Shown here in pieces: positions 1 through 64,000 of a stretch of 64,000 nucleotides of DNA. A program made the translations under genes and the position numbers. The DNA comes from Candidatus Woesearchaeota archaeon (GTDB lineage: Archaea; Nanobdellota; Nanobdellia; Woesearchaeales; 0-14-0-80-44-23), in NCBI GenBank assembly GCA_038874135.1, contig JAVZCZ010000001.1, forward strand, positions 1 through 64,000, in the 5' to 3' direction. The first letter of the stretch is position 1. Every line of letters begins with the position of its first letter. The notes under the pieces were generated by a model. The model saw only the letters and a list, made by a program, of their open reading frames with translations, was not told where the DNA came from and did not search any database.

Positions 1-436
1 TTGAGAATCGAAAGGTACATCCCGCTCCTGAGATGTTGTTAGAGCCGTCAATGTTGAACATGTGCGGGTTTATGTGATGTACCCCTTCACTCTTGAAATG
101 TTCCACCTCGTGATGGTCCAGTATGAAAACCCTTCTACCCTTCAACGCTTCACTTATCTTAGAGAGCTGGCCCGAGCCTATGTCAGTAAAGATGAAGTTC
201 TTGTAGTCCTCGCGCGAGAGTGCAGCTATCTGCCTTTCGTCAAGCTGCTGCACTACCGATATTGCATACTTTCTATTAAGCCGGTTTAGTGCTTTCGTAA
301 TTATTGCTGCAGAAGCTATCCCGTCGCAGTCCAGATGGGATATTACCCTTATTGTTTCTGAATGTGGAATCTTCTTAAACTCAGCTGCGCACTCCTCTAC
401 ATGCCTAAGGAGCTCTTCAAAATCTTTATTCTCCAT
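1..436 (-). CDS. DHH-family phosphoesterase / RecJ-like nuclease (5' part; runs off window)
   Basis: Manual translation from ATG at 436: MENKDFEELL...IRVISHLDCDGIASAAII..., the RecJ/DHH motif I (HxDxDG). Lies directly downstream of rps15, a conserved archaeal context. Confidence 0.8.
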   Translation of the reverse strand, partial: MENKDFEELLRHVEECAAEFKKIPHSETIRVISHLDCDGIASAAIITKALNRLNRKYAISVVQQLDERQIAALSREDYKNFIFTDIGSGQLSKISEALKGRRVFILDHHEVEHFKSEGVHHINPHMFNIDGSNNISGAGCTFRFS

Positions 437-533
437 CTCTGTCACTTATGAGCTCCAGTTTGCAGATTAAAAAGCATTTCGGAAAGCAAAAATATATTTT
501 AAAAAAGTTATAAAAATCAAATTTAAAAGTTGC

Positions 534-989
534 TCACTCAAGATAGAAGCTTATCTTATCCGGCTCGTACTTCCAACTTGCAGGAATAACTCCTTCCCTC
601 TTGTAGTACTTCACAAGCCGCCTTATCTTTGACTCAGTCAGAATGAGCCCCCTCTTAGCTGTCTGATCCTTATGGTTTGACTCCAGATGCTTCCTTATGC
701 TCAACACCTTTCTGAAAAGTGCTGAGAGGTCCTCAGGCATCTTAGGATTCATCTTCTTCTCTTTTAGTATCTGCAGAATTGTCTTCCCGCACACCATCTT
801 CACGCTGGGAACTCCATAAGAATCCCTGAGCTTCATGCCTATCATTGAAGGGCTGTTGCCCTCCTTGGCAAGCTTCACAACTAGGGCTTCCACCTCAGCA
901 GCGTCCCTTCCAATCCAAGCCTTCTTAACTAGCTTTGCCGGCTTGTTGCTTCCGGCCTTTCCCTTACTTCTGGAATGCATTCTTGCCAT
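534..989 (-). CDS. rps15: 30S ribosomal protein uS15 (S15P/S13e)
   Basis: MARMHSRSKGKAGS...SMIGMKLRDSYGVP...KRGLILTESKIRRLVKYYK signature. Confidence 0.97.
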   Translation of the reverse strand: MARMHSRSKGKAGSNKPAKLVKKAWIGRDAAEVEALVVKLAKEGNSPSMIGMKLRDSYGVPSVKMVCGKTILQILKEKKMNPKMPEDLSALFRKVLSIRKHLESNHKDQTAKRGLILTESKIRRLVKYYKREGVIPASWKYEPDKISFYLE

Positions 990-1014
990 TTTTTCTCATA
1001 CCTCTTACACTCTT

Positions 1015-1080
1015 TAAACTTGGAGAATTAGGAAAAATTCTCCAGTGCAGACAAGCAGCGCCGGTCTGCCTCTTGATCTA
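1015..1080 (-). promoter_or_regulatory. Structured 5' leader of rps15 (candidate autoregulatory r-leader)
   Basis: TATA (TTTATAAA) at 1101-1108. Hairpins GCAGAC/GUCUGC (1047-1069) and UGGAGAAUU/AAUUCUCCA (1021-1044) lie between the predicted TSS and the ATG. Confidence 0.45.
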
Positions 1081-1144
1081 CGCTTGGAATTTTCTTCCAA
1101 TTTATAAATCTTTTTAAAGTTAATGGGAAGAAAGAGTTGAAATT

Positions 1145-1453
1145 TTAGATGAGCTCAACCTTCTTTGCTCTCCTTCCATACCTCTGAACAGTACTCTTCT
1201 TGCACACTGTGCACTCGTATCTCAAATCTGTTTTCTTAGTCTGCTTTTTTCCAGTCATTCGCCAAGAGGTTATTGCAGGCTTGGAATACCTTCCGTGACC
1301 GCCCTGGCCGCGCGCCCTGCCCCTCTTCTTAGCCCTATACTTTGAGCCGTATGTTAGGGCACTTGGCTGTTTCTTCTTTGACTGATAAACCCTGTGCGGA
1401 GTGTGCTTCTTGCAGTTCGGGCAATACCTGTTGATTGTCTTTGGAATTTTCAT
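1145..1453 (-). CDS. rpl44e: 50S ribosomal protein eL42 (L44e)
   Basis: MKIPKTINRYCPNCKKHTPH...KKTDLRYECTVCKK zinc-ribbon signature. Confidence 0.95.
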   Translation of the reverse strand: MKIPKTINRYCPNCKKHTPHRVYQSKKKQPSALTYGSKYRAKKRGRARGQGGHGRYSKPAITSWRMTGKKQTKKTDLRYECTVCKKSTVQRYGRRAKKVELI

Positions 1454-1540
1454 AGTATGCGGGATTAAGCCGGTTATTTAAAAACTTTTCTATAAGCAAA
1501 TATGAAGAGAAATTACTAGGATGACTCTCTTAAAATCTCA

Positions 1541-2293
1541 TTATCCGACATAATTCATTCTCTTCCTGTCCTGTTCCTCTTCAAAGCTTCTACTTCTTTC
1601 TTCCAGCTGTCTGAGCTTTGCCTCAAACTTTTTAGCATTCTCGTAAAGCGGTGTGTAATCCACTTTGAGGTTGAAAATCCTGTCCAGCGCTTTTATCAGC
1701 TCGGCAGCGCTTCTACTGTCAGGCATATCTGAGTGGGTCTCAGCAAAGATGCAGCTGGAGTTTTCAAATTGCGAAATTATCATTGCCGGCGCGCCTATCA
1801 CTATGCCTTCAACTAGCTTCTTGAGTCCGATTTGCTTGTACTTTTCACCGAGCTTTTCCTTCCTTGAGAAGTAATATATCTCAGAGCTTCCTGTTGGAGA
1901 ATTAACTCCGTCAAGCACTAAGACCTCTTTTGGTGAAACTGCTTCTTCCAGCTCTCTAAAATCAGCAGAAAGCTCTGAAAAGTTCTTTGTGAGCTTATTA
2001 ACGCTTCTTATGAGCAGAAGGTTGTGCTCCCTGCTGTAGTGTATTGAAATCGGCTCTACAAGGTTCCCCTCATGAATTGCCACCACGGGGATTTCATTCC
2101 TGCTTACAATCTTACCTATCTGCTCTGTTTTCAGATGTTCTATCAAGAACTCCACTGCAATCGTGCCGACAAGCCCAAATCCCGGAAATGCTGTTATCAG
2201 AAGAGGACTCTTAGGCTTCTTGTTCAGGACTAACATATCCACGTGCAAGCCCTTCCCCTTTAAATAATTTGTTTTAAAATTTTTAAGTGACAA
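1541..2293 (-). CDS. PAC2-family proteasome assembly chaperone (true start probably ~2236-2242)
   Basis: FPGFGLVGTIAVEFLIEHL and PDSRSAAELI motifs; C-terminal ...NYVG. Confidence 0.85.
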   Translation of the reverse strand: MSLKNFKTNYLKGKGLHVDMLVLNKKPKSPLLITAFPGFGLVGTIAVEFLIEHLKTEQIGKIVSRNEIPVVAIHEGNLVEPISIHYSREHNLLLIRSVNKLTKNFSELSADFRELEEAVSPKEVLVLDGVNSPTGSSEIYYFSRKEKLGEKYKQIGLKKLVEGIVIGAPAMIISQFENSSCIFAETHSDMPDSRSAAELIKALDRIFNLKVDYTPLYENAKKFEAKLRQLEERSRSFEEEQDRKRMNYVG

Positions 2294-2349
2294 AAATTGA
2301 AAATAAAAAAAGAAAATCTTTATAAATAGGTGTTTTATCCCTGTCGCAT

Positions 2350-3132
2350 ATGGCTAAGGCAAGGAAGATTGAAGATTCAGCAAAGGCTAAGAAGAAGTGG
2401 TTTGACATAATCTCACCAAAAGAGTTCGGCGAGTCTGTTGTTGGAGAGACCCCCGCGTATGCTCCTGACGAGGTTGTAGGCAGGGTTGTAAACATAAACC
2501 TGATGAACCTCACGGGCAACATAAGAAAGCAGAACATAAATGTCAAGCTCAGAATCACTGGCATAAAGGAGAACAAGCACGCTGTCACCGAACTTATAGA
2601 ATACGAGCTAATGCCGGCATTCATAAAGAGGATGGTGAGGCGTGGCAGGAACAAGATAGATGACTCCTTTGTTGTAAAAACCTCAGATGAAAAGTTTGTC
2701 AGGATAAAGCCGATGATAATAACAGCGTATTCTACAACCAAGACGAGAACAACCAGGATAATAAAACTTACTAGATACTTCTGCGCAAAGAGCGCTTCAG
2801 AAAAGGATTACTCAGCATTCACCTCAGACATAATTTCTGGAAAGCTCCAACAGGACCTTCACAACTTCCTCAAAAAAGAATACCCATTAAAGAATGTTGA
2901 GATAAGAAAGTTCAAGCTGCTCACACAGAAGCCAGTTAGGGTAGAAAAGCCGGTGCTCAAGGAACTTCCAGTAGAGACAAGCGAGGACGACTCAGAAGTT
3001 GAAGAACAGAGAATAATTGAGAGTGTGAAGAAGAAGCAGGAAGACGCAAAGTGGGCTGAGCAGCTGGACCAGCTGGAAGTGCCTCCCGAAGCTGAAATGC
3101 CGGAGCAGAAGCACAGGAACAGTAAGAGGTGA
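2350..3132 (+). CDS. rps3ae: 30S ribosomal protein eS1 (S3Ae) with acidic C-terminal extension
   Basis: KKKWFDIISPKEFG...KRMVRRGRNKIDD...YPLKNVEIRK; TATA at ~2319-2326 (leaderless). Confidence 0.93.
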   Translation: MAKARKIEDSAKAKKKWFDIISPKEFGESVVGETPAYAPDEVVGRVVNINLMNLTGNIRKQNINVKLRITGIKENKHAVTELIEYELMPAFIKRMVRRGRNKIDDSFVVKTSDEKFVRIKPMIITAYSTTKTRTTRIIKLTRYFCAKSASEKDYSAFTSDIISGKLQQDLHNFLKKEYPLKNVEIRKFKLLTQKPVRVEKPVLKELPVETSEDDSEVEEQRIIESVKKKQEDAKWAEQLDQLEVPPEAEMPEQKHRNSKR

Positions 3133-3138
3133 TTTCTC

Positions 3139-3327
3139 ATGTCTTTTAAGCCGGTAATTGACTATAAGAAGTGTAAGAACTCAAAAAACTGCGTAGCAGT
3201 GTGCCCAATGAATGTCTATGCAGTTGAAAAGGGAAAAGTAGTTGTAAAAAACCCCTCAGCATGCATAGGGTGCAGAGCGTGCGAGGTCCAGTGCCCAAAT
3301 AATGCAATAACAATAAAAGAACAATAA
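3139..3327 (+). CDS. 4Fe-4S dicluster ferredoxin
   Basis: CKNSKNCVAVCP and CIGCRACEVQCP motifs; AGGTGA SD. Confidence 0.9.
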   Translation: MSFKPVIDYKKCKNSKNCVAVCPMNVYAVEKGKVVVKNPSACIGCRACEVQCPNNAITIKEQ

Positions 3328-4422
<1,095 letters not shown>

Positions 4423-4427
4423 ACGGT

Positions 4428-4904
4428 TCACTCCGCACAGGCAGAGTCGGGAAGCCACGCGTATCCGCACACGAAATCGGGCTCTACACACTGCATCTTA
4501 TCCTTACTAATGCCGGAAGTTGTCATACAGCACCTAGTACCCTGAGGGCAATTACAATTCGGCTTAGTCATAATTATAAGATCATCACAAACCCCGTCGT
4601 AGCCCTTGTCATAAAGCCTCTTGTCAGTGGTATTATAATTCTTGCAGTAGAGCGCGCAGTCGCCAACTGTTTTTATATCTGCATAGCCATTTATGCCCTT
4701 CCTCTTATCAACCCTAACCCAAGAGCCAGTGTCGCACCTCTTGCAGTAGCAGTATTTAGAAGAGCAGGGCTCCTTTGAGTTAATGTTCTCAGGAGAATAG
4801 GCATCGTTTCCCTCATACTTACTCGTGCATCCCGAACTTAGAATAGTCAGAGTAACAAATATTAGCAATATAGCCAAAACTGCAAAAACCTTAAAGCCCT
4901 TCAT
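4428..4904 (-). CDS. Cys-rich putative lipoprotein (ORF track starts at 4928)
   Basis: Signal peptide MKGFKVFAVLAILL...ILSSGC (lipobox-like); many Cys; abuts the upstream giant gene. Confidence 0.7.
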   Translation of the reverse strand: MKGFKVFAVLAILLIFVTLTILSSGCTSKYEGNDAYSPENINSKEPCSSKYCYCKRCDTGSWVRVDKRKGINGYADIKTVGDCALYCKNYNTTDKRLYDKGYDGVCDDLIIMTKPNCNCPQGTRCCMTTSGISKDKMQCVEPDFVCGYAWLPDSACAE

Positions 4905-4912
4905 AACAACAC

Positions 4913-7900
4913 TCACCCGCTCGGACATATGTTTGAAACCTCCTCCTTAAGATTCAGATCCTTATCATACTTCAAAATCCTGTTATCATCATAGTCGGTA
5001 ACATAGACATACTTCTCATTAACAGCTATACCAACAGGCCTGCCCTGAACAGTAGCATCTTTCACAAATGCCCCATCCTTTTTTATCTTGTATACTTTCC
5101 CATTTCCTAAAGCCGCGTCAGTAACATAAATGTAATCCTTATCAGCTGCAATTCCAACAATAAGTTTGCTGCCTTGAATTGTGAATTCTGATACTTTATT
5201 TAGCGTATTATCATTTTTTAAAACTATAATCTTGTTTTCTTCGCTGTCAACAACATAAACATAATTCTCATCTGCGAAAACTCCCGTAGGCTCTTGGAAA
5301 CCTTCAACCCTTTTCACATACTTAAAAAATCCGTAGCCCCTCTCATAAACATACAAGCCGGGGCTCTTGCTATCCGTAGATGTTATGAATATCCTATAAA
5401 GGTCGGGACTCCCGCTCTTAGCAATTCCAACTGGGCTGCTAATCTGACTTATTGAAGGGTATAATGAATTACAGAGCAGGTCACTTTCATAATATCTGTA
5501 TAAGTACCCTCCCTTTGCAGGTAGGATATAAACATTAGTTACAAGTTCAGTTCCCTTCGGGCACAACTTCTCCTTAAGCCCTATCAGCGAGATTGGACTA
5601 TCAAGGCATAGTCCTGGGCACTGGTGTCTGCTACACCTTACCTCATCTACAATTACAATTTTTTCTTCTCCTCCTTCATTCTTGTAATAGTTCTTACGGC
5701 TCTTCTTTAATGTTTCATTATCTAATATGAGTATTCTATTGTTGAAAGTGTCAGCCAATATCACTTTTCCTTCAAAAGTTGTTATTCCCAAGGGATGGTT
5801 CAGAGAGCACTCGTAGTTGTTCTTTTCAGCGTTTTTAGCCACGCAGGCTCCGATCCCGCCTACTTCCTTATAGTAATAGTCAGCCCTGCATTGGCACCTC
5901 GCCTTACCGTCCGGAGCAAGTGTGCAAACCAGCCCGAAGTTGTAATTGCACTTATCTTCTGCCTTGGCACTTACGCTCTGGGAGCATTCCTCACCATAGC
6001 CGCGCATTGCATTCTTGTTTATTTCTTGCTTCTCTTCGCAACTGAGCTTGTCGCTATTCCATTTGCAAGAATCATACTGCTCGCACTTTTCTTTCAACCT
6101 CTTAGCCAGCTCTTCCTTATTCTTGTAATCATCGTTAACCTTCTGGCACACATCTTTGTTGAGCGGGTAGCAAAAATTGTTGTAACTATCCCAATCACAA
6201 CCATCTTTACTTTTACATTCGTTAATATACATATCTTTAATATTATCTGCATCCCCGACCTGCCAGCAGCTTGAATATGGAAAGGCTTCAGCAGGGAGCT
6301 TTACAGAGAGCTTCTTAAGATACTCTCCAAGGAAGATATATACATCCTGTCCAAAATTTGTAATCTTATAAGCTGTATTGTCCAGCGCGACCTCCTTATA
6401 ATCACTATTGTCTCCCCAGATGTCGCCGTCCAGCTCCGCCTTAACTATCCTGCCATTTTTCAGCGTGAGGCGAGCCCTCTTGCCACTTCTCAGAGTCAGA
6501 TAAACCGTAGTTGTGCCGTCCTCATTCGGAGTTATGCTCTGAATAGGAGCAGTACTTGCTTGGCATTCCTTCTGACAAACATAGTCCGGCTGAGTGCCGT
6601 AGTATCCCTGCTGCTTATAATAAACAAGGCTGTGCACTGCACAGCAGCTCAGCCCATCATTACAGCCGTATGGGCAGCATGCTTCATTCTCATTCCCACA
6701 GCTAGTTGTTCCCTCAACACGCTCGGGCTTGCAGCAGACCAGGTCGCAGTTAATCTTCCCTGTTGAGTCCAAGCAGTTAACTCCCAAATCATAGAGCCCC
6801 TGCTCAGCAGTGCAGGAACCGCCTTTAAGGACACTTCTATTAATACACACTCCTCCTTTAGAAGTGCATTCGCTGTTAAGGTCTGCCCTCTTGCACATAT
6901 CATCCTCAACTAAGGTGCAGCTCTTTTCAATAGGAGCATTCCACCAGTTATACCTATCCGAACCAAAAACATAGCCGTTCATCTCGCACCTGCACCTCTT
7001 CCCGTTAATGCACAAGCCGCACTCTGCAATTGTGCAGCCGGGCATGCCATTCTCAAAAGAGCGCCTGCAGTCTGCAAAATAAAATTCCTGATCCGAAGTT
7101 ATCTCTCCCTTTTCTTTAGATGCAGTGTAGGGCCACCACTTGGGCTCTTTAAGAGCATTCTGGCAGCCTTCATCTCGGCAGTCAATCTTTCCGTCGCAAT
7201 CGTCATCAATGCCGTTGCTGCAAAGTTTGTCTTCCTCTTTTATGTTAGGGTTGCAGGGTCCCATGGGCTTGCATTCTGAGCCTTCTGTGAGTTGTGCCGT
7301 CTGGTATATGCACTTCTTGGTTGTCTGGTCGTTCTCAGTTACTTCTTGACAGCGAGGCATAAAAAAGCAGGATTCCCTATCATCATTCTCATTAACCTTG
7401 GCAGTGTAGTATTGGCAGCAGTCATTATCTGAGTTGCACTCGCTTCCGTTACTCTTGCATTCAGCAACATAGAACTCGCTGCTCTCAACTTTAAAGATTA
7501 CATTTCCTTCTTTGTGCTCTGCAACGAGTTTTAACTTATCTTTTTCTGTGCTCTCAATAACAAGCTTTACTTCTTTTTTTTCTGCGCCTACGCCGGTTTG
7601 CTCAGCAGGTGTTAAGAGTTTCAAATTGGCGTCTGGCGCTGAAAATGTGAAGACCATTCCGCCCATGTCATATTTTGGGGTTATGATTGCTGTAAATGGC
7701 ACGCCGAGCTGGACAAATTCTTCTCCTTTCTCGTTTTTATAATTGCTCCCCACAGTTAAGCTGAGTTCCGGATTAACCTTCACATCAATTCTGCCCGAAT
7801 ATTCTCTGCCATTTATTCTTATTTTTGGCTCTACATAATATTTGCCTTCATTATCAACCTGAACGTCTCCTATTTTAAATTCGCACGCCTTATAGGTGAT

Positions 7901-8653
7901 TTTTTTATCACCATCTGAGAAGGCTGCATACATTTTATCAGTTTGGTGCGTCGTAAATTTAACTCCTTCGCTATCTTTATTACAGTAAAACTCGCCTTCA
8001 GTATTTTCATTAATGTTTTTTAAACTGATTATTGTTGTAATCTTTGAGTTTACAGCGTCTGCATTGTGAAATTCTATCTCAGGATCAGCTATAAATGTGA
8101 CATCAGGATTCTCTTTTACGCATTTGTTATTAGAGCAGATGAGCCCTGAGCAGCATCTCACCTGCTCATCGCAGTAGTTGAGATCATCTTCAGTGTGGGG
8201 ATTGCAGCACCTCGCTGCTTTCCCTCCAATCGTGTCTACGGTGTCTACGACTTCGCACTTTCCTTTTATTGTCGTACCATCTTTAACGGTATATGTGCAA
8301 CTTAATCCTCGTGCTGGTTTTCCATCCAACGTTACATCGTCTGTTGGGTATAGTCCTTTTGTAGCGCTGTACTGCTCGCACTTAAGCGTTGTTTTGTTAC
8401 AAACATATTCTACAACATGCGTGCCATCATCAGAGCAAGTGTCTGACATTTTTCCATCAGAACCAAAGCATATCCCCGCCACGAACCTCAAAGGGTATAC
8501 CGCAGCATTATTAGCATTATCTGCACTATTAACTTCTAAGCCCTCATTATTTTTTTTGCAATATCCTTCGCTGCTGATAACTGATTTTGCAAATAATGGT
8601 ATTAGTGCCGTAAGGATTAGTATTCCGAGCAATAGGTATCTTGCCTTTCTCAC
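4913..8653 (-). CDS. Giant secreted Cys-rich mosaic protein with C-terminal NHL/beta-propeller (putative adhesin)
   Basis: N-terminal signal peptide; knottin-like motifs; CSNGIDDDCDGKIDC motif; repeated PxGIA...YVYVxD...NRI blades; GTG start with AGGTGA SD. Confidence 0.8.
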   Translation of the reverse strand: MRKARYLLLGILILTALIPLFAKSVISSEGYCKKNNEGLEVNSADNANNAAVYPLRFVAGICFGSDGKMSDTCSDDGTHVVEYVCNKTTLKCEQYSATKGLYPTDDVTLDGKPARGLSCTYTVKDGTTIKGKCEVVDTVDTIGGKAARCCNPHTEDDLNYCDEQVRCCSGLICSNNKCVKENPDVTFIADPEIEFHNADAVNSKITTIISLKNINENTEGEFYCNKDSEGVKFTTHQTDKMYAAFSDGDKKITYKACEFKIGDVQVDNEGKYYVEPKIRINGREYSGRIDVKVNPELSLTVGSNYKNEKGEEFVQLGVPFTAIITPKYDMGGMVFTFSAPDANLKLLTPAEQTGVGAEKKEVKLVIESTEKDKLKLVAEHKEGNVIFKVESSEFYVAECKSNGSECNSDNDCCQYYTAKVNENDDRESCFFMPRCQEVTENDQTTKKCIYQTAQLTEGSECKPMGPCNPNIKEEDKLCSNGIDDDCDGKIDCRDEGCQNALKEPKWWPYTASKEKGEITSDQEFYFADCRRSFENGMPGCTIAECGLCINGKRCRCEMNGYVFGSDRYNWWNAPIEKSCTLVEDDMCKRADLNSECTSKGGVCINRSVLKGGSCTAEQGLYDLGVNCLDSTGKINCDLVCCKPERVEGTTSCGNENEACCPYGCNDGLSCCAVHSLVYYKQQGYYGTQPDYVCQKECQASTAPIQSITPNEDGTTTVYLTLRSGKRARLTLKNGRIVKAELDGDIWGDNSDYKEVALDNTAYKITNFGQDVYIFLGEYLKKLSVKLPAEAFPYSSCWQVGDADNIKDMYINECKSKDGCDWDSYNNFCYPLNKDVCQKVNDDYKNKEELAKRLKEKCEQYDSCKWNSDKLSCEEKQEINKNAMRGYGEECSQSVSAKAEDKCNYNFGLVCTLAPDGKARCQCRADYYYKEVGGIGACVAKNAEKNNYECSLNHPLGITTFEGKVILADTFNNRILILDNETLKKSRKNYYKNEGGEEKIVIVDEVRCSRHQCPGLCLDSPISLIGLKEKLCPKGTELVTNVYILPAKGGYLYRYYESDLLCNSLYPSISQISSPVGIAKSGSPDLYRIFITSTDSKSPGLYVYERGYGFFKYVKRVEGFQEPTGVFADENYVYVVDSEENKIIVLKNDNTLNKVSEFTIQGSKLIVGIAADKDYIYVTDAALGNGKVYKIKKDGAFVKDATVQGRPVGIAVNEKYVYVTDYDDNRILKYDKDLNLKEEVSNICPSG

Positions 8654-9555
8654 TACTCAATCACCTTTCTATGCTTTGTTGCGAATATGAACCAGTATTC
8701 GGGCTTGGCTTCCTTATCCTTTATTATCCAGAGCGTGCTCAGGTGGTCTGGTAGGAAGGAATAGCTGACTTCCATTTTTGAGGCTTCGCTTTCTGTTTTT
8801 ATTGCGAATGGGAGCATGTCTGCTTTTGGTATGCTCGTGGTTGGGATGTAAAATACGAAGTTTATTGAGAATTTTGGGCTGTTGTAGAGGTCTTTGCTTA
8901 TCTCTCCTATTAGTGCCGAGTCGCCTTCCATGTCGCTCAGCTGGACTGCGTTTATTATCTCTTCAGCTCTAATCCTCGCCTGTTTTAGCCTTGCATTGAC
9001 TACTGATTTGTAGTTTGGCTGTAGCTGTATCTCCTTTCCCTCTTTTTCAATTGTTATCGGAAAGTTAAGGTTTATCACAACATTTTTTTCTCCCAGCACT
9101 GCTTCTGCTTTGGGGATTTCTGTTCTTATTGAGTAGCCCATCTGTTTGAATTGGGCAAGGTTTACGCATTCAAGAATCTTGTTGGAAGTGTATGCTGATA
9201 TTTGATATTCCATCTCGTCAGTTGTGGGCAGGTAGCTCATCTTAGGCGGAAAATCTATGAAGCTTTGATATTCATAATCGTATGTTACCGTTCCTATTTC
9301 TGTTTCTATGGAGTTGAGAGGGCTGGGATATATGTATCCGCCGTATCTTCCCAGGAGCCAGACTGCATTTCTCGCTGTTAGGTCCAGGCAGCTCTGCACA
9401 TGTTTCTGGATTGATTCCGCTTCTCCCCCGCCGGATATTGTGTTGTTATTATTTGCTCTGAGCTTCTGAGCCATAAGAAATATTACTCCAAACAGTCCCA
9501 GTAGTATTATAAGTGCGAGTATGAATACTGCCAGCTGTGCGCGCCTGCTTTTCAT
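8653..9555 (-). CDS. Class III (type IV prepilin-like) signal peptide protein
   Basis: MKSRRA|QLAVFILALIILL: basic residues, A|Q cleavage site, hydrophobic stretch; VQSCL...GRYGGY motif typical of DPANN pilin-like proteins. Confidence 0.7.
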   Translation of the reverse strand: MKSRRAQLAVFILALIILLGLFGVIFLMAQKLRANNNNTISGGGEAESIQKHVQSCLDLTARNAVWLLGRYGGYIYPSPLNSIETEIGTVTYDYEYQSFIDFPPKMSYLPTTDEMEYQISAYTSNKILECVNLAQFKQMGYSIRTEIPKAEAVLGEKNVVINLNFPITIEKEGKEIQLQPNYKSVVNARLKQARIRAEEIINAVQLSDMEGDSALIGEISKDLYNSPKFSINFVFYIPTTSIPKADMLPFAIKTESEASKMEVSYSFLPDHLSTLWIIKDKEAKPEYWFIFATKHRKVIE

Positions 9556-9560
9556 CTTTG

Positions 9561-10322
9561 TTATTCCTTGCTTATCTCTTTTAATACTTTTTGGTTTTCC
9601 AGATTAAGCCCGTGCTTTCTGAAGAATCTTGTTATGTTATTTATGTCCCTTTCTAAGTATTGTTGGAAGTTCGGATTTTCCCTCGTTGTGGCTTGGCTGA
9701 AGTCTATGAAGACGGGCTTTTCATTCCAGTTGAGTATGTTGTATTCAGAGAGGTCCGTGTGTACGAATCCTCCGGAGTAGAGCTTTCTCATATACTCAAT
9801 TACGATTTCTGCGAATTCTTGAATGTTTTCAGGTATTCTGTCTTTTAGTTTTGGAGCCGGCTGATCGTTGTCTCCTATAAATTCTGTGACTAGAACATTG
9901 TTTAGGAATCCTATGGGGCTGGGAACCCTTACTCCCAGCTCTCTAGCTTTCAGCAGGTTTCTATATTCGCGCTGGCACCAGGCGAAAACTACTAGGCGGC
10001 GCCTCTTTTTAAGTCCGGAATACCTCGGGTCTGCTCTTATGTAATCGTACATCCTGTTGAAGTCGCAGGTCTCAAGGCGGTATATTTTTACTGCTACAAC
10101 GCCTTCTCCCCTCTTTGCTGAGAATACATTAGCTTCCTTGCCTATTGAGATTGGACTTTTCAGAAATTCCAGGCAGCCCTTGTCTGTGAGTTTTTCTATT
10201 GTTGTGAGTGTGAAGTTATCAAATACATCCCCCCACACCTTGAACTTTTCCCTGGGCTTCGCCATCTTTTCCCTGTTCTTTAAACTTTTTTTGGAAGGTT
10301 TAATAAGTTTTTCCAAATGCAA
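9561..10322 (-). CDS. rio1: Serine/threonine kinase RIO1 (likely start MAKPREK at 10265)
   Basis: ISIGKEANVF, VAVKIYR, WCQREYRNL, VHTDLSEYNIL, FIDFSQA. Confidence 0.93.
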   Translation of the reverse strand: MHLEKLIKPSKKSLKNREKMAKPREKFKVWGDVFDNFTLTTIEKLTDKGCLEFLKSPISIGKEANVFSAKRGEGVVAVKIYRLETCDFNRMYDYIRADPRYSGLKKRRRLVVFAWCQREYRNLLKARELGVRVPSPIGFLNNVLVTEFIGDNDQPAPKLKDRIPENIQEFAEIVIEYMRKLYSGGFVHTDLSEYNILNWNEKPVFIDFSQATTRENPNFQQYLERDINNITRFFRKHGLNLENQKVLKEISKE

Positions 10323-10379
10323 AACTATTTTTTAATATAACTTTTTAAAAATATCTTTTACAAAAACAAAGATTTAAAT

Positions 10380-10395
10380 ATTAGTTAAAACTAAT
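10380..10395. promoter_or_regulatory. Inverted repeat adjoining the TATA box of the wHTH gene (possible operator)
   Basis: ATTAGTT-AA-AACTAAT immediately after TTTAAATA (10373-10380). Confidence 0.3.
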
Positions 10396-10436
10396 TTTTT
10401 TATTAGAAATTTTTTCCGACGAGATTTTGGTTTTGG

Positions 10437-10718
10437 GTGGGTGGAATGGCTGATTCAAAGAAAATATTCAATGTATTGTTCCGCGAGAAACCTGCTATGA
10501 TGCTTGTGAACCTCAAGAATGCCAAGTCAGATATTTACGCTTCTTCACTGGCAAAGACCGTTGATTGCACATACTCTCATGTTGTTAAGATACTTCAAGA
10601 GATGCAGAAGGCAGGCTTGATAAGCTTTGAGAAGCAGGGCCGTTTGAAGCTTCTAACCCTGACCCAGAAGGGCAGGGAGGTTGCTGAAGCGATTGATAAG
10701 ATAAATACGATTCTGTGA
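10437..10718 (+). CDS. Winged-helix (MarR-like) DNA-binding protein
   Basis: YASSLAKTVDCTYSHVVKILQEMQKAGLI...GRLKLLTLTQKG wHTH pattern. Confidence 0.85.
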   Translation: MGGMADSKKIFNVLFREKPAMMLVNLKNAKSDIYASSLAKTVDCTYSHVVKILQEMQKAGLISFEKQGRLKLLTLTQKGREVAEAIDKINTIL

Positions 10719-10783
10719 AGAGTTTCTAACTATTTGTAAGTTTCTAACTTATTCTTAAAGAATTCTGCTCTCTCTAATTAAGC

Positions 10784-12445
10784 CTACTTTTTCGCCACTC
10801 TTGAGCCTTCTTCTTCTAAAATTTCATTTACATTTCTGAATCTTTCTTCCCCTTTTGCCTTTTTTGTTTTTTCCTTCCTTTCCAGCAAATTTTTCAGCTC
10901 GGTTATTTCCAGGAACTCGCTTCCAAGCTTTTTCACGCCATTAACTCCCTTTTCCAGTCCCCTCTGGATTAGGTATGTTGTCTCTTTGAGCGGCTCAACT
11001 GCTATCAGCTTTAGGAATAGTTCGTCCTCTCCAACCTGCGGGGTTCCAAGCCTGACCTCTTTTATTCTGCCCGCGTATGCCAATGCTATGCTGAACCTCG
11101 CCAATGCTGAGAGCAGGAGCACCATCTTGTATTTTGAGAGCGACAACGCTCCTATGGAAACTCCTGATGGGAACCTTGTAAGGAGAAAAGCTCCTAATGT
11201 TGCTCCGAGGAACATTGTTACTCCGTCTATTATGTTGTAATAGGCTATGGCTCGCACCCTCTTTTTCGGAGTTACTGAGTCAAACATGAAGTTTGAGCAG
11301 GAAAGATTGTATCCCGCCCAGACGAATCCTGAGAATGCGTTCACAGCAAAGAGGTAGTAAGGGTTTCCCCAGAGTATGAAGAGCAGGGGCACTAGAGGTA
11401 TGAGGAAGCTTGTTATTATGATTATCTTCTTGTTTCCGAAGATGTCAGTGTACTTTCCCCAGTATGTCATGACTAAAAATCCGAATATTGTGCTGGCACC
11501 ATTGACTAAAGTGTACACCCACAGGTTCATTCCCAGCTCTTTTAGCATGTACGCTGTGAAGAAGGGAGCTCCCATGTAGACGGCTATGTCGTATATTGAT
11601 ATGAAGAGTATGAACCTTCCGAAGTTGTTGGTTGGCATCTTTTTTACGAATTCAAAGAAGCTGAACCTGCTCTGCTGGTCTATCAGGATTGGCTTCTCAG
11701 TCATCTTTCTCATGTAATGCCAGGAAACAATTTTGGATATGAACGCTATCGTGAATACTATCCCGAAGCCGTAGTATAGGAACTGAGGGTCCTTCTGCCG
11801 TGCGAAGAAGTTTATCGTGAATCCAGCCACGAGTATTGCTGCAAAGTTCAGCGCGCCTGTTATCCTGTTTCTTAAGCCAAAATAGCGCCCTCTCTCATTT
11901 TCATCCACGATTTCAGATAGGAGAGAGCTCCATATTGGCATCATAAACATCTTCAAGGTTATTGATGCTGTGAAGAGTATTATAAGCAGGATTGGACTTC
12001 TGAGGTAGAATGCTACTCCAGCCATGAAGAGCCAGGTCAATGCCTGCATCATGTCCGCAGGTAGGAGCACTCTCTTTCTGTTTCCGAACTTGTCTATTGC
12101 AGTAACGCTGAAGAGCTGCACGAAAGCCGAAACCAGCAGGGGAAGAGAATTCAGAAGTCCTATCTGCGAATCCGTTGCGCCAATCTTTACTGCAAATGCG
12201 TTTACATTGTTCTCTCCGAAGCCCGTCATTATTGCAGTTGCGCAGCCCTCTTTTATTGCGTATTCCTTATTCTTATCGCTTAGAGGCTTTTCATCAGGGG
12301 CTTCAACTTTTCTGCTCTGCAGGCTTTCCTCAAGCTTTGACTTATCATTTTTACCTTCACCCCCGCCATTTTCCAATTCAGCAGCATTCGGCTTGTAGAA
12401 TTCCGACTCAAAATTCTGAAGGTCATTCTCCTGATAATCTTGCAT
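10784..12445 (-). CDS. MFS transporter
   Basis: About 12 hydrophobic segments; D-K-F-G-N-R-K-R and WGKYTDIFGNKK motif A; ENERGRYFG. Confidence 0.9.
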   Translation of the reverse strand: MQDYQENDLQNFESEFYKPNAAELENGGGEGKNDKSKLEESLQSRKVEAPDEKPLSDKNKEYAIKEGCATAIMTGFGENNVNAFAVKIGATDSQIGLLNSLPLLVSAFVQLFSVTAIDKFGNRKRVLLPADMMQALTWLFMAGVAFYLRSPILLIILFTASITLKMFMMPIWSSLLSEIVDENERGRYFGLRNRITGALNFAAILVAGFTINFFARQKDPQFLYYGFGIVFTIAFISKIVSWHYMRKMTEKPILIDQQSRFSFFEFVKKMPTNNFGRFILFISIYDIAVYMGAPFFTAYMLKELGMNLWVYTLVNGASTIFGFLVMTYWGKYTDIFGNKKIIIITSFLIPLVPLLFILWGNPYYLFAVNAFSGFVWAGYNLSCSNFMFDSVTPKKRVRAIAYYNIIDGVTMFLGATLGAFLLTRFPSGVSIGALSLSKYKMVLLLSALARFSIALAYAGRIKEVRLGTPQVGEDELFLKLIAVEPLKETTYLIQRGLEKGVNGVKKLGSEFLEITELKNLLERKEKTKKAKGEERFRNVNEILEEEGSRVAKK

Positions 12446-12622
12446 GCTAACCCTCTTTTATTATGCAATCTTGCAGGTGTGATGTTTTTTTGAGACCTTT
12501 TAAATAGTTTTTGATTCTGCTAATTTTTTACATGAGAGCGCCGCATATGGCTCCAGCTGGCAGCATTCTTAAAAGATTTTAAATTTTAATTTAAAAGAAA
12601 GAAATTGGAGCTTTTAAGCCGC

Positions 12623-13372
12623 CTACTTCTTTGCCTCTGCGCCGGCAGCTCCAGGCTTGCCGGCAGCTGATTCTCCCGGATCTAATGGCAGGAGCTCCAT
12701 AATTATCTCTTCCGGTATCTTCATCTCGCGGAGCTTGTGCCTTATAAGCCTCTTCTCCTTGCCCTGCATTGAGCTTATTACTTCCTTTGCCTTGGCTGTG
12801 AATTCTTCTCTCCTCTTGGCAAGCTCCTCTGCCAGCTTCTTCTTCTCTTCTTCCAGCTGTTTGAGTTCTTCAGCACTTAGCTCAGTCTTTCCACTTCTTA
12901 TCTCAGCATCATAGACGCCAGCATCCACATCTCTTATGCTTTCCAATGCGGGCTTGCCCTCAACAAGTATTCCCATGCCGTAGCAGGTGCCCATTACTTC
13001 CTTAACCTTCTCTTTAAGTGTGACTCCTAAGAGCGAGTCCTCTTTCATCTTGGCAATCTTTATGATTTGCTCAATTTTGAGGTCTGCAACCTTTTCTTCC
13101 TTCGGATTCTTAGATGCTTTTTCAATCTGAGCTTCCTTTTTTATTAGCTGCGCAGTAGGCGGCGTTCCGACTTTTATCTCAAACTTCTTAGTTTCAGAAT
13201 CAATTATCACCTTCACGGGAACCTGCATTCCCTTGAAGCTTTCAGTCTTCTTGTTTATCTCAGCCACGACCTGCCCTATATTAACGCCTGTTGGGCCAAG
13301 TGCAGGTCCTAAGGGCGGGGCTGCTGTTGCCTTTCCCCCCTCAACCATTACTTCAATCGTGTTCTTTGCCAT
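12623..13372 (-). CDS. rpl11: 50S ribosomal protein uL11 with ~90-aa C-terminal helical extension
   Basis: [18 protein letters not shown]...KGMQVPVKV...[10 protein letters not shown]. Confidence 0.95.
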
Positions 13373-13437
13373 TTTGCCTTCCTTCCCTTCTTGGTTTTAG
13401 CGAGCTGTTTATAAATATTTCTACTCTCTTGCCGTTC

Positions 13438-13947
13438 CTATTGGTATTCCGAATCGTCCTCTTCTGATTCTTCCTCCTTCTCTTCTTCCCTTCTTATAGT
13501 TTTTACAGCGTCCATCTTGAGCGTTATAGGCACTGGAACAGCTGCGTCCAGGAGCTCAACAACTACCTCTTCCTTGGTCTTGTCAATCCTCATTATCTTA
13601 GCCTGCTCCCTCTTGAATGGACCTGAGATTATTTCAACTATATCGTTCTTCTGAAGGTTTACCTCGTACGCCTTCTTTGGCTCAAGCATGTGTTCTATCT
13701 CTCCATACTCAACCGGCTGTGGAAGCACTCCTCTAGCATATGGAATGTTCTTAGTGCCCTCTTCAGCGTCCTTAAGCCTCGGCGCCTCTATGAAGAGGTA
13801 GCCCCTCATCCCGTGAGGCCTTATTATTGAGTATATGGGAAGCTTTTTTCTCTGCACGTGGCTTGCCAGGAAGTCCATCACCTGCTCTTCCCTGTTGGCA
13901 GTGACCCTAAGCGCGAATATTCTTGTTTCCATCTTTTCCTCGCTCAT
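13438..13947 (-). CDS. spt5: Transcription elongation factor Spt5/NusG
   Basis: NGN domain (RGYLFIEA) plus KOW (DIVEIISGPFK). Confidence 0.95.
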   Translation of the reverse strand: MSEEKMETRIFALRVTANREEQVMDFLASHVQRKKLPIYSIIRPHGMRGYLFIEAPRLKDAEEGTKNIPYARGVLPQPVEYGEIEHMLEPKKAYEVNLQKNDIVEIISGPFKREQAKIMRIDKTKEEVVVELLDAAVPVPITLKMDAVKTIRREEEKEEESEEDDSEYQ

Positions 13948-13984
13948 TCTTTATCACTCCTCAAATTTTTTCTCAAATTTTTTT

Positions 13985-14191
13985 TTATACATTGCTGAAT
14001 AGTAAGTGTTTTATAAGCTGTAGCAGGAATCCTATCAGGCCTATTGCCAGTATTCCCAGTCCTGCCACCTTTATTATTACTAAAAACTCTTGTTTGCCCG
14101 GCTTTTTTGTTACCTGGAACACTCTTTTGCATTCTACTATGAAGCTTTTGAGCCTTCCGAGGACTTCTTTTATCTTGTCACTTGCGCTCAT
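13985..14191 (-). CDS. secE: Protein translocase SecE/Sec61-gamma
   Basis: ECKRVFQVTKKPGKQEF followed by a TM helix; ftsZ-secE-spt5-rpl11 context. Confidence 0.93.
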   Translation of the reverse strand: MSASDKIKEVLGRLKSFIVECKRVFQVTKKPGKQEFLVIIKVAGLGILAIGLIGFLLQLIKHLLFSNV

Positions 14192-14205
14192 CTCTTACAC
14201 CCTTT

Positions 14206-15303
14206 CTAGTTTATGAATTCTATTCCGAGGTCTTTTTCAATCTTCTTTATCCGGTCCTCTTCCATCTTGCTTACAGGTCCTAGTATCTGCAGGGATTTTA
14301 CTCCTGTGAGTATTATCATTGTGCGCACTGTTCTTCCCATGTCTTCGCTTATCTGCGCGCCCCAGATCAGCTTCGCCTTCTCATCCATCTTGCTGGATAT
14401 GATTTCTACAATCTTCTTGGCTTCTTGAAGAGTTAGGTCCGTGCCTCCGCATATGTTTATTAGCGCCCCGTTTGCTCCTGAGATGTCTACATCTAAGAGG
14501 GGATTCTTTATTGCCTTTTCAACTGATTCTACAGCCCTGTTTGCGCTGTCAGATTCGCCTACTCCGATTAGGGATACGCCGCCGTTCTTCATTACAGCCT
14601 TTATGTCTGCGAAGTCCAGGTTTATCAGCCCTGTCTTGGTGACTAATTCTGCAATTCCCCTCACTGCATTGGTGAGTATCTCGTCTGCAACCTTGAATGC
14701 GGTGTGCACTGGAAGGTCGGGTGCTAGTTCTAAGAGCTTGTCGTTAGGTATCACTATCAGTGTGTCAACTATGCTTTCCAGTCTTTCCAGGCCGTAGAGT
14801 GCGTTTTCAAACCTGCGCCTGCCCTCCATTGAGAATGGCATCGTAACTATCGCTATCGTAAGAGCTCCCATCTTCTTGGCAATGTCTGCAACTATCGGGG
14901 CTGAGCCGGTTCCAGTGCCTCCTCCCAGGCCGCAGGTTATGAATACCATGTCCGAGTTTCTCAGAGCCTCTTTTATCTCCTGCTCGCTCTCTCTTGCCGC
15001 CTGCTCTCCAATCTTTGGGTCTGCTCCAGCCCCCCAACCCTTGGTTAGGTCTTTTCCTATGAGGATTTTGTGGTCTGCTGTGGTGTATAATAAGTCCTGA
15101 GCGTCAGTGTTTATGGCTATTGTTTCTGCACCAACTACGCCCACTTCTGTTATCCTGTTTATGGTGTTGTTTCCCCCGCCCCCGCAGCCCACCACCTTTA
15201 TGGTTGCCTTCTGCCTGGCAACCAGTTCTTCCAGCTCTGCGTCTATCGGCAATGTCTTTCTCGGGATGTTCTTGTTTTCGGGGATGTAAGCCAAGTTTTT
15301 CAC
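14206..15303 (-). CDS. ftsZ: Cell division protein FtsZ
   Basis: GCGGGGNN, NTDAQDL, GLGGGTGTG, INLDFAD. Confidence 0.98.
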   Translation of the reverse strand: MKNLAYIPENKNIPRKTLPIDAELEELVARQKATIKVVGCGGGGNNTINRITEVGVVGAETIAINTDAQDLLYTTADHKILIGKDLTKGWGAGADPKIGEQAARESEQEIKEALRNSDMVFITCGLGGGTGTGSAPIVADIAKKMGALTIAIVTMPFSMEGRRRFENALYGLERLESIVDTLIVIPNDKLLELAPDLPVHTAFKVADEILTNAVRGIAELVTKTGLINLDFADIKAVMKNGGVSLIGVGESDSANRAVESVEKAIKNPLLDVDISGANGALINICGGTDLTLQEAKKIVEIISSKMDEKAKLIWGAQISEDMGRTVRTMIILTGVKSLQILGPVSKMEEDRIKKIEKDLGIEFIN

Positions 15304-15339
15304 CTCGCGGACTTGAAATTTATCTTGTCCGCACTTTAT

Positions 15340-15984
15340 TTAAATCTTTCCCGCCTGCGCTTTGCTTTCTTTCTTATTTTCGCTTTCTGACTTTGTTTGA
15401 AAGTTTACCTGTTTGAAGTTGGTGTGCCTCTTTATCTCTTCTGACACCTTTTCTTCCACTTCTTCTGGCAGTTTTCTTTCAGTCTGGATTGTTAGGAGTT
15501 CCTTTTCTGTCAGGATTTGAAATTTTTCTTCTCCTACTCTCATCTTTAAGATTGCCTCTGCTTTTTCCTTTTCGTCCTTTACTTCTCTTATGATTTTTAT
15601 CTTGTAGTTTAGCTTCTTTCCCGCTAGGGGATGGTTCATATCCACGAGCACTCTGCCGCCCGTTACTGCTTTTACCACGCCGAGGATTCCGTCTATGCTC
15701 ACTTCAAGTCCGGGCACCGGTTCTATGTTCTCTTTTAGGAACCTGCTTATTGGGATTAGGCGTATTAGCTTGGCGTTTCTAACTCCGAAGCCCTCCTCAG
15801 GGCTTATGCTTATTTCGTACTCCCTTCCAACTTCTAATCCCACTAGCTTTTTTTCCAGTCCTGGTAGTATGTGCTGTTCGCCTAAGCATATTATGATTGG
15901 AGCTTCGCTCCTGTCAAAGCTGCTTCCATCTTCTAAGCTTCCGGAGTATTCTATCTCTATGAAGTCGCCATTTTTTACTGCCAT
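15340..15984 (-). CDS. slyD: FKBP-type peptidyl-prolyl isomerase (SlyD-like, long archaeal type)
   Basis: GDFIEIEYSG, ISPEEGFG, VDMNHPLAGKKL. Confidence 0.9.
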   Translation of the reverse strand: MAVKNGDFIEIEYSGSLEDGSSFDRSEAPIIICLGEQHILPGLEKKLVGLEVGREYEISISPEEGFGVRNAKLIRLIPISRFLKENIEPVPGLEVSIDGILGVVKAVTGGRVLVDMNHPLAGKKLNYKIKIIREVKDEKEKAEAILKMRVGEEKFQILTEKELLTIQTERKLPEEVEEKVSEEIKRHTNFKQVNFQTKSESENKKESKAQAGKI

Positions 15985-16013
15985 TTTTTTACCTCTTCAA
16001 CTTTGAAAACCTG

Positions 16014-16058
16014 AATGCCCTACTGCCATCTGCTCGGAAAAAGCCACAGTAGAACACT
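16014..16058 (-). promoter_or_regulatory. 5'-terminal hairpin in the leader of the slyD-ftsZ operon
   Basis: AGUGUUCUACUGU/GCAGUAGGGCAUU 13-bp stem with G-U pairs valid only on the minus strand; begins about 23 nt after TATA 16081-16088. Confidence 0.5.
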
Positions 16059-16174
16059 GAACTTGGGAGTGGACAGCATCTTTATAAACTTTTCTAAAAA
16101 ACTCTTCAAAAGCGTTTTGTTTCAAGTTTAGATAAATTTATATACACATTTTAACATTTTCAGCTGAGAGGTGT

Positions 16175-16585
16175 TTGTGGATGAGAAGGTACTTTCCGGT
16201 TTTGATGATAATAATTCTCATCTCCGCACTGCTCGCCTGGAAGCTTCTTCCCGGAATGTCTAAAAAGGTTACTCATATCAATTCTGAGGAAGATTCAGCT
16301 GGAAGTGTTACTTTGAGGTATGACGAGTTTAACTGTTCAGTTCCGAAGTGGAAGGAGTGGTATTACAATTCTGGAAAGCCGTTCGCGCGCGACGCAGAAA
16401 TGCTGTACTCCTACTATTCCCAGGTTGTGGGCGTGAATGTTTCAAATTACAGGTGCGTGGTCTATCCTGAGGGAGAAAAGCCTTCCTGCAATGATGGATG
16501 CTGCCCCTCCTTCTGCTATGTGCTAATAGATGTTCCATCCCGCGCTGTAAAGACCATGGTTAAGGACGGCTGGAAGAATTACTGA
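16175..16585 (+). CDS. Secreted/membrane-anchored hypothetical protein
   Basis: N-terminal hydrophobic segment; GAGGTG SD; Cys cluster CNDGCCPSFC. Confidence 0.65.
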   Translation: MWMRRYFPVLMIIILISALLAWKLLPGMSKKVTHINSEEDSAGSVTLRYDEFNCSVPKWKEWYYNSGKPFARDAEMLYSYYSQVVGVNVSNYRCVVYPEGEKPSCNDGCCPSFCYVLIDVPSRAVKTMVKDGWKNY

Positions 16586-16645
16586 TGCTTCCTTTCCAAA
16601 AACTATTTAAACAATTCTTTAAACTTTCAATCGTACAAAGCGTGC

Positions 16646-16718
16646 AGCCCCGTGGTGTAGAGGCCAATCATCCCAGCCTTTGGAGCTGGGGACCCCGGTT
16701 CGAATCCGGGCGGGGCTA
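16646..16718 (+). tRNA. tRNA-Gln(TTG)
   Basis: AGCCCCG/CGGGGCT acceptor (A1-U72, typical of archaeal Gln); CCAGC-CTTTGGA-GCTGG anticodon arm; GGTTCGAATCC T arm. Confidence 0.96.
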
Positions 16719-16762
16719 TTCTTCTCACTAGTTTTTTAAAAGAATATTTGAAATAGCAAACA

Positions 16763-16795
16763 TTTAAATATAACATATCAATACTCATTGATATG
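16763..16795 (+). promoter_or_regulatory. TATA box plus ArsR-type operator overlapping the arsR start codon
   Basis: TTTAAATA (16763-16770) followed by a perfect 9-4-9 inverted repeat CATATCAAT-actc-ATTGATATG (16774-16795). Confidence 0.8.
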
Positions 16796-17122
16796 AAAAA
16801 TTTGTGCTCGTCGGAAATTCAGCTTTTTAGGGCTCTTGGTGAGGAAACCAAGTTTAGGATACTTAAGCTTCTGGCTTCGGGAGACTTCTGCGCTTGTGAG
16901 ATTCCGAAGCTGATAGACAGGACTCAATCAAACACTTCAATGCAGCTTGCTCAGCTGCTGAAGCTTGGGCTCGTTAGGAATAGGAGGGCTGGAAGGAGCA
17001 TAATATATTCGCTGAACGACGAGAGAGTAATTAAAATATTCAGGATGCTTAAATGTTATGACGATTCAAACAGGGGATGTGTCTGTGCTGTTAAAAGAAA
17101 AAAAATGGAGGGGAAAAAATGA
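16793..17122 (+). CDS. arsR: ArsR/SmtB-family metalloregulator
   Basis: FRALGEETKFRILKLL...FCACEI...TQSNTSMQL...GLVRNRRAGRSIIYSL. Confidence 0.9.
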   Translation: MKNLCSSEIQLFRALGEETKFRILKLLASGDFCACEIPKLIDRTQSNTSMQLAQLLKLGLVRNRRAGRSIIYSLNDERVIKIFRMLKCYDDSNRGCVCAVKRKKMEGKK

Positions 17123-17361
17123 AAATACAAGTATATGGTTCGGGATGTCCGACCTGCAAGAAGCTGGAGCAGAATGTAATTATGGCTGTTGAGGAGCTTG
17201 CCATTAAGGATGCGAAGGTTGAGCACATATACGATGTTGAGAAGATGATGAATGCGGGCATAACATTTTCGCCGGCGCTCGTCATTGACGGGCAAATAAT
17301 TTTTGAGGGCAGAGTGCCCGATGTTTCGGAAATAAAGAAGCTGCTCTCAATGAGAAGGTAG
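17119..17361 (+). CDS. Small redox-active disulfide (thioredoxin-like) protein
   Basis: MKIQVYGSGCPTCKKL...PALVIDG...GRVP. Confidence 0.9.
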   Translation: MKIQVYGSGCPTCKKLEQNVIMAVEELAIKDAKVEHIYDVEKMMNAGITFSPALVIDGQIIFEGRVPDVSEIKKLLSMRR

Positions 17362-17370
17362 GTGTGCAAC

Positions 17371-18420
17371 ATGAAACTGAAAAGGGTACACTTCGGAATA
17401 CTGCTGATAATCCTTCTCTTAGGAGGACTCGTTTTTTATGAGTGGTACGGAGCATTCAAGAAGAGCAGACTGATTGAGCAGGGTATATACCCCAAGGAGC
17501 CGTTTCCAATAAGTCCTGGAACTCCCACCTGGCAAATCCCGCTGCTTACGCTGCTGAGCTACGGACAGAAGGCGTGGGTCTGCCTGCTGGTAGCGTTTCT
17601 CGTTGCAGGCGCATTCCAAACCTTTATTCCAAAAGAGCTTGTGATAAGGCATCTGGGAAAGAAAAGTGCTAAGGCATATTTCATAGCCGCTTTTGGAGGC
17701 CCGCTTCTTTCAGTATGTTCCTGTTCAATAATTCCGCTGTTCGCAGCTATAAAGAAGAGGGGAGCAGGCTTGGGCCCTGCAATCACATTCCTCTTGGCGA
17801 CTCCTGCAATAAATGTTGCTGCGATAATACTCACTTTCAGCTTGCTCTCGTGGAAGTTCGTGGTTGGCAGGGTTGTTTTGGCTCTGAGTGCTGCGATAAT
17901 TACAGGGCTGCTAGTTGAGAAGATCTGGGGTGGAGAGGAAAGTGATGGGGCGTCAGAGCTTAAGGTGGCGTATCAGGAGAGGGAGTTTGAACTACTTCCC
18001 GATTTGAAGGAGTGGATGAGGAACACTTGGGAGTTTGTGGCTAAGATTCTTCCCCTCGTGTTTTTAGGGATTTTTATAATAGGGGTAATAAAAATCTTCC
18101 TGACCAATGATGTGATTTCAAGGTATCTCGGGCAGGGAATACTTCAGACAGCCTTCGCTTCAATTATGGGAGTTGTGATGTATACTCCGACTCTTGTTGA
18201 GATTCCCTTTGTTAGGGAGTTGATGGGCTTGGGGATGGGCACCGGTCCAGCCCTCGCATTCCTGCTTACAGGTCCCGCGCTGAGCCTGCCTTCAATGCTT
18301 GGGGTTTCAAAGGTTGTAAAGGTGAGGATAGTTTTGACATATGCGCTTTTAATGTTTGTGCTCGGGCTTATCGGCGGACTTGTGTTTTCATATCTTGTTC
18401 CATCTATTCCGCTGCCCTAA
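17371..18420 (+). CDS. ArsP/DUF318-family permease
   Basis: VCSCSIIPL, GPAITFLLATPAIN, GPALAFLLTGPALSLP; operonic with arsR and trx. Confidence 0.88.
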   Translation: MKLKRVHFGILLIILLLGGLVFYEWYGAFKKSRLIEQGIYPKEPFPISPGTPTWQIPLLTLLSYGQKAWVCLLVAFLVAGAFQTFIPKELVIRHLGKKSAKAYFIAAFGGPLLSVCSCSIIPLFAAIKKRGAGLGPAITFLLATPAINVAAIILTFSLLSWKFVVGRVVLALSAAIITGLLVEKIWGGEESDGASELKVAYQEREFELLPDLKEWMRNTWEFVAKILPLVFLGIFIIGVIKIFLTNDVISRYLGQGILQTAFASIMGVVMYTPTLVEIPFVRELMGLGMGTGPALAFLLTGPALSLPSMLGVSKVVKVRIVLTYALLMFVLGLIGGLVFSYLVPSIPLP

Positions 18421-18454
18421 AAGCTTTTTTCTCTTCTTCTCTCTGCCTTTTTTT

Positions 18455-19456
18455 TTACTTTATGTCTGCTTCTCTTTGCAGCGCACTTCTGAACCGTTCT
18501 GAGCATTCAGCGTTTTTCAGCCACAACCTCGTGAATTCCGGATGGCCCTTCAGGTATTCAAAGTCATCTTTCAGCATGACCTCTGCGTAGAATATTCCTG
18601 CGCATCCGCCCCTTCCTGAGAGGTATGCTCCCCTGTGGAATGGCTCGTCTGCTATGAAGCTTACAATTCCTTCATGGTGCCTTTGCCCCTCTATGACACT
18701 TCCTTCCAGAAATCCTTCCCTAATGAGCTCGTGTCCCCAGTGCTTCTCCTTTTTTGAGGCGAATATTACTATCCTGTCCCCCACCTTGTAGTAATCGTTA
18801 GGCCTTAACCTTGGAAGGTAGGGCTTCTCTTCTGAATTCTTGGCTAAACTTTTGAGGAAGTCATTATTGACGCTTACTGCTATGTATTCCAAGCCAAGTT
18901 CAACCATGCTTTTCTGAATGTTTTCCTTTATAACTTCAATTTTAGATTTGCTCATACGCCTCAGCAGGCACTCGTCGTATGCGCGCATTCTCCTTTCTGA
19001 GATTTCGCCCTCTGAGAGTATGCTGCACTTGCCGTCAGTCCTGCAGTTGTAAATCATCGTATTGTACGAGTTGTACTGGCACCATCCGCACGTGTTGAGC
19101 GTCGTGCTCTTGTCCCTCCTCTCTTTTAACTCTTCTGTGCCCGGAACCGGCAATCCTGAGGAGTCAATCTCAAAGTCTTCTTTTGCAATCTGAGGATTTT
19201 CAAATTTTGACGCCTCAATTTCAAGGTTGTTCCCGCTGAGCAGGGCTTCATAACCTTTGAGGGCTCTGCACTTCTCTACTATACTCTCAATATCTTCGCT
19301 GTTGGCTTTTATTATCTCTTCCAGGTTGTTCCTCCCGAGAAATGCCAGCTCTTCCAGTGAGGAAACACTTATGACACTTTTAAGCCATTCGGGTATTAGC
19401 GAGTTGGCAATGCTCTCAGTTGTGTATGCTTGATTATTGCCTTTCACCTCTTTCAC
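18455..19456 (-). CDS. Hypothetical protein with Cys cluster
   Basis: 333-aa ORF with GGAGGA SD; TCGWCQY...CRTDGKC...DEC. Confidence 0.7.
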   Translation of the reverse strand: MKEVKGNNQAYTTESIANSLIPEWLKSVISVSSLEELAFLGRNNLEEIIKANSEDIESIVEKCRALKGYEALLSGNNLEIEASKFENPQIAKEDFEIDSSGLPVPGTEELKERRDKSTTLNTCGWCQYNSYNTMIYNCRTDGKCSILSEGEISERRMRAYDECLLRRMSKSKIEVIKENIQKSMVELGLEYIAVSVNNDFLKSLAKNSEEKPYLPRLRPNDYYKVGDRIVIFASKKEKHWGHELIREGFLEGSVIEGQRHHEGIVSFIADEPFHRGAYLSGRGGCAGIFYAEVMLKDDFEYLKGHPEFTRLWLKNAECSERFRSALQREADIK

Positions 19457-19496
19457 TCCTCCGCTATTCCCCCTCCTTTTTTTATGATTAGAATGT

Positions 19497-20138
19497 TTAG
19501 CCCTTGTCCTCTATCTCTTCCGCGCGCTCCTTTTCTATGAGCAGGTTGGCAACACTTTCTGGAAGTGAGGCTATGTCGTCCTCTGCGAAGGGCCCGTATA
19601 TTTCTGCGTCGTCACCGTAGAATTTTGGGACTTCTTGTAGGAATCTGACCATTTTCATTTTGGGAGTTTCTGTCTGTTCAGGCGGGTTTTCTTTTCTTTT
19701 TTCTTCCTGATTGTTTGGGGCTTTTCCTTCCAGCACGCTGGCTAGGACTTCCCTTCTGCTTGTTGCGAGCTCTTGCGCGAGGGCTTCAAAGAGCTTTTTC
19801 TCTTCGGGGAGCATGTTTGAGGTTTCTACTATGTTTGAGTTTGTTCTCGCCATTATGAGGGCGCTGTCAAGTATCTTCTTTTCCCGCCTGTTGTATATCT
19901 CTCTGATTATCTGCTTTATGCTTTGGAGCTGGACTTGTAGCACTTCCTTTTCCTGTTCCGAGAATATTGAGCCCTGCTGTATTGAGCTCTTCTTCTCGTT
20001 CAGGTATCGGACTACTTCTTCGTAGAAGTTTTTTTGGAGCGGCTGCAATTCTTCCCTGTCTTTTTCCCTTCTGAGGATTTCAAAGAGCGTTTCTGCTGTT
20101 ATGTTTACTGACCCCTCAGGATTTTCGGCTTCAGCCAT
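19497..20138 (-). CDS. GINS complex subunit (Gins51/Gins15 type)
   Basis: A-domain (LRREKDREELQPL...RREKKI) plus C-terminal B-domain (VPKFYG...YGPF..DDIASLP...LLI). Confidence 0.88.
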   Translation of the reverse strand: MAEAENPEGSVNITAETLFEILRREKDREELQPLQKNFYEEVVRYLNEKKSSIQQGSIFSEQEKEVLQVQLQSIKQIIREIYNRREKKILDSALIMARTNSNIVETSNMLPEEKKLFEALAQELATSRREVLASVLEGKAPNNQEEKRKENPPEQTETPKMKMVRFLQEVPKFYGDDAEIYGPFAEDDIASLPESVANLLIEKERAEEIEDKG

Positions 20139-20225
20139 GCTGCTTGGTGTTGTCTTGTATTATTTAAGATTTTTGCCGTTCTGCTGAAAAGCTTTTTATA
20201 TGCCGTTTTAAGTTACCATCTTGTT

Positions 20226-21422
20226 ATGACGCGTTTGGAGTTTAGGGATTTGGAGTTCAGGCAGCGGGACGGCTTTTTAGAGGTCTTTTTTATGAGGATT
20301 TTTCAGTGCAGGATTCCGAATTCTGAGCTTGAGCGCATCGGGGCTTTTTCTGCTGAGGGCAACTCTGTGGAGTTTGACTGTTCTGAGAGGCGTGCGCGTT
20401 TCAGGTTTAATCAGCTTCTGCAGAGGGCTTTTTCTAATCTTAGGAATGTTGTTACGGGAAGGCGTGCGATTTACATTCACAGGAATTCGGGGATTCCGCT
20501 TATCGGGAGTAACTCTTTCGGCATTGTGGATAGGAACACTTCAATTGTGGAGGTAAAGCCGATTACTGGCTGCAATCTGGACTGCATCTTTTGTTCTGTG
20601 GACGAGGGCGTTTCTTCTAAGGATAAGCGCGATGTGGTTGTTGAGGAGGAGTACCTTGTTGAGGAGTTTCGGAAGCTTGCGGAGTTTAAGAGGGTGAGGG
20701 TTGAGGCGCACATAAACGCCAGCGGGGAGCCTCTGCTCTATTCCAGGATTGTGGATTTGGTGCGAGATTTGAGGTCAATTCCCAATGTTGGAGTAATCTC
20801 TATGGATACTAACGGGGTGATGCTTACTGAGGATTTGGCTCTGAGGCTTAGGGATGCTGGGCTGACGCGCTTTAACATTTCAATCAGCGGCTTCTCTCAG
20901 GAAGCATATTCCCGGATGAGCGGCTCTTCTGCTTCTGTGGATCGCCTTAAGGATGTTATAAGATTCTGTTCGGGGATTGCTGAGGTGCTCATAGCTCCGG
21001 TTTGGGTTCCGGGCTTTAACGATTCTGAGATTGAAGAGCTGATAGCTTTTGCTAAGCGGCTTAATGTCAGGATTGGGATTCAGAACTTTCTTGAGTATGA
21101 GCGTGGAAGGCGCCCGACAGCTCAGCTTTCCATGGAAGAGTTTAGGGCTCGGCTTAAGGCTTTGGAGCAGAAGCACGGGGTTAAGCTGCTCTTGTCCCCG
21201 GACGACTTCGGCATAGTTAGGACTGAGAGGCTTCCTAAGCCTTTCAGGAAGGGCGACATCGTTAATGCCTATGTTGCTTCTGAGGGCAGGGGTGCTGGCG
21301 AGTTTATAGGCGTGTGTTCTGGAAGGAATATCACCCTGCTGGGAAGCTTTAGGGTTGGCTCCTGCGCGCGGGTTAGAATTCTTAGGAGTAAGCACAACAT
21401 ATTTCTTGCCAGGCGCGTCTGA
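20226..21422 (+). CDS. Radical SAM protein with C-terminal TRAM-like domain
   Basis: CNLDCIFC, GEPLLY, SMDTNG, APVWVPG; C-terminal VRILRSKHNI. Confidence 0.88.
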   Translation: MTRLEFRDLEFRQRDGFLEVFFMRIFQCRIPNSELERIGAFSAEGNSVEFDCSERRARFRFNQLLQRAFSNLRNVVTGRRAIYIHRNSGIPLIGSNSFGIVDRNTSIVEVKPITGCNLDCIFCSVDEGVSSKDKRDVVVEEEYLVEEFRKLAEFKRVRVEAHINASGEPLLYSRIVDLVRDLRSIPNVGVISMDTNGVMLTEDLALRLRDAGLTRFNISISGFSQEAYSRMSGSSASVDRLKDVIRFCSGIAEVLIAPVWVPGFNDSEIEELIAFAKRLNVRIGIQNFLEYERGRRPTAQLSMEEFRARLKALEQKHGVKLLLSPDDFGIVRTERLPKPFRKGDIVNAYVASEGRGAGEFIGVCSGRNITLLGSFRVGSCARVRILRSKHNIFLARRV

Positions 21423-21488
21423 AAAATTAGGATAGGGGAAAAATTAAAGTTTAAAAAAAATAAAAAATTTTCAAGCCAGCCCCAAAGC

Positions 21489-23807
21489 TTACTGGGGCTT
21501 GCTTACAGTTATGTCCGTCAGGCTTGTGCCGGTGACCTCTACTGAGGTTCCTGAGAGTCCGTACTTCTTGTAGTCAGCAAGGACTCTTGAAGCTCTCAGA
21601 GTGTCTTCTCCCTCGTAGCCCGCTACGAGTATGGCTACCTTGCCGTTCTGCTCGTACAGCCTTATGAAAGCCTTTCCGGGCTCAAAGCCTGCGTTGCACA
21701 CTGTCGGGTTGCCCATCAGCTGTGCAGCCACCTTGTTGGCGCAGGGTCCTCCTACCACGATGAGGTTCTGTGCCCAGATGTCGCTTATCTGAGAGTCGAG
21801 CACTGCTGCTCCGACCTTTATGGGCACTACTTCCTGGTAGGTGTTCTCTCCGCCCGCTGTTGTGGCTGTTGCGCCTGTGGGTGCGAGGAACACTTCGTAC
21901 ACTGTCGGGTTCTTGTAGTATTTTATCTCAAATACATCCTTCTCTGTGTTGTATGTGTAGTATGTTCCAAACGCTGTTACTCCGACATAGTCGTCTGTGT
22001 CTCCAATCCGGGATGCAGGTTCAGATGTGCTGAGCTGCGCCTTGCTGTCAGAGTAACTCCAAGTTGTTGTTAAGAGTACTCGTGAGGGCTCATCAGTTGG
22101 CTGTGCAATCCAGTTTCCTGCATCTTCCATAACTCCCACGGCTGCGATTGACCCGTTGCTTATTACTATCAGTGCGCCCTGTGCAGTGTAGAACCCAGGC
22201 ACTATATAGCTTCCACTATCCAACTTAATGTTTGATGATGTTGTTGTTACATCAAATGTTACCGGAACTCCGTGGAACGAGTAGGTAACTGTGTCTGGGG
22301 TTGAGTTTGTGCCTGTGATGATAGGCCTTACGAGTTCTTCTCCTGTTACATAGTTCTTCAGCGTTACCTGGTTGTTTGTTGTGTCTATCTTCTTGAGCTG
22401 CATGATGTAGCTGTATCCCTCAACATCTAGGATGAAGTATTCGTCAACTCCAATGCTGTCACTACTATTCACATGCAGCGGTTTTGAGCCTATCATGTAC
22501 TCAAAGTTTTCGCTGCTGCTGTTGTACTTTATTGGGCTTACGCTGACTGAGTTTCCGTCCCTGTCTGTGAAGGATATTCTGACTGCAGTTCCGTCTTGTT
22601 GTATCTTTATCTTTTCTCTCGCTGTTGAGTCGTAAGCCGGGTTAGGTCCTACGAAAGCGTACTTGAACGCTCCGAAGAGTGGCTCTACGAACTCGTCTGT
22701 GATGTATTTTACAGAGTTGTTAAAGTTGTCAAAGTTGTACGGGTCAATCTCGAATTTCATTGTGTTGAGGTTGTCAAAGCTGTCTCCAGTGTATTTTATT
22801 CCTCCCATGGTTGTCTCCTTTCCTAATGCTGAGACGCGCTTTACCTCTCCAGTGCTTTTGTCTATTGTTAGCTTTTCTGAGCCGAGGAACAACCTTACTG
22901 CTCCTCCTCCTACTGGCTGGTCGTACGCCATTACATCCTTGACATAGACGCGCTGCCCGCCTATTGTGTAGGAGTTTCCTGCTGTTACCTGTTTTGTTTC
23001 TCCGTTTATCTTTATTGTGGCTTGGTCTGAGCTTCCTCCCGTCCTCACGCCTATGACCTCAACTGTGACATCCTTGCCTCCTATGCTTATCGTCTTTGCA
23101 GCCTCTCCAGCTGTGAAGGTCTGGTCAACTGCTGTTGAGTAAAGCGTCAGAAGTGTGCTTGTTACTTCTGAGCTTGAGTCAGATATTACATACTCCTTTC
23201 CGAAAAGTTCAATGTTTGTTCCCATGATGTTACTTGTGTTGAATTGTACTGGCTTGTTGAAAATCATCGTTATTTTTATCGACTGGTTATCTCCCACTGC
23301 AAGGTATGGGAGCGGCTGTGTGAACTTCTCATCGTCCGGGTTGTCAAAAGTCACTTTCCAGGCAGGGTTTGTTATTTCCGTGTCGTACTTGTATTCTGTT
23401 CCGTCATCTGCTACGAGCACATTCTGTTTCAGGAGTACTGGGAAATCCTCCTTTGTGAATGTTGCTCTCACATCAGAAAGGTTGCTTCCAAGGTAGAGAT
23501 GGCTTGCTGCGCTCTCTATCTTCTTTCCTCCTTCCATTGTTGTTTCTGTTGTGCCGCTTATTGTTTTTGTGACAACATTGGCTGCCTGTAGGCTTGCCAG
23601 TATGTCCGCGGCTCCTACTGAGTCAATTCCCATTGACTTTTCGCCTACGACCACTAAGCCGTTGAACTTTCCGTTGTCCACGAACGGCTTGGGGTATTGG
23701 CTCAGGTCTGCTGCCAGGGCTCCGAGCACTGTTGCGCCGAGCATTGCAGCTCCGGTTCCCAGGGCAACTATTCTCTTTATTGTCTTATTCAAACCAAACA
23801 CCTCCAT
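21489..23807 (-). CDS. S-layer protein (true start probably TTG at 23792)
   Basis: IKRIVALGTGAAMLGAT signal; ADLSQYPKPFV...VVVG...D; C-terminal NLIVVGGPCANKVA...ILVAGYEGEDT; many NxS/T sequons; long 5' UTR. Confidence 0.9.
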   Translation of the reverse strand: MEVFGLNKTIKRIVALGTGAAMLGATVLGALAADLSQYPKPFVDNGKFNGLVVVGEKSMGIDSVGAADILASLQAANVVTKTISGTTETTMEGGKKIESAASHLYLGSNLSDVRATFTKEDFPVLLKQNVLVADDGTEYKYDTEITNPAWKVTFDNPDDEKFTQPLPYLAVGDNQSIKITMIFNKPVQFNTSNIMGTNIELFGKEYVISDSSSEVTSTLLTLYSTAVDQTFTAGEAAKTISIGGKDVTVEVIGVRTGGSSDQATIKINGETKQVTAGNSYTIGGQRVYVKDVMAYDQPVGGGAVRLFLGSEKLTIDKSTGEVKRVSALGKETTMGGIKYTGDSFDNLNTMKFEIDPYNFDNFNNSVKYITDEFVEPLFGAFKYAFVGPNPAYDSTAREKIKIQQDGTAVRISFTDRDGNSVSVSPIKYNSSSENFEYMIGSKPLHVNSSDSIGVDEYFILDVEGYSYIMQLKKIDTTNNQVTLKNYVTGEELVRPIITGTNSTPDTVTYSFHGVPVTFDVTTTSSNIKLDSGSYIVPGFYTAQGALIVISNGSIAAVGVMEDAGNWIAQPTDEPSRVLLTTTWSYSDSKAQLSTSEPASRIGDTDDYVGVTAFGTYYTYNTEKDVFEIKYYKNPTVYEVFLAPTGATATTAGGENTYQEVVPIKVGAAVLDSQISDIWAQNLIVVGGPCANKVAAQLMGNPTVCNAGFEPGKAFIRLYEQNGKVAILVAGYEGEDTLRASRVLADYKKYGLSGTSVEVTGTSLTDITVSKPQ

Positions 23808-24001
23808 TTCTGTTGGTTTAGTCCTTCATCTATTTTTGGGCTATCTTTCTTAGTTAGAATTCTCTTTCAAATTCCTTCTGTGTTGTTAACGCGTTTGTTG
23901 TCACTGCAGCTCTTAACCTTTAAGGAGTGCATTATTACTTTATAAACCTTTCGCTGTTTTGTATTTACTGTTGAGTTAATTAGCACTTCTTTTTAAATAT
24001 G

Positions 24002-24088
24002 TGGTGCGGGGAGTAGGATTTGAACCCACGCAGGCACTAAGCCAGCAGGTCCTAAGCCTGCCCCGTTTGGCCACTCCGGCATCCCCGC
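24002..24088 (-). tRNA. tRNA-Leu(TAG), CCA encoded
   Basis: GCGGGGA/TCCCCGC-ACCA; GCAGG-CTTAGGA-CCTGC anticodon arm; long variable arm. Confidence 0.95.
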
Positions 24089-24717
24089 TTTTCTGTGTGG
24101 TTTTGCCTTTTCCTTTTTATTTTTATTGCTTTTTTTATTGCTTTTAGGGCTTCCGCGCTCCACTCTTCCATCTGTTTTGCTTCCAGTTCTTTTAGGGTGA
24201 GCATCTCTCCACTTTTTATTTCCCTGTTTTTTGAAGTGGCGCTTCCGCTTATTCTTGCCAGGTGTAGCAGTCCGAAGTGCACCCTGCTTACTGGCGTGTC
24301 CTCCCTGTTTATGTAGCCGATGTGTCTTATGCTTTTCACCCGTGCTTTTACTTCTTCTCTGAGCTCTCTGAGCAGGGCTTCTCTTATGAAGTCCTTTCCT
24401 CTTAGGTCTTTTTCTTCTATGTGGCCTCCTACTCCTATTGAGCCCTTTTCAGCCAGCCTGCTTTCCGAGTAGCCCTTTCTGCTTCTTATGTAGTAGTATA
24501 TCTTGTCTTCCTCGTTTATGAGCACCGCGTATGGTATTGGCTGTTTTAGCTCGCTGCTCTCTTCTGCTTCTGCTCTTGTTGTGAGTTTTGCCATTCTCTT
24601 TATTCTTTGAAGGTATGGTCCCTTGTTTCTTACTCCTGAGAATTCTCTGCCTCTAAAAAGTTCACTTCTGCTTATTGTTATTACCTTTTCATTCAGCTTG
24701 TTTTTCTGCTCTTTCAT
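24052..24717 (-). CDS. NUDIX-family predicted phosphoesterase (YmaB/COG4112-like); 3' end overlaps tRNA-Leu
   Basis: KQPIPY, ESRL...SIGVGGHI, RELREE, VHFGL; likely start ATG 24717 behind a TATA at ~24740. Confidence 0.85.
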   Translation of the reverse strand: MKEQKNKLNEKVITISRSELFRGREFSGVRNKGPYLQRIKRMAKLTTRAEAEESSELKQPIPYAVLINEEDKIYYYIRSRKGYSESRLAEKGSIGVGGHIEEKDLRGKDFIREALLRELREEVKARVKSIRHIGYINREDTPVSRVHFGLLHLARISGSATSKNREIKSGEMLTLKELEAKQMEEWSAEALKAIKKAIKIKRKRQNHTEKRGCRSGQTGQA

Positions 24718-24781
24718 GCGGTTGATTTTTTTAAAAAGATTTATATAGTTTTGTTTTTTTAATCTGTTTGGTGATGCGATT

Positions 24782-25165
24782 ATGCTGTTTGCGGTTCCAT
24801 TGCTTGTAGGCGTTATTGCAGGCTTGGTTACTATGCTCTTTGCTGGGAGCAACTTTTTTGGAAGTCAGAAGGCGTTTCTGTTCTTTTTCGTGCTGTTAGT
24901 TTCCTTTGCGTGCGCATTCCTTTCAGTTAATTCCGGCTTTGCCTCTGAGTTTTTGAGGGCTTCCTTCCTTCAGAATGCGCTTGTAGTTCAGGCTCTCTCA
25001 GCTGTTGTTGCGGGAGTGCTGGCTTTAGTTGTTGTTTATGTTGTGGGAATGTTCTCGGGAGGCGCGATGCTTATGGGCGGTACCTCTTTCCTTATAGTTT
25101 TTGTGAATGCCGCTCTGGTGTTTGCAGCTCCATACCTTGTGGCTTTCGTGCCGCTGGGCTTTTGA
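24782..25165 (+). CDS. Small multi-pass membrane protein
   Basis: Four hydrophobic segments; GGTGA SD. Confidence 0.7.
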   Translation: MLFAVPLLVGVIAGLVTMLFAGSNFFGSQKAFLFFFVLLVSFACAFLSVNSGFASEFLRASFLQNALVVQALSAVVAGVLALVVVYVVGMFSGGAMLMGGTSFLIVFVNAALVFAAPYLVAFVPLGF

Positions 25166-25174
25166 GGTGGTCTT

Positions 25175-25330
25175 ATGGGGAAGGTTAATTCCAGCAGGAT
25201 GATGTCTGATTTGATGAGCGCTGCATTCTTTAAGGGCTTGCTGCTCGGCTTTATCCTCGGAGCCCTGTTCATATACCTTATCGTGAACAGGATTATTCAG
25301 ATAAGCCTGCCCTGGTTGGCTCCAAAGTGA
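25175..25330 (+). CDS. 51-aa single-TM small protein (below the ORF-track cutoff)
   Basis: GAGGTG SD, then MGKVNSSRMMSDLMSAAFFKGLLLGFILGALFIYLIVNRIIQISLPWLAPK*. Confidence 0.7.
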   Translation: MGKVNSSRMMSDLMSAAFFKGLLLGFILGALFIYLIVNRIIQISLPWLAPK

Positions 25331-25380
25331 GGTTTTAAAATTTAAAATTTGAGAGAAAAATTTTTTGAGCTGTTTTTTAG

Positions 25381-25620
25381 TTACTGTTTGCTCTTTGTTT
25401 TCGGGAGTTCCCTTCTTACTGTTATGGGGATTGCTCCTTCTTCAAATTCCAGCTTTGCGATTCTTATCGGGTCGTACCTGAGCTCTTCCAGCTTCTTCTG
25501 GTCCAGCTTTATCAGGAAGGGTGCTCCCATTGAGAGTTGAAGGGCTCTCGCACCTATTATTCTCGCCTTTTCGTATTTAGTGTACCTTTCTGTTTTTTCC
25601 TCCTGCTTCTTGCCCGCCAT
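25381..25620 (-). CDS. rpoK: RNA polymerase subunit Rpo6 (K)
   Basis: TKYEKARIIGARALQLSMGAP...IPITVRR. Confidence 0.96.
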   Translation of the reverse strand: MAGKKQEEKTERYTKYEKARIIGARALQLSMGAPFLIKLDQKKLEELRYDPIRIAKLEFEEGAIPITVRRELPKTKSKQ

Positions 25621-25624
25621 TTTC

Positions 25625-26413
25625 TTATGCCTCCCTCAGCTTTTTTCTTATCTCAGCAGCCTTTTCTACTGCTATGTCTATCATCCTGTTTACATCCTCC
25701 ATGGTGAGTGGGCTGTCTCCACCCTTTTGCAGGGCGCAGATTGTTCCCTTTTCCGTTACTGCTGCTGTGAGCCTCGCATCCATGGTTTTTTCCTCTATCC
25801 TGCTCGGGTCCACTATGTAGCTGCTTCCAAACTTTATTACTGTTACGGGGATTGGCTCCCTGCTTATCGGGAGCTTCTGCTCGGTCTTTTCGTGGTAGTC
25901 AATTCTTTCTCCGTCAAACTTTGGAAGACGAGTGTCCTGCAGGGCTGCAAGTGCTGCTATGCCCGAAGCGTCTATCAGGTTGCCGTCAGCGTTTATGGTG
26001 CATATGTCTATATTGACTATCCAGCACTTCTCTCCGGGTACTATGCAGAGCTTTTTGAAGTCCAGGGTTTTTGCTTCCCTTATGCCCCTGTCAACCACCC
26101 TTGCGAGCTCTACAGCGTCGTCTCCCGGCGGTCCAGCTTCAAAGTCGGGACTTGCCAGGGGTAGGAATTCTGCGTTTACTGAGATTGTGCCCTCGTCAGG
26201 AGTGTCAGGGTAGGGAGTGCCCACTTCCATCTTTACCCCGCAGAGCACCTCGGTCTTTCCAATTCTGACTCTGGCTGAGCCCTCTGCAGTTTCTACTACT
26301 CCCTTTTCAACTGTTATCTCTCTGAATTCCAGAGGCTTTCTCCCGTCAAATCTTATTCCCTCTGCGAGTGCCTTTTTTATCTCCTCTTTAATCTCTTCGT
26401 CCATCCTAATCAC
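25625..26413 (-). CDS. rrp42: Exosome subunit Rrp42
   Basis: RFDGRKPLEFR, AEGSARVRIGKT, PYPDTPDEG, ELARVVDRGIRE. Confidence 0.95.
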   Translation of the reverse strand: MIRMDEEIKEEIKKALAEGIRFDGRKPLEFREITVEKGVVETAEGSARVRIGKTEVLCGVKMEVGTPYPDTPDEGTISVNAEFLPLASPDFEAGPPGDDAVELARVVDRGIREAKTLDFKKLCIVPGEKCWIVNIDICTINADGNLIDASGIAALAALQDTRLPKFDGERIDYHEKTEQKLPISREPIPVTVIKFGSSYIVDPSRIEEKTMDARLTAAVTEKGTICALQKGGDSPLTMEDVNRMIDIAVEKAAEIRKKLREA

Positions 26414-27123
26414 TCCTCCGCCTCATAGTCTTGGAATCTGCTCTTCAGGGCTTCAACCTGTATCTGATGTATCTTTGGGGCAACCTCCTTGATTAGTGAG
26501 AGGGCTTGCATGAGCTGCTCCTTTGTGACTTCGCCGTCCATCTGGAGCAGTGTTATCTCTCCCGTTCTTGGGAGTATCGCTACTGGTATGTCTGCCACCT
26601 CTCCCGGGTATGCCTCCTCGTCATAGCACAAATCTACCAGTATCTTGTCCTCAACCTTTCCTACTGCAACTGCTAAGGGCAGGTCTTTCATCTCTATTCC
26701 CGCGTCTGCGAGTGCTATCGCTGCGGCGCATATCCCCGCACACCTTGAGCCCGCGTCTGTGGATGATAGTTCTATGAATACATCTATTACCGAGTTTGGG
26801 AACTGCCTGAGGTCTAGGACTGGCAGAAGCGCCTTTTCTGTGACCATTGAAATCTCCTTTGACCTTCTGGAGCCTCCTGGTCTGACCCTCTCGCCCGCTC
26901 CTGAGAATGGCATCATGTTGTACCTGCACCTCAGGATTCCCTTTTCTGGGTCTTGTAAGAATTTTGGGAAGAGGTTTCTGGGCCCGTAAACTGAAGCGTA
27001 AGCTTCTGTCTTTCCCATCTTTACATATGCTGAGCCGTCCGCGTTCGGGATTACTCCCGCCTTGGCAGTCATGGGTCTGAGCTCGTTGAATTTTCTTCCG
27101 TCTATCCTCTTATCATAACTCAT
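26410..27123 (-). CDS. rrp41: Exosome catalytic subunit Rrp41 (start ATG 27123)
   Basis: RIDGRKFNELRP, ADGSAY, YNMMPFS, DAGSRC, LLQMDG. Confidence 0.95.
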   Translation of the reverse strand: MSYDKRIDGRKFNELRPMTAKAGVIPNADGSAYVKMGKTEAYASVYGPRNLFPKFLQDPEKGILRCRYNMMPFSGAGERVRPGGSRRSKEISMVTEKALLPVLDLRQFPNSVIDVFIELSSTDAGSRCAGICAAAIALADAGIEMKDLPLAVAVGKVEDKILVDLCYDEEAYPGEVADIPVAILPRTGEITLLQMDGEVTKEQLMQALSLIKEVAPKIHQIQVEALKSRFQDYEAEE

Positions 27124-27128
27124 AATTC

Positions 27129-27962
27129 TCACCTTTCCTCGTAGTAGTTGTTGTTTTCCTGTTCTTCTTCGGGATGCCACTCTTCTCTCAGTTCTTCTCT
27201 GGATATTGTGCTCCTGCTTTCAACATCCACTTCAATATTTTCCTCCTTCTGCTCCCTGCTGTTCTGCTCCTGGTACAGGTCTGGGTTGTAGCCGAGCTCC
27301 CTTTCCATCCTTTCTGTAAGTCCTGAGGTGTGGGCTTCTTCTTCAACCTTCCTTATTGCTGATATGGCTCTCACTACATCTTTCGGCTTTCCCTGTATCC
27401 AGACCAGGCCGTTCTGGCCTACTGCTATGTTGCAGTTTGTAGCCCTCTTTATCATTGTTACCATTGAGCCGTTTTTTCCTATTATTCTGGGCACCTTTGA
27501 GGGGTTGACATTTATGACTATGCCTCCTGAGAGCTTTCTGAGCCCCGGACCTTTGAGTGTTATGTCTACGAGCATTTGGGATGTTACATTTATGACTTTT
27601 GCCAGCATGTATTCTCCAACTTTGAAGTATCTTGTCAGGTCTGCCCCCTTGCTTATGAATCTTGAGCTTGCATCCTTGGATGCGAGCATTGCAGAGTATG
27701 CCGAGTTTGTGTCAACTCTCCATCCGTAGAGGCTGACATCTATGACCCTGCATATTATTGTGTCTCCAACTTTTGGTATGTATTTTCCTGAGAGGGGCAC
27801 CAGCTTTATCAGGCTGCCGCTTATCTCCACCATTCCCAGGCGGGATGCTATTATCTTTTCTCCCTCTCTGAATGTTCCTATTCCAGGTATTATGTCCATT
27901 CCTGTTGCGATTATGTCTCCTGGAACTACTATTTCTCTTGGTTTGCATATTATCTGTCCCAT
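27129..27962 (-). CDS. rrp4: Exosome RNA-binding subunit Rrp4 with acidic tail
   Basis: IVVPGD, YIPKVGD, KVPRIIGKNGSM, GQNGLVWI, AHTSGLT. Confidence 0.95.
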   Translation of the reverse strand: MGQIICKPREIVVPGDIIATGMDIIPGIGTFREGEKIIASRLGMVEISGSLIKLVPLSGKYIPKVGDTIICRVIDVSLYGWRVDTNSAYSAMLASKDASSRFISKGADLTRYFKVGEYMLAKVINVTSQMLVDITLKGPGLRKLSGGIVINVNPSKVPRIIGKNGSMVTMIKRATNCNIAVGQNGLVWIQGKPKDVVRAISAIRKVEEEAHTSGLTERMERELGYNPDLYQEQNSREQKEENIEVDVESRSTISREELREEWHPEEEQENNNYYEER

Positions 27963-27996
27963 TTTTTCTCACTCCTTGAACTTTTTAGCATTAAAG

Positions 27997-28710
27997 TTAC
28001 TCCCTTGTTATTTTGGATTCTATTTCGCCCTTGGTTATCTTGTTTATCGCGTCAAAGAACTGCTGCTGCATTCCAGCGGGCATTCTTATCTTTGCTGAGA
28101 GGCTCGCGTCTGAGAGCCACTCTTCAGAGATTATCTCTCCGTAGCTTTTCAGAACGCCGTATGTCCTTACAGCGTGCTTTGCAGGTATTCTGAGCTCTAT
28201 TATTGCGTTTTCAAACTTTATTGGGAGCACGCTTTGTATCTGTCTGGCTATGTCCTTTATCTGGGCTTCTGCGCTTTTTGAGTAGTCAATCTTGGCTTTT
28301 GCCTCTTCAATTGCTGCTTCTATGCGCTGGGGCGGGTGCGGGTATCCCGTTTTCGGGTCAACTGCGTTTCTGGCGAGCAGTGTTATTATCCTCTTCCTTA
28401 GGGCTTCTCTCTGTTCCTGTCTGAACTCTTCTGTGACCTGTATTTCTCCCTCTTTGAGTATTATTTCTGCAACTTTCAGTTCGTCTTCTGTTCCGAAGAG
28501 CTCCATCATAAGCTTTTCAGATGCTCTCAGCCCCTTCTTTGCGTCTGAGAAGACATGCTCGCTCTTCAGCACTTCGCTCAGCTCAACATCCTCTCCATTC
28601 CTGTACTTCACTGCCAGGTCTGGGTCTATTACGACTTCAAAGTTTTCTCCCCCCTTTTTTAGCCGTGCAAGGTTGAAGTGGATCTTCTCCTTGCCCAACA
28701 TTATCGTCAT
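27997..28710 (-). CDS. sdo1: Ribosome maturation factor SBDS/Sdo1
   Basis: ARLKKGGENFEV, VFSDAKKG, DPKTGYPHPPQRIE. Confidence 0.95.
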   Translation of the reverse strand: MTIMLGKEKIHFNLARLKKGGENFEVVIDPDLAVKYRNGEDVELSEVLKSEHVFSDAKKGLRASEKLMMELFGTEDELKVAEIILKEGEIQVTEEFRQEQREALRKRIITLLARNAVDPKTGYPHPPQRIEAAIEEAKAKIDYSKSAEAQIKDIARQIQSVLPIKFENAIIELRIPAKHAVRTYGVLKSYGEIISEEWLSDASLSAKIRMPAGMQQQFFDAINKITKGEIESKITRE

Positions 28711-28725
28711 TTTTTCACCTCTTAC

Positions 28726-29472
28726 TTACGCCTTGATTCCCTGGGATAACTTTTCAATCTCCTTCTTGGTCATTCTGGTGAATGAGTTCTGGGGACCTTC
28801 TACATATGCTGCTTCTATCCTTTCCGGGCTGTAATCCTTTTTTAGGAATTTTATCATTGCAGTTGCAGCCAGCTTTATTGCTTCCTCCCTGCTCATTCCA
28901 TCCTTGTAGCCCTTTTTCAGCGTCTCTTCAACTTCCGACTCGCCCTCTCCTATTACTGCTGCCTTGTATCTGAAGTAGATGCCCGTAGGGTCTGTCTCGT
29001 AGAGCTTAGGCCCGTCATTGTCTATTCCTGCTACGAGTAGTGAGACTCCGAATGGTCTTAGGCCTCCGCTCTGGGTGCACACCTGTTTCAGTGCGCATAT
29101 GTCTTTGACTATGCTTAGCGTGTCTATTGGCGTGTCGTAGGTTATCTTGTGCTGCTGCGCCTTTACCTGGGCTCTTTCTATCAGTACGCGTGCGTCTGAG
29201 ATGATTCCTGCTGCTGTGACTATCATGTGGTCGTCTATCTGCCACACTTTTTCTATTGATTCCGGTATTATCAGCGAGTCTGTTATTCTCTTGTCTGCGA
29301 ATAGTAGTACGCCGTTCTTGTAGGTTATTCCGATTGCTGTTGAGCCCTGCTTAACTGTCTTCTTTGCGTATTCTACCTGGAGCAGTCTTCCGTCTGGGCT
29401 GAACATTGTGATTGCCCTGTCGTAGCCCATTACCTGGTGCTGCACTGGTTGCATGCTCTTGTTGTCCACCAT
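28726..29472 (-). CDS. psmA: Proteasome alpha subunit
   Basis: GYDRAITMFSPDGRLLQVEYA, RPFGVSLL, TDPTG. Confidence 0.97.
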   Translation of the reverse strand: MVDNKSMQPVQHQVMGYDRAITMFSPDGRLLQVEYAKKTVKQGSTAIGITYKNGVLLFADKRITDSLIIPESIEKVWQIDDHMIVTAAGIISDARVLIERAQVKAQQHKITYDTPIDTLSIVKDICALKQVCTQSGGLRPFGVSLLVAGIDNDGPKLYETDPTGIYFRYKAAVIGEGESEVEETLKKGYKDGMSREEAIKLAATAMIKFLKKDYSPERIEAAYVEGPQNSFTRMTKKEIEKLSQGIKA

Positions 29473-29475
29473 TTT

Positions 29476-29829
29476 TTATTCCTCCGTTGCCATTTTGGCT
29501 TTTCTTATTGAGCCTGAAACTTTTAGGCTTCTCACCTGCGCGTTTCTAATTGTTGATGCGGCGAATACTGCTCTGACCTTGTCTGCGCCGCTCCTTTCAA
29601 CTCTTATGATTCCCGTTCCGGCTTCAGGGTTGAACCTCTCCCTTAGGCATACGGGATTTGCCCGTCCCATTTCTATTCTTCCAAAGAGCTTTTCAAACTC
29701 TTTTGAGAAAGCAGATGAAAATTCTTCGTAACTTATGGGTTCTCTCTGTCCTTCAATCTTGAAGGCTATGTATCTGAACTTTTCCCTCTGCGTGGGCGGT
29801 AATAGTTTTATCCTTTTTTCGCCTGCCAT
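29476..29829 (-). CDS. rnp2: RNase P protein Pop5/Rpp14
   Basis: LPPTQREKFRYIAF, GIIRV, VSGSIRKA; position upstream of psmA. Confidence 0.88.
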   Translation of the reverse strand: MAGEKRIKLLPPTQREKFRYIAFKIEGQREPISYEEFSSAFSKEFEKLFGRIEMGRANPVCLRERFNPEAGTGIIRVERSGADKVRAVFAASTIRNAQVRSLKVSGSIRKAKMATEE

Positions 29830-29837
29830 TGTTTTGG

Positions 29838-29916
29838 CTCCGAAGCGAAACCTTTTCTGCCGGGAAACCTTCCGGCTTAAAAGAGAAGTTTTCTCTGCTT
29901 TCCCTCTCTCTCGCTC
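29838..29916 (-). promoter_or_regulatory. Structured 5' leader of the pop5-proteasome-exosome operon
   Basis: TATA at 29938-29945; closing stem GAGCGAGA/UUUCGCUU enclosing AGAGAA/UUCUCU and GCCGG/CCGGC hairpins. Confidence 0.45.
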
Positions 29917-29958
29917 AGTTTGGGGTTTGGCTTTTATTATTTAAATCTTGCCATTTTT

Positions 29959-30501
29959 TTATTCTTTTTCCCTACTTTCTAATTCCTGGCTGAGCATCCT
30001 CTCTAGGGAGCTGAGAAGCTCGTCCTTTTGCATCACGCTCCTTCCGCTTATTATGATGGTGGATCCGCTGTTTATCTTAATCTCGCTGTGCGTCCTTTCA
30101 AGTTCGCTCCACCAGCTGTACTGGATTGTTGCTTCTAAATTCTTTTCGGGAAGTGCGAGGATGCCGCTTCCCTTAGCCATCTCTCTTACTTTGTGGATGT
30201 GTTTCCTGTTCATTCTTACTGCTTCAAAGAACCCGTAGTTTCCGAGCCTGTCTGTCGGGATGTGAATTCTGTTTGTTATGAGGTATATTTTGTCTCCTGA
30301 GGGCGGTTGGAGTGCGAACTCTTCATCGTAGTACCTTATACTTTTAACTTCTTCTAAGATTAGCTTGTTTCCCTTGAAGGTTGGAACTTTTGTGAGGTAT
30401 TTTCGCCTGCTGATGAATTCGCTGTTTAGAAAGTCAATTATCTTGTTGTTTTTTATGTAGTGTTCGTATTCTCTCTTTTCAATTTCATCTTCCTGTATCA
30501 T
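29959..30501 (-). CDS. Hypothetical protein
   Basis: 180-aa ORF overlapping the stop of the upstream gene; no recognised motif. Confidence 0.6.
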   Translation of the reverse strand: MIQEDEIEKREYEHYIKNNKIIDFLNSEFISRRKYLTKVPTFKGNKLILEEVKSIRYYDEEFALQPPSGDKIYLITNRIHIPTDRLGNYGFFEAVRMNRKHIHKVREMAKGSGILALPEKNLEATIQYSWWSELERTHSEIKINSGSTIIISGRSVMQKDELLSSLERMLSQELESREKE

Positions 30502-31612
30502 TTTGTCGTGGCGTGAAGATGGGATCGTAAACTTTTATGTTTGCCTTGCTTTTTAGCTCTTCTATCAGCTGTAGTACTAGCGTGTTTCGTATGCTGTTTT
30601 TCAGCCCCTGTTCTAGCTGGTCTCTTATCTCTTCGTAAGGTATTGTGTCTGCTTCCCTTTTGAATATGTAGTATGTGTTGTTGTATAGTATTGGGGCTGT
30701 TATCTCTCCTACTCTGAGTGGGAGCACCTCTTTGGAGATCTCTGCTGGTAGGGTTGTCTTCTTTATGAATCCTAGGTCTCCTCCGTATGCTGCCGTCCTG
30801 TCTATGGATTCGTAGCGTGCGAATGTTGCGAAGTTGCTGCTGTTGTTTTTTAGCATCAGGTATACCTGTTCTGCCTTTTCGCTGGAGTTTAATGCTATGA
30901 GCCTTAGCCTTATGCTTCCCTGCGGTGCTGTGTATCTCTCTCTTGTTTCGTTGTAGAAGTTTATTATGTCCTGTTCTGTGACGCTCACTTTTGGTTCTAT
31001 GCTTTCGTTTACGAATCTTATTATGCTAATCTCCTCTGCGTAGTAGTGCGCTAGTTCTTTTTCGCTTATTCTGCGGGAATCCATTATGCTTCTTATGAGT
31101 TCTTCTGTTAGCCCGCTCCGGTTTATTGCCTCTTTTAGGAGTTGTGCTCCCTCATTATAAGAGGAGTATATTCCGTTCTTGCGCGCCTGCTGTAATAGGA
31201 GCTTTCTGGTTATGACCTGGTCTAGGAATGCCTTCTTGTCTACTGAGCCCTCATAGGATTGGGGCACGCCGTTTAGGAAGAGCATTATCCTCAGCTGCCT
31301 GTTGAATTCTCCGAGTGTTATCGGCTCGCCGTTTACTGTTGCGATTATTCGTGAAGAGTTGAGTATGCCTTCTGCTTTTTCCCTGAGTGCGAGGTAGCTG
31401 TTTTTTGCGTACTGGACACTCTGCTTTGGAAATGCGCATATCATTATTGTTGCAGCTAGGATGAGTAGCGCGAGTGCCACTCTGAGCTTTCTTATTCTTC
31501 TCTTTCTGTATGCGTATATTGTGTGTCTCGTCTTAACCCCGCCTTCCCCGTTATGTTTTCTTTTTTCATACTGCTCTTTTCGCGATTTTGCCCCTTTCAA
31601 TTTTTTCACCAC
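30485..31612 (-). CDS. Membrane-anchored SurA/PrsA-like parvulin foldase
   Basis: TM helix, IATVNGEPIT (SurA_N), FATFARYESID...GGDLGFI (parvulin), LKSKANIK. Confidence 0.85.
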   Translation of the reverse strand: MVKKLKGAKSRKEQYEKRKHNGEGGVKTRHTIYAYRKRRIRKLRVALALLILAATIMICAFPKQSVQYAKNSYLALREKAEGILNSSRIIATVNGEPITLGEFNRQLRIMLFLNGVPQSYEGSVDKKAFLDQVITRKLLLQQARKNGIYSSYNEGAQLLKEAINRSGLTEELIRSIMDSRRISEKELAHYYAEEISIIRFVNESIEPKVSVTEQDIINFYNETRERYTAPQGSIRLRLIALNSSEKAEQVYLMLKNNSSNFATFARYESIDRTAAYGGDLGFIKKTTLPAEISKEVLPLRVGEITAPILYNNTYYIFKREADTIPYEEIRDQLEQGLKNSIRNTLVLQLIEELKSKANIKVYDPIFTPRQNDTGR

Positions 31613-31764
31613 TTTTCTGCAATCACTTTAAAATGAATAAACCGGTTAGGACTTATCTGTTAATAAATGTTTTTCTTTTTCAGAACCCTTTTAGATTGAA
31701 ATCTTTTTAAGAAGAATAGAAAAGAATAGAACAGTTAAAAATGAAGGAAGCGCCTGGAAGCGCC

Positions 31765-33081
31765 TTATAGTTCTTGCACGCTGAGCACTCTGACCTTTAC
31801 ATCAGATGGCCTTGCCAGCACGCTGCTTCCAACCAGGATTTTCACATTTGCGTTGTCAGCCAGTCTTATGAGCTCCTTGTCTATGGGCCCGTCCAGCACT
31901 ATGGATTCAACTCCTGAGTTTATGTTTTTCAGGGTTCCGTACAGTTCTGCTACTGGAACCTTGCCCAGTATGTTTAGGCGCTCGTCAAATATGCAGGCTC
32001 CCCTTGTTCCTATCAGCTCTTCGCTCACCTTCTTGAAAACTTCTATCTGCTCCTGAGTGGGCTTTTCAAAATCCCTTCTGGAGCCCTGCTGGGGTCTCTC
32101 CCTGAGTTCCTGTCTCGGCTCGGGCCTCTTCTGTTCCCTTTCAGGCGTTCTGCCGTTCTGGATTCTTCTGACCTGCTGGTCGTGGTGCTGCTGGTAGAAT
32201 TCCTTTCTCTGCTCCTGCCTCTGGTGCTGCTGGTATTCCTGGTGTCCGTTTTCGCTTTCCAGCTTTATCTGTTCAACTGCTACCCTGCCCCTCAGGGCTT
32301 TTAGTATCTCTTTCTGGGTGAGCTCTTCTACTTCCTTTCCGTCAGGAGCCTTTGCAACATAGTCTATGTCGGTTACAGCCATCATCGCCTTCGTGATTAT
32401 GTCCCCGCCCCTGTCCCCGTCTACAAAGAGGGTGACGGTCTTCTGCCTGCAAAGCTCAGCTACATCTTCCGGGATGTTGGTGCCGTTGATTCCTATCACA
32501 TTCTTTATTCCGTGCTTTAGAAGGTTTAGAACATCTGCCCTGCCCTCTACTACTATTATCTCTTCAGAGTCGGCTATTGCAGGTCCTGCCGGGCTTCTGC
32601 TCTTTCCGTACTCCTGTACTTCCATCATCTTTATTGATTCTGCAACCTCTTGTGCCAGCTCTTGAGAGTCGGGCATTGTTGTCTTCATCCACGCCTGCAG
32701 GAGCTCCTTCGCCCTTTCCAGGATTTGCTTTCTCTTTATTATTCTGACATCTTCTATCTTATCAACTGTTATCTTTGCCTCGCAGGGGCCTATTCTCTGT
32801 ATTACTTCCAGGGCTGCGGCTACTATTGCTGTTTCAGCCATGTCCAGGGATGAGGGTATCTGTATTATTCCCGTGGTCTTTCCGCCTTTGGTGTCGTAGC
32901 TTACCTCTATCCTGCCTATTCTTCCTGAGCGTTGGAGCTCTCTCAGTTCAAGTTCAGTTCCGAGAAGGCCTTCTGTCTGTCCGAATATTGCTCCTATGAC
33001 ATCTGGCCTTTCTACAACTCCTTCTATTGAGATTGTAGCGTGTATTATGTATTTTGCTGATATCGGGCTTATTTTTCCCAT
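31765..33081 (-). CDS. dnaG: Archaeal DnaG (Toprim; exosome-associated)
   Basis: [45 protein letters not shown]; Gln-rich linker. Confidence 0.96.
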
Positions 33082-33119
33082 CTTAATCCCTCCTCTGAGT
33101 AAGTTTTTTGTTTATGATT

Positions 33120-33291
33120 TTTTCAAGCGGTTTTAGAACAAGCGATTTTTCACTTGTGGGAATGCGTGTTCGGAATTAGTTCAGAAATTCTAAAAGGATT
33201 TCGCTCCTTTCAGTCCTGAAATTTTTTCTAATTCCTATTTTGCATCCCTCAAATGAAAGTGTGAATGTGAAGCTTGTTCCAAACTTGAAAA
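33120..33291 (-). ncRNA. ~172-nt imperfect rod-shaped hairpin RNA of unknown class
   Basis: Nested stems UUUUCAAG/CUUGAAAA, UUUGGAACAAGC/GCUUGUUCUAAA, UUUCAUUUG/CAAGUGAAA, GGGA/UCCC, GGAAUUAG/CUAAUUCC, CUGAAAGGA/UCCUUUUAG; G-U pairs mainly on the minus strand. Confidence 0.55.
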
Positions 33292-33292
33292 T

Positions 33293-33373
33293 GCTTGTGG
33301 CCCGTTTTACTAACCCCCGGGTTCATTGCAGGGCTTTCGCCGTGTGCTCCCGCGGGTACTCTCGTAACGGGCC
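33293..33373 (-). ncRNA. Archaeal box H/ACA pseudouridylation guide RNA (predicted target 23S H69 Psi1917, E. coli numbering)
   Basis: P1 GGCCCGUU/AACGGGCC followed directly by ACA; pocket GAGAGU + UAGU; ACCC/GGGU upper stem; Kt-7-like K-turn; GAAA tetraloop; own TATA at 33398-33405. Confidence 0.8.
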
Positions 33374-33474
33374 TTGAGTTTAGTTTTTCTGTTCTTGTAT
33401 TTAAACCTTTGCGTTTGTTTCAACTTTAAAATATATTTTGTAGAAAATTCTTTTTTGGTACTCTGCTGTTCTTC

Positions 33475-36243
33475 TCACCTTTTTTCTTCCTGCCGGCTTT
33501 CAGTTGCTTCTTGTTCCTCATTCCAAATCTTTTCGTATTCGTTCTCGTTTTCGTTCCAGCTCTTTTGCTCTTTCGTATCTGTGCTTATGCCCTGTTCAAG
33601 TTCCGCTGCTTCTTTGCTCTTCTTTCCAATCTTGGCAATGACCTGCCTGTGCATCCTTCTTAGGAATTCTGTTCGGTCTTCCATCTTGAGCAGGTCTAGG
33701 TAGCCCTGCGCTATGAGGTTGAATGCGAATGGGCTGGGAATTTTGGTGTTTATCTCTGAAATCTTTATGCTGCCCTCTTCTATTCCCCTTACTACTTTTG
33801 AGGCGTTTTCTATGTCCATGACATCGTGCAGGACTTCCCTTCTCGCCTCTCTGAGTATGCAGAAGTCCGGGGATATCCTCTTGACTGCGTTTATAAGTAT
33901 CATTGAGGAGACCTGCTGTCTGCCCACGCTTTGTGTTCTTCCCTTGTAGCTTCTGAGTATCATTAGGGCACGGGCTGCGCAGTGTCTGAACCTTCTTGCG
34001 AGCACTTCTGTCTTGTCTATTGCTGCTTTCATCACTAGTTCAAGCTTGTCACTCTTCAGCATCTTCAGAGCCTTTAATGCCTGCACGGGCTTTTTTGAGG
34101 CTATGTAGAAGCCGTTATCGTTGATTCCTATCTCAATATCTGTGTGCTGTATGCTTGCAGCTGCGTAGCCGACTGCTCTTGAGAGGCAATCGTTGACTCT
34201 TCTTCCGTAGAGCGTGTGGAATATTGCGTAGTGCTTCTGCTTTTCCCGGTTTCCCTCTTCTGAGTAGTATTCTATTACTATCTTTCTGTCATGAGGTATC
34301 TCAGCGTATAGGTGCTGTTCTAGCATGTATCTGTATATTGCGCTTGCCGAGTTTTCGTCTACATACAGGTAGGAGTTTATGAATTTTAGGATTTCTCCTT
34401 TCGGTTCTCCAGCTTTTAACTTTTCTTCTATTAGGCGTCTGAATGAGCCGATTGCCAGTGCCAGGTCAAAGCTTAGCGGTAGCGTTTCTGAGAACCACGA
34501 GGGAACTGTGGGCATCTTGCCCTCTGCTGCGGAGACATATGCTACCTGGCCCCTTGCATATTTGAAGCGGTATGTTTCTCCGCCGAGTACAAATATGTCT
34601 CCCGGTTTGAGCTTTTCCAGGAAAGCCTCGTCAATCTTGCCTATGATTGTTTCTCCTTCCTTGACTACTACTGCGCTCTCTTCAGGTATGGTGCCTATGT
34701 TGGTCATGTACAGCATTCTCATGAGCGGGCCCCTTCTGCCTATCATTCCAGTTTCAGGATCGTACCATATCTTTGCGTATATGTGTCTGTCTTCCAGGTT
34801 TCCGTACTGGCCTGTCAGATAATCTATTACCTCGTTGTAGTCTCTTCTTTCCAGGTTGTGGTAGCAGTAGCTCCTTTTTATGAGTTTGAAGAGTTCTTCT
34901 ATGTGTATCTTTTGAGAAACTGCGATTCCTACTATCTGCTGTGCCAGTACGTCCAGGCAGTTTGTGGGTATGTGTATCCTGTCTATCTTCTTTTCAATTG
35001 CCTCTTTTAGCAGTACGCTGCACTCTACCAGGTCGTCCCTGTCCAGCACGACCATTCTTCCAACTGTTGTGTCTGAGAGTCTATGCCCGCTTCTGCCTAT
35101 TCTTTGTAGGGCTCTTGCAACTGTTTTCGGGCTTCCTAATAGTATTACCAGGTCTATGTAGCCTATGTCAATTCCCAGTTCTAAGGAAGTGCTGGACACT
35201 ATGCATTTCAGCCTGCCCTCTCTAAGCCTTCTTTCCATGTCCAAGCGGTGTGATTTGGAGAGTGAGCCGTGGTGCGCTCCTATTCTGGGTATGTCTTCCG
35301 GGGCAGTGTTTTCATCTATGAGGACATAGTTTTTTGGGAACTTTTCTTTAAGGTGATAGACCACCCTTTCAGTGGCTGATCTCGTGTTTGTGAATATGAG
35401 GGTTGTCTTGTGCGCCTGTATCAGGCTGTCTAGGAGCTGGTACATCTTGTCGTGCATTGTTTGAAATTCTGCTTCTATCAGGTCTGGAACCGGGCTGAGC
35501 ACTTTTAGGTCCATCTTCTTTATTGAGTCAACATTGATTATGGTGCAGTCCCTCTCTCTTCCCGAATCTTCATAGCCTACGAGGAATTTGGCAACTTCTT
35601 CTATAGGCGCTATGGTTGCTGAAAGTCCTATTCTTGAGAAGTGGTTTTCCTGCTGCATTCTTTCTATGCTTAGTGAGAGATGAACGCCCCTCTTGCTCTC
35701 TGCAAGGGCGTGTATCTCATCTACTATGAGCCACTCCACTCCTTTTAGGAGTGTGCTGAACTTGGCTGAGGAGAGCATTATTCCAAGGGATTCAGGGGTT
35801 GTTATTAGTATGTGCGGCGGGCTTTTGAGCATCTGCGCCTTCTGGCTCTGTGTAGTGTCTCCTGTTCTGACAGCAACCCTTATTCCAAGCTTTTTTCCGA
35901 GAATTTGCTCCATCTCTCTGAGCGGGTTTTTAAGGTTTACTTCAATGTCGTGGTTTAACGCTTTTAATGGCGATACATAGACGCAGTACACTTTATCTTC
36001 CAGCAGTTCTTTCTGTGACAGGTCTACAAGCTCGTTCAGTATTGAGAGGAAGGCTGTCAATGTTTTGGTGCTTCCTGTTGGAGCGCTTACTAGGACATTC
36101 TTTCTTGAGTGTATCTCCATAACTGCGAGCCTTTGAGGTAAGGAGAACTCTTTGAACTTTGAGAAGAACCACTTTTCAACCAGCGGGTGAAGTATTCTTC
36201 TTATCTGCTCTTCACTGTCCGGCTCCTGTTTGTATTCTAGCAT
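33475..36243 (-). CDS. lhr: Lhr-family SF2 helicase (archaeal Lhr-core type)
   Basis: APTGSTKT, SPLKALNHD, ITTPESL, DEIH, GLSAT, HHGSLS, LELGIDIG, QRIGRSGH. Confidence 0.95.
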   Translation of the reverse strand: MLEYKQEPDSEEQIRRILHPLVEKWFFSKFKEFSLPQRLAVMEIHSRKNVLVSAPTGSTKTLTAFLSILNELVDLSQKELLEDKVYCVYVSPLKALNHDIEVNLKNPLREMEQILGKKLGIRVAVRTGDTTQSQKAQMLKSPPHILITTPESLGIMLSSAKFSTLLKGVEWLIVDEIHALAESKRGVHLSLSIERMQQENHFSRIGLSATIAPIEEVAKFLVGYEDSGRERDCTIINVDSIKKMDLKVLSPVPDLIEAEFQTMHDKMYQLLDSLIQAHKTTLIFTNTRSATERVVYHLKEKFPKNYVLIDENTAPEDIPRIGAHHGSLSKSHRLDMERRLREGRLKCIVSSTSLELGIDIGYIDLVILLGSPKTVARALQRIGRSGHRLSDTTVGRMVVLDRDDLVECSVLLKEAIEKKIDRIHIPTNCLDVLAQQIVGIAVSQKIHIEELFKLIKRSYCYHNLERRDYNEVIDYLTGQYGNLEDRHIYAKIWYDPETGMIGRRGPLMRMLYMTNIGTIPEESAVVVKEGETIIGKIDEAFLEKLKPGDIFVLGGETYRFKYARGQVAYVSAAEGKMPTVPSWFSETLPLSFDLALAIGSFRRLIEEKLKAGEPKGEILKFINSYLYVDENSASAIYRYMLEQHLYAEIPHDRKIVIEYYSEEGNREKQKHYAIFHTLYGRRVNDCLSRAVGYAAASIQHTDIEIGINDNGFYIASKKPVQALKALKMLKSDKLELVMKAAIDKTEVLARRFRHCAARALMILRSYKGRTQSVGRQQVSSMILINAVKRISPDFCILREARREVLHDVMDIENASKVVRGIEEGSIKISEINTKIPSPFAFNLIAQGYLDLLKMEDRTEFLRRMHRQVIAKIGKKSKEAAELEQGISTDTKEQKSWNENENEYEKIWNEEQEATESRQEEKR

Positions 36244-36309
36244 TCAGATTCTCCTGTTTAAATTTAAACAGATTTCTCTTATTATCTGATGGATTAGAAC
36301 TTTTCAGAG

Positions 36310-37272
36310 TTACTTATTCCACCGCTCTCTTATGGGCTGGATTATACCTTCCAGGCTTTCAGCAACTGCCCCTTTAAGGTCCAGAGGGTGTATCTCTCCC
36401 TTCTGATATTTTTCTTCCAGCTCCTCATAACTCTGGAGCTCTATGCTTCCCCCGTATTTTTCAGGCCTTTCAATTTTCAGAGAGCCCTTTCTTGGGAAGA
36501 TTATCAGTTTTGCTATCTGCATTATGGGGTTGTCTTTAGCAATCTTTTCCGGGCAGTATGCCTGTCTTATAGTCTTTTTTATCTCATCGTAAGAATCTGT
36601 TACTGATATTCCCGATCCGGGTATTGACTTGGACATCTTCTCTCCAGGTCCTTTCAGTGAGGTTATTAGAGGGGTGTGCACTGCTACGAATCTGTGTCCT
36701 ATAAGCTCTGAGTTCTCCCTGCCGAGCATGTGCACTTTTCTCTGTTCCATCCCGCCTTCTGCCAGGTCAACCTTTAGGTGTTTTATGTCTGCCACCTGCA
36801 TTATCGGGTATATCAGCTGGGAGATTGTTGCGTTTTCTATGTCGCGCGCGATCTCCTGCATGCTTCTTAGGCCCCTGTTTATTGTGCACTTCTGCGCCAT
36901 TTTGAAGACGTCCAGCTGGTATTCCCTTTCGAACTGGTAGGAGCTTCCAAGGACTACCTCTGCGTCCATTCCTATTGCTTCTATTGTTTTCTTCCAGTTC
37001 TGTACTTCCCTCTTTATCTCTTCCTCTTCGCCCTTCCTGTTTAGGTAGGCGTGTATGTCTGCGAGTAGTATCTTTATTTTGAAGCCAGCCCTGTGTAGGT
37101 CCATGAGCTTTGTTATTGTTACGAAGTGTCCCAGGTGCATCGGTCCAGACGGCTCGTAACCGCAATAGGCTGTCGGGTGCTCTTTTTCTCTTAGAAGGTT
37201 CTTCAGCTCTTCTTCTGTGATTATCTCTTCAGTGTTTCTCTTTATGAGTTCAATTCTGGATTGAAAGTCCAT
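36310..37272 (-). CDS. tyrS: Tyrosine-tRNA ligase (archaeal type)
   Basis: YCGYEPSGPMHLGH, YPIMQVAD, GGMEQRKVH, KMSKS, HPLDLK. Confidence 0.95.
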   Translation of the reverse strand: MDFQSRIELIKRNTEEIITEEELKNLLREKEHPTAYCGYEPSGPMHLGHFVTITKLMDLHRAGFKIKILLADIHAYLNRKGEEEEIKREVQNWKKTIEAIGMDAEVVLGSSYQFEREYQLDVFKMAQKCTINRGLRSMQEIARDIENATISQLIYPIMQVADIKHLKVDLAEGGMEQRKVHMLGRENSELIGHRFVAVHTPLITSLKGPGEKMSKSIPGSGISVTDSYDEIKKTIRQAYCPEKIAKDNPIMQIAKLIIFPRKGSLKIERPEKYGGSIELQSYEELEEKYQKGEIHPLDLKGAVAESLEGIIQPIRERWNK

Positions 37273-37373
37273 ACTGCAGAGTTTTCCATTCCTCTCTTAT
37301 AAATCTTTCTAGAAGCGGGAATAATTAGTTGAAAAATGAAAAAGATTGTGTAAAATTAGAGAAGTTGAAATGC

Positions 37374-37826
37374 TTACTTTCTCGCCTTTTCTATCTTTCC
37401 CTTTCTCAGCGCGTCCAGGCTCTGGCCGTTCACTTTTATGACCTGCCATCTTATTCCTGAGAGGTCTCCTTTGGAGCGGCCCATCTTTCCGTGGATTGAC
37501 TCTATTACTACCTCGTCGTGTTCGTCCATCAGCTTTATCGCTCCGTCTCCCGGGCAGAAGGCAGTTACCTGTCTTCCGTTCTTTATTAGTTGGACTCTTA
37601 CGCACTTTCTCATTGCAGAGTTTGGCTGTTTAGCCTCTATCTGCACCTTTTCAAGTATTATTCCCTTAGCCTGAGGAGCTCCTTCTAAGGGGTCTGACTT
37701 CTTCTTCAGGTTGAGCATCTTCCTTACATACCACTTCTTGTTCCACCTGAACTTCGCCCTGTTCTTCTTTATCTTGCTTCCAAGGTATAGTCCTGACGAT
37801 TTCTTTTTAGACATTCTTATCTTCAC
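37374..37826 (-). CDS. rps12: 30S ribosomal protein uS12
   Basis: [28 protein letters not shown]. Confidence 0.97.
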
Positions 37827-37830
37827 CTTT

Positions 37831-38250
37831 TCATATTACTCTTATCTTTTCAATGTCAAAATACTTTTTTATTATCTCTTCGTGGGACTTTAAGTTTTTT
37901 GAGTCCCTGCCTATTAGCATTCCCCTGATTTTTGCGTCACCCCCCTTTATGAAGAGCACCTTGTCCTTGAGCTCTATCTTTTCAGCTCTGAGGGGCATTA
38001 TCAGGTTTCTTGCAAAAGTTGTGAGCTCGGGATTAAACTCTACTATTTTAATCTTTCTGTTCAAAGCTGTTTCTAATCTTCTTATGTTTGAGCCGCCCCT
38101 TCCTATTGCCTTTCCAATTTCGCCCTCTTCAACTACGAATGTTAGGGTGTCATCCTTTTCTTTGAAGCAGTCCTTAACCCTTGCTCCAGTCATTGCTTCA
38201 AAGAAGCTTATTGTCTTCATTAGCTCCTGGTCGTAAACTATCTTTCCCAT
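37831..38250 (-). CDS. nusA: Archaeal NusA (KH domains)
   Basis: [25 protein letters not shown]; operon position. Confidence 0.93.
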
Positions 38251-38272
38251 TTTTTAGAGCTTAAAATGTGTT

Positions 38273-38542
38273 TTATGCTTTTCTTACTCCCAGGGCTGAG
38301 ATTGAGAACTGTTTCTTGCAGAGTATTCCCAACTCGTCGTTAGGAATTGTGAGCTTCTGTATTGGACAGCCGGCAGCATTTGCCCTTGCAGTTAGGTCTT
38401 TTTCTATTTTCTGAGCAGGGTTTGCCGCTAGGAATATCTGTTCAAGGTTTCCCTTGTTGAGCTCTCTAAGAACTGCCCTGCTTCCAATCACAAGCCTGTT
38501 CTCTTTAAGCATCTCCCTTATCCTGTTTGTCTCGTCAGCCAT
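38273..38542 (-). CDS. rpl30e: 50S ribosomal protein eL30
   Basis: LVIGSR...LAAN...ELGILCKKQFSISAL; position between rpoA2 and nusA. Confidence 0.88.
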   Translation of the reverse strand: MADETNRIREMLKENRLVIGSRAVLRELNKGNLEQIFLAANPAQKIEKDLTARANAAGCPIQKLTIPNDELGILCKKQFSISALGVRKA

Positions 38543-38590
38543 TTGCTATTCCTCCTTCTTATTGATTCTGATTTCTTTTTGTTTCTTCCT

Positions 38591-39742
38591 TTATTCCTTT
38601 TTAAGGTTTGCAATCAGCTTTGGAATGCCCGTGCCTATAGGCACCGGCTGGTTTATCATCACATTCTCAATTATTGAGTTTAGATTGTCTGATATTCCAA
38701 GCATGCTCGCCTGTGCTATATGCCTGAATGGGGTTTCAAATGATGCCTTTGCCAGCACGCTGGACTTGTCCTTTATCACGCCATACCTTGTTATTCCCTT
38801 GACGCTTCCCGTGGAGCACATTGTGTCCGCTACCAGCATCAGGTGCCTCAGGTCTATTACTAATCCTTGCGACTTCATAACGGAGTATGTCTCGTTTATT
38901 ATCGCCTGCCGTGCAGCTTCTATTCCTAAGACCCTTTCAATTTCAAATATGTCGTTGCTTATCGTTCTTGTAGAATCTACAAATGGTAGTTCTAAGACCT
39001 CTTTGAGGTTTGTTCCTGAGGTCATTATCATGAACTCGTCACCCCTCTTTACGGGGAGCACATATGCTATTCCTTTTATTCCGCTTATGAATGCGTTTTT
39101 AACCCTGTCTTTTAAGCGGTAGAGCTCGTTGAGTCCTGAGTTTTCTTCTTTCGCCTTTATTGTGAAGATTATATCCTCGCCTTCCTGTTTTGTCTTGCAG
39201 GACGCGCCCTTGATTGCATTCTTCAATGCGCTTTTTATCTTCTCCTCGTCTATTGAGCGTTCTTCAATGCTGCTTCTGCGTATTCTAACTTCAATTGCCT
39301 CTTCAGCTATGTCTATTGAGAATTCAGTTGCTATGTCTGAGAGTTTTGTCTCTTTGAGCATCATTGCTATCTTTTTTATGTCCTTGCCTTCTGAGTAGGG
39401 CTTCTTTAGGTATATCTCCATCATCGGCGTCTTTATTGACTCCCTCGCATCTAGCACCTCTATGATTCTGGGAAGTCCTGTTGTTACATTCATCTCAGAT
39501 ACGCCTGCGAAGTGGAATGTGTTAAGCGTCATCTGAGTGCTCGGCTCTCCTATGGATTCTGCAGCGACTAGGCCAACTGCTTCTCCAGCGTCCACCTTTG
39601 CCTTTTCATATTCTTCTACTGCTCTATCAAGTATTCTTTTCAGCTTTGCTTCTGAGATGTTTTCAGGTATTTCCTGTTCAATCTCAGCCAGGACGCTTGC
39701 GGGAAGCCTGTTTTCGTATTCTTTGATTATCTTGTTCATCAT
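38591..39742 (-). CDS. rpoA2: RNA polymerase subunit A'' (Rpo1C)
   Basis: [37 protein letters not shown]. Confidence 0.97.
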
Positions 39743-39750
39743 TCAGCACC

Positions 39751-42372
39751 TCATCTTGAAAGTTCTTCCTGGATTATCTGCTTGACATCTACCTTTCCAC
39801 CTATTGAGCGCGAGACATCTACTCCGTCTTCTCCGTACTGGAATTGGATTATTCTGTTGTTGGAGTCCCTCACTGTGCCGTCGTATTCAACCTTTATGTC
39901 CTGCATCGCGTTTGCCAGGCGCCTGTAAAGGTATCCTGACTTTGGAGTTCTGAGAGCAGTGTCCATGAGCGAGTCCCTTCCTGTCATTCCCATGAAGAAG
40001 AACTCAGCAGGTTTTAATCCCTCTTTGAATCCACTAGCTATGAATCCTCTGGCTTTACTTCCCAAGTCGTTCTTTTCAAATGCGGATAATGTTCTATCCG
40101 TGTAGCCGTAGCTTATCCTGTTTCCCCTTAGGGACTGCTGCCCTACGAATGCTGCCATCTGTGTTATGCTGAGGAAGTTTCCTCTCGCTCCGGATTTCAC
40201 CATTATTATGTTGTCTGTTTCCTTCTGAGTAGCTTCAAACACTATCTTTCCAGTTTCGTTTCTTGCCTTGTTTAGCACTTCAAGTATTTTCACTTCTAAT
40301 GTTTCTGCAACGCTCCTTCCCGGAAGTGCTAGGAGTTCTCCGCTCTTGTACTTGCTTATGAGCTCGTTGACTTCCCTGTCTGCATTCCTTACAAGTTCTC
40401 TTATCTTCTCCTTTACATCCTCTTTGAGTTCAAGGTCTGAAATAAGGCTTGTGAATCCGTGCAGGGTGAGGGTGTTGACTCCAAGCTTGAAGATTCTTTC
40501 AAGGATTTCAAGGGAGTCCTGTCCATACTTTCTGTTTATCTCCGCAAGCATTCTTCCAGATTCTTCTCCCAGATTGTTCTTGTCCATGACGCCGCAGATT
40601 AGCTCTCCATTTCTTATGAGCACGTAGCCGTCGTTTTGGCATTTTTCCTTCATGCATTTCTCGTGGTGCTTGCACAGCCTGGATGTTCCTTCAAAGTTGA
40701 AATCTGGAGGGAGCACCTGGCTGAAGATTTCCCTGCCGTTCAGCTCCTTCTTCTTAGGAAGCCGTGAGAAGTCAGTTATTCCTGAAGCGTACAGCAGGTT
40801 TATCGCCTTGTCTCTAGGCAGGGTCATCTCCTTAGTTAGGAGGTATAGTCCCGAAATTGCGTCCTGTATGCATCCTATGACTGTAGAGCCGTACCTTGGG
40901 CTTATGATTTGTGTTCTCACTTCCATAAGTAGTTCTGCCTCTGCTCTCGCTTCTTCTGTCTGCGGAATGTGCAGGTTCATCTCGTCCCCGTCAAAGTCAG
41001 CATTGTACGGGTGGCACACTGCAGGGTTGAGCCTGAATGTCTTATAAGGCAGTATTTTTACCCTGTGGCACATCATGCTCATCCTGTGAAGTGAGGGCTG
41101 CCTGTTGAATATTGCGATGTCCCCATCCATGAGGTGCCTCTCAACTATGTAGCCCGGCTGAATTTCTTCCAGCAGCTGCTCCTTGGTTTCTTCAGTTATC
41201 TTCTTCTTCTTGCCGTCAGGCCTTATCACATAGTTTGCTCCCATCATCTTTGTGGGGCCGTTCTGCACGAACTTTTTGAGATAGTCAATGTTCCACTTTG
41301 TCACCCTTTCAGGTATTGTGAGCTTCATCGCTATTGATTCTGGGACGCCAACTTCGTCTAGTGCTATGCTCGGGTCTGGGCTTATCACTGTCCTTGCTGA
41401 GAAGTTTGTTCTCTTTCCAGCCAGGTTGTGCCTAAGCCTTCCTTCCTTGCTCTTCATCCTGTCCATCAGCGTCTTGAGAGGCTGTCCGCTCCTGTGCCTC
41501 GCTGGCGGGAGCTGTGCAATGTTGTTGTCAAAGAATGTGGTTATGTGATACTGCAGCAGGTCCCACAGGTCTTCAACTATTATCTCCGGGGCTCCTGAGT
41601 TTATGTTCTCATACAAGCGCTGGTTTATCCTTACAATGTCACCCAGCTTGTGAGTCAGGTCGTCCTCGCTTTTTTCTCCAGATTCGAGGGTTATGCTTGG
41701 CCTCATTGTTACCGGCGGTATTGGGAATAATGTGAGAACCATCCACTCAGGCCTTGCGTGCTGAGGATTAAAGCCCAAAAGCTCGCACTCATCATCTGAT
41801 ACCCTTTCCAGTCTCATCCTTATCTCTATGGGTGAGAGGCGCTTGTCATCTTCCAGGAATGTAGTGGGTTTTTCTATTGCGAGTTTTCCCTGCTTGGCTT
41901 GGCAGTGTGGGCACTTTTCGGATTTTCTGGCTGCAGATATCACTTCTGCTACTGTGCGCATTATTGCTTCTTCATCGTTTGTCTTCTTGACATTTTCCAG
42001 TTTGGCTTTGAAGTGTGCTATCTTTTTGTCATCCAGGAGTATTCTTCCACAGCTCCTGCAGGTAGCCTTTAATACTGAGAATATTGGCCTTACAAACTTC
42101 ACATGTATTACGGGTCTTGCCAGTTCTATGTAGCCGAAGTGTCCGGGGCAGTCCTTTAGGCTGCTCCCGCAGGTCTTGCACCTCAGCCCCGGGTCTATTA
42201 CGCCGAGGTGAGTGTCCATGAGGCCGCCCTCTACTGGGAAGCCCTCCTTGTCGTACAGCTCTGGAGTTATTATCTTGACTGTAGCCATCTTTTTTATTAT
42301 CTTTGGGCTGAGCAGTCCGAATGTTACCCTTTCAATTTGTTTGTAAAAGTATTCTTCTTCCATTTTCTGCAC
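39751..42372 (-). CDS. rpoA1: RNA polymerase subunit A' (Rpo1N)
   Basis: CPGHFG, NRQPSLH, YNADFDGDEMN, TPKSGYLYRRL. Confidence 0.98.
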   Translation of the reverse strand: MQKMEEEYFYKQIERVTFGLLSPKIIKKMATVKIITPELYDKEGFPVEGGLMDTHLGVIDPGLRCKTCGSSLKDCPGHFGYIELARPVIHVKFVRPIFSVLKATCRSCGRILLDDKKIAHFKAKLENVKKTNDEEAIMRTVAEVISAARKSEKCPHCQAKQGKLAIEKPTTFLEDDKRLSPIEIRMRLERVSDDECELLGFNPQHARPEWMVLTLFPIPPVTMRPSITLESGEKSEDDLTHKLGDIVRINQRLYENINSGAPEIIVEDLWDLLQYHITTFFDNNIAQLPPARHRSGQPLKTLMDRMKSKEGRLRHNLAGKRTNFSARTVISPDPSIALDEVGVPESIAMKLTIPERVTKWNIDYLKKFVQNGPTKMMGANYVIRPDGKKKKITEETKEQLLEEIQPGYIVERHLMDGDIAIFNRQPSLHRMSMMCHRVKILPYKTFRLNPAVCHPYNADFDGDEMNLHIPQTEEARAEAELLMEVRTQIISPRYGSTVIGCIQDAISGLYLLTKEMTLPRDKAINLLYASGITDFSRLPKKKELNGREIFSQVLPPDFNFEGTSRLCKHHEKCMKEKCQNDGYVLIRNGELICGVMDKNNLGEESGRMLAEINRKYGQDSLEILERIFKLGVNTLTLHGFTSLISDLELKEDVKEKIRELVRNADREVNELISKYKSGELLALPGRSVAETLEVKILEVLNKARNETGKIVFEATQKETDNIIMVKSGARGNFLSITQMAAFVGQQSLRGNRISYGYTDRTLSAFEKNDLGSKARGFIASGFKEGLKPAEFFFMGMTGRDSLMDTALRTPKSGYLYRRLANAMQDIKVEYDGTVRDSNNRIIQFQYGEDGVDVSRSIGGKVDVKQIIQEELSR

Positions 42373-42376
42373 TCTC

Positions 42377-44191
42377 CTACTTGTATTTGCTCTTAAGCAC
42401 GAGTTTTGGATATATGCACATTGATCTCAGCTCGTCTAGCAGCAGCTTAAAGGCGTAGCTCATCTCTACATCTACTACTGAGCTTTCTTCTCCGCATATT
42501 GGACAGAAGGACTTCTTGCTGTACCTGTCGTGCACTGCTATCATTCCGCAGGTTTCACATATTGGCACTACTGTTCTGTCAGCGTCAAACCTCTCTTTTA
42601 GTAATAGTGAGGTTCCGTGGGCTACGAAGCAGTCCTTTTCCATCTCTCCAAGTCTTAAGCCGCCTTCCTTCGCTCTGCCCTCTGTCGGCTGTCTAGTTAG
42701 GAGCTGTATTGGTCCTCTCGCCCTTGCGTGTATCTTGTTTGCCACCATGTGCTTCAGTTTGAGGTAGTACATCTCTCCTATGAATATCCTGGCTTCATAG
42801 ATTTCTCCCGTCTCGCCGTTGTACATTGTCTCTGTGCCGTTGTCCCTGAAGCCCATTGCGAGCAGCTCTTCTCTGAGCTTCTGTTCAGGTTCGGAGTCAA
42901 ACATTGTTCCATCCACATACCTTCCTGAGAGTGATCCTACCTTTCCGCCTATTGCCTCTATCAGGTGGCCTACTGTCATTCTTGAAGGTATGCTGTGGGG
43001 TGAGAATATTATGTCGGGAACTATGCCCGATGCAGTGTAGGGCATGTCTGCAGGGTCTATTATTAAGCCTACGACTCCTTTCTGTCCATGCCTGGATGTA
43101 AACTTGTCTCCTATCTCTGGAACTCTCGGGTCTCTGATGTTTACTTCAACTAGGCGATTTCCCTCTACGCTTTCTGTCAAGATTACTGAGTCAACTATTC
43201 CGCCTTCTCCATGTTTTACTGCTACTGAGCTTTCTCGCCTGTCTATTGAGGATAGATTAAACTGCTCTAAGCTTGAGGTGAATCTTGGCGGGCTCGTCTT
43301 GCCTATTATGACATCCTCCTCTTTTACTCTTATTTCCGGCGAGATTATGCCGTCCTCTTCTAAGTACTTGTACGCTTCTTCTGAGCGGTACCCCTTTACA
43401 TCCTTGTCCGGTATGCATATGGTGTCGGTCATTCCTCCAGGGTATCTGAGCTCTTCTGCCTCTGCCGGCCTGAAGTATGTGCTCCTTCCAAACCCCCTGT
43501 CTAGGGATGCCCTGTTGAGGATTACTGCGTCCTGCATGTTGTAGCCCTTCCATGCCATTATTGCTACTACTACATTCTGTCCTGCAGGGTGCTTTTCGTA
43601 GTGGGAGAGCTCTGTCATCATCGTGCTCACTATCGGCACCTGGGGATAGTGCAGTATGTTTGTGTCCATGTCCATCCTTATAGGGAAGTTTGAAGCGTAT
43701 ATTCCAAGACCTTGTTTCTGGTTTTTTGAGCCAGCGTTTAATCTTGTGCTCGGGTCGTGGTTTCCGTAGGGAACTAGAGATGTGCACAGGCTTACCATTG
43801 CTGAAGGCATTATTTCCAGATGCGTGTGCTTGTCAGTTAGTTCCTCTTCCGAGAATGCGATTAGGCAGTTTTCCTCTTCTGCAGCGTCTATGTATTCTAT
43901 TATTCCCTGCTTTACGAGTTCATTCCAGGAGAGTTCTCCCTTCTGTACTCTTTCCAGGTGCTCCTTTGTGAGCAGTGGCTTTCCATTCTTAACAACTATG
44001 AGTGGCCTTCTGAGTCTTCCCCTGAATGTTTCCACTTCTACTTCTCCAGTTTTTTCAATGTAGCGCACATTTAATTCTGTAGGCAGTTTTCCTGCTCTTC
44101 GCGATTCTATAACCCTTTTGGCGAATTCCGCCGGGTTTTCTACTTTTCCTATGAATTTTCCGTTAAGGTAAACTTCTCCTGCCATTTTCAT
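42377..44191 (-). CDS. rpoB1: RNA polymerase subunit B' (Rpo2C)
   Basis: GYNMQDA, GDKFTSRHGQKG, LTRQPTEGRAKEGGLRLGEME. Confidence 0.97.
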   Translation of the reverse strand: MKMAGEVYLNGKFIGKVENPAEFAKRVIESRRAGKLPTELNVRYIEKTGEVEVETFRGRLRRPLIVVKNGKPLLTKEHLERVQKGELSWNELVKQGIIEYIDAAEEENCLIAFSEEELTDKHTHLEIMPSAMVSLCTSLVPYGNHDPSTRLNAGSKNQKQGLGIYASNFPIRMDMDTNILHYPQVPIVSTMMTELSHYEKHPAGQNVVVAIMAWKGYNMQDAVILNRASLDRGFGRSTYFRPAEAEELRYPGGMTDTICIPDKDVKGYRSEEAYKYLEEDGIISPEIRVKEEDVIIGKTSPPRFTSSLEQFNLSSIDRRESSVAVKHGEGGIVDSVILTESVEGNRLVEVNIRDPRVPEIGDKFTSRHGQKGVVGLIIDPADMPYTASGIVPDIIFSPHSIPSRMTVGHLIEAIGGKVGSLSGRYVDGTMFDSEPEQKLREELLAMGFRDNGTETMYNGETGEIYEARIFIGEMYYLKLKHMVANKIHARARGPIQLLTRQPTEGRAKEGGLRLGEMEKDCFVAHGTSLLLKERFDADRTVVPICETCGMIAVHDRYSKKSFCPICGEESSVVDVEMSYAFKLLLDELRSMCIYPKLVLKSKYK

Positions 44192-44201
44192 CTTCTCCTC
44201 T

Positions 44202-45701
44202 TTATTGCGTGGTTATTTTTTGTTCCCTGACTCCAAGCTCTTTTAGCACTTTTAGAACATCTTCCTCGTTTGCACTTTGCGAGATGCTTGCCAGTAGTGC
44301 CAGATTCTTTTTGAGTCCGATGTTTGTTCCCTCAGGAGTTTCTATAGGGCATAATCTTCCCAGGTGTGTTGGGTGCAGAGCTCTTGCTTCAAAGTTTTCC
44401 TGAGTTGCGCTGAGGGGGCTTACGACTCTCTGCAGGTGTGATAGTGTTTCTAAGAAGTTTAGGTGCTGTATCCTCTGACTTATTCCCTTCCTGTTGCCAA
44501 CCCAGCTTCCAGTTGCCATGCTGGAGTATATCCTATGCGTAAGCAGCTTGTCTCTTATTACAACTCTTAATGACGGGAATTTTCCCCTCTTGACTATCCT
44601 CTGGAAGTTGTAGAGCATATCTTTTATTAGCATGTTGAAATTCACTCTGAACAGATCTGCCAGCAGGTCGCCGCTCATCTTTATTCTCTTATTGGCATAG
44701 TGATCCTTATCATCAGGGGGTATCTCTCCGAGTGATACGAGCTGGAACTTCTTTATCATCTTGCAAAGATTCTGCGCCTTTAGGATTCTACTCTGCTTTG
44801 TTGTTCCTAAGTGTGGCAGAAGGAACCTGTCAATTATCTCTTCTATCCTCTGCAGGCGAACTTCCCTCGGCTGGGTTATGCCCGTCTTCTTAGCCAGGTA
44901 GTCTAAGGCGTCTTCCGAATTTGTTATGTCTGCGAACTGGTAAAGGTTTACGAGCACATCATCGTACTGCACATCTTCACTTATGCTCCTCATTATGTCT
45001 TGGTCTTTAACTATGCCCAGCGCTTTTATTAGCAGTATTACTGGCGCCCTTCGAACCCTTGTGAATGTGATGTAAAATATTCCGTCTTTCATCTTTTCTA
45101 TCGTGTGGGGAATCCTGAAGGCTGCGCTTTCCGAGAATATCTTTCCCGTAAACTTGCTGGGCCCGCTCTCGCTCTCAGTAACTAAGAACCTGTTTGCTGC
45201 GAGGTCCTCCACTTTTACTAAGACCTTTTCGCTTCCGTTGATTATGAAGTATCCTCCCGGATCTTCAGGGTCTTCGCCGTGTTCTATCAGTTCTTCCCTG
45301 TTCATCTTGCTCAGGTGGCAGTATTTTGACTTGAGCATTATGGGCATGTTACCTATGTATGCGTTAAACTCTTCCCTCTGCACTCCGTCTATTATCACGC
45401 TCATGTTCAGGTGCATCGCTGCAGCGTATGTTATTTTTCTCAGACGCGCCTCCCACGGATAAACAGGCCTTGTGCTTCCGTCCGCTTCTACAAGCATCGG
45501 AGTTTCAACCTTTATCTTGTTGAGCTTTATCTTGTAACTTTCCACATTGTTAGGTATTATTGTGGGCTCTATAATCTTGTTCTCGTCAATTATCTCCTGC
45601 AGCCCGTAGTCTATGAAGTGGTTGAAGGATTCTATGTCTGAATTTACGAAGGACTGCTCGCTGAAATATTTCCTGCAGAGAATTCTTCCGGTTTCATTCA
45701 A
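44202..45701 (-). CDS. rpoB2: RNA polymerase subunit B'' (Rpo2N)
   Basis: [36 protein letters not shown]. Confidence 0.97.
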
Positions 45702-45927
45702 GTTTTACCACCCTGTAGAAGATTGATTCGCCAGCAATCTGGCTCTTTCTTGTTATCTTTATGATGTCTCCCGGCTTTGCGTTTAGATGCGCAATTGCAG
45801 GATCCCTTGCAAGTATTACTGGCATCTCGTTTTCAGTTATGCCGTATTTTTCTAGAAGAGCCTTTTTTTCCCCTTCGGAAAGCTTTTCGTGCTCGGGGAC
45901 AAGCACATGCTCAATCTTTTTTGACAT
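45694..45927 (-). CDS. rpoH: RNA polymerase subunit Rpo5 (H)
   Basis: [14 protein letters not shown]...[15 protein letters not shown]. Confidence 0.96.
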
Positions 45928-45954
45928 TTTCTTTTCCTCGCCTTTTTAGCATGA

Positions 45955-46065
45955 TGGGCCGGAGGGGATTCGGACCCCCGACAACCTGATTAAAAGTCAG
46001 GTGCGCTATTGCCCACGACACCTTGACATTTTCATGGTGAGCGCTCCAGGCTGCGCCACCGGCCC
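45955..46065 (-). tRNA. tRNA-Lys(TTT) with 37-nt non-canonical D-loop intron (46009-46045)
   Basis: GGGCCGG/CCGGCCC-A; CCTGA-CTTTTAA-TCAGG; BHB with GCCU/GGGC helix and GG|A, AA|U bulges regenerates D-loop AGCCUGGUA. Confidence 0.9.
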
Positions 46066-46070
46066 AAAAA

Positions 46071-46143
46071 CGCCCTGGCCGGGATTTGAACCCGGGTCGG
46101 AGCCGTGACAGGGCTCCATGATAGGCCGCTACACTACCAGGGC
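46071..46143 (-). tRNA. tRNA-Asp(GTC)
   Basis: GCCCTGG/CCAGGGC-G; GAGCC-CTGTCAC-GGCTC; GGTTCAAATCC. Confidence 0.96.
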
Positions 46144-46151
46144 TTCCTTTT

Positions 46152-46241
46152 GCATCGGGAAGTTTGAAAGCATCACGAGTGTTCTTCTCAATTTTGTATG
46201 TGAGAATGTTTCATCATGATGGCAAGCAAGCTCCCCGACAC
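46152..46241 (-). ncRNA. Candidate structured RNA (90-nt hairpin containing a box C-like AUGAUGA) ahead of tRNA-Asp
   Basis: Stems GUGUCGGG/CCCGAUGC, CAUCAUGA/UCGUGAUG, UUCUCA/UGAGAA; TATA at 46271-46278. Confidence 0.45.
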
Positions 46242-46327
46242 CTTCTTCCATTTGAGTAGTTTGGCATCCATTTTTAAATCTTTTGGTTTTTGGCAGTTTT
46301 TTAGAATTTCTCGGAAAAGAATTGGAA

Positions 46328-46450
46328 TCCCCTCCCCCGGACTTGAACCAGGAACCTTCCGGTGACGGCTGTCCCGATTTCATTCATGCTCTCTCGGAGT
46401 TGTCTTCGGGAATCTACAGCCGGACGCTCTAACCATTGAGCTAGGAGGGG
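46328..46450 (-). tRNA. tRNA-Tyr(GTA) with 50-nt intron at 37/38 (46364-46413)
   Basis: CCCCTCC/GGAGGGG-A (C1-G72); TCCGG-CTGTAG[intron]A-CCGGA; GGTTCAAGTCC. Confidence 0.9.
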
Positions 46451-46542
46451 CTCAACTTTTTTTTGGGTTTAGGAATTTTGTTTATAAAGTTTGTTGTTTT
46501 TTAGATTTTTAAGATGAATAAGAAAGAATAAAAATTTTCTTT

Positions 46543-47997
46543 TTACTCGCTTTCTTCCTTCCTGGATCTAATCCACACCTCGTTTGAAACTGCTTTGTAC
46601 TCCTTATTGTTTATAGTGTAGCGCGCAACTGCAGGTTTCAATCTGAAGCTTCCCACTATTGCAAGTCGCGATTTTATCTTGTAACTTATTAGTCTCTCAT
46701 CGTATGGTTCCATCCTTTCTATGTTCCACTTTATGAGGGTTCCGCTGGCTATGTTCTTTGTTATGTTGTCAGGCTTTATGGTGCCGGCTTGGAAGTTGTC
46801 TTCCACATCTGCTATGTCAGGCACTATGTCTACAACTCTTAGGTTGTGTATGCTATTCTTTCCCCTATTCTTTATGTTTATCAGAACCTTTAACTCTGCG
46901 ATTCCGCCCTCTTCCTGCACAATTACCTTCGCCTTCTTGGTCATCTCCACAGGCGGTTTTAGGTAGTAGTAGGCTGCAATCAGTCCCGCTATTGCTATTA
47001 GCAGCAGGGCTATTCCCCTGTAGTTTGTAGTCATTGTAATCTTCTGCTCCGACCTCGGCTGCACCTCTACATTCCAGCCTATAAGCTTCTGGCTTCCAAC
47101 TTTTACCCATTTGGCTTTTGGACTAGTTCTCAGGAATAGGTTCTGGAAGAATCCGACCTTTTTGGTTATGAGCTTTGTTCCCGGAGCGTTCCCCGCATTT
47201 GACACAGTTATTATAGTTACCCTTTTGAGTAGGAAGCTCGTGGTGTCTTCTCTCTCACTTATTAAGGAGTAGCCCTCTATCCTGAATGTTTTTGAAATCT
47301 CCTTAAGCAGGTTTCCATTCTCGTCATAAACGCTTATCTGCAGAGAGTCTTCTCCCGGATTTTGCAGCGGGTCCATGCTTACTGGTACCTTCACAGTAAT
47401 TTTTGAAAGCGGGTCCATGCTAACTTCCTTCTCAAACAAGATTATTCCGGCAGTGTCTGTAACCTTTAGCTTTAGGTTGTTCCTCTTTATTGGAATCTTT
47501 GATTCAATAATTACTGAGAATTCTCCTCCGATTCTGGGGTCTATGCTTTCCGGAACCTGAGCATCTAACCTTATAATGTCTCCAGCGGTTGGCGTCTGAA
47601 TGTTTATGGGAAGTGAAACCTGCTTTTCAATTCCAGTATTTTCTGATCTTACACTTATCACTATATTGTATGTTCCTGCGGGCCAAAGCTTTGCAGGCTC
47701 CACATTTATTGTTGTTGTTCTTTCTTGAAGCCCCGGGATGATTATTCCGGTGAAGTAGTCTGAAAGCTCTTCTGTTCTGATTATCCAGCTGAGGTCCTTG
47801 CTGAAGCTTAGGGTGAATCTGTCCTGTTGCGGCAGCTTGTTTTCAATTATTACTTCAAACTTTGCGGATTCGGGAGTTTCAGCATAAACATTTATAACAT
47901 TTTTTATCGGGTTTACTCTTATGTTGAAGTCAGCTCTTACGATTATTGGAGCAATTAAAATAAGCCATAGAAAGATTGCCCATTTCGCATTTTTCAT
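46543..47997 (-). CDS. Membrane-anchored Ig-like/CARDB-type surface protein (ORF track starts at 48033)
   Basis: Signal peptide, beta-rich repeats (VSNAGN, IKNRG), internal TM; AGGTGG SD before ATG 47997. Confidence 0.7.
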   Translation of the reverse strand: MKNAKWAIFLWLILIAPIIVRADFNIRVNPIKNVINVYAETPESAKFEVIIENKLPQQDRFTLSFSKDLSWIIRTEELSDYFTGIIIPGLQERTTTINVEPAKLWPAGTYNIVISVRSENTGIEKQVSLPINIQTPTAGDIIRLDAQVPESIDPRIGGEFSVIIESKIPIKRNNLKLKVTDTAGIILFEKEVSMDPLSKITVKVPVSMDPLQNPGEDSLQISVYDENGNLLKEISKTFRIEGYSLISEREDTTSFLLKRVTIITVSNAGNAPGTKLITKKVGFFQNLFLRTSPKAKWVKVGSQKLIGWNVEVQPRSEQKITMTTNYRGIALLLIAIAGLIAAYYYLKPPVEMTKKAKVIVQEEGGIAELKVLINIKNRGKNSIHNLRVVDIVPDIADVEDNFQAGTIKPDNITKNIASGTLIKWNIERMEPYDERLISYKIKSRLAIVGSFRLKPAVARYTINNKEYKAVSNEVWIRSRKEESE

Positions 47998-48173
47998 AGC
48001 ATTACCACCTTTTTCCTTAAAAGCCGTCGGCATTTAAAAATATATCTGTATAGCAAAATGGTTTATTGTCTTTAAATATTTTTCTATGCGTCTCTTCTCT
48101 TTACCCTGTCCCGGCATAAAAATCTTTTTAGCAGAAGTTTTATAAAGAAAACATTCAACCACTTTTGATGTTC

Positions 48174-48247
48174 GGGGCTGTAGTGTAGCTTGGCTATCAC
48201 TCATGCTTGGGGTGCATGCAACCCGTGTTCGAATCACGGCAGCCCCA
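48174..48247 (+). tRNA. tRNA-Pro(GGG)
   Basis: GGGGCTG/CAGCCCC-A; CATGC-TTGGGGT-GCATG; GTTCGAATC. Confidence 0.95.
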
Positions 48248-48299
48248 CTTTTCTTTTTTTTCAAAACGCTTTTAAAATGCATCAGCATATTCCTCTTAG

Positions 48300-49343
48300 A
48301 TGAACAAGGAGATACTGCTCTGCGTTGAGCTTCTTAAGAATGAACCGGACGAGCATTTCATAAGAAGAACTTTAAAATCTTTGGATAGGAATGAATTCTT
48401 ATTAGTGGCTTCAGCGTTTCCTGTTGATCAGCTGCTAATATCGGCTGAGCGTCTACGCTTGAATGCTCTGAAGGGCAAGCTGCTCCAGCTTCTGGCAGGA
48501 AATATGCTTATTCGTCGTAACTTTGAGGATTTGCTCTTAAAACTTGTCAGAAAGTTCAATCGTGAGGGGATAGATTTTATTCTATTGAAGGGCTTCGCAT
48601 TTCCAGAGCTTGTTGGGTTTAGGACCACTTCTGACATAGACTTCCTTGTAAAAAAGGATTCGTGGAAGAGGTGTCTTGAGACGCTTAATTCGTTCGGATT
48701 TTATGCCCATTCCAAACATTCGCTGCAGTATTATAATTCTTTTCTCAACGAGGTTACACTGGTCTTTAAGCCTAATCCTGCGCTAAAGGTTGAGCCGCAC
48801 TTGGGTATAGTTCAACCATTTTCACCATTCAGCATAAATAATGCATCCCTGTGGAAGCATTCTAAGCTCAGCTCAATAAGGGGGCATCCCGTCAGAGTTC
48901 TGTGTGATGAGCACACGCTGATACACCTTTCAATTCACGCTCTATACCAGCCGGCTTCCATACTTCCACTTAGGGACATATATGTTATACATAAGATGAT
49001 AAGCACGAGGAGTATAAACTGGAATTTTCTTATCAGGGAAGCTCGCAGCTGGAAAGCTCACAACTTTGTGTATTCTGCACTAATCATTTCTAAGAAGTAT
49101 TTCGGTACGCCAGTACCTCAGCGGGCTCTTGACCTTCTTAGAAGGAGAGGATTTCAGCTTTTCTTAATCTGGGCTTTCTCGTCTCTTAGGCTTAGGCGTA
49201 GGCGCCTGGCAGCTTATGACTCTTTGGATTTCTTTTACGAGTTTTTTCTTGCAGACATTTCGGGTAAGATTGGAATATTGCGAAGGAGCTTTTACTCTTT
49301 CACTTACGAGCTTGGACTTTTTCATAAGCGAGACGCATTGTAG
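48300..49343 (+). CDS. Uncharacterised nucleotidyltransferase (NTP_transf_5-like)
   Basis: ILLKG, FRTTSDIDFLV, VEPH, HLSIH, LRDI, INW motifs. Confidence 0.82.
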   Translation: MNKEILLCVELLKNEPDEHFIRRTLKSLDRNEFLLVASAFPVDQLLISAERLRLNALKGKLLQLLAGNMLIRRNFEDLLLKLVRKFNREGIDFILLKGFAFPELVGFRTTSDIDFLVKKDSWKRCLETLNSFGFYAHSKHSLQYYNSFLNEVTLVFKPNPALKVEPHLGIVQPFSPFSINNASLWKHSKLSSIRGHPVRVLCDEHTLIHLSIHALYQPASILPLRDIYVIHKMISTRSINWNFLIREARSWKAHNFVYSALIISKKYFGTPVPQRALDLLRRRGFQLFLIWAFSSLRLRRRRLAAYDSLDFFYEFFLADISGKIGILRRSFYSFTYELGLFHKRDAL

Positions 49344-49348
49344 GAGCA

Positions 49349-51814
49349 TTATTGCGCACTGAGAACCCTACTCTGGTGTCCCTGTTTTACTATTCTTATC
49401 ACATTTTCCACGAAGCTCTCTATTTTAGGCTCGTGGCTTACCAGGATTACCTGTTTTAGTTTCAGCTGTTCCAGCACTTCTCTTACCCTGTCCAGCTGTT
49501 CTGAGGAGAATCCGTCTGTTGGCTCATCAAGTATTATTATATTTCTTGTTTTGATACTTCCAGCCATATCATTTATTACCCTGTTTAGCGCCAGCCTGTA
49601 AGCTAGGGCAACAGCGGTTTTTTCTCCTCCTGAAAGGTTTTCCACGCTTGTGTCATGTCCGTCCTGCGTAACTATGGGCGTGAAGTCTTCATCTATCCTG
49701 GCACTCATAGCTTCTTCTTCCATCAGTGCTGAGAACCACTCTTCAAAGAGCTTTCCAAATTCGTAGTGTATTGAGCTCATCACCTGCTTCTCCATTGCCG
49801 CCATCAGCTCGGTGAATTTATTTGAGAGCATGTCTTCAATTTCAGAGTAGAATTTCATCTTCTTTTTGTCATTAGATTTCTCTTTAATTTCAGCTGATAT
49901 TCTTCTGATTCGCTCCTCTTTAATGCGAACCTCGCTGGTTAGTGCTGCAGAGAGTGCTTCCAGTCCTTTCTCCTCCTTTGCAAGCGCGTCCCTTCTCTGC
50001 CTAGCATTCTCGTATTCCTTGTCATCTATCTTTATCTTTGCGAGCTGTTTTTCTGCTGAGAGCTTTTTTGTATTGAGCTCTGCTACGAGCTTCTTCAGCT
50101 TGGAATACTCCTCTTCAACTGAGGATAAAAGCTGCTTCTCCCTGCTCAGCTGTTCGGAGAGCCTTTTGAGCTCCTCAATTTTTTTGTTAGCTTCCCTAGC
50201 CATCCTGAGAGTTTCTCTCTTTTTCTCCTCTTCTTCTCTTATCTGGGCTGCTTTTCTTTTTAGCTCTTCAAAGTTTTTGATTTCGGCGAGTTCTGTCCTG
50301 ACTTTGGCTAATAATTCCTTTTTCTTGTTGAGTTCTGAGAGCCGTACTTCTATGGCTTCTATCTCGGCTTTCAACACCATGGCTCTTGACTCGGCTTCTG
50401 CTTTTTTTGAAATCTTTCTCTTCAATTCTGCAATCTCTTGAAGAAGTTCTGTCCCGCGCATTTGTAGGGCTGCAACTTCTTCTTCAATTTTTGATATTCT
50501 TATTTTTTCTTCACTCGTCATATGCTCTCTATACTCATGACTTATTCCCTGTTTGCAGAGGGGACACCTGTCATTCTTTGCAATTTCAGATATTATCTTT
50601 TCAGCTTCTGATTTTTGGCTTAGGAGCGCCGCCTTTCTTTCAGATACCCTTCTGAGTTCTTCCTCTAATGCTTCTTCTCTCTTTTCAATTTCCAAACGGG
50701 ATTCTCCCGTAATTGTGCCTTCCAGTTCCTTCCTCTTTTCTGAGAGCTTCTCTGAGAGGGCTTCAGCATTTTCAACTTCCAACTTTAGCTCCTGCTCCCT
50801 TTTCACAAGCTGTGCAGCCCTTTCAGAATTCTTTTCCAGCTCCCTTTCTAAGGCTTCCCTCTCTCTGCTCAGAAGTTCAAGCTCTCTTTCCAGAGCTGCC
50901 TCATCCTTAGGTTCGCTCTTCGGAATTTCAGATATCTTCTTTTGAAGGGCTTCTATCTCTTCTTTTATCTCTTCACTTCTTTTCTTTTTTGCCAGGTGTT
51001 GTGCAGCGTTCTCTCTTATTTGCTCCTCGTATATTCTTATTGCAGCAAGGAGTTCTGCCGCTGTCTTCCTGCGCTCTTCTATGTTCAGGAGCGCCCTTTC
51101 AGCTTCCTGAATCTCTTTTGCTTTACTCTCAATCTCAGCCCTGAGTTGTACAAGCTTCTGCTTAGCCTCTTGGACATCTCCTTTCAGTTCAGCTTCTTCT
51201 TTTAGCTTTTCTTCAAGGTCACTTATCTTAGCTTCTAAAGCCCTTACAGCTTCCCTGAGGGAGCTGGCAATAAGCATTGCGTTCGCTCTTATCGTTCCGT
51301 ACTTTTCAATTCCGAATATCTTTCTCAGGATTTTCAAGCGGTCCTCTCGCCCTTCAAAGAGTATCCTCTTCATCTCTTCCTGAGGAGTATACACTGTGTA
51401 TCTGTAGAGTGAGATGCTCTTCTTTTTCAGGTATTCTTCAGGGTATCCCAGAATTTGAAGCACTGCGGCTTTGAGCTCTTCTGCACTCTTCTCGCTTTTT
51501 AATCCGTCAATTGTGATGCTTCCCGGCGGCTGTAATATTGAGTCCTTTCCCCTTTTCAGATTCCTCTTTATTATTATCTCTTTTCCCTCAACTTCAATGC
51601 AGAGCTCAACTGAGCCATTCTGCTTTCCATTTCTCAAAAGTGTATCTCCCGAAATCTCGTTTGTGAATCCGAAAAGTGCGAATTCTACTGCTAATAGGAT
51701 TGTGCTCTTTCCCGCGCCTATGTCCCCGCTGAGCAGGGTGGAGCCTTCTGAGAATCTTATCTCTTCAGATAGGTAGCTTCTTATGTTCTTCAGCCGCACC
51801 CACTTTATTATCAT
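49349..51814 (-). CDS. rad50: Rad50/SbcC-like SMC ATPase
   Basis: Walker A GDIGAGKS, Q-loop YTPQ, coiled coil with CPLC zinc hook, LSGGE, ILDEPT, VSH. Confidence 0.9.
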   Translation of the reverse strand: MIIKWVRLKNIRSYLSEEIRFSEGSTLLSGDIGAGKSTILLAVEFALFGFTNEISGDTLLRNGKQNGSVELCIEVEGKEIIIKRNLKRGKDSILQPPGSITIDGLKSEKSAEELKAAVLQILGYPEEYLKKKSISLYRYTVYTPQEEMKRILFEGREDRLKILRKIFGIEKYGTIRANAMLIASSLREAVRALEAKISDLEEKLKEEAELKGDVQEAKQKLVQLRAEIESKAKEIQEAERALLNIEERRKTAAELLAAIRIYEEQIRENAAQHLAKKKRSEEIKEEIEALQKKISEIPKSEPKDEAALERELELLSREREALERELEKNSERAAQLVKREQELKLEVENAEALSEKLSEKRKELEGTITGESRLEIEKREEALEEELRRVSERKAALLSQKSEAEKIISEIAKNDRCPLCKQGISHEYREHMTSEEKIRISKIEEEVAALQMRGTELLQEIAELKRKISKKAEAESRAMVLKAEIEAIEVRLSELNKKKELLAKVRTELAEIKNFEELKRKAAQIREEEEKKRETLRMAREANKKIEELKRLSEQLSREKQLLSSVEEEYSKLKKLVAELNTKKLSAEKQLAKIKIDDKEYENARQRRDALAKEEKGLEALSAALTSEVRIKEERIRRISAEIKEKSNDKKKMKFYSEIEDMLSNKFTELMAAMEKQVMSSIHYEFGKLFEEWFSALMEEEAMSARIDEDFTPIVTQDGHDTSVENLSGGEKTAVALAYRLALNRVINDMAGSIKTRNIIILDEPTDGFSSEQLDRVREVLEQLKLKQVILVSHEPKIESFVENVIRIVKQGHQSRVLSAQ

Positions 51815-51925
51815 GCAATTTAGAGTATACAGCCCTCCTTAAATAATTTTGGCAATTAAGGCTTTTTCAAATTTTCTTACAAATCCTGCGACACTTTTTT
51901 AAAGCGGCTTTTCCTATCCGGGCTT

Positions 51926-52684
51926 ATGCTCTTGCTGAGTTCCGGAAGGGAGAGTGCAGAAGCTCTCGGGAAGTGTCTCATAATCAGGAGTGGCGGTTCA
52001 AAGGCATTAGTACTTTCAGACCTTCACATAGGATATGAGGAGTCATTCTCTGAAAGGGGAGCGATGGTTCAGAGGTTCCAACTAGAAGATTTCAAGACGG
52101 AGCTCTCAGAAGTTTTTAAGAGGACCGGCAGGCCTAAGCTTACAATTATTGCAGGCGACTTGAAGCACGAGTTTGGAAGAATATCCAGGCAGGAGTGGCG
52201 GGAATCCTTAGAAGTGCTGGATTTCCTATCAGCACATTCGGAGAGGGTTGTGCTGGTACGGGGTAACCATGACAATGTTTTGGGCCCTATAGCTTCTAGG
52301 AAGGACCTCGGCGTTGTTGAAGAGTTCAAGCTGGGCGGCTTTTTGATAATTCACGGGCATAAAATTCCCATGTCAGAATCTCTTAGAAGAATTCACACCA
52401 TAATTATTGGGCACGAGCATCCTGCCATCACGATTAGCGACGGAGTGCGCTCAGAGCCGTTTAAGTGCTTCCTGGTTGGGAGGACTGGAAGGTTCAACCT
52501 GATTGTTCTGCCATCCTTCTCGCAAATCTATGAGGGAACAGATGTTAGAGGGGCAAGCTTTCTGAGTCCCATGCTTAAGAATTCCGATTTGGGGAGCTTT
52601 CGCGTTGTTGCCTGCGGCCCTTCCCTGTCCAATTACGATTTTGGAAGGCTGTCCAGGCTTGAAGCAATCTTTGGAAATGAGTAA
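51926..52684 (+). CDS. Metallophosphoesterase (ICC-like / PdeM-MPE family)
   Basis: SDLHIG, GDLKH, RGNHD, HGH, GHEHP, VLPSF. Confidence 0.88.
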   Translation: MLLLSSGRESAEALGKCLIIRSGGSKALVLSDLHIGYEESFSERGAMVQRFQLEDFKTELSEVFKRTGRPKLTIIAGDLKHEFGRISRQEWRESLEVLDFLSAHSERVVLVRGNHDNVLGPIASRKDLGVVEEFKLGGFLIIHGHKIPMSESLRRIHTIIIGHEHPAITISDGVRSEPFKCFLVGRTGRFNLIVLPSFSQIYEGTDVRGASFLSPMLKNSDLGSFRVVACGPSLSNYDFGRLSRLEAIFGNE

Positions 52685-52766
52685 CTGAACATGCTGTGAG
52701 GATTCAAAACTTTTTTTAATTAGAATTTTGTTTCCCATCTTTGAAAAATGATTTTGGCGATTTCCG

Positions 52767-53447
52767 ATGGAGCAAAAACTTAATGATTCAGATGCAAATG
52801 AGAATGCAATGTTTTCAATGTCTTTTCAGTTTGGAGAGGAAATAAGCCGCGGGGCTGAAGCAGTACTATACAGGAGAGGAGACTCTGTAATTAAGTTTAG
52901 ACATAAGAAGGGTTACAGGATTTCTGAAATTGATTCTGAGCTAAGGACTTCCAGAACGAGAAGGGAAGTCAGGATAATGCGCAAGGTTTCTAAACTTGGC
53001 ATTCCCTCTCCGAGGATAATCTCAGAGGACGAACAGCAATGCTTCTTTGAGATGGAATTTATTGAAGGAGAAAAACTGAGGGATATACTTAAAAAGGATA
53101 ACTATTTAGAATTCTGCACCCAGCTTGGAAGGATAATAGCAGGACTGCACTCTGCGGACATAATCCACAACGACCTTACCACTTCTAACATGATAATCAG
53201 GAGCGGAAAGCTTCACATAATTGACTTTGGACTCTCCTTCCATTCTAAGAGGGTAGAGGACAAGGCAGTTGACCTTCACCTATTAAGACAGGCCCTTGAG
53301 AGTAAGCATCAGGAGCTCTGGGAGGAAGCCTACTCTGCAGTTCTTGAATCCTACAAGAAGCACTATTCAGATGCTGAGAGTGTTCTGAAACGATTGGAAG
53401 TTGTTGAGGGAAGGGGCCGCTATAAGAAGAAGGGTGGCAGGCGCTAA
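52767..53447 (+). CDS. bud32: KEOPS kinase Bud32
   Basis: GAEA, KGYR...RTRRE, IHNDLTTSN, IDFGL, VEDKAVDL, RGRY. Confidence 0.94.
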   Translation: MEQKLNDSDANENAMFSMSFQFGEEISRGAEAVLYRRGDSVIKFRHKKGYRISEIDSELRTSRTRREVRIMRKVSKLGIPSPRIISEDEQQCFFEMEFIEGEKLRDILKKDNYLEFCTQLGRIIAGLHSADIIHNDLTTSNMIIRSGKLHIIDFGLSFHSKRVEDKAVDLHLLRQALESKHQELWEEAYSAVLESYKKHYSDAESVLKRLEVVEGRGRYKKKGGRR

Positions 53448-53572
53448 AATTTTAGTTCAAAAAGATAGAAGTTAAATAATTAATCAGCTTCTTGTTCAGA
53501 ATAAAATTTTAAGTAAAAATTTTAAGTAATAGAATTGAGTAGGAAAAATGTATTGGGCAAAATAAGCTTGTT

Positions 53573-53767
53573 TCAGTGTTTTAGTCCTGAGAGCCCGCGC
53601 TTTCCCGGCTTCTGCCAGCTGTATTTTCTAATCTTCTTGCTGGCTCCGAAGCCGCAGTGAGCGCATATCTTCGTGGTTATGTCCATGGATATTCTGCCGC
53701 ACCTTCTGCATCTTATGTGGTTCTTCTTGCCGGACCTTTTTCCATGGCTCGCAGTTCCTTTAACCAT
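53573..53767 (-). CDS. rpl37e: 50S ribosomal protein eL37
   Basis: KGTASHGKR...HIRCRRCG...CAHCGFG. Confidence 0.96.
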
Positions 53768-53804
53768 CTAAGCATACCTCTTATTTTTTGCAAATGTTCC
53801 GGTT

Positions 53805-54041
53805 TTACTCTGGGGATATTGTTGTGATGGTGTCCCCTCTCAGGAATATGACTCCCATCTTTTTTGTTATCTCGCCGTTAACCCTTTCTTCTGCTTCTTC
53901 CAGAACTGTATTGATGTGAATGTCAAATGCTGAGAGCTTTCCAACATACTGCTTGCCATTCTTCAGCTCAACTATTACTCTCTTGTTGCGTGCCTTGTTC
54001 AACGCATCTAAAGGTCTTGAATTTTCCATTTTCGATTTCAC
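53805..54041 (-). CDS. Sm-like protein (SmAP/Lsm)
   Basis: RPLDAL, VELKNG...GKLSAFDIHIN, LRGD; sm-rpl37e pairing. Confidence 0.94.
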   Translation of the reverse strand: MKSKMENSRPLDALNKARNKRVIVELKNGKQYVGKLSAFDIHINTVLEEAEERVNGEITKKMGVIFLRGDTITTISPE

Positions 54042-54223
54042 CCCGAAACAAAAAACTAATTATGAAGCGTGGAAAACAACCCATATTTAAATCTTTGCTT
54101 CTAATTCTTAGATTTTCACTTCCTTATTTTATTTGGCAACTGGGGCTTGCATCATCCCGGGAGATGCGGCTGAAGAGCAAAATATTTAAAAAAACACTCA
54201 CACGAATACTTATAAATACAATA

Positions 54224-54271
54224 CAAACAATACAATATTATATAATTCAAACAATACAATATTATATAATT
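54224..54271. repeat. Perfect 24-bp tandem duplication, AT-rich
   Basis: CAAACAATACAATATTATATAATT x2 (54224-54247, 54248-54271), preceded by a partial copy. Confidence 0.9.
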
Positions 54272-54322
54272 TAGATGCTAAGAAACTGGGCATATACAGT
54301 TTTTAGCTTTGGAGGCGAAATC

Positions 54323-55213
54323 ATGTTCGGGAAAAAGCAGCAGGATTTTGAGCCGAAAAGGCCTAAGGAGTCAATCTCTTCCAGGGCTGGAAGGAATCCT
54401 TTCTTGCGGTTCATACTAACATTTCTTAAGAGCTGGAATCCAGATGCTTATTCCAAGCTTGGAAGCAAACCAATTCGGGAATCTTTAGGATACTTTTTTG
54501 TCCTGCTGGCAGTTTCAATACTTGTCGGGTTTTCTTTTTTCATTCCAAAGCTCCTTTCCAGCTCAGGTCCTATTGAGGGCTTTCTCTCACAGTTTTCAGC
54601 ACTTTCAATTCAGGCATCTGCACAGAATCCGGCAGATTTTAACTTCGGAATAAGGTTTAGGATGAGCACTGCGCCTAAGTCACAACCTTCTAATGTTGGC
54701 TTGAATGTTTCAAACTCTTCTCAGAAGCAATCTGATTATCTTGAAGGATCAGACCTTGTGCTTTCTCCCAGCGGGCTCTACGCTAAAAGGCTTTCCTGCC
54801 TCATCTTTAGTCCTTCCTGCTTTTTCGGCAATGCTCCAGTCAAGATTGGCGGGGAAGGATTTTTTGATGTTTTAAAGTATAAAGCTGAATATGCCCGGAT
54901 TATGAAGTTGGCAATTCTGCTCATGCTTCCTTCAATTTTTATAGTTTTGTTTGCAGGGCTCTCAGTAAAGTTTTTGGCGCTTTCTCTGATTGCTTCCATG
55001 TTGTTATATTTAATCTTCAAATTTTTGAAGCACAACCTCTCTTTCAGGGCAGTTCTATCATCTTCCATCTATGCACTAACCCCGCTGGTCGTTTTGAATG
55101 TGCTTAACATATTTCTCAGCTTTCTTTCAGGATGGTTGGAATTAATTCCGTATCTCCTGTATGCGGTTCTTCTTATAAGCGGCCTGCTTATGCGAGAGGA
55201 GGATGTGTTTTGA
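54323..55213 (+). CDS. Multi-pass membrane protein (DUF1189/Yip1-like); likely start 54323
   Basis: GGAGG SD; N-terminal TM, extracellular loop, C-terminal TMs with SIYALTP. Confidence 0.7.
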   Translation: MFGKKQQDFEPKRPKESISSRAGRNPFLRFILTFLKSWNPDAYSKLGSKPIRESLGYFFVLLAVSILVGFSFFIPKLLSSSGPIEGFLSQFSALSIQASAQNPADFNFGIRFRMSTAPKSQPSNVGLNVSNSSQKQSDYLEGSDLVLSPSGLYAKRLSCLIFSPSCFFGNAPVKIGGEGFFDVLKYKAEYARIMKLAILLMLPSIFIVLFAGLSVKFLALSLIASMLLYLIFKFLKHNLSFRAVLSSSIYALTPLVVLNVLNIFLSFLSGWLELIPYLLYAVLLISGLLMREEDVF

Positions 55214-55599
55214 GGCAGCATTATAACTGGCTTCTCGCATTAAGCTTTGCTTTGCTACTTATTATGTGCGTGTGGCTAATTATCGGTTCTAAGATTACTG
55301 GGATGAGCATTTCTGAATACTTTGTTTCAGAGGGAGAATACGCTTCGGTAGGCATCTTGATTTGCGGGCTGCTGATTGCTCTCATCCTTGCGGTTAGAGA
55401 AAGCGCGTTGGAGGGAATTATTGATTCAGAGCCGCCGTTTAACTTGTGGACTCCCAAATTTGAATTGAGCCGAAATAGGGTGGAACGCTCAAATCACACT
55501 ATAAGAAGTCAGCATGGGAAGAACAAGCACTCTCACACCACTCTTAAACTTCAAGAATCAGAGAGTGTTATAGAGAGGGAGTTTCAGGAGAAGCGTTAG
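55210..55599 (+). CDS. Small two-TM membrane protein (TTG start overlapping the upstream TGA)
   Basis: GGAGGA SD, TTGA overlap, two hydrophobic segments. Confidence 0.6.
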   Translation: MRQHYNWLLALSFALLLIMCVWLIIGSKITGMSISEYFVSEGEYASVGILICGLLIALILAVRESALEGIIDSEPPFNLWTPKFELSRNRVERSNHTIRSQHGKNKHSHTTLKLQESESVIEREFQEKR

Positions 55600-55604
55600 C
55601 CTTT

Positions 55605-56930
55605 TTACCCGGTTGCGTATATCCTGTCCACTTCTTTTAATCTTTTTTCAACATTTTTATAGAATTCCTCACTGGGTATGCCGCTGTAACCGAACAGAAG
55701 CCCTTTCTGAGGTTTTCCTGTTTTTATAAAGTTTATATGCGCTTCTATTGCGCTTATGTTTTCTTCTTGTACTTGGAGAAACCTTCGCTGTGAGCAGTCT
55801 GCAATGTTTTCTGCTGAATTTGCTATTGCTCTTATGAAACCAAGAATTTCATCTTCACTTAAAAGGTTTGGCATTAATCCTAATATGTTATTCGCAAGTT
55901 TTTCATCCATCCCTCCAGGATATATTGTTGGCACATACTTGTCAAGCGTGTCTATTGCGTCTATGAGATAAACACCAATTGCAGCGTCCATTCCATATTT
56001 GATTCCTGCAATTATTACTGCCAAGTCATCTGATACTCCCTTTCCGACCAGGTGCCTGACATAGCCGCTCCTTAGCATTGGAGTGCTCTCAACAGGTTTA
56101 TCTAATATTATTCCTAATTCGTTAAGCCTTTCAATATAATCTTCAAGGTAATTTGATGAGAGGAACTCTAATGTTAGTGATTTCTCCCCGTAGGGGCAGT
56201 AGAACCTCTTGCCAACCTTGCCTACAACTTCTTCTAATGGAGTGTTGCGCATTTTCTCATAATTTATCGGGAGACATTCGCCCCCGCCCATCTCAATCTC
56301 ATAAGGAGTGAACTTGTACCTCTGCATAACTCTTTTTCTTAGCTGAATGTTGTCCATTAAGCCTCCAAGGCAGATTCCCTTCAAAAATGCCACTAGATCC
56401 TTTACCACATAACCTTTTAGGAAGTTAGCTCCCATAAGCGGCTCTCTCTGAGAATTCACAAGTTCTAAACCCGTTTGTTGCTTAGAATACATTTCCCCGC
56501 TCCCTACCATTTTAATAAGGACGACTGCATTTTCTGCTGTGCTGTAAATCTCGTTTATCAGGTCTTCTCTCTTCTTTTTTATTTTCTCCTTATCAATGCC
56601 ATAGTAGCTTGCGAGCGCTTCAACCACATCTTCCATGCTGGCGTTTAGAAATATGTTGGTTGGTCCTTTATTGCTGCTGAAAAGTCCGTGCCCCTTTCTT
56701 GCGTGCCCTTCTACTGTTTGCATTAGTAATAAATCTTTGACTTCATCAGAAGTGCACAGCGTTATGTTTTCCCTGCAGTTTTCATAATCTCTTACTACTA
56801 CCTTGTTGAAGAAGGGGTTGGAAGTCGTATTGGTGTTGACATAATATTTAAGTCCAGAATTTGATTTTCTGAGCGTCACATAGGTTTCTTTGGGAATTAT
56901 GCTTGATATTCGTTTTGTTATCTTCTTCAT
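55605..56930 (-). CDS. Hypothetical soluble protein (ORF track starts at 56972)
   Basis: ~440-aa ORF; no recognised family. Confidence 0.7.
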   Translation of the reverse strand: MKKITKRISSIIPKETYVTLRKSNSGLKYYVNTNTTSNPFFNKVVVRDYENCRENITLCTSDEVKDLLLMQTVEGHARKGHGLFSSNKGPTNIFLNASMEDVVEALASYYGIDKEKIKKKREDLINEIYSTAENAVVLIKMVGSGEMYSKQQTGLELVNSQREPLMGANFLKGYVVKDLVAFLKGICLGGLMDNIQLRKRVMQRYKFTPYEIEMGGGECLPINYEKMRNTPLEEVVGKVGKRFYCPYGEKSLTLEFLSSNYLEDYIERLNELGIILDKPVESTPMLRSGYVRHLVGKGVSDDLAVIIAGIKYGMDAAIGVYLIDAIDTLDKYVPTIYPGGMDEKLANNILGLMPNLLSEDEILGFIRAIANSAENIADCSQRRFLQVQEENISAIEAHINFIKTGKPQKGLLFGYSGIPSEEFYKNVEKRLKEVDRIYATG

Positions 56931-57147
56931 GGATATCGCTCCATGCTCGCCTATTGCGACGCTCTTATTCACTGCAATCTATTTCTCGCCCTGCATTTGC
57001 TCCCGACGAGCACTTATTTAAAAATATATACAAATATTTAAACTTTTTGTTTATATTCACTATTATTAAGTTACTATCTTGTTGGCAAATTTTTTGGATA
57101 AAACTTTTAAACAAGCACATTCTAAGTTCTTCAAGGGGTGATACTGC

Positions 57148-57942
57148 TTGAAGGGTTCTCTTCACAAGATAGGAATAATCGGCGGCACTGTCACAATTGA
57201 TGAGTCAATGCTCAAAAATATAAGAAAAATCAAAGTAAGAACGCCATACGGAAGCCCTTCATCTCCAATACTCAGAGGCAAACTTGGAGAGAAAGAGGTT
57301 TTCATACTTAGAAGGCACGGGGAGAAGCACACAATAAATCCAAGCATGGTGAACTACAGGGCAAACCTGTGGGCGTTTAAGAAGCTGGGGGTAGCACAGG
57401 TAATAGGCGTCAATGCAGTTGGCTCGCTCTCAGAAGAATACATGCCTGGAGACATGGTTTTTCCAGACCAGTTTATAGATCTCACAAAATTTAGAAAGAA
57501 CACATTCTACGATGGAAAGAAAGTTTGTCACATCTCATCTGCAGATCCATTCTGCCCAGAACTTAGGAAGGTGCTCATAGGCTCAGCCTCAAAATTGAAG
57601 CTTCCACATCACGAAGCCGGAACCTGCGTAGTGATAGAAGGTCCTAGATTTTCAACGAGAGCGGAGTCAGGTGTTTTCAGAAGTTGGAACGCTCACATAA
57701 TCAACATGACAATGTTTCCTGAAGTAATTCTTGCCAGGGAGCTGGAGCTGTGCTATGCTAACATTTCAATGGTGACTGACTACGATGTATGGCGGGATCA
57801 TCCAGTGTCTAATGAGGAAGTAGTTCAGACGATGAAGAAAAACGCTGAAAAGGTCAGGAGACTGCTGCTTGAAGCAATTCCTAAGATTCCGAGAGAAAGA
57901 TTGTGCGCCTGTAAGAACGCTCTGAAAGGCGCGATGTTTTAA
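57148..57942 (+). CDS. mtnP: 5'-methylthioadenosine phosphorylase
   Basis: IGIIGG, TPYGSPS, RHG, NAVGSL, EGPRFSTRAES, MVTDYD. Confidence 0.93.
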   Translation: MKGSLHKIGIIGGTVTIDESMLKNIRKIKVRTPYGSPSSPILRGKLGEKEVFILRRHGEKHTINPSMVNYRANLWAFKKLGVAQVIGVNAVGSLSEEYMPGDMVFPDQFIDLTKFRKNTFYDGKKVCHISSADPFCPELRKVLIGSASKLKLPHHEAGTCVVIEGPRFSTRAESGVFRSWNAHIINMTMFPEVILARELELCYANISMVTDYDVWRDHPVSNEEVVQTMKKNAEKVRRLLLEAIPKIPRERLCACKNALKGAMF

Positions 57943-57957
57943 AAAAGAGGTGAAAGT

Positions 57958-58488
57958 GTGAAAAATAGTGAAATTAAGGTTTTGATTAGGAGTATTCCAG
58001 ACTTTCCCAAGCAGGGAATACTCTTCAGGGATATAACACCAGTGCTTAAAAATCCTGAAGCCTTCAGAAGCGTAATTTCAAAACTTGCATCTCACGCCAA
58101 GAAGCAGGGAGCAACTGCAATAGTTAGTGCAGAGTCCCGCGGCTTCATACTGGGAGCAGCTCTCGCATACAAGCTTAAGCTTCCATTCATGCCTCTGAGA
58201 AAGCCTGGGAAGCTCCCATACAAGACGATAAGACAGGACTTCACCACAGAATACAGCACTGACGCTTTTGAAATCCACGAGGACGCCCTTTCAAGCAAAG
58301 ACAGGGCATACATTGTTGATGATGTCTTGGCAACTGGCGGCACTGTGAATGCAGCAATAGCACTTTGCAAGAAGCTTGGAGCAGAGGTCTCAGGCATAGG
58401 CTTTCTCATTGAACTGAAATCACTGAACGGCAGAAAAAACCTTGGGGAATATGCAAAGAAGGTGAAGAGCATAATAAAATATAAATAG
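57958..58488 (+). CDS. apt: Adenine phosphoribosyltransferase (bacterial-type)
   Basis: IPDFPKQGILFRDIT, ESRGF, RKPGKLP, VDDVLATGGT. Confidence 0.94.
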   Translation: MKNSEIKVLIRSIPDFPKQGILFRDITPVLKNPEAFRSVISKLASHAKKQGATAIVSAESRGFILGAALAYKLKLPFMPLRKPGKLPYKTIRQDFTTEYSTDAFEIHEDALSSKDRAYIVDDVLATGGTVNAAIALCKKLGAEVSGIGFLIELKSLNGRKNLGEYAKKVKSIIKYK

Positions 58489-58546
58489 TCATAATCAAAA
58501 TGAAGATAAGCTAAAAATTTAAGTTTTTACTGTGTGAGGTGAAAAA

Positions 58547-59227
58547 ATGGGAAGAACTTTAAAAGTTTTTGTGGTTTTGGCAATTCTGGCTTTGTTGAGT
58601 GTTTCCGTGCTTGGGAAGATGGGAGATTCTCCTTCGGGTATTGGCGCACAGCAGCCGGGATCTCAGCAGTTAGTAAATTCTTCTGAAAGGGTTGAAGCGC
58701 AGGTTGAGGTCAAGAATTCTGGAGAGAACTCTCAAATCAGGACTGAGGAGCAGACGCAGCTTGAAAATCCCGGTGTTGGGGCTCAGATTTCAAATCAGGA
58801 AAGGGAAACCGTTAAAATTGCAGTGAGCAATAACAAGATTGAGTTGAGCTCAGGAAACTCCACTGCTAAGACCTCCATGATAGTTAGGCGTGAAAAAACT
58901 GCTGCAGGTGAGGTTTTGAGAGTTAATCTTAGTAATGGAAGAAATGCAGAGATAAAGGTTATGCCCGACGTTGCATCTGAGAGGGCTCTTGAGAGGTTGA
59001 GACTTAAGGTCTGTTCTGCTGAGAACAACTGCACCATAGAGCTTAAAGAGGTTGGCTCTGGAAATAGGACTATAGCTGCTTATGAGGTGCAGGTTGAGAG
59101 GCACGCAAGGATACTCGGAATATTCCAAGCGAAGGTTCAGGAGAAGGTTCAGGTGGATGCTGAAAACGGCGAGGTTGTTAAGGTTCAGAAGCCTTGGTGG
59201 TCCTTCCTGGCTTTCGGTTCTGCGTGA
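58547..59227 (+). CDS. Secreted hypothetical protein with PepSY-like C-terminus
   Basis: Signal peptide; Q/N-rich linker; NAEIKVMP...VDAENGEV...KPWWSFLA. Confidence 0.7.
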   Translation: MGRTLKVFVVLAILALLSVSVLGKMGDSPSGIGAQQPGSQQLVNSSERVEAQVEVKNSGENSQIRTEEQTQLENPGVGAQISNQERETVKIAVSNNKIELSSGNSTAKTSMIVRREKTAAGEVLRVNLSNGRNAEIKVMPDVASERALERLRLKVCSAENNCTIELKEVGSGNRTIAAYEVQVERHARILGIFQAKVQEKVQVDAENGEVVKVQKPWWSFLAFGSA

Positions 59228-59246
59228 GCCATTTATTTACTTTTCT

Positions 59247-61040
59247 TTACTTTTCTTCGCTTTCACACTTTTTTTCTTCTTCTCTTACCCGCTTTAGTTC
59301 CTGTTTGAACATTTCAATTACTTCTGATGTTGTAGTTGCTTCTTCTGCACTCTTGTTTTCTCTGAAGTTTTGAAATCTTGGAAATCTAACTGCCAAGCCC
59401 CTTCCCAGCTCTTCCCTGGCGCAAGTGTGCACTGGACTCCTCGTTATCTCTGCACCTACCACTTCCACTACGACTTTCGGCTCAAACCACTGGTCCGCTT
59501 CCATTTCTGAGAGCACGCGAGCCGGCTTCTTCGGCACTTTCAGATTCTTGAACTTCTTTGGAAGCTCTTCTAAGATTTCGTCAGTGAGCCCTGCTCCCAG
59601 CTTGCATATCGTTTCAAATCTATCCCTTTTTTCATTGTATGTTGCGCATAGCAGCGCTCCGTAAGTGCCAGCCCTTTTGCCCTGGCCTGCAAATCCTCCC
59701 ACTACTACTAAGTCCAGAGTGTCTTGCATCCTGTTCATATAATCTTTCTTCCACTTTATCCAGAGCCATTCTCTGGCTCCTGCTCTATACACTGATTCTG
59801 GAGAACAGGACTTTGCTATTATGCCTTCGCATCCCCTCTCTATTGCTGAGAAGAAGAACTCTTCAATTCTGTCAGGGTTGTCAGTTACTATCCTGCGCGC
59901 AAGCTTTACTCTCTCAGATTCTTTTAGTACGCCTTCCAGGGCTTTTCTCCTTTCAGGGTAGGGACTTTTTAGGTAGCTCCTTCCGTTCAGGTATAGTAGA
60001 TCAAATGCGAAGAGGCATACTGGGACTTCCTTTGCGTATTTTTCAATTTCGTATTTTCTCTTTCTCTGCATCACGGTTTGGAATGGGAGCAGCTTTCCTT
60101 CCCGATCAACTGCAACGCCTTCCCCCTCTATTATGAACTCTTCTGACTTTATGCTTTTCTTCACACTTTCCACTACATCTGGGTATTGTTCAGTTATGTT
60201 TTCCAGCCTTCTTGAGTATATTACTATTGAATTTCCACTTCTGTGTATCTGCATCCTCTCTCCGTCATACTTCTCCTCTGCAGCCAGCTCTCCAGGGATC
60301 TTTTCCTGTATCAGCTCCAGTGTTTCTGCCCTCTGAGCAAGCATCATCTTAACAGGCCTTCCCACCTTTATGCCTATCTTTTTTATTCCGCTCAGCCCTT
60401 CTGCAGCTATTGTTCTTGCTATTAGTCCTATATCGTTTGATAGGTTGTAGGCTTCTTCAATCTCGCCTTTCGCCTCTTTGCTTCCTGTAAATGCTATTGC
60501 TAAGGCATCCAGTATGCTCATTGCTGCAATTCCAAGCCGCATTGTACCTAGGCATAATCTCACTATGTATTTTGCCTCTTCCCCGTCTGAGTGCTGAAGA
60601 AGTTCTGCAATTATTGACAGTTTTCTCTCCTGGCTTCCTTCTCCTCTTGTTTCAGCAATCTTTCTCAGAGTGTTGAATACATCCCTTACAGATAGCTCTC
60701 TTGTTTCTGTCTTGAAGAAAGAGCTGAGCCTGTTTTCTTTTTTAAGCGAGAGCTGTTGGGCTACTACGCCGAGGTCTCCTTTTTCTTTGAAGAGTGCTGA
60801 GACCTTTTTTTCAGGCTGGGCTGTTGCCATGGCTATTGCTTTTAGCACCATCCGCTCTGCCAAGCCCAGCTCAGGCATCTTGTACTCTGCATCTATCGTG
60901 CCTAGGCACAGGTATGCTACTATGTCTATTTCGTCTTTTGGGCAGTTCTTAAAAAGCTCTGCTAGTATCCTTCTTATCTCGTTTCCTGAGGATGTCTTCT
61001 CTAATTCTTCATAGATGCTGACTAGCTGTTTGAACTTCAT
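59247..61040 (-). CDS. lig: ATP-dependent DNA ligase
   Basis: EKYDGER, EGE, FDLLY, EGIIAK, WIKWK, VRFPRF. Confidence 0.96.
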   Translation of the reverse strand: MKFKQLVSIYEELEKTSSGNEIRRILAELFKNCPKDEIDIVAYLCLGTIDAEYKMPELGLAERMVLKAIAMATAQPEKKVSALFKEKGDLGVVAQQLSLKKENRLSSFFKTETRELSVRDVFNTLRKIAETRGEGSQERKLSIIAELLQHSDGEEAKYIVRLCLGTMRLGIAAMSILDALAIAFTGSKEAKGEIEEAYNLSNDIGLIARTIAAEGLSGIKKIGIKVGRPVKMMLAQRAETLELIQEKIPGELAAEEKYDGERMQIHRSGNSIVIYSRRLENITEQYPDVVESVKKSIKSEEFIIEGEGVAVDREGKLLPFQTVMQRKRKYEIEKYAKEVPVCLFAFDLLYLNGRSYLKSPYPERRKALEGVLKESERVKLARRIVTDNPDRIEEFFFSAIERGCEGIIAKSCSPESVYRAGAREWLWIKWKKDYMNRMQDTLDLVVVGGFAGQGKRAGTYGALLCATYNEKRDRFETICKLGAGLTDEILEELPKKFKNLKVPKKPARVLSEMEADQWFEPKVVVEVVGAEITRSPVHTCAREELGRGLAVRFPRFQNFRENKSAEEATTTSEVIEMFKQELKRVREEEKKCESEEK

Positions 61041-61109
61041 AACGCTTCAACCGATTAAACATTTCAAACTATTTAAACCTTTTTCAAGGTTTTTCTCCTA
61101 TGATGCGGG

Positions 61110-61163
61110 AAAACTTTTTTATATGAGTGTTTAATCAATACTAAATCAAAACTTTTTATATGA
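61110..61163 (+). promoter_or_regulatory. Tandem duplicated BRE-TATA promoters upstream of metG
   Basis: AAAACTTTTTTATATGA (61110-61126) and AAAACTTTTTATATGA (61148-61163). Confidence 0.55.
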
Positions 61164-61186
61164 ATACTGATTTGTAGGGGCGATTT

Positions 61187-63226
61187 GTGATGAGGAACAG
61201 CTCACGCGCGAGTGAAAAGAGGTATTATGTTACTACTCCAATTTATTATCCTAATGATATTCCTCATATTGGCAGTGCTTATACTACAATAGCTGCTGAC
61301 ATTCTTGCAAGGTGGCATCGCCTAGACGGCTATGATACCTTTTTCCTTACCGGGCTGGACGAGCATGGTAAGAAGATAGAGCAGGCTGCTCAGGCAAAGG
61401 GCTTGTCGCCAAAGGACTTTGTGGATGAGAAGGCAGTTCAGTTTCTTGACGCTTGGAAGAGGCTCAGCATTAGTTATGACAGGTTCATCAGGACTACTGA
61501 TTCTGATCACGAGAAGAATGTGCAGGCTATAATAAGAAGGGTTGCTGAGAATGGTGACATCTACAAAGCTGATTATGAGGGGTTGTACTGCACTGGCTGC
61601 GAAGCGTTTTATCTTGAAAAGGACCTTCTGGATGGAAACAGGTGTCCAGTGCACGGAACTCCTGTTGAGCGCATAACTGAGGAGTCATACTTCTTCAGGC
61701 TTAGCAAGTACAGGGATGCTCTTCTAAAGTTTTATAGGGAAAATCCCGACTTCATACTCCCAAGGAACAGGGCTCCTGAGGTAGTAGCAAGGGTTGAGGA
61801 AGAGCTTAAAGACTTGAGCATAAGCAGGAAGAACTTAAAGTGGGGCATTCCATTTCCTTTGGATGAAAGCCATACAACATATGTGTGGTTTGACGCCCTT
61901 TCCAACTACCTTTCCGGAATAAACTACTACTTTGACAGCTCAATCCAAAGCGGAGGGGATAACAGCCGCTTCTGGCCTCCTGATGTTCAGCTGGTTGGCA
62001 AGGACATAATCTGGTTCCACTGCGTGATATGGCCTGCCATGCTTATGTCTCTCGGAGTTCCACTGCCGAGGCACGTTGTTGCTCACGGCTGGTGGACTGT
62101 GGAGGGCGAAAAGATTTCTAAGAGCAAGGGAAATGTTGTAACCATAGACCAGCTTACCAAGTATGGAGTAGACCCAGCTAGGTATTTCCTATTCCGCGCA
62201 GTTCCTTTTGGTGCTGACGGGGACTTTTCTGAGAAGGAGTTTGTTAGAATCTTAAATTCTGAACTGGCTGACGGGCTGGGTAATCTTATAACGAGGACTT
62301 CAGCCCTGATAAGAAGGTTTCTAAATGCTAAGATTCCTGAGATGGCTCCATCTTCATACTTGTTTGATTCAGAGGACAACGCCTTAAAAGATGCCTGCGC
62401 TTCTGCCCTTGAAAATGCGCGTAGATTTATGCGTAATGCCGAGATTGACAGGGCTCTTCAAGAGGTTTGGCTTCTAGTTAAAGAGGCGAACAGGTACATA
62501 ACTGTTAAGCAGCCCTGGGCAATTGCCAAGCAGGACGCTGTACGGCTTGAAGGAGTGCTTTTCAACCTCACCCAAGCTATAAGATACATAGCATATATGA
62601 TACAGCCTTTCATGCCCGAAACTTCTGAAAAAATAATATCCCTATTCCACTTTAAGGAGAATAATTTTTCAGAGCTGTCCTGGGATTGCAGGAACTCTGG
62701 AAATATCTCTGAGGAGCTTAAACTCTTCTCAAAGGTTGAATTCAAGGAGAAGCCGAAGTTTCCCCTATGTCTCAGGATTGCTGAGGTGTTAGATGTTTCA
62801 GACCATCCCAGTGCAGATAAGCTGTACGTGCTCAAGCTAAATTTGGGAAGCGAGCAGCGGCAGCTGGTGGCAGGACTAAGAAACAGGATTCCCAAGGAAG
62901 AGATAATCGGAAGCAAGATAGTTATCGTAAGCAACCTCAAGCCTAAGATGCTCAGGGGCTTTGAGAGCAACGGCATGCTCCTAGCAGCTTCAACCAAGAA
63001 TCCTGACGGCTCGGAAAAGGTTGTGCTGCTCAGGCCTTCAGGCAGTCCTGGAGATGAAATATTCTGCGGCGATCTTGAGAACCTACATGAGCAGATAGAC
63101 ATTGAGGACTTCGCTAAGGTAAAGCTTGAAGTTAGGTCAGGCAGGATCTTCTGGAATGGGATGCAGCTCAGGCCTAAGAACGGCGAGCTCACTGCCGATA
63201 TTGAGGACGGTGCAGAAGTTAGATGA
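61187..63226 (+). CDS. metG: Methionine-tRNA ligase (bacterial-type) with C-terminal tRNA-binding domain
   Basis: YVTTPIYYPN..PHIG, GLDEHG, YVWFDAL, GKDI, KISKS, HPSADKL. Confidence 0.95.
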   Translation: MMRNSSRASEKRYYVTTPIYYPNDIPHIGSAYTTIAADILARWHRLDGYDTFFLTGLDEHGKKIEQAAQAKGLSPKDFVDEKAVQFLDAWKRLSISYDRFIRTTDSDHEKNVQAIIRRVAENGDIYKADYEGLYCTGCEAFYLEKDLLDGNRCPVHGTPVERITEESYFFRLSKYRDALLKFYRENPDFILPRNRAPEVVARVEEELKDLSISRKNLKWGIPFPLDESHTTYVWFDALSNYLSGINYYFDSSIQSGGDNSRFWPPDVQLVGKDIIWFHCVIWPAMLMSLGVPLPRHVVAHGWWTVEGEKISKSKGNVVTIDQLTKYGVDPARYFLFRAVPFGADGDFSEKEFVRILNSELADGLGNLITRTSALIRRFLNAKIPEMAPSSYLFDSEDNALKDACASALENARRFMRNAEIDRALQEVWLLVKEANRYITVKQPWAIAKQDAVRLEGVLFNLTQAIRYIAYMIQPFMPETSEKIISLFHFKENNFSELSWDCRNSGNISEELKLFSKVEFKEKPKFPLCLRIAEVLDVSDHPSADKLYVLKLNLGSEQRQLVAGLRNRIPKEEIIGSKIVIVSNLKPKMLRGFESNGMLLAASTKNPDGSEKVVLLRPSGSPGDEIFCGDLENLHEQIDIEDFAKVKLEVRSGRIFWNGMQLRPKNGELTADIEDGAEVR

Positions 63227-63241
63227 TGTTTTTTAGGCGTT

Positions 63242-63568
63242 TTATTCTTTTATGTAGAATCCCGTTGTTTCACTCTTGTAGAGGGTCCCCTTAACAATTA
63301 TGCTCATTCCCTGTTTGATGTTTCTGCTGCTGACTACAATTATCCTGTTCTGCTTCTCGTCTTCAAGTATGTAAGCGGATTGGTTGTTAAACTTTTGAAC
63401 TGAGTATACTATGCCTCTTACTGCTACTTCCTTTCCTACATTCTGTTCATTTGCTATTGAAAGTATATCTGATTCGGCATTCTGTTTTTCGCAGCCTGAT
63501 ATAATTACTGCCGAGATTACAATTAGAAATAGGATAGCTGCCCCTTGTTGAGGAATCTTCGCAGTCAT
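63242..63568 (-). CDS. OB-fold putative lipoprotein
   Basis: IISGC lipobox; GKEVAVRGIV...IIVKGTL OB-fold pattern. Confidence 0.65.
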   Translation of the reverse strand: MTAKIPQQGAAILFLIVISAVIISGCEKQNAESDILSIANEQNVGKEVAVRGIVYSVQKFNNQSAYILEDEKQNRIIVVSSRNIKQGMSIIVKGTLYKSETTGFYIKE

Positions 63569-63631
63569 ACTGGCATATTATCCTTTCAGATTTTTATATT
63601 TTGCGATGAATTAAGAAAAGAGAAAAATTTT

Positions 63632-64000
63632 TTAGAATTCTATCTTTACATCCTTTTTTGCTTCCTCTTCTGCCTTGAATGGTTCCTTTCTAGTGTAGTG
63701 TAGCATGTTTGCTATGAACACGTAGGGAATCTGTTCTATTCTAGTGTTAAATGAGTATACAGAATCGTTGTAGAATTCTCTTCTGTCTGCGAGAATGTTT
63801 TCTATATCGCTTATCCTGTTCATAAGCTGGGTTACATTCTCATTTGCCTTCAAGTTTGGATAGCTCTCTACAACTGCGAAAACTGATCTGACTGCAGACT
63901 CCATCATCTTGTCCGCCTTTGCCTTTTCCTTTACGGTTTTGGCGCTGGCAAATGCGTTTCTGGCTTGAACTACCATGTTCAGGGTTTCCTTTTCGTGCTT
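63632..64000 (-). CDS. lemA: LemA family protein (3' part; start outside window)
   Basis: KHEKETL..VVQAR, AVVESYPNLKANEN, RREFYNDSV..FNTRI...P. Confidence 0.92.
   Translation of the reverse strand, partial: KHEKETLNMVVQARNAFASAKTVKEKAKADKMMESAVRSVFAVVESYPNLKANENVTQLMNRISDIENILADRREFYNDSVYSFNTRIEQIPYVFIANMLHYTRKEPFKAEEEAKKDVKIEF

Follow-up and report, generated by a model that had tools for sequence, protein, structure and literature searches.

A conserved RNA helix enclosing a UCAY run 5' of dnaG in Woesearchaeales-type archaea: a candidate leader of the dnaG mRNA

Background

In the genome of a Candidatus Woesearchaeota archaeon, assembled as one contig (910 kb, 99%-complete), the 393-nt gap between dnaG and the end of an Lhr-type helicase gene (33475) contains an H/ACA-type hairpin and, next to it, a rod-shaped RNA. 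What is this rod, and what might it do in front of dnaG? An original prediction, made from the letters of the first 64 kb of the contig (64,000 nt, hereafter the window), set three identities side by side: a degenerate SRP RNA, a switchable leader controlling DnaG, and a processing stem that releases the guide RNA; a mobile palindrome was the alternative named there. The role of the gene product is itself debated, DnaG being seen either as a primase or as an RNA-binding subunit of the exosome. In the present study, we followed the rod through related genomes and asked which part of it is conserved and where.

Results

The locus and the fold of the rod

The features of the locus to which we refer below, all on the minus (dnaG-sense) strand, are the following.

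31765..33081, minus strand: dnaG, 438 aa, archaeal DnaG with Toprim domain; ATG at 33081
33089..33093, minus strand: Shine-Dalgarno sequence GGAGG of dnaG, 7 nt 5' of the ATG at 33081, as read from the sequence
33111..33118, minus strand: weaker TATA-like ATCATAAA after GAAAAA (PWM score 8.6)
33121..33128, minus strand: P0 3' arm GCUUGAAA of the MFE fold
33135..33143, minus strand: P1 3' arm GCUUGUUCU, followed by a purine; pairs with 33280-33272, and its family form CUUGUUCU is nearly invariant
33148..33258, minus strand: variable interior, a 111-nt rod of six helices that includes the apex (33198-33222)
33259..33271, minus strand: WUCAY platform UUCACAUUCACAC, a 13-nt internal loop, unpaired in the MFE fold
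33272..33280, minus strand: P1 5' arm GGAACAAGC of the conserved closing helix; aligns with AGAACAAGC-type arms (36 distinct sequences)
33283..33290, minus strand: P0 5' arm UUUCAAGU of the lineage-specific outer helix; MFE pairing of 33290-33283 with 33128-33121
33296..33373, minus strand: H/ACA-type hairpin with an 8-bp basal stem, an internal pocket and an upper stem, then ACA at 33298-33296
33398..33405, minus strand: putative H/ACA promoter, TATA TTTAAATA with BRE-like GCAAAGG (PWM score 10.8, top of the gap)

On the dnaG-sense strand, positions 33120-33291 fold into a single unbranched rod of 59 bp in eight nested helices, with an MFE of -62.7 kcal/mol; dinucleotide shuffles had a mean of -29.1 +/- 3.6 kcal/mol (z -9.45), and none of 200 was as good. 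The plus strand reached -49.9 kcal/mol (z -4.2), and the sense-strand fold contains five G-U/U-G pairs. Thus, both the nested stems that had been read between the guide and dnaG and the asymmetry that had been noted in favor of the dnaG strand are real. Here, P0 prolongs P1 on the outside and the 111-nt rod prolongs it on the inside, and a third UCAU (33256-33253) sits within the next helix, beyond the WUCAY platform. A relative of the same genus has, at the place of P0, an outer helix of another sequence (UUUUAAUUCAGU/ACUGAAUUAAGA). The GC content of the rod is 35%, compared with 41% for the genome, 62% for the tRNAs, 62% for the H/ACA hairpin and 57% for the SRP RNA; this composition, below that of the genome and of its stable RNAs, fits a leader and not a housekeeping RNA.

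The H/ACA-type hairpin folds with -38 kcal/mol (z -4.5), and its ACA box is 5 nt from P0 and 16 nt from P1. No Rfam family matched the hairpin (33296-33373) at the gathering score. It is kept 5' of dnaG in 10 relatives (whole-genome BLASTN), at 21 contig loci and in one genome of another order. The dnaG genes of most relatives have a GGAGG-type site at equal spacing, with weaker variants in a few. Among the public runs listed, the stretch was matched in two DNA runs, both of one hot-springs metagenome study, which is possibly the source sample, and in no RNA run.

Some further features of this genome may be mentioned. An adjacent pair of RNase PH-domain genes (Rrp41/Rrp42-type exosome core) lies at 25922-27084 on the minus strand, 6 kb away from dnaG. 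A beta-CASP gene occurs only once in the genome (150184-150561; a 636-aa frame, of the size of aCPSF1). In DnaG itself, a low-complexity linker rich in Gln, Glu and Arg (residues about 278-345; 31990-32250) joins the Toprim region to the C-terminal domain, and within it a 31-nt imperfect direct repeat occurs (32166-32196 and 32205-32235); relatives align only with the parts on the two sides of the linker.

The apex and the question of an SRP RNA

The apex of the rod had been compared with SRP helix 8, and two mutually exclusive folds had been described for it. Both folds exist, the 9-bp alternative (CUGAAAGGA/UCCUUUUAG) being that of the MFE. However, when the helix-8-like apex (AUUUC...GAAAU) is forced, the rod reaches only -49.6 kcal/mol, 13 kcal/mol above the MFE, and the apex is unconserved even within the genus (BLASTN). 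In its shape, and in having a GNRA-like loop close to an internal loop that is asymmetric, the rod does resemble the SRP RNA of archaea (Rfam RF01857) and the small SRP RNA of bacteria. Unlike these RNAs, it is without a model match: in a permissive search of 32900-33600 with all 4227 Rfam models, no SRP family was found at E<=10, and none reached the gathering score in the window. Moreover, the genome has its own full-length canonical Archaea_SRP RNA (G000:C1:549845-550116; 146.5 bits versus a cut-off of 96.5).

Nor does the rod behave as a mobile element. BLASTN of 33100-33300 against the 910-kb genome returned the query itself and chance matches of 14-29 nt, no dispersed copy or repeat family was seen in the window or the genome, and the covariance model described below has one match, in a position (H/ACA, module, dnaG) that is fixed in 15 of 15 matches over two orders. 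A degenerate 4.5S-like SRP RNA, a MITE or another mobile palindrome thus has next to no probability, its superficial likeness to the helix-8 motif and its hairpin shape notwithstanding, and we abandon these identities.

Other Rfam matches to 32900-33600 (Lnt RNA with 24 bits versus a cut-off of 55, MIR1435 and snoU61) were far below threshold and were treated as chance. No Rfam family matched the rod, and a literature search found no published description of the module presented in the next section, which is apparently an undescribed RNA.

A closing helix and a UCAY run are conserved

The module came to light when the spacers that separate dnaG from the H/ACA gene were extracted from relatives. 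It consists of P1 (5'-AGRAYAAG.../...CUUGUUCU-3'), two to six WUCAY repeats directly inside this helix, and a variable hairpin interior. Only the base of the rod is conserved, namely P1 and the G-poor, mostly unpaired WUCAY run. The interiors of relatives (40-180 nt; distance between the P1 arms, 55-200 nt) differ in sequence and shape and are unalignable, and the interior of the rod studied here had no BLASTN similarity in genomes of the same genus or family, unlike the adjoining H/ACA gene, which was found in many. The earlier suggestion of a DnaG leader is the one closest to the comparative data, although in another form: conservation is confined to the basal helix and the UCAY run, and the apex switch on which the suggestion was built is lineage-specific.

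In the alignment of 21 first copies, 91% of P1 is paired, and double changes occur at five pairs. Pair 13/207 occurs as CG (10), UA (9) and AU (2) with zero mismatches, pair 9/211 as CG (17), UA (2) and UG (2), and another P1 pair as AU (20) and GC (1). None of 500 column shuffles reached the covariation score of P1, and pairing fell to 38-47% when the 3' partner was slid by 1-3 columns; RNAalifold independently predicted exactly the nine P1 pairs and nothing else. Over 36 distinct sequences, the first nine pairs of P1 comprise 287 Watson-Crick, 26 G-U/U-G, two A-C and nine other combinations, a G-U excess to which the purine-rich 5' arm is expected to contribute and that comes from related, non-independent genomes. 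The double changes and this excess, taken together, speak for a helix formed by RNA of the dnaG strand; in 27 of the 36 modules, the better fold is that of the sense strand.

In the 45 nt after the P1 5' arm, TCA is 7.45-fold enriched, with about 3.4 copies per module and the consensus WUCAY (U more frequent than C at Y). G makes up 5.6% of the first 30 nt after the arm versus 15.7% overall, and the predicted mean unpaired probability of the UCAY sites is 0.58 versus 0.38 overall. That the module is a conserved RNA structure linked to dnaG we regard as very likely.

If the module instead acted as DNA, as a promoter or operator or as a palindrome, the inverted repeat and the TCA boxes would be protein sites. 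Such an element would account for the A-rich stretches before the P1 3' arm, which look like TATA boxes; if they are such boxes, part of the module would lie in promoter DNA, and this counts against a leader. The 3' arm (CTTGTTCT) is also more conserved than the 5' arm. However, the latter asymmetry is predicted by an RNA helix with a purine-rich 5' arm, because A-to-G and C-to-U changes in that arm are tolerated as wobbles. In addition, the arms are separated by a variable distance of 55 to 200 nt, the second copies described below change both arms together to unrelated sequences, the mismatches are of the G-U type on one strand only (26 versus 2), and the TCA boxes are always at the dnaG-sense 5' side. 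We thus consider a DNA-level element highly improbable.

Two further identities were tried and rejected. As a second H/ACA hairpin, the module would need ANA after P1, and the three bases at this place agree with ANA in no more than about 10 of 22 relatives, while in six the first of them is G; the 5' loop ranges from 13 to more than 35 nt, the 3' side is unconserved, and there is no fixed pocket. The SmAP2 motif GGAUGGAUAUUAGGAAAUG (PMC5587771) is unlike the G-poor UCAY run.

The module is tied to dnaG

A covariance model was built from 21 relatives, and 150 genomes of the order were sampled with strict filters. In the genome studied here, the model had exactly one match, the rod (45.8 bits). 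Among the sampled genomes, 14 of the 150 were matched, each once, and so was one genome from a different order within the class. All 15 matches lie directly 5' of dnaG, mostly just past the H/ACA gene. The fetched dnaG loci gave the same picture, with about 30 distinct Woesearchaeota genomes that match the model, all immediately upstream of dnaG; Methanoperedens, Poseidoniales and other fetched dnaG loci had no match. Model scores for the sense strand were above those for the antisense strand by 25-45 bits. The locus from the other order (L128; G164:C3:13151-13261) has an H/ACA hairpin and, after 19 nt, P1 (AGAACAAGU/ACUUGUUCU) with a UCAY run, with dnaG 25 nt further on. This layout is the same as that of the window, and thus the family reaches beyond one order.

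When the genome of the rod was searched for further AG...TTCT helices that carry TCA runs, and for clusters of WTCAY free of G, the only matches looked like chance and lay mostly within ORFs; no further site that combines a UCAY run and P1, and thus no regulon, was found. The words of the P1 arms occur at chance frequency only, in the window as well as in the genome.

Promoters and the extent of the transcript

Putative promoters were scored with a PWM trained on the tRNA promoters of this genome, which are very regular (AAAAN-TTTAAATA/TTTTATAA; the first T precedes the mature 5' end by about 34 nt). One of the tRNA matches (46328-46450, minus strand), clustered with two other tRNA genes (45955-46143), is 123 nt in length, long enough for an intron. 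The TATA box of the H/ACA gene is the sole strong match in 33079-33480 and predicts a start at about 33375-33378, at the foot of the guide hairpin. The weaker TATA-like site at 33111-33118 predicts a start (33088-33091) inside the ribosome-binding site, and it is thus a doubtful dnaG promoter. No TATA box was found by the PWM between ACA and the rod in this genome. The apex (33190-33204, minus strand) holds GCGAAAUCCUUUUAGAA, which is like the BRE/TATA of tRNA promoters; its score is only 4.1, and the likeness is probably due to chance. With the H/ACA promoter as the only strong one, and with P0 and P1 so close to the ACA box, the guide RNA, the rod and dnaG most likely form one primary transcript from the H/ACA promoter in this genome, as predicted by the promoter model.

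The architecture differs among relatives. In about 12 of 32, a TATA-like box was scored in the stretch from the guide to the module, mostly 25-27 nt (range, 23-37) before the first base of P1, a spacing that often spans a T|A junction; many others have no good TATA box at all before the module. The distance from TATA to start was calibrated on the H/ACA and tRNA genes as the first T plus 27 to 30 nt, and a TATA box at the above spacing would place P1 at or near the predicted +1 in those relatives. Against the leader reading, a TATA box at -22 to -24 in some relatives puts the calibrated start 3-8 nt inside the P1 5' arm. On the 3' side, a T5 run occurs within 40 nt after P1 in only 2 of 34 modules, and the ATG follows the end of the last module by 18-53 nt; in many relatives, only 4-17 nt separate that end from the Shine-Dalgarno sequence of dnaG. 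Read-through into dnaG is therefore expected, and for the most part there is no room for a separate dnaG promoter.

These data bear on whether the module is a small RNA gene of its own, its product acting in trans or within an RNP, that has simply stayed where it is, flanked by the H/ACA gene and dnaG. A TATA-like box just 5' of P1 in about 12 of 32 relatives would suit such a gene, stable small RNAs typically have their two ends joined by a helix, and the module, present once per genome, is conserved as a whole. However, 32 of the 34 modules lack a terminator-like T-run after P1, many of the last modules leave no space for a promoter of dnaG before its Shine-Dalgarno sequence, and the second copies in tandem have no promoters of their own; the GC content of 35% is unlike that of the stable RNAs of this genome, and the association with dnaG has no exception among 15 matches. 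A separate RNA is, in our judgment, rather unlikely.

The guide-releasing stem of the original prediction can be judged from the same layout. In this form, cleavage of a guide-rod-dnaG precursor between ACA and P0 or P1 would free the H/ACA RNA, and the helix would block 5'-to-3' trimming into dnaG, so that the module would be a processing or insulator stem. The tight arrangement here agrees with it (P0 5 nt past ACA, and P1 only 16 nt past it with no TATA box between), the genome of the other order is equally tight (19 nt), and some relatives have UCAY/CA sites between ACA and P1 too. What it does not explain is that the conserved UCAY run is enclosed by P1 instead of standing in the spacer from the guide to P1; moreover, the TATA-like box between guide and module in about 12 of 32 relatives means that guide release is not the general role. 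As the explanation of the module we hold the processing stem to be unlikely, somewhat more so than a separate RNA; for this genome, it is compatible with a leader.

Second modules in tandem and the question of upstream frames

In about 16 relatives, a second module stands between the first module and dnaG (for example, L120:1607-1718, L040:1358-1500, L121:1622-1741 and L123). The closing helices of the second copies are unrelated to P1 and fully covarying (AGAAAGAGUG/CGCUCUUUCU, GGAAGGGCAUCAAA/UUUGAUGCUCCUUCU and AGAAGAGGUACU/AGUACUUCUUCU); again they end in UCU, and again they carry a UCAY run. Eight of the 16 have a Shine-Dalgarno-like 5' arm (GAGGAG, GGGGAG) with an AUG 5-9 nt further on, inside the UCAY run. 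The frames that begin there are rich in Ile and Phe and have 14-23 codons, and some of them stop at the P1 3' arm. From their sequences, second copies with such an arm are a possible uORF variant of the module. The window has neither a second module copy nor such a frame.

A leader that works through a small reading frame enclosed by the helix would follow from these eight copies if they stood for the family. However, the first-type modules do not share their features. Their 5' arm (AGAACAAGC) is not Shine-Dalgarno-like, a conserved ATG upstream ORF was not found in them, and 8 of 22 have no ATG frame of at least six codons. The sole AUG of the module in the window directly abuts GAGGG and opens five codons. 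The peptides are unconserved, and the TCA spacing is not 3-periodic (25 of 57 distances are multiples of 3). We therefore give an upstream frame as the general principle very little credit.

Discussion

A probable leader module of the dnaG mRNA

Two features of a cis-acting leader were found for the module: a constant position 5' of one orthologous gene (15 of 15 model matches and all matches at the fetched loci) and, for P1, a pairing kept by compensatory changes. We favor, with moderate confidence, the explanation that the rod represents, in a form enlarged in this genome, a conserved 5' leader module of the dnaG mRNA in Woesearchaeales-type (DPANN) archaea; that the module acts in cis as a leader appears slightly better founded still, both judgments being drawn from comparison of sequences. 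The long stable interior and P0 may simply stabilize the 9-bp AU-rich P1 in a warm habitat, as the hot-spring source and the tRNAs with 62% GC suggest.

How such a leader would work can be proposed only tentatively, and the following scheme of a clamp and a platform may well prove wrong. P1, here together with P0, would hold the extreme 5' terminus of the dnaG mRNA in base pairs and so shield it from 5'-end-dependent decay. The UCAY run, held open inside the helix, would be a landing or cleavage site for a factor that binds single-stranded RNA. Archaeal KH proteins include aCPSF1, Rrp4 and Dim2, and the documented RNA preference of DnaG is for poly(A), not UCAU; we know of no archaeal protein that is a reader of UCAY. 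Candidate readers would be the KH-domain endonuclease aCPSF1, or DnaG together with the exosome cap, and with either reader the level of DnaG would be set post-transcriptionally. DnaG is an RNA-binding subunit of the exosome (PMC4227792). The aCPSF1 of Pyrococcus, a beta-CASP nuclease with KH domains, prefers single-stranded CA (PMC3553952), and the KH domains of aCPSF1 are reported to recognize U-tracts (PMC8716108). Genes for candidate partners are present in this genome (Rrp41/Rrp42-type genes and one 636-aa beta-CASP). Pairing between the UCAY loop and the ribosome-binding/start region of dnaG was no better than in shuffles at 21 loci.

A bolder form of this scheme, which we regard as doubtful, is that the UCAU/UCAC run is an operator on the dnaG message, read by DnaG with the exosome cap or by aCPSF1. 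It would close a feedback loop on a subunit of the RNA-decay machinery, coupled in this genome to the release of the H/ACA guide from one and the same precursor.

Comparison with known leaders and binding platforms

Bacterial ribonuclease genes, above all pnp (PNPase) of E. coli and also rne and rnc, have autoregulatory 5' leaders, in which a helix controls the stability of the ribonuclease's own mRNA; PNPase corresponds in bacteria to the archaeal exosome. The dnaG module, as predicted here, resembles them in that the message for a component of RNA degradation would begin with a long, stable helix. Unlike the pnp leader, in which the UCAY run has no counterpart, the module is archaeal and has no homology to it in sequence or structure, and RNase III processing and feedback are known for the bacterial leaders only. 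The ompA and papA leaders carry 5'-terminal stem-loops that block 5'-end-dependent decay, for which a simple hairpin suffices. The predicted P1 likewise starts at or within a few nt of the 5' end; unlike those stabilizers, the long-range helix of the module encloses 55-200 nt and a conserved run of repeats.

For the UCAY run itself, binding platforms of other proteins offer a parallel. The KH domains of Nova bind clusters of UCAY/YCAY, and TRAP reads the (G/U)AG repeats of the Bacillus trp leader. Like these platforms, the module has several copies of a motif of 3-5 nt, irregularly spaced in an unstructured G-poor stretch, and UCAU/UCAC is the Nova core, a likeness that is one of resemblance. 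The likenesses to leaders and to KH clusters are analogies and not memberships. As to its kind, we place the module, with moderate confidence, among the structured mRNA leaders.

Conclusions

To our knowledge, few cis-acting regulatory RNAs have been described in archaea, and gene control in the DPANN archaea, which cannot yet be grown alone, has hardly been studied. The present analysis corrects a tempting mis-annotation, in that the rod is not a hidden SRP RNA. If the run of UCAU/UCAC were indeed an operator, the feedback loop would be comparable to the autoregulation of PNPase, RNase E and RNase III in bacteria. As a gene-specific leader in two orders with a simple and mutable architecture, the module would provide a testable handle on how the level of DnaG is controlled.

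Follow-up and report, generated by a model that had tools for sequence, protein, structure and literature searches.

The assembly GCA_038874135.1 consists of a single contig of 909,956 bp (41% G+C, 99.4% complete), and the window analyzed here is its first 64 kb. The sequencing runs that matched this DNA were solely DNA runs, all belonging to a single hot-spring metagenome study from which the assembly probably derives. On the minus strand of the window, between a gene for an Lhr helicase on the upstream side and dnaG on the downstream side, lies a 78-nt hairpin that ends in ACA (Table 1). The initial annotation had described this hairpin as an archaeal box H/ACA guide RNA, and on rereading the sequence we found its TATA box, K-turn, guide strands GAGAGU and UAGU, and ACA box all correctly placed.

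TABLE 1 Features of the predicted guide RNA locus and its neighbors (window coordinates, listed in the direction of transcription)
Feature	Coordinates	Strand	Remarks
Lhr helicase gene			Upstream of guide RNA
BRE-like purine-rich stretch GCAAAGG	33406-33412	Minus	Abuts TATA box on 5′ side; putative function
TATA box UUUAAAUA	33405-33398	Minus	24-nt spacer to first G of RNA
Predicted H69 guide RNA	33373-33296	Minus	78-nt hairpin; 3′ end is ACA
Lower stem P1, 5′ strand GGCCCGUU	33373-33366	Minus	Partner is 33299-33308
5′ pocket strand ACGAGAGU	33365-33358	Minus	Contains guide GAGAGU, 33363-33358
Upper (GA) stem, 5′ strand ACCC-GCG	33357-33351	Minus	Partner differs between fold A and fold B
K-turn plus apical stem-loop	33350-33322	Minus	GGA, GCA-UGC, AAU, GAA, GGC-GAAA-GCC
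K-turn GGA against GAA	33350-33348 and 33324-33322	Minus	Bulge AAU, 33327-33325; C-stem GCA/UGC
Upper stem, 3′ strand CCC-GG-GGGU	33321-33313	Minus	GG (33317-33318) bulged in fold A, paired in fold B
3′ guide UAGU	33312-33309	Minus	Complementary to ACUA (E. coli 1913-1916) of H69
P1, 3′ strand AAAA-CGGGCC	33308-33299	Minus	Two of the four A's bulge out in relatives
Box ACA	33298-33296	Minus	Directly 3′ of lower stem
AGCA, then U-run UUUU	33291-33288 (U-run)	Minus	U-run lies 4 nt past ACA
dnaG	31765-33081	Minus	438-aa Toprim protein, archaeal DnaG type; next gene downstream of RNA

The TATA box keeps its position in single-hairpin relatives, lying 22 to 25 nt before GCCCG in five of them (L007, L009, L011, L038, and L068), and CAAA(G/C)R-like stretches are found on its 5′ side in L007, L009, L011, and L068. 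The N. equitans promoter, that of its H/ACA sRNA included, is TTTAAA about 26 nt before the start (PMC3491384). For the hairpin in GCA_038874135.1, we predict that transcription starts at A33375, A33374, or G33373. At the other end, the U-run is likely to be the 3′ end or the terminator of the RNA. Runs of U4 to U5 lie 3 to 5 nt past ACA in family members L007, L009, and L011, and the 3′ end of the N. equitans sRNA has been mapped inside a T-run, 3 nt past ACA (PMC3491384).

Structure and conservation of the RNA

As free RNA, positions 33373-33296 fold with an energy of −38 kcal/mol (z = −4.5), and none of 200 shuffled sequences did as well. In the computed minimum-free-energy structure, the G residues of the K-turn are paired with CC. 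We dropped this fold because it is not conserved and preferred the comparative structure, which is the fold originally drawn for the hairpin. Its basal stem, P1, had been drawn with 8 bp. The P1 pairs do covary, but the drawing has to be refined by a 2-nt bulge in the 3′ strand below the top pair: GCCCG/CGGGC is nearly invariant, and the two top pairs change among UA, AU, CG, and GC around this bulge. Since the top of P1 is a covarying pair (U-A or C-G) beyond the bulge, the 3′ guide is just UAGU. The K-turn has the Kt-7 layout, with a C-stem, a 3-nt bulge, and G·A, A·G, and A·G pairs. Its G·A/A·G positions are nearly invariant in relatives, the C-stem and the apical stem covary, and the K-turn would be bound by L7Ae. 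The cap, which had been read as a GNRA loop, is indeed GAAA in this RNA but is not conserved in relatives.

Homologs were collected by BLASTN from a dozen families of the order, and a covariance model, R1, was built on 12 of them. R1 gave a single match in each of 134 of the 151 genomes searched from the order, and likewise in 141 of 151 genomes from a sample that spanned the phylum and took in other orders. Its score at 33296-33373 was 95.1 bits (E = 3.5e−21), a value that is high by construction, the seed having included GCA_038874135.1. In a 96-homolog alignment, which was fitted to the model structure, 87% of cells were paired and double-sided changes occurred at 21 of 22 pairs. The covariation score of this model-fitted alignment was 0.327, against 0.136 for shuffles (all 500 were beaten) and at most 0.059 for slid partners. 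Together with the fold energy and the conservation across the phylum, this covariation bears out the reading of the hairpin as an archaeal H/ACA guide.

The unpaired elements behave differently from the stems. The pocket strand ACGAGAGU and UAGU showed no variation across the 12 sequences of the first alignment, whereas the stems varied, and phylum-wide the 3′ guide was UAGU in about 86 of the 96 sequences. The box, whose conservation together with that of the K-turn had been proposed as a check, was ACA in 56 of the 96 homologs, UCA in 14, AUA in 14, and CCA in 5; UCA and CCA depart from ANA, and a CCA variant has been reported in Pyrobaculum (PMC4652768).

Most relatives among the Woesearchaeota have a two-hairpin gene, in which the pocket strands of hairpin 1, AUGGGUCC and ACACUC, are invariant and its lower stem covaries. 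Motif searches and a model, R2, gave no copy of this Woesearchaeota-type first hairpin in GCA_038874135.1, in its family, or in N. equitans. GCA_038874135.1 and its family have the second hairpin alone, behind its own TATA box. When a relaxed H/ACA descriptor was run over all non-ORF DNA of GCA_038874135.1, the top match was the RNA described here, and neither this search nor inspection of GC-rich non-ORF islands gave a further convincing H/ACA RNA in the non-ORF DNA of the genome. An earlier, GC-filtered descriptor demanded a gapless P2 of 5 bp, so that the true RNA escaped it, and most of its hits were false positives in coding sequence.

The guide strands match helix 69 of 23S rRNA

The single 23S rRNA gene lies at genome positions 125751-128673; its helix 69 (H69) is GGGGGUAACUAUAACUCUCUUAAGGUAGC, and the H69 stretch of GCA_038874135.1 reads GGGGGUAACUAUAACUCUCUUAAGG. 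The pocket predicts a target of the form 5′-ACUA-U-N-ACUCUC-3′. H69 has ACUA-U-A-ACUCUC at genome positions 127705-127716 (E. coli 1913-1924), exactly as the initial annotation had anticipated, giving 10 Watson-Crick pairs in which GAGAGU is complementary to ACUCUC (E. coli 1919-1924). Each guide helix is short (4 and 6 bp). The strict motif ACUAUNACUCUC has two matches in the 910 kb of both strands, where 0.63 is expected genome-wide, and its chance expectation in 5 kb of rRNA is 0.0017. Among the stable RNAs of GCA_038874135.1, H69 alone offers a strict Watson-Crick site. The second match, at window positions 53971-53982, is antisense to an Sm-like gene and falls within a low-complexity ORF without a Pfam hit, and we judged it to be due to chance.

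To look at co-variation between the guide and H69, we recovered both from twelve genomes. In other orders GAGAGU is replaced by GAGAAU. Nine genomes have this guide, with A at position 16, and their H69 reads ...GGGAAUAACUAURAUUCUC, in which U1920 is compensated by A1910 within the H69 stem. Three genomes (GCA_038874135.1, another Woesearchaeote, and N. equitans) have GAGAGU, with G16, and an H69 with ACUCUC and C1920. Guide position 16 and H69 position 1920 were thus discordant in none of the twelve genomes, although these are related and the independent events therefore few. This co-variation is a prediction of pairing between two unlinked loci. We have high confidence in the prediction that the H69 loop is the target of the guide RNA.

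Core proteins and proposed mechanism

Genes for Cbf5, L7Ae, Nop10, and Gar1 had been suggested as a test of the H/ACA assignment. GCA_038874135.1 encodes three of these four proteins: Cbf5 (335 aa, with DKCLD, TruB_N, and PUA domains and an NCBIfam equivalog score of 428 bits against a cutoff of 242), Nop10 (73 bits), and L7Ae (100 bits), the last two also above their cutoffs. Gar1 was not detected with the Pfam model PF04410, whose best hit in GCA_038874135.1 (E = 0.057) fell inside the Lhr helicase gene and which gave no hit in any of 101 near-complete genomes from the phylum. The same search detected Gar1 in three of four control archaea and missed it in Sulfolobus, so its sensitivity is limited and Gar1 may be either absent or too divergent. 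We found no literature on the absence of Gar1. In vitro, Gar1 is dispensable for basal activity (PMC3608112).

The hairpin is very probably a single-hairpin archaeal box H/ACA guide of about 80 to 95 nt, with its own TATA promoter, that pseudouridylates H69 at U1917 and may do so at U1915 too. In the mechanism that we propose, the PUA domain of Cbf5 would contact the lower stem and ACA, L7Ae would sit on the K-turn, and Nop10 would bridge the two proteins. The pocket strands would pair with both flanks of the H69 loop, GAGAGU with ACUCUC (1919-1924) and UAGU with ACUA (1913-1916). U1917-A1918 would then stay free of pairing where the three helices join, at a distance of 14 nt from ACA, and U1917 would consequently be isomerized to pseudouridine. 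We infer that the RNA is expressed in GCA_038874135.1 and assembled into an RNP, and likewise which uridine or uridines it converts.

Two registers of the upper stem

Pairing at the foot of the upper stem is possible in two ways. In fold A, ACCC pairs with GGGU (33313-33316), GG is bulged, and 3 bp follow up to the K-turn; U1917-A1918 is left unpaired, with 14 nt from the last ACCC/GGGU pair to ACA in GCA_038874135.1. In fold B, which excludes fold A, CCC pairs with GGG (33316-33318) to give a contiguous 6-bp stem below the K-turn, and GUUA (33311-33314) can pair with UAAC (1911-1914), leaving U1915-A-U1917-A unpaired. The initial annotation placed the top of the pocket exactly 14 nt from ACA, with U1917 as the target. 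This holds for fold A, but fold B covaries as well, and has a UNUN geometry. Among the 96 sequences, fold A pair 20-61 is UA in 58, CG in 19, and mismatched in 15; fold B pair 21-58 is CG in 77, UG in 8, AU in 4, and UA in 4; and fold B pair 20-59 is UG in 51, CG in 32, and UA in 11. The 3′ guide reads UAAU in certain other orders, which leaves one mismatch in register A. The upper-stem base might slip from the first register to the second, equally conserved one. The second register has the geometry of H. volcanii sR-h45 SL2, for which experiments have demonstrated the formation of both H69 pseudouridines, Ψ1915 and Ψ1917, from an unpaired UNUN (PMC7075261), and U1915 may therefore be modified too. 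U1917 is the canonical predicted site in GCA_038874135.1.

It is possible, though we think it somewhat unlikely, that fold B is the active conformer and that the same RNP presents U1915 alone, or U1915 first and U1917 second. The fold B pairs are preserved in 94 to 95 of the 96 sequences, more than are paired in fold A, with AU/UA flips at pair 21-58, and nearest-neighbor energies for the free RNA favor fold B by about 5 kcal/mol; the 14-nt ruler may thus not describe the active state. The published rules derived from Pyrococcus, which place the K-turn 5 to 6 bp above the pocket and tolerate no more than a single bulged nucleotide in the upper stem (PMC2377435; PMC7991803), point the same way, since fold B has 6 contiguous bp and fold A has 7 bp plus the GG bulge. 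Counted as by Toffano-Nioche et al. (PMC4652768), fold A has 4 + 3 + 3 = 10 layers and fits their 10-layer GA stem. The distance to the box divides the homologs. In GCA_038874135.1 and in 75 of the 96, the spacing in register A is the canonical 14 nt, with a classical UN junction for U1917, which speaks for fold A. In 16 others, including N. equitans, it gives 12 to 13 nt, and register B gives 14 to 15 nt. In GCA_038874135.1 itself the register B spacing is 17 nt, or 16 nt from the first paired guide base, with targets 17 and 19 nt from ACA, as in H. volcanii SL2 (PMC7075261). Against fold B as the active state, it leaves the covarying fold A pair 20-61 unexplained, and register B offers only 4 bp on the 3′ side before a G·G clash.

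The RNA gene is linked to dnaG

In each of the 53 distinct relatives with a readable flank, the sRNA is followed on its own strand by a dnaG homolog (gaps of 91 to 756 nt, median 224), so the linkage is real and old. The initial annotation had the guide open a transcript that continues into dnaG, but the linkage does not show co-transcription, the RNA having a positionally conserved TATA box of its own and, in its family, a U-run 3 to 5 nt past ACA. In many relatives ACA is immediately followed by a TATA-like YAUAAUCA, and a conserved GAACAAG arm, paired with CUUGUUC close to the ribosome-binding site of dnaG, lies about 24 nt farther on. This suggests that dnaG has a promoter of its own. In GCA_038874135.1 the spacer between the sRNA and dnaG forms a long rod (z = −7.9), into the foot of which the U-run at 33291-33288 pairs. 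There, transcription of dnaG probably starts separately, near GGAACAAG, where this structured leader has its foot.

This arrangement raises the question of whether the hairpin is instead a cis-acting K-turn leader of dnaG, binding L7Ae or otherwise controlling the gene, with the H69 match incidental or secondary. The constant downstream position of dnaG, the conserved structured spacer, and the many relatives that lack a run of at least 5 T between the RNA and dnaG would fit such a leader. A leader would not account for guide strands that are invariant where the stems covary, for position 16 tracking H69 1920, or for the conserved ACA/ANA box; the promoter-like element past ACA separates dnaG from the hairpin in many relatives; and the N. 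equitans ortholog, a discrete and abundant sRNA, lies between the tyrosyl-tRNA synthetase gene and NEQ392, away from dnaG. We regard a cis-acting leader as very improbable. Another possibility is that the guide acts on a different RNA (16S rRNA, a tRNA, or another site in 23S rRNA), for which there is a published target prediction for the N. equitans ortholog (PMC3491384). The guides are short and have many wobble matches (133 genome-wide, about 109 expected), but H69 is the sole strict Watson-Crick site among the stable RNAs of GCA_038874135.1, the guide co-varies with it, and U1915 and U1917 of H69 are known H/ACA targets in H. volcanii (PMC7075261); we hold a target elsewhere to be highly unlikely. 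A bolder picture, which we consider doubtful, is that of a bistable guide in which the GG bulge permits a slip of 2 to 3 nt, so that U1915 and then U1917 are modified, in an organism for which this would be the sole H/ACA guide, with no recognizable Gar1 and with the RNA coupled to dnaG. Such a slip would be permitted because the GG bulge is conserved and the closing A-U and C-G pairs are invariant. If this picture were true, the H69 loop would be the sole reason for retaining the entire guide machinery, and the gene would be locked to dnaG via a conserved structured spacer, hinting at coupled expression with an RNA metabolism factor. The reading that we prefer is that of an H/ACA guide for H69 with U1917 as its canonical site.

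Comparison with known guides and enzymes

Bacteria make pseudouridines at H69 positions 1911, 1915, and 1917 with RluD, a protein-only enzyme that uses no guide RNA. RluD and the predicted guide RNA thus share H69 pseudouridines as their object and differ in that RluD is guideless. In yeast, the two pseudouridines in the H69 loop are the targets of snR191. snR191 resembles the RNA of GCA_038874135.1 by function; it differs in being a eukaryotic two-hairpin snoRNA without a K-turn, with Nhp2 in place of L7Ae and a spacing of about 16 nt. The 3′ strand of haloarchaeal H69 is ACGGUC, so the H. volcanii guide must differ. PMC2377435 names snR191 (Badis et al., 2003) as an RNA guide for the most conserved rRNA pseudouridines.

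H. volcanii sR-h45 SL2 is, like the RNA described here, an archaeal H/ACA hairpin that acts on the H69 loop, where its products are Ψ1940 and Ψ1942 (E. coli 1915 and 1917) (PMC7075261). SL2 forms the 3′ half of an RNA with two hairpins (PMC7075261), an arrangement shared by most relatives of GCA_038874135.1. The likeness extends to the spacing of the fold B targets, at 17 and 19 nt from ACA (PMC7075261), and GCA_038874135.1 goes beyond SL2 in also offering the canonical 14-nt UN register for U1917. With the Pyrococcus H/ACA sRNAs (Pab21, Pab35, Pab40, and others) and the archaeal H/ACA families of Rfam, the RNA shares a lower stem, a pocket, an ANA box, a GA stem with a K-turn or K-loop, and a spacing of 14 to 15 nt (PMC2377435). 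Fold A breaks both of the Pyrococcus upper-stem rules given above (PMC2377435).

The closest counterpart is in N. equitans. Randau (2012) reported one H/ACA sRNA in this organism, at 339411-339574, with 10,900 reads and two hairpins joined by ACA, a discrete 164-nt RNA with its own TTTAAA box and a T-stretch (PMC3491384). The targets predicted for its stem 2 by RNAsnoop were 23S U614 and 16S U796, and H69 was not among them (PMC3491384). The R1 match in N. equitans, at 339493-339571 (51.5 bits), falls inside the published interval and is stem 2, and the locus sequence used here agrees with the published sRNA letter for letter; the family was therefore already known and expressed. The orthologous stem 2 shares the CGAGAGU and GUUAGU pocket strands, the K-turn, the GCCCG/CGGGC lower stem, and ACA with the hairpin of GCA_038874135.1, and both RNAs have their own promoter and T-run. 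They differ in that the N. equitans RNA has two hairpins, whereas GCA_038874135.1 and its family have only the second; in that the upper stem of the N. equitans RNA lacks the GG bulge and has a register A spacing of 13 nt, whereas GCA_038874135.1 has the bulge and 14 nt; and in that the N. equitans gene is not beside dnaG.

The RNA had been called unannotated, and it is indeed absent from Rfam: a search of Rfam 15, which the initial annotation had recommended, gave no family at 33296-33373, neither at the gathering score nor at E ≤ 10. Its kind was already known, as was its N. equitans member, published in 2012 with other predicted targets. What is new here is the assignment of H69 as the target, the phylum-wide covariance model, the guide-target co-variation, and the two covarying registers.

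Implications

These results leave the known picture of H/ACA RNPs unchanged, and their value lies in annotation and comparison. They supply a covariance model for a family that Rfam lacks, and with its two covarying registers the RNA is a natural test case of one H/ACA hairpin facing two neighboring uridines. The H/ACA RNA family of the Nanoarchaeota and Woesearchaeota gains a well-supported target, the H69 loop. The guide is almost always kept in genomes of 0.5 to 1 Mb, which argues that pseudouridylation of this intersubunit bridge is under strong selection despite extreme reduction.

Variation among homologs of the H69 hairpin

Most Woesearchaeota relatives have a two-hairpin H/ACA RNA, in which the hairpin directed at helix 69 (H69) of 23S rRNA comes second. 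The hairpin before it has its own K-turn and a hinge ACA or UCA, and its pocket strands, AUGGGUCC and ACACUC, are invariant. No copy of this first hairpin was found in the genome studied here (G000) or in its family.

Across the alignment of 96 H69-hairpin homologs, the 3′ box was ACA in 56 sequences, AUA in 14, UCA in 14, and CCA in 5; the UCA and CCA boxes do not match the ANA consensus. The CCA form would look like the 3′ end of a tRNA, which is also bound by the PUA domain of Cbf5. In a single relative (L055), the 5′ part of the hairpin is partially duplicated in tandem, with two copies of ACAGCCCGUCACGAGAGUACCU spaced about 34 nt apart.

Features of the guide RNA, its target, and other candidate RNAs. 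Positions are those of the window unless a locus or contig (C1) is named.
Feature	Location	Strand
Second perfect match to the guide	53971-53982	plus
Sm-like gene (78 aa)	53805-54041	
First hairpin of two-hairpin relatives	about 88 nt 5′ to the H69 hairpin; loci L008, L010, L012, L017, L018, L040-L047, L056-L083	
Tandem duplication in one relative	L055:1477-1584	minus
Split 23S matches	L137/L143 (G062), L141/L144 (G222), L139/L145 (G244), L140/L146 (G171)	
sRNA-dnaG spacer	33082-33295	minus
G+C-rich island	1254-1367	
tRNA by Rfam	46328-46450	minus
Identical 62-nt stretches	C1:756313-756374, C1:760493-760554	

The target in 23S rRNA and a second match to the guide

Besides H69 itself, the genome contains only one other perfect ACUAUNACUCUC site, and its flanks are likewise H69-like (AACUAUUACUCUCUU). 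This site lies antisense to the Sm-like gene; we judged the match to be due to chance.

Several relatives have insertions, roughly 120 to 730 nt long, that interrupt their 23S match around H69. The interruptions fall 10 to 20 nt 3′ of the guide's target, and two of the genomes (G244 and G171) have an additional one immediately 5′ of ACUA. These insertions are probably rRNA introns at or adjoining the modification site.

Other candidate RNAs in the genome

A 114-nt island with a G+C content of at least 60%, lying outside any long ORF, is neither tRNA nor rRNA and had no match in Rfam; it may be another structured RNA. A 123-nt stretch called as a tRNA by Rfam (52.9 bits) and not reported by ARAGORN is probably a tRNA with an intron. 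The H/ACA descriptor scan of the genome also brought up an identical G+C-rich, hairpin-like stretch present twice, 4.2 kb apart, outside the window.

A putative dnaG leader and the H/ACA RNP

The ACA box and the dnaG start are separated by a 214-nt spacer whose fold is a long rod (−65 kcal/mol; z = −7.9). In at least 16 of 53 relatives (loci within L007-L085), the spacer is flanked by GAACAAG and CUUGUUC, followed by GGAGG and then the dnaG start. The pattern suggests that dnaG has a conserved, structured leader.

Cbf5, Nop10, and L7Ae are encoded in the genome. Gar1 (Pfam PF04410) was found in none of 101 near-complete genomes of the phylum (this one and 100 others), in a search whose control misses Sulfolobus. 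The H/ACA RNP of these archaea may do without Gar1, or their Gar1 may be too divergent for detection.
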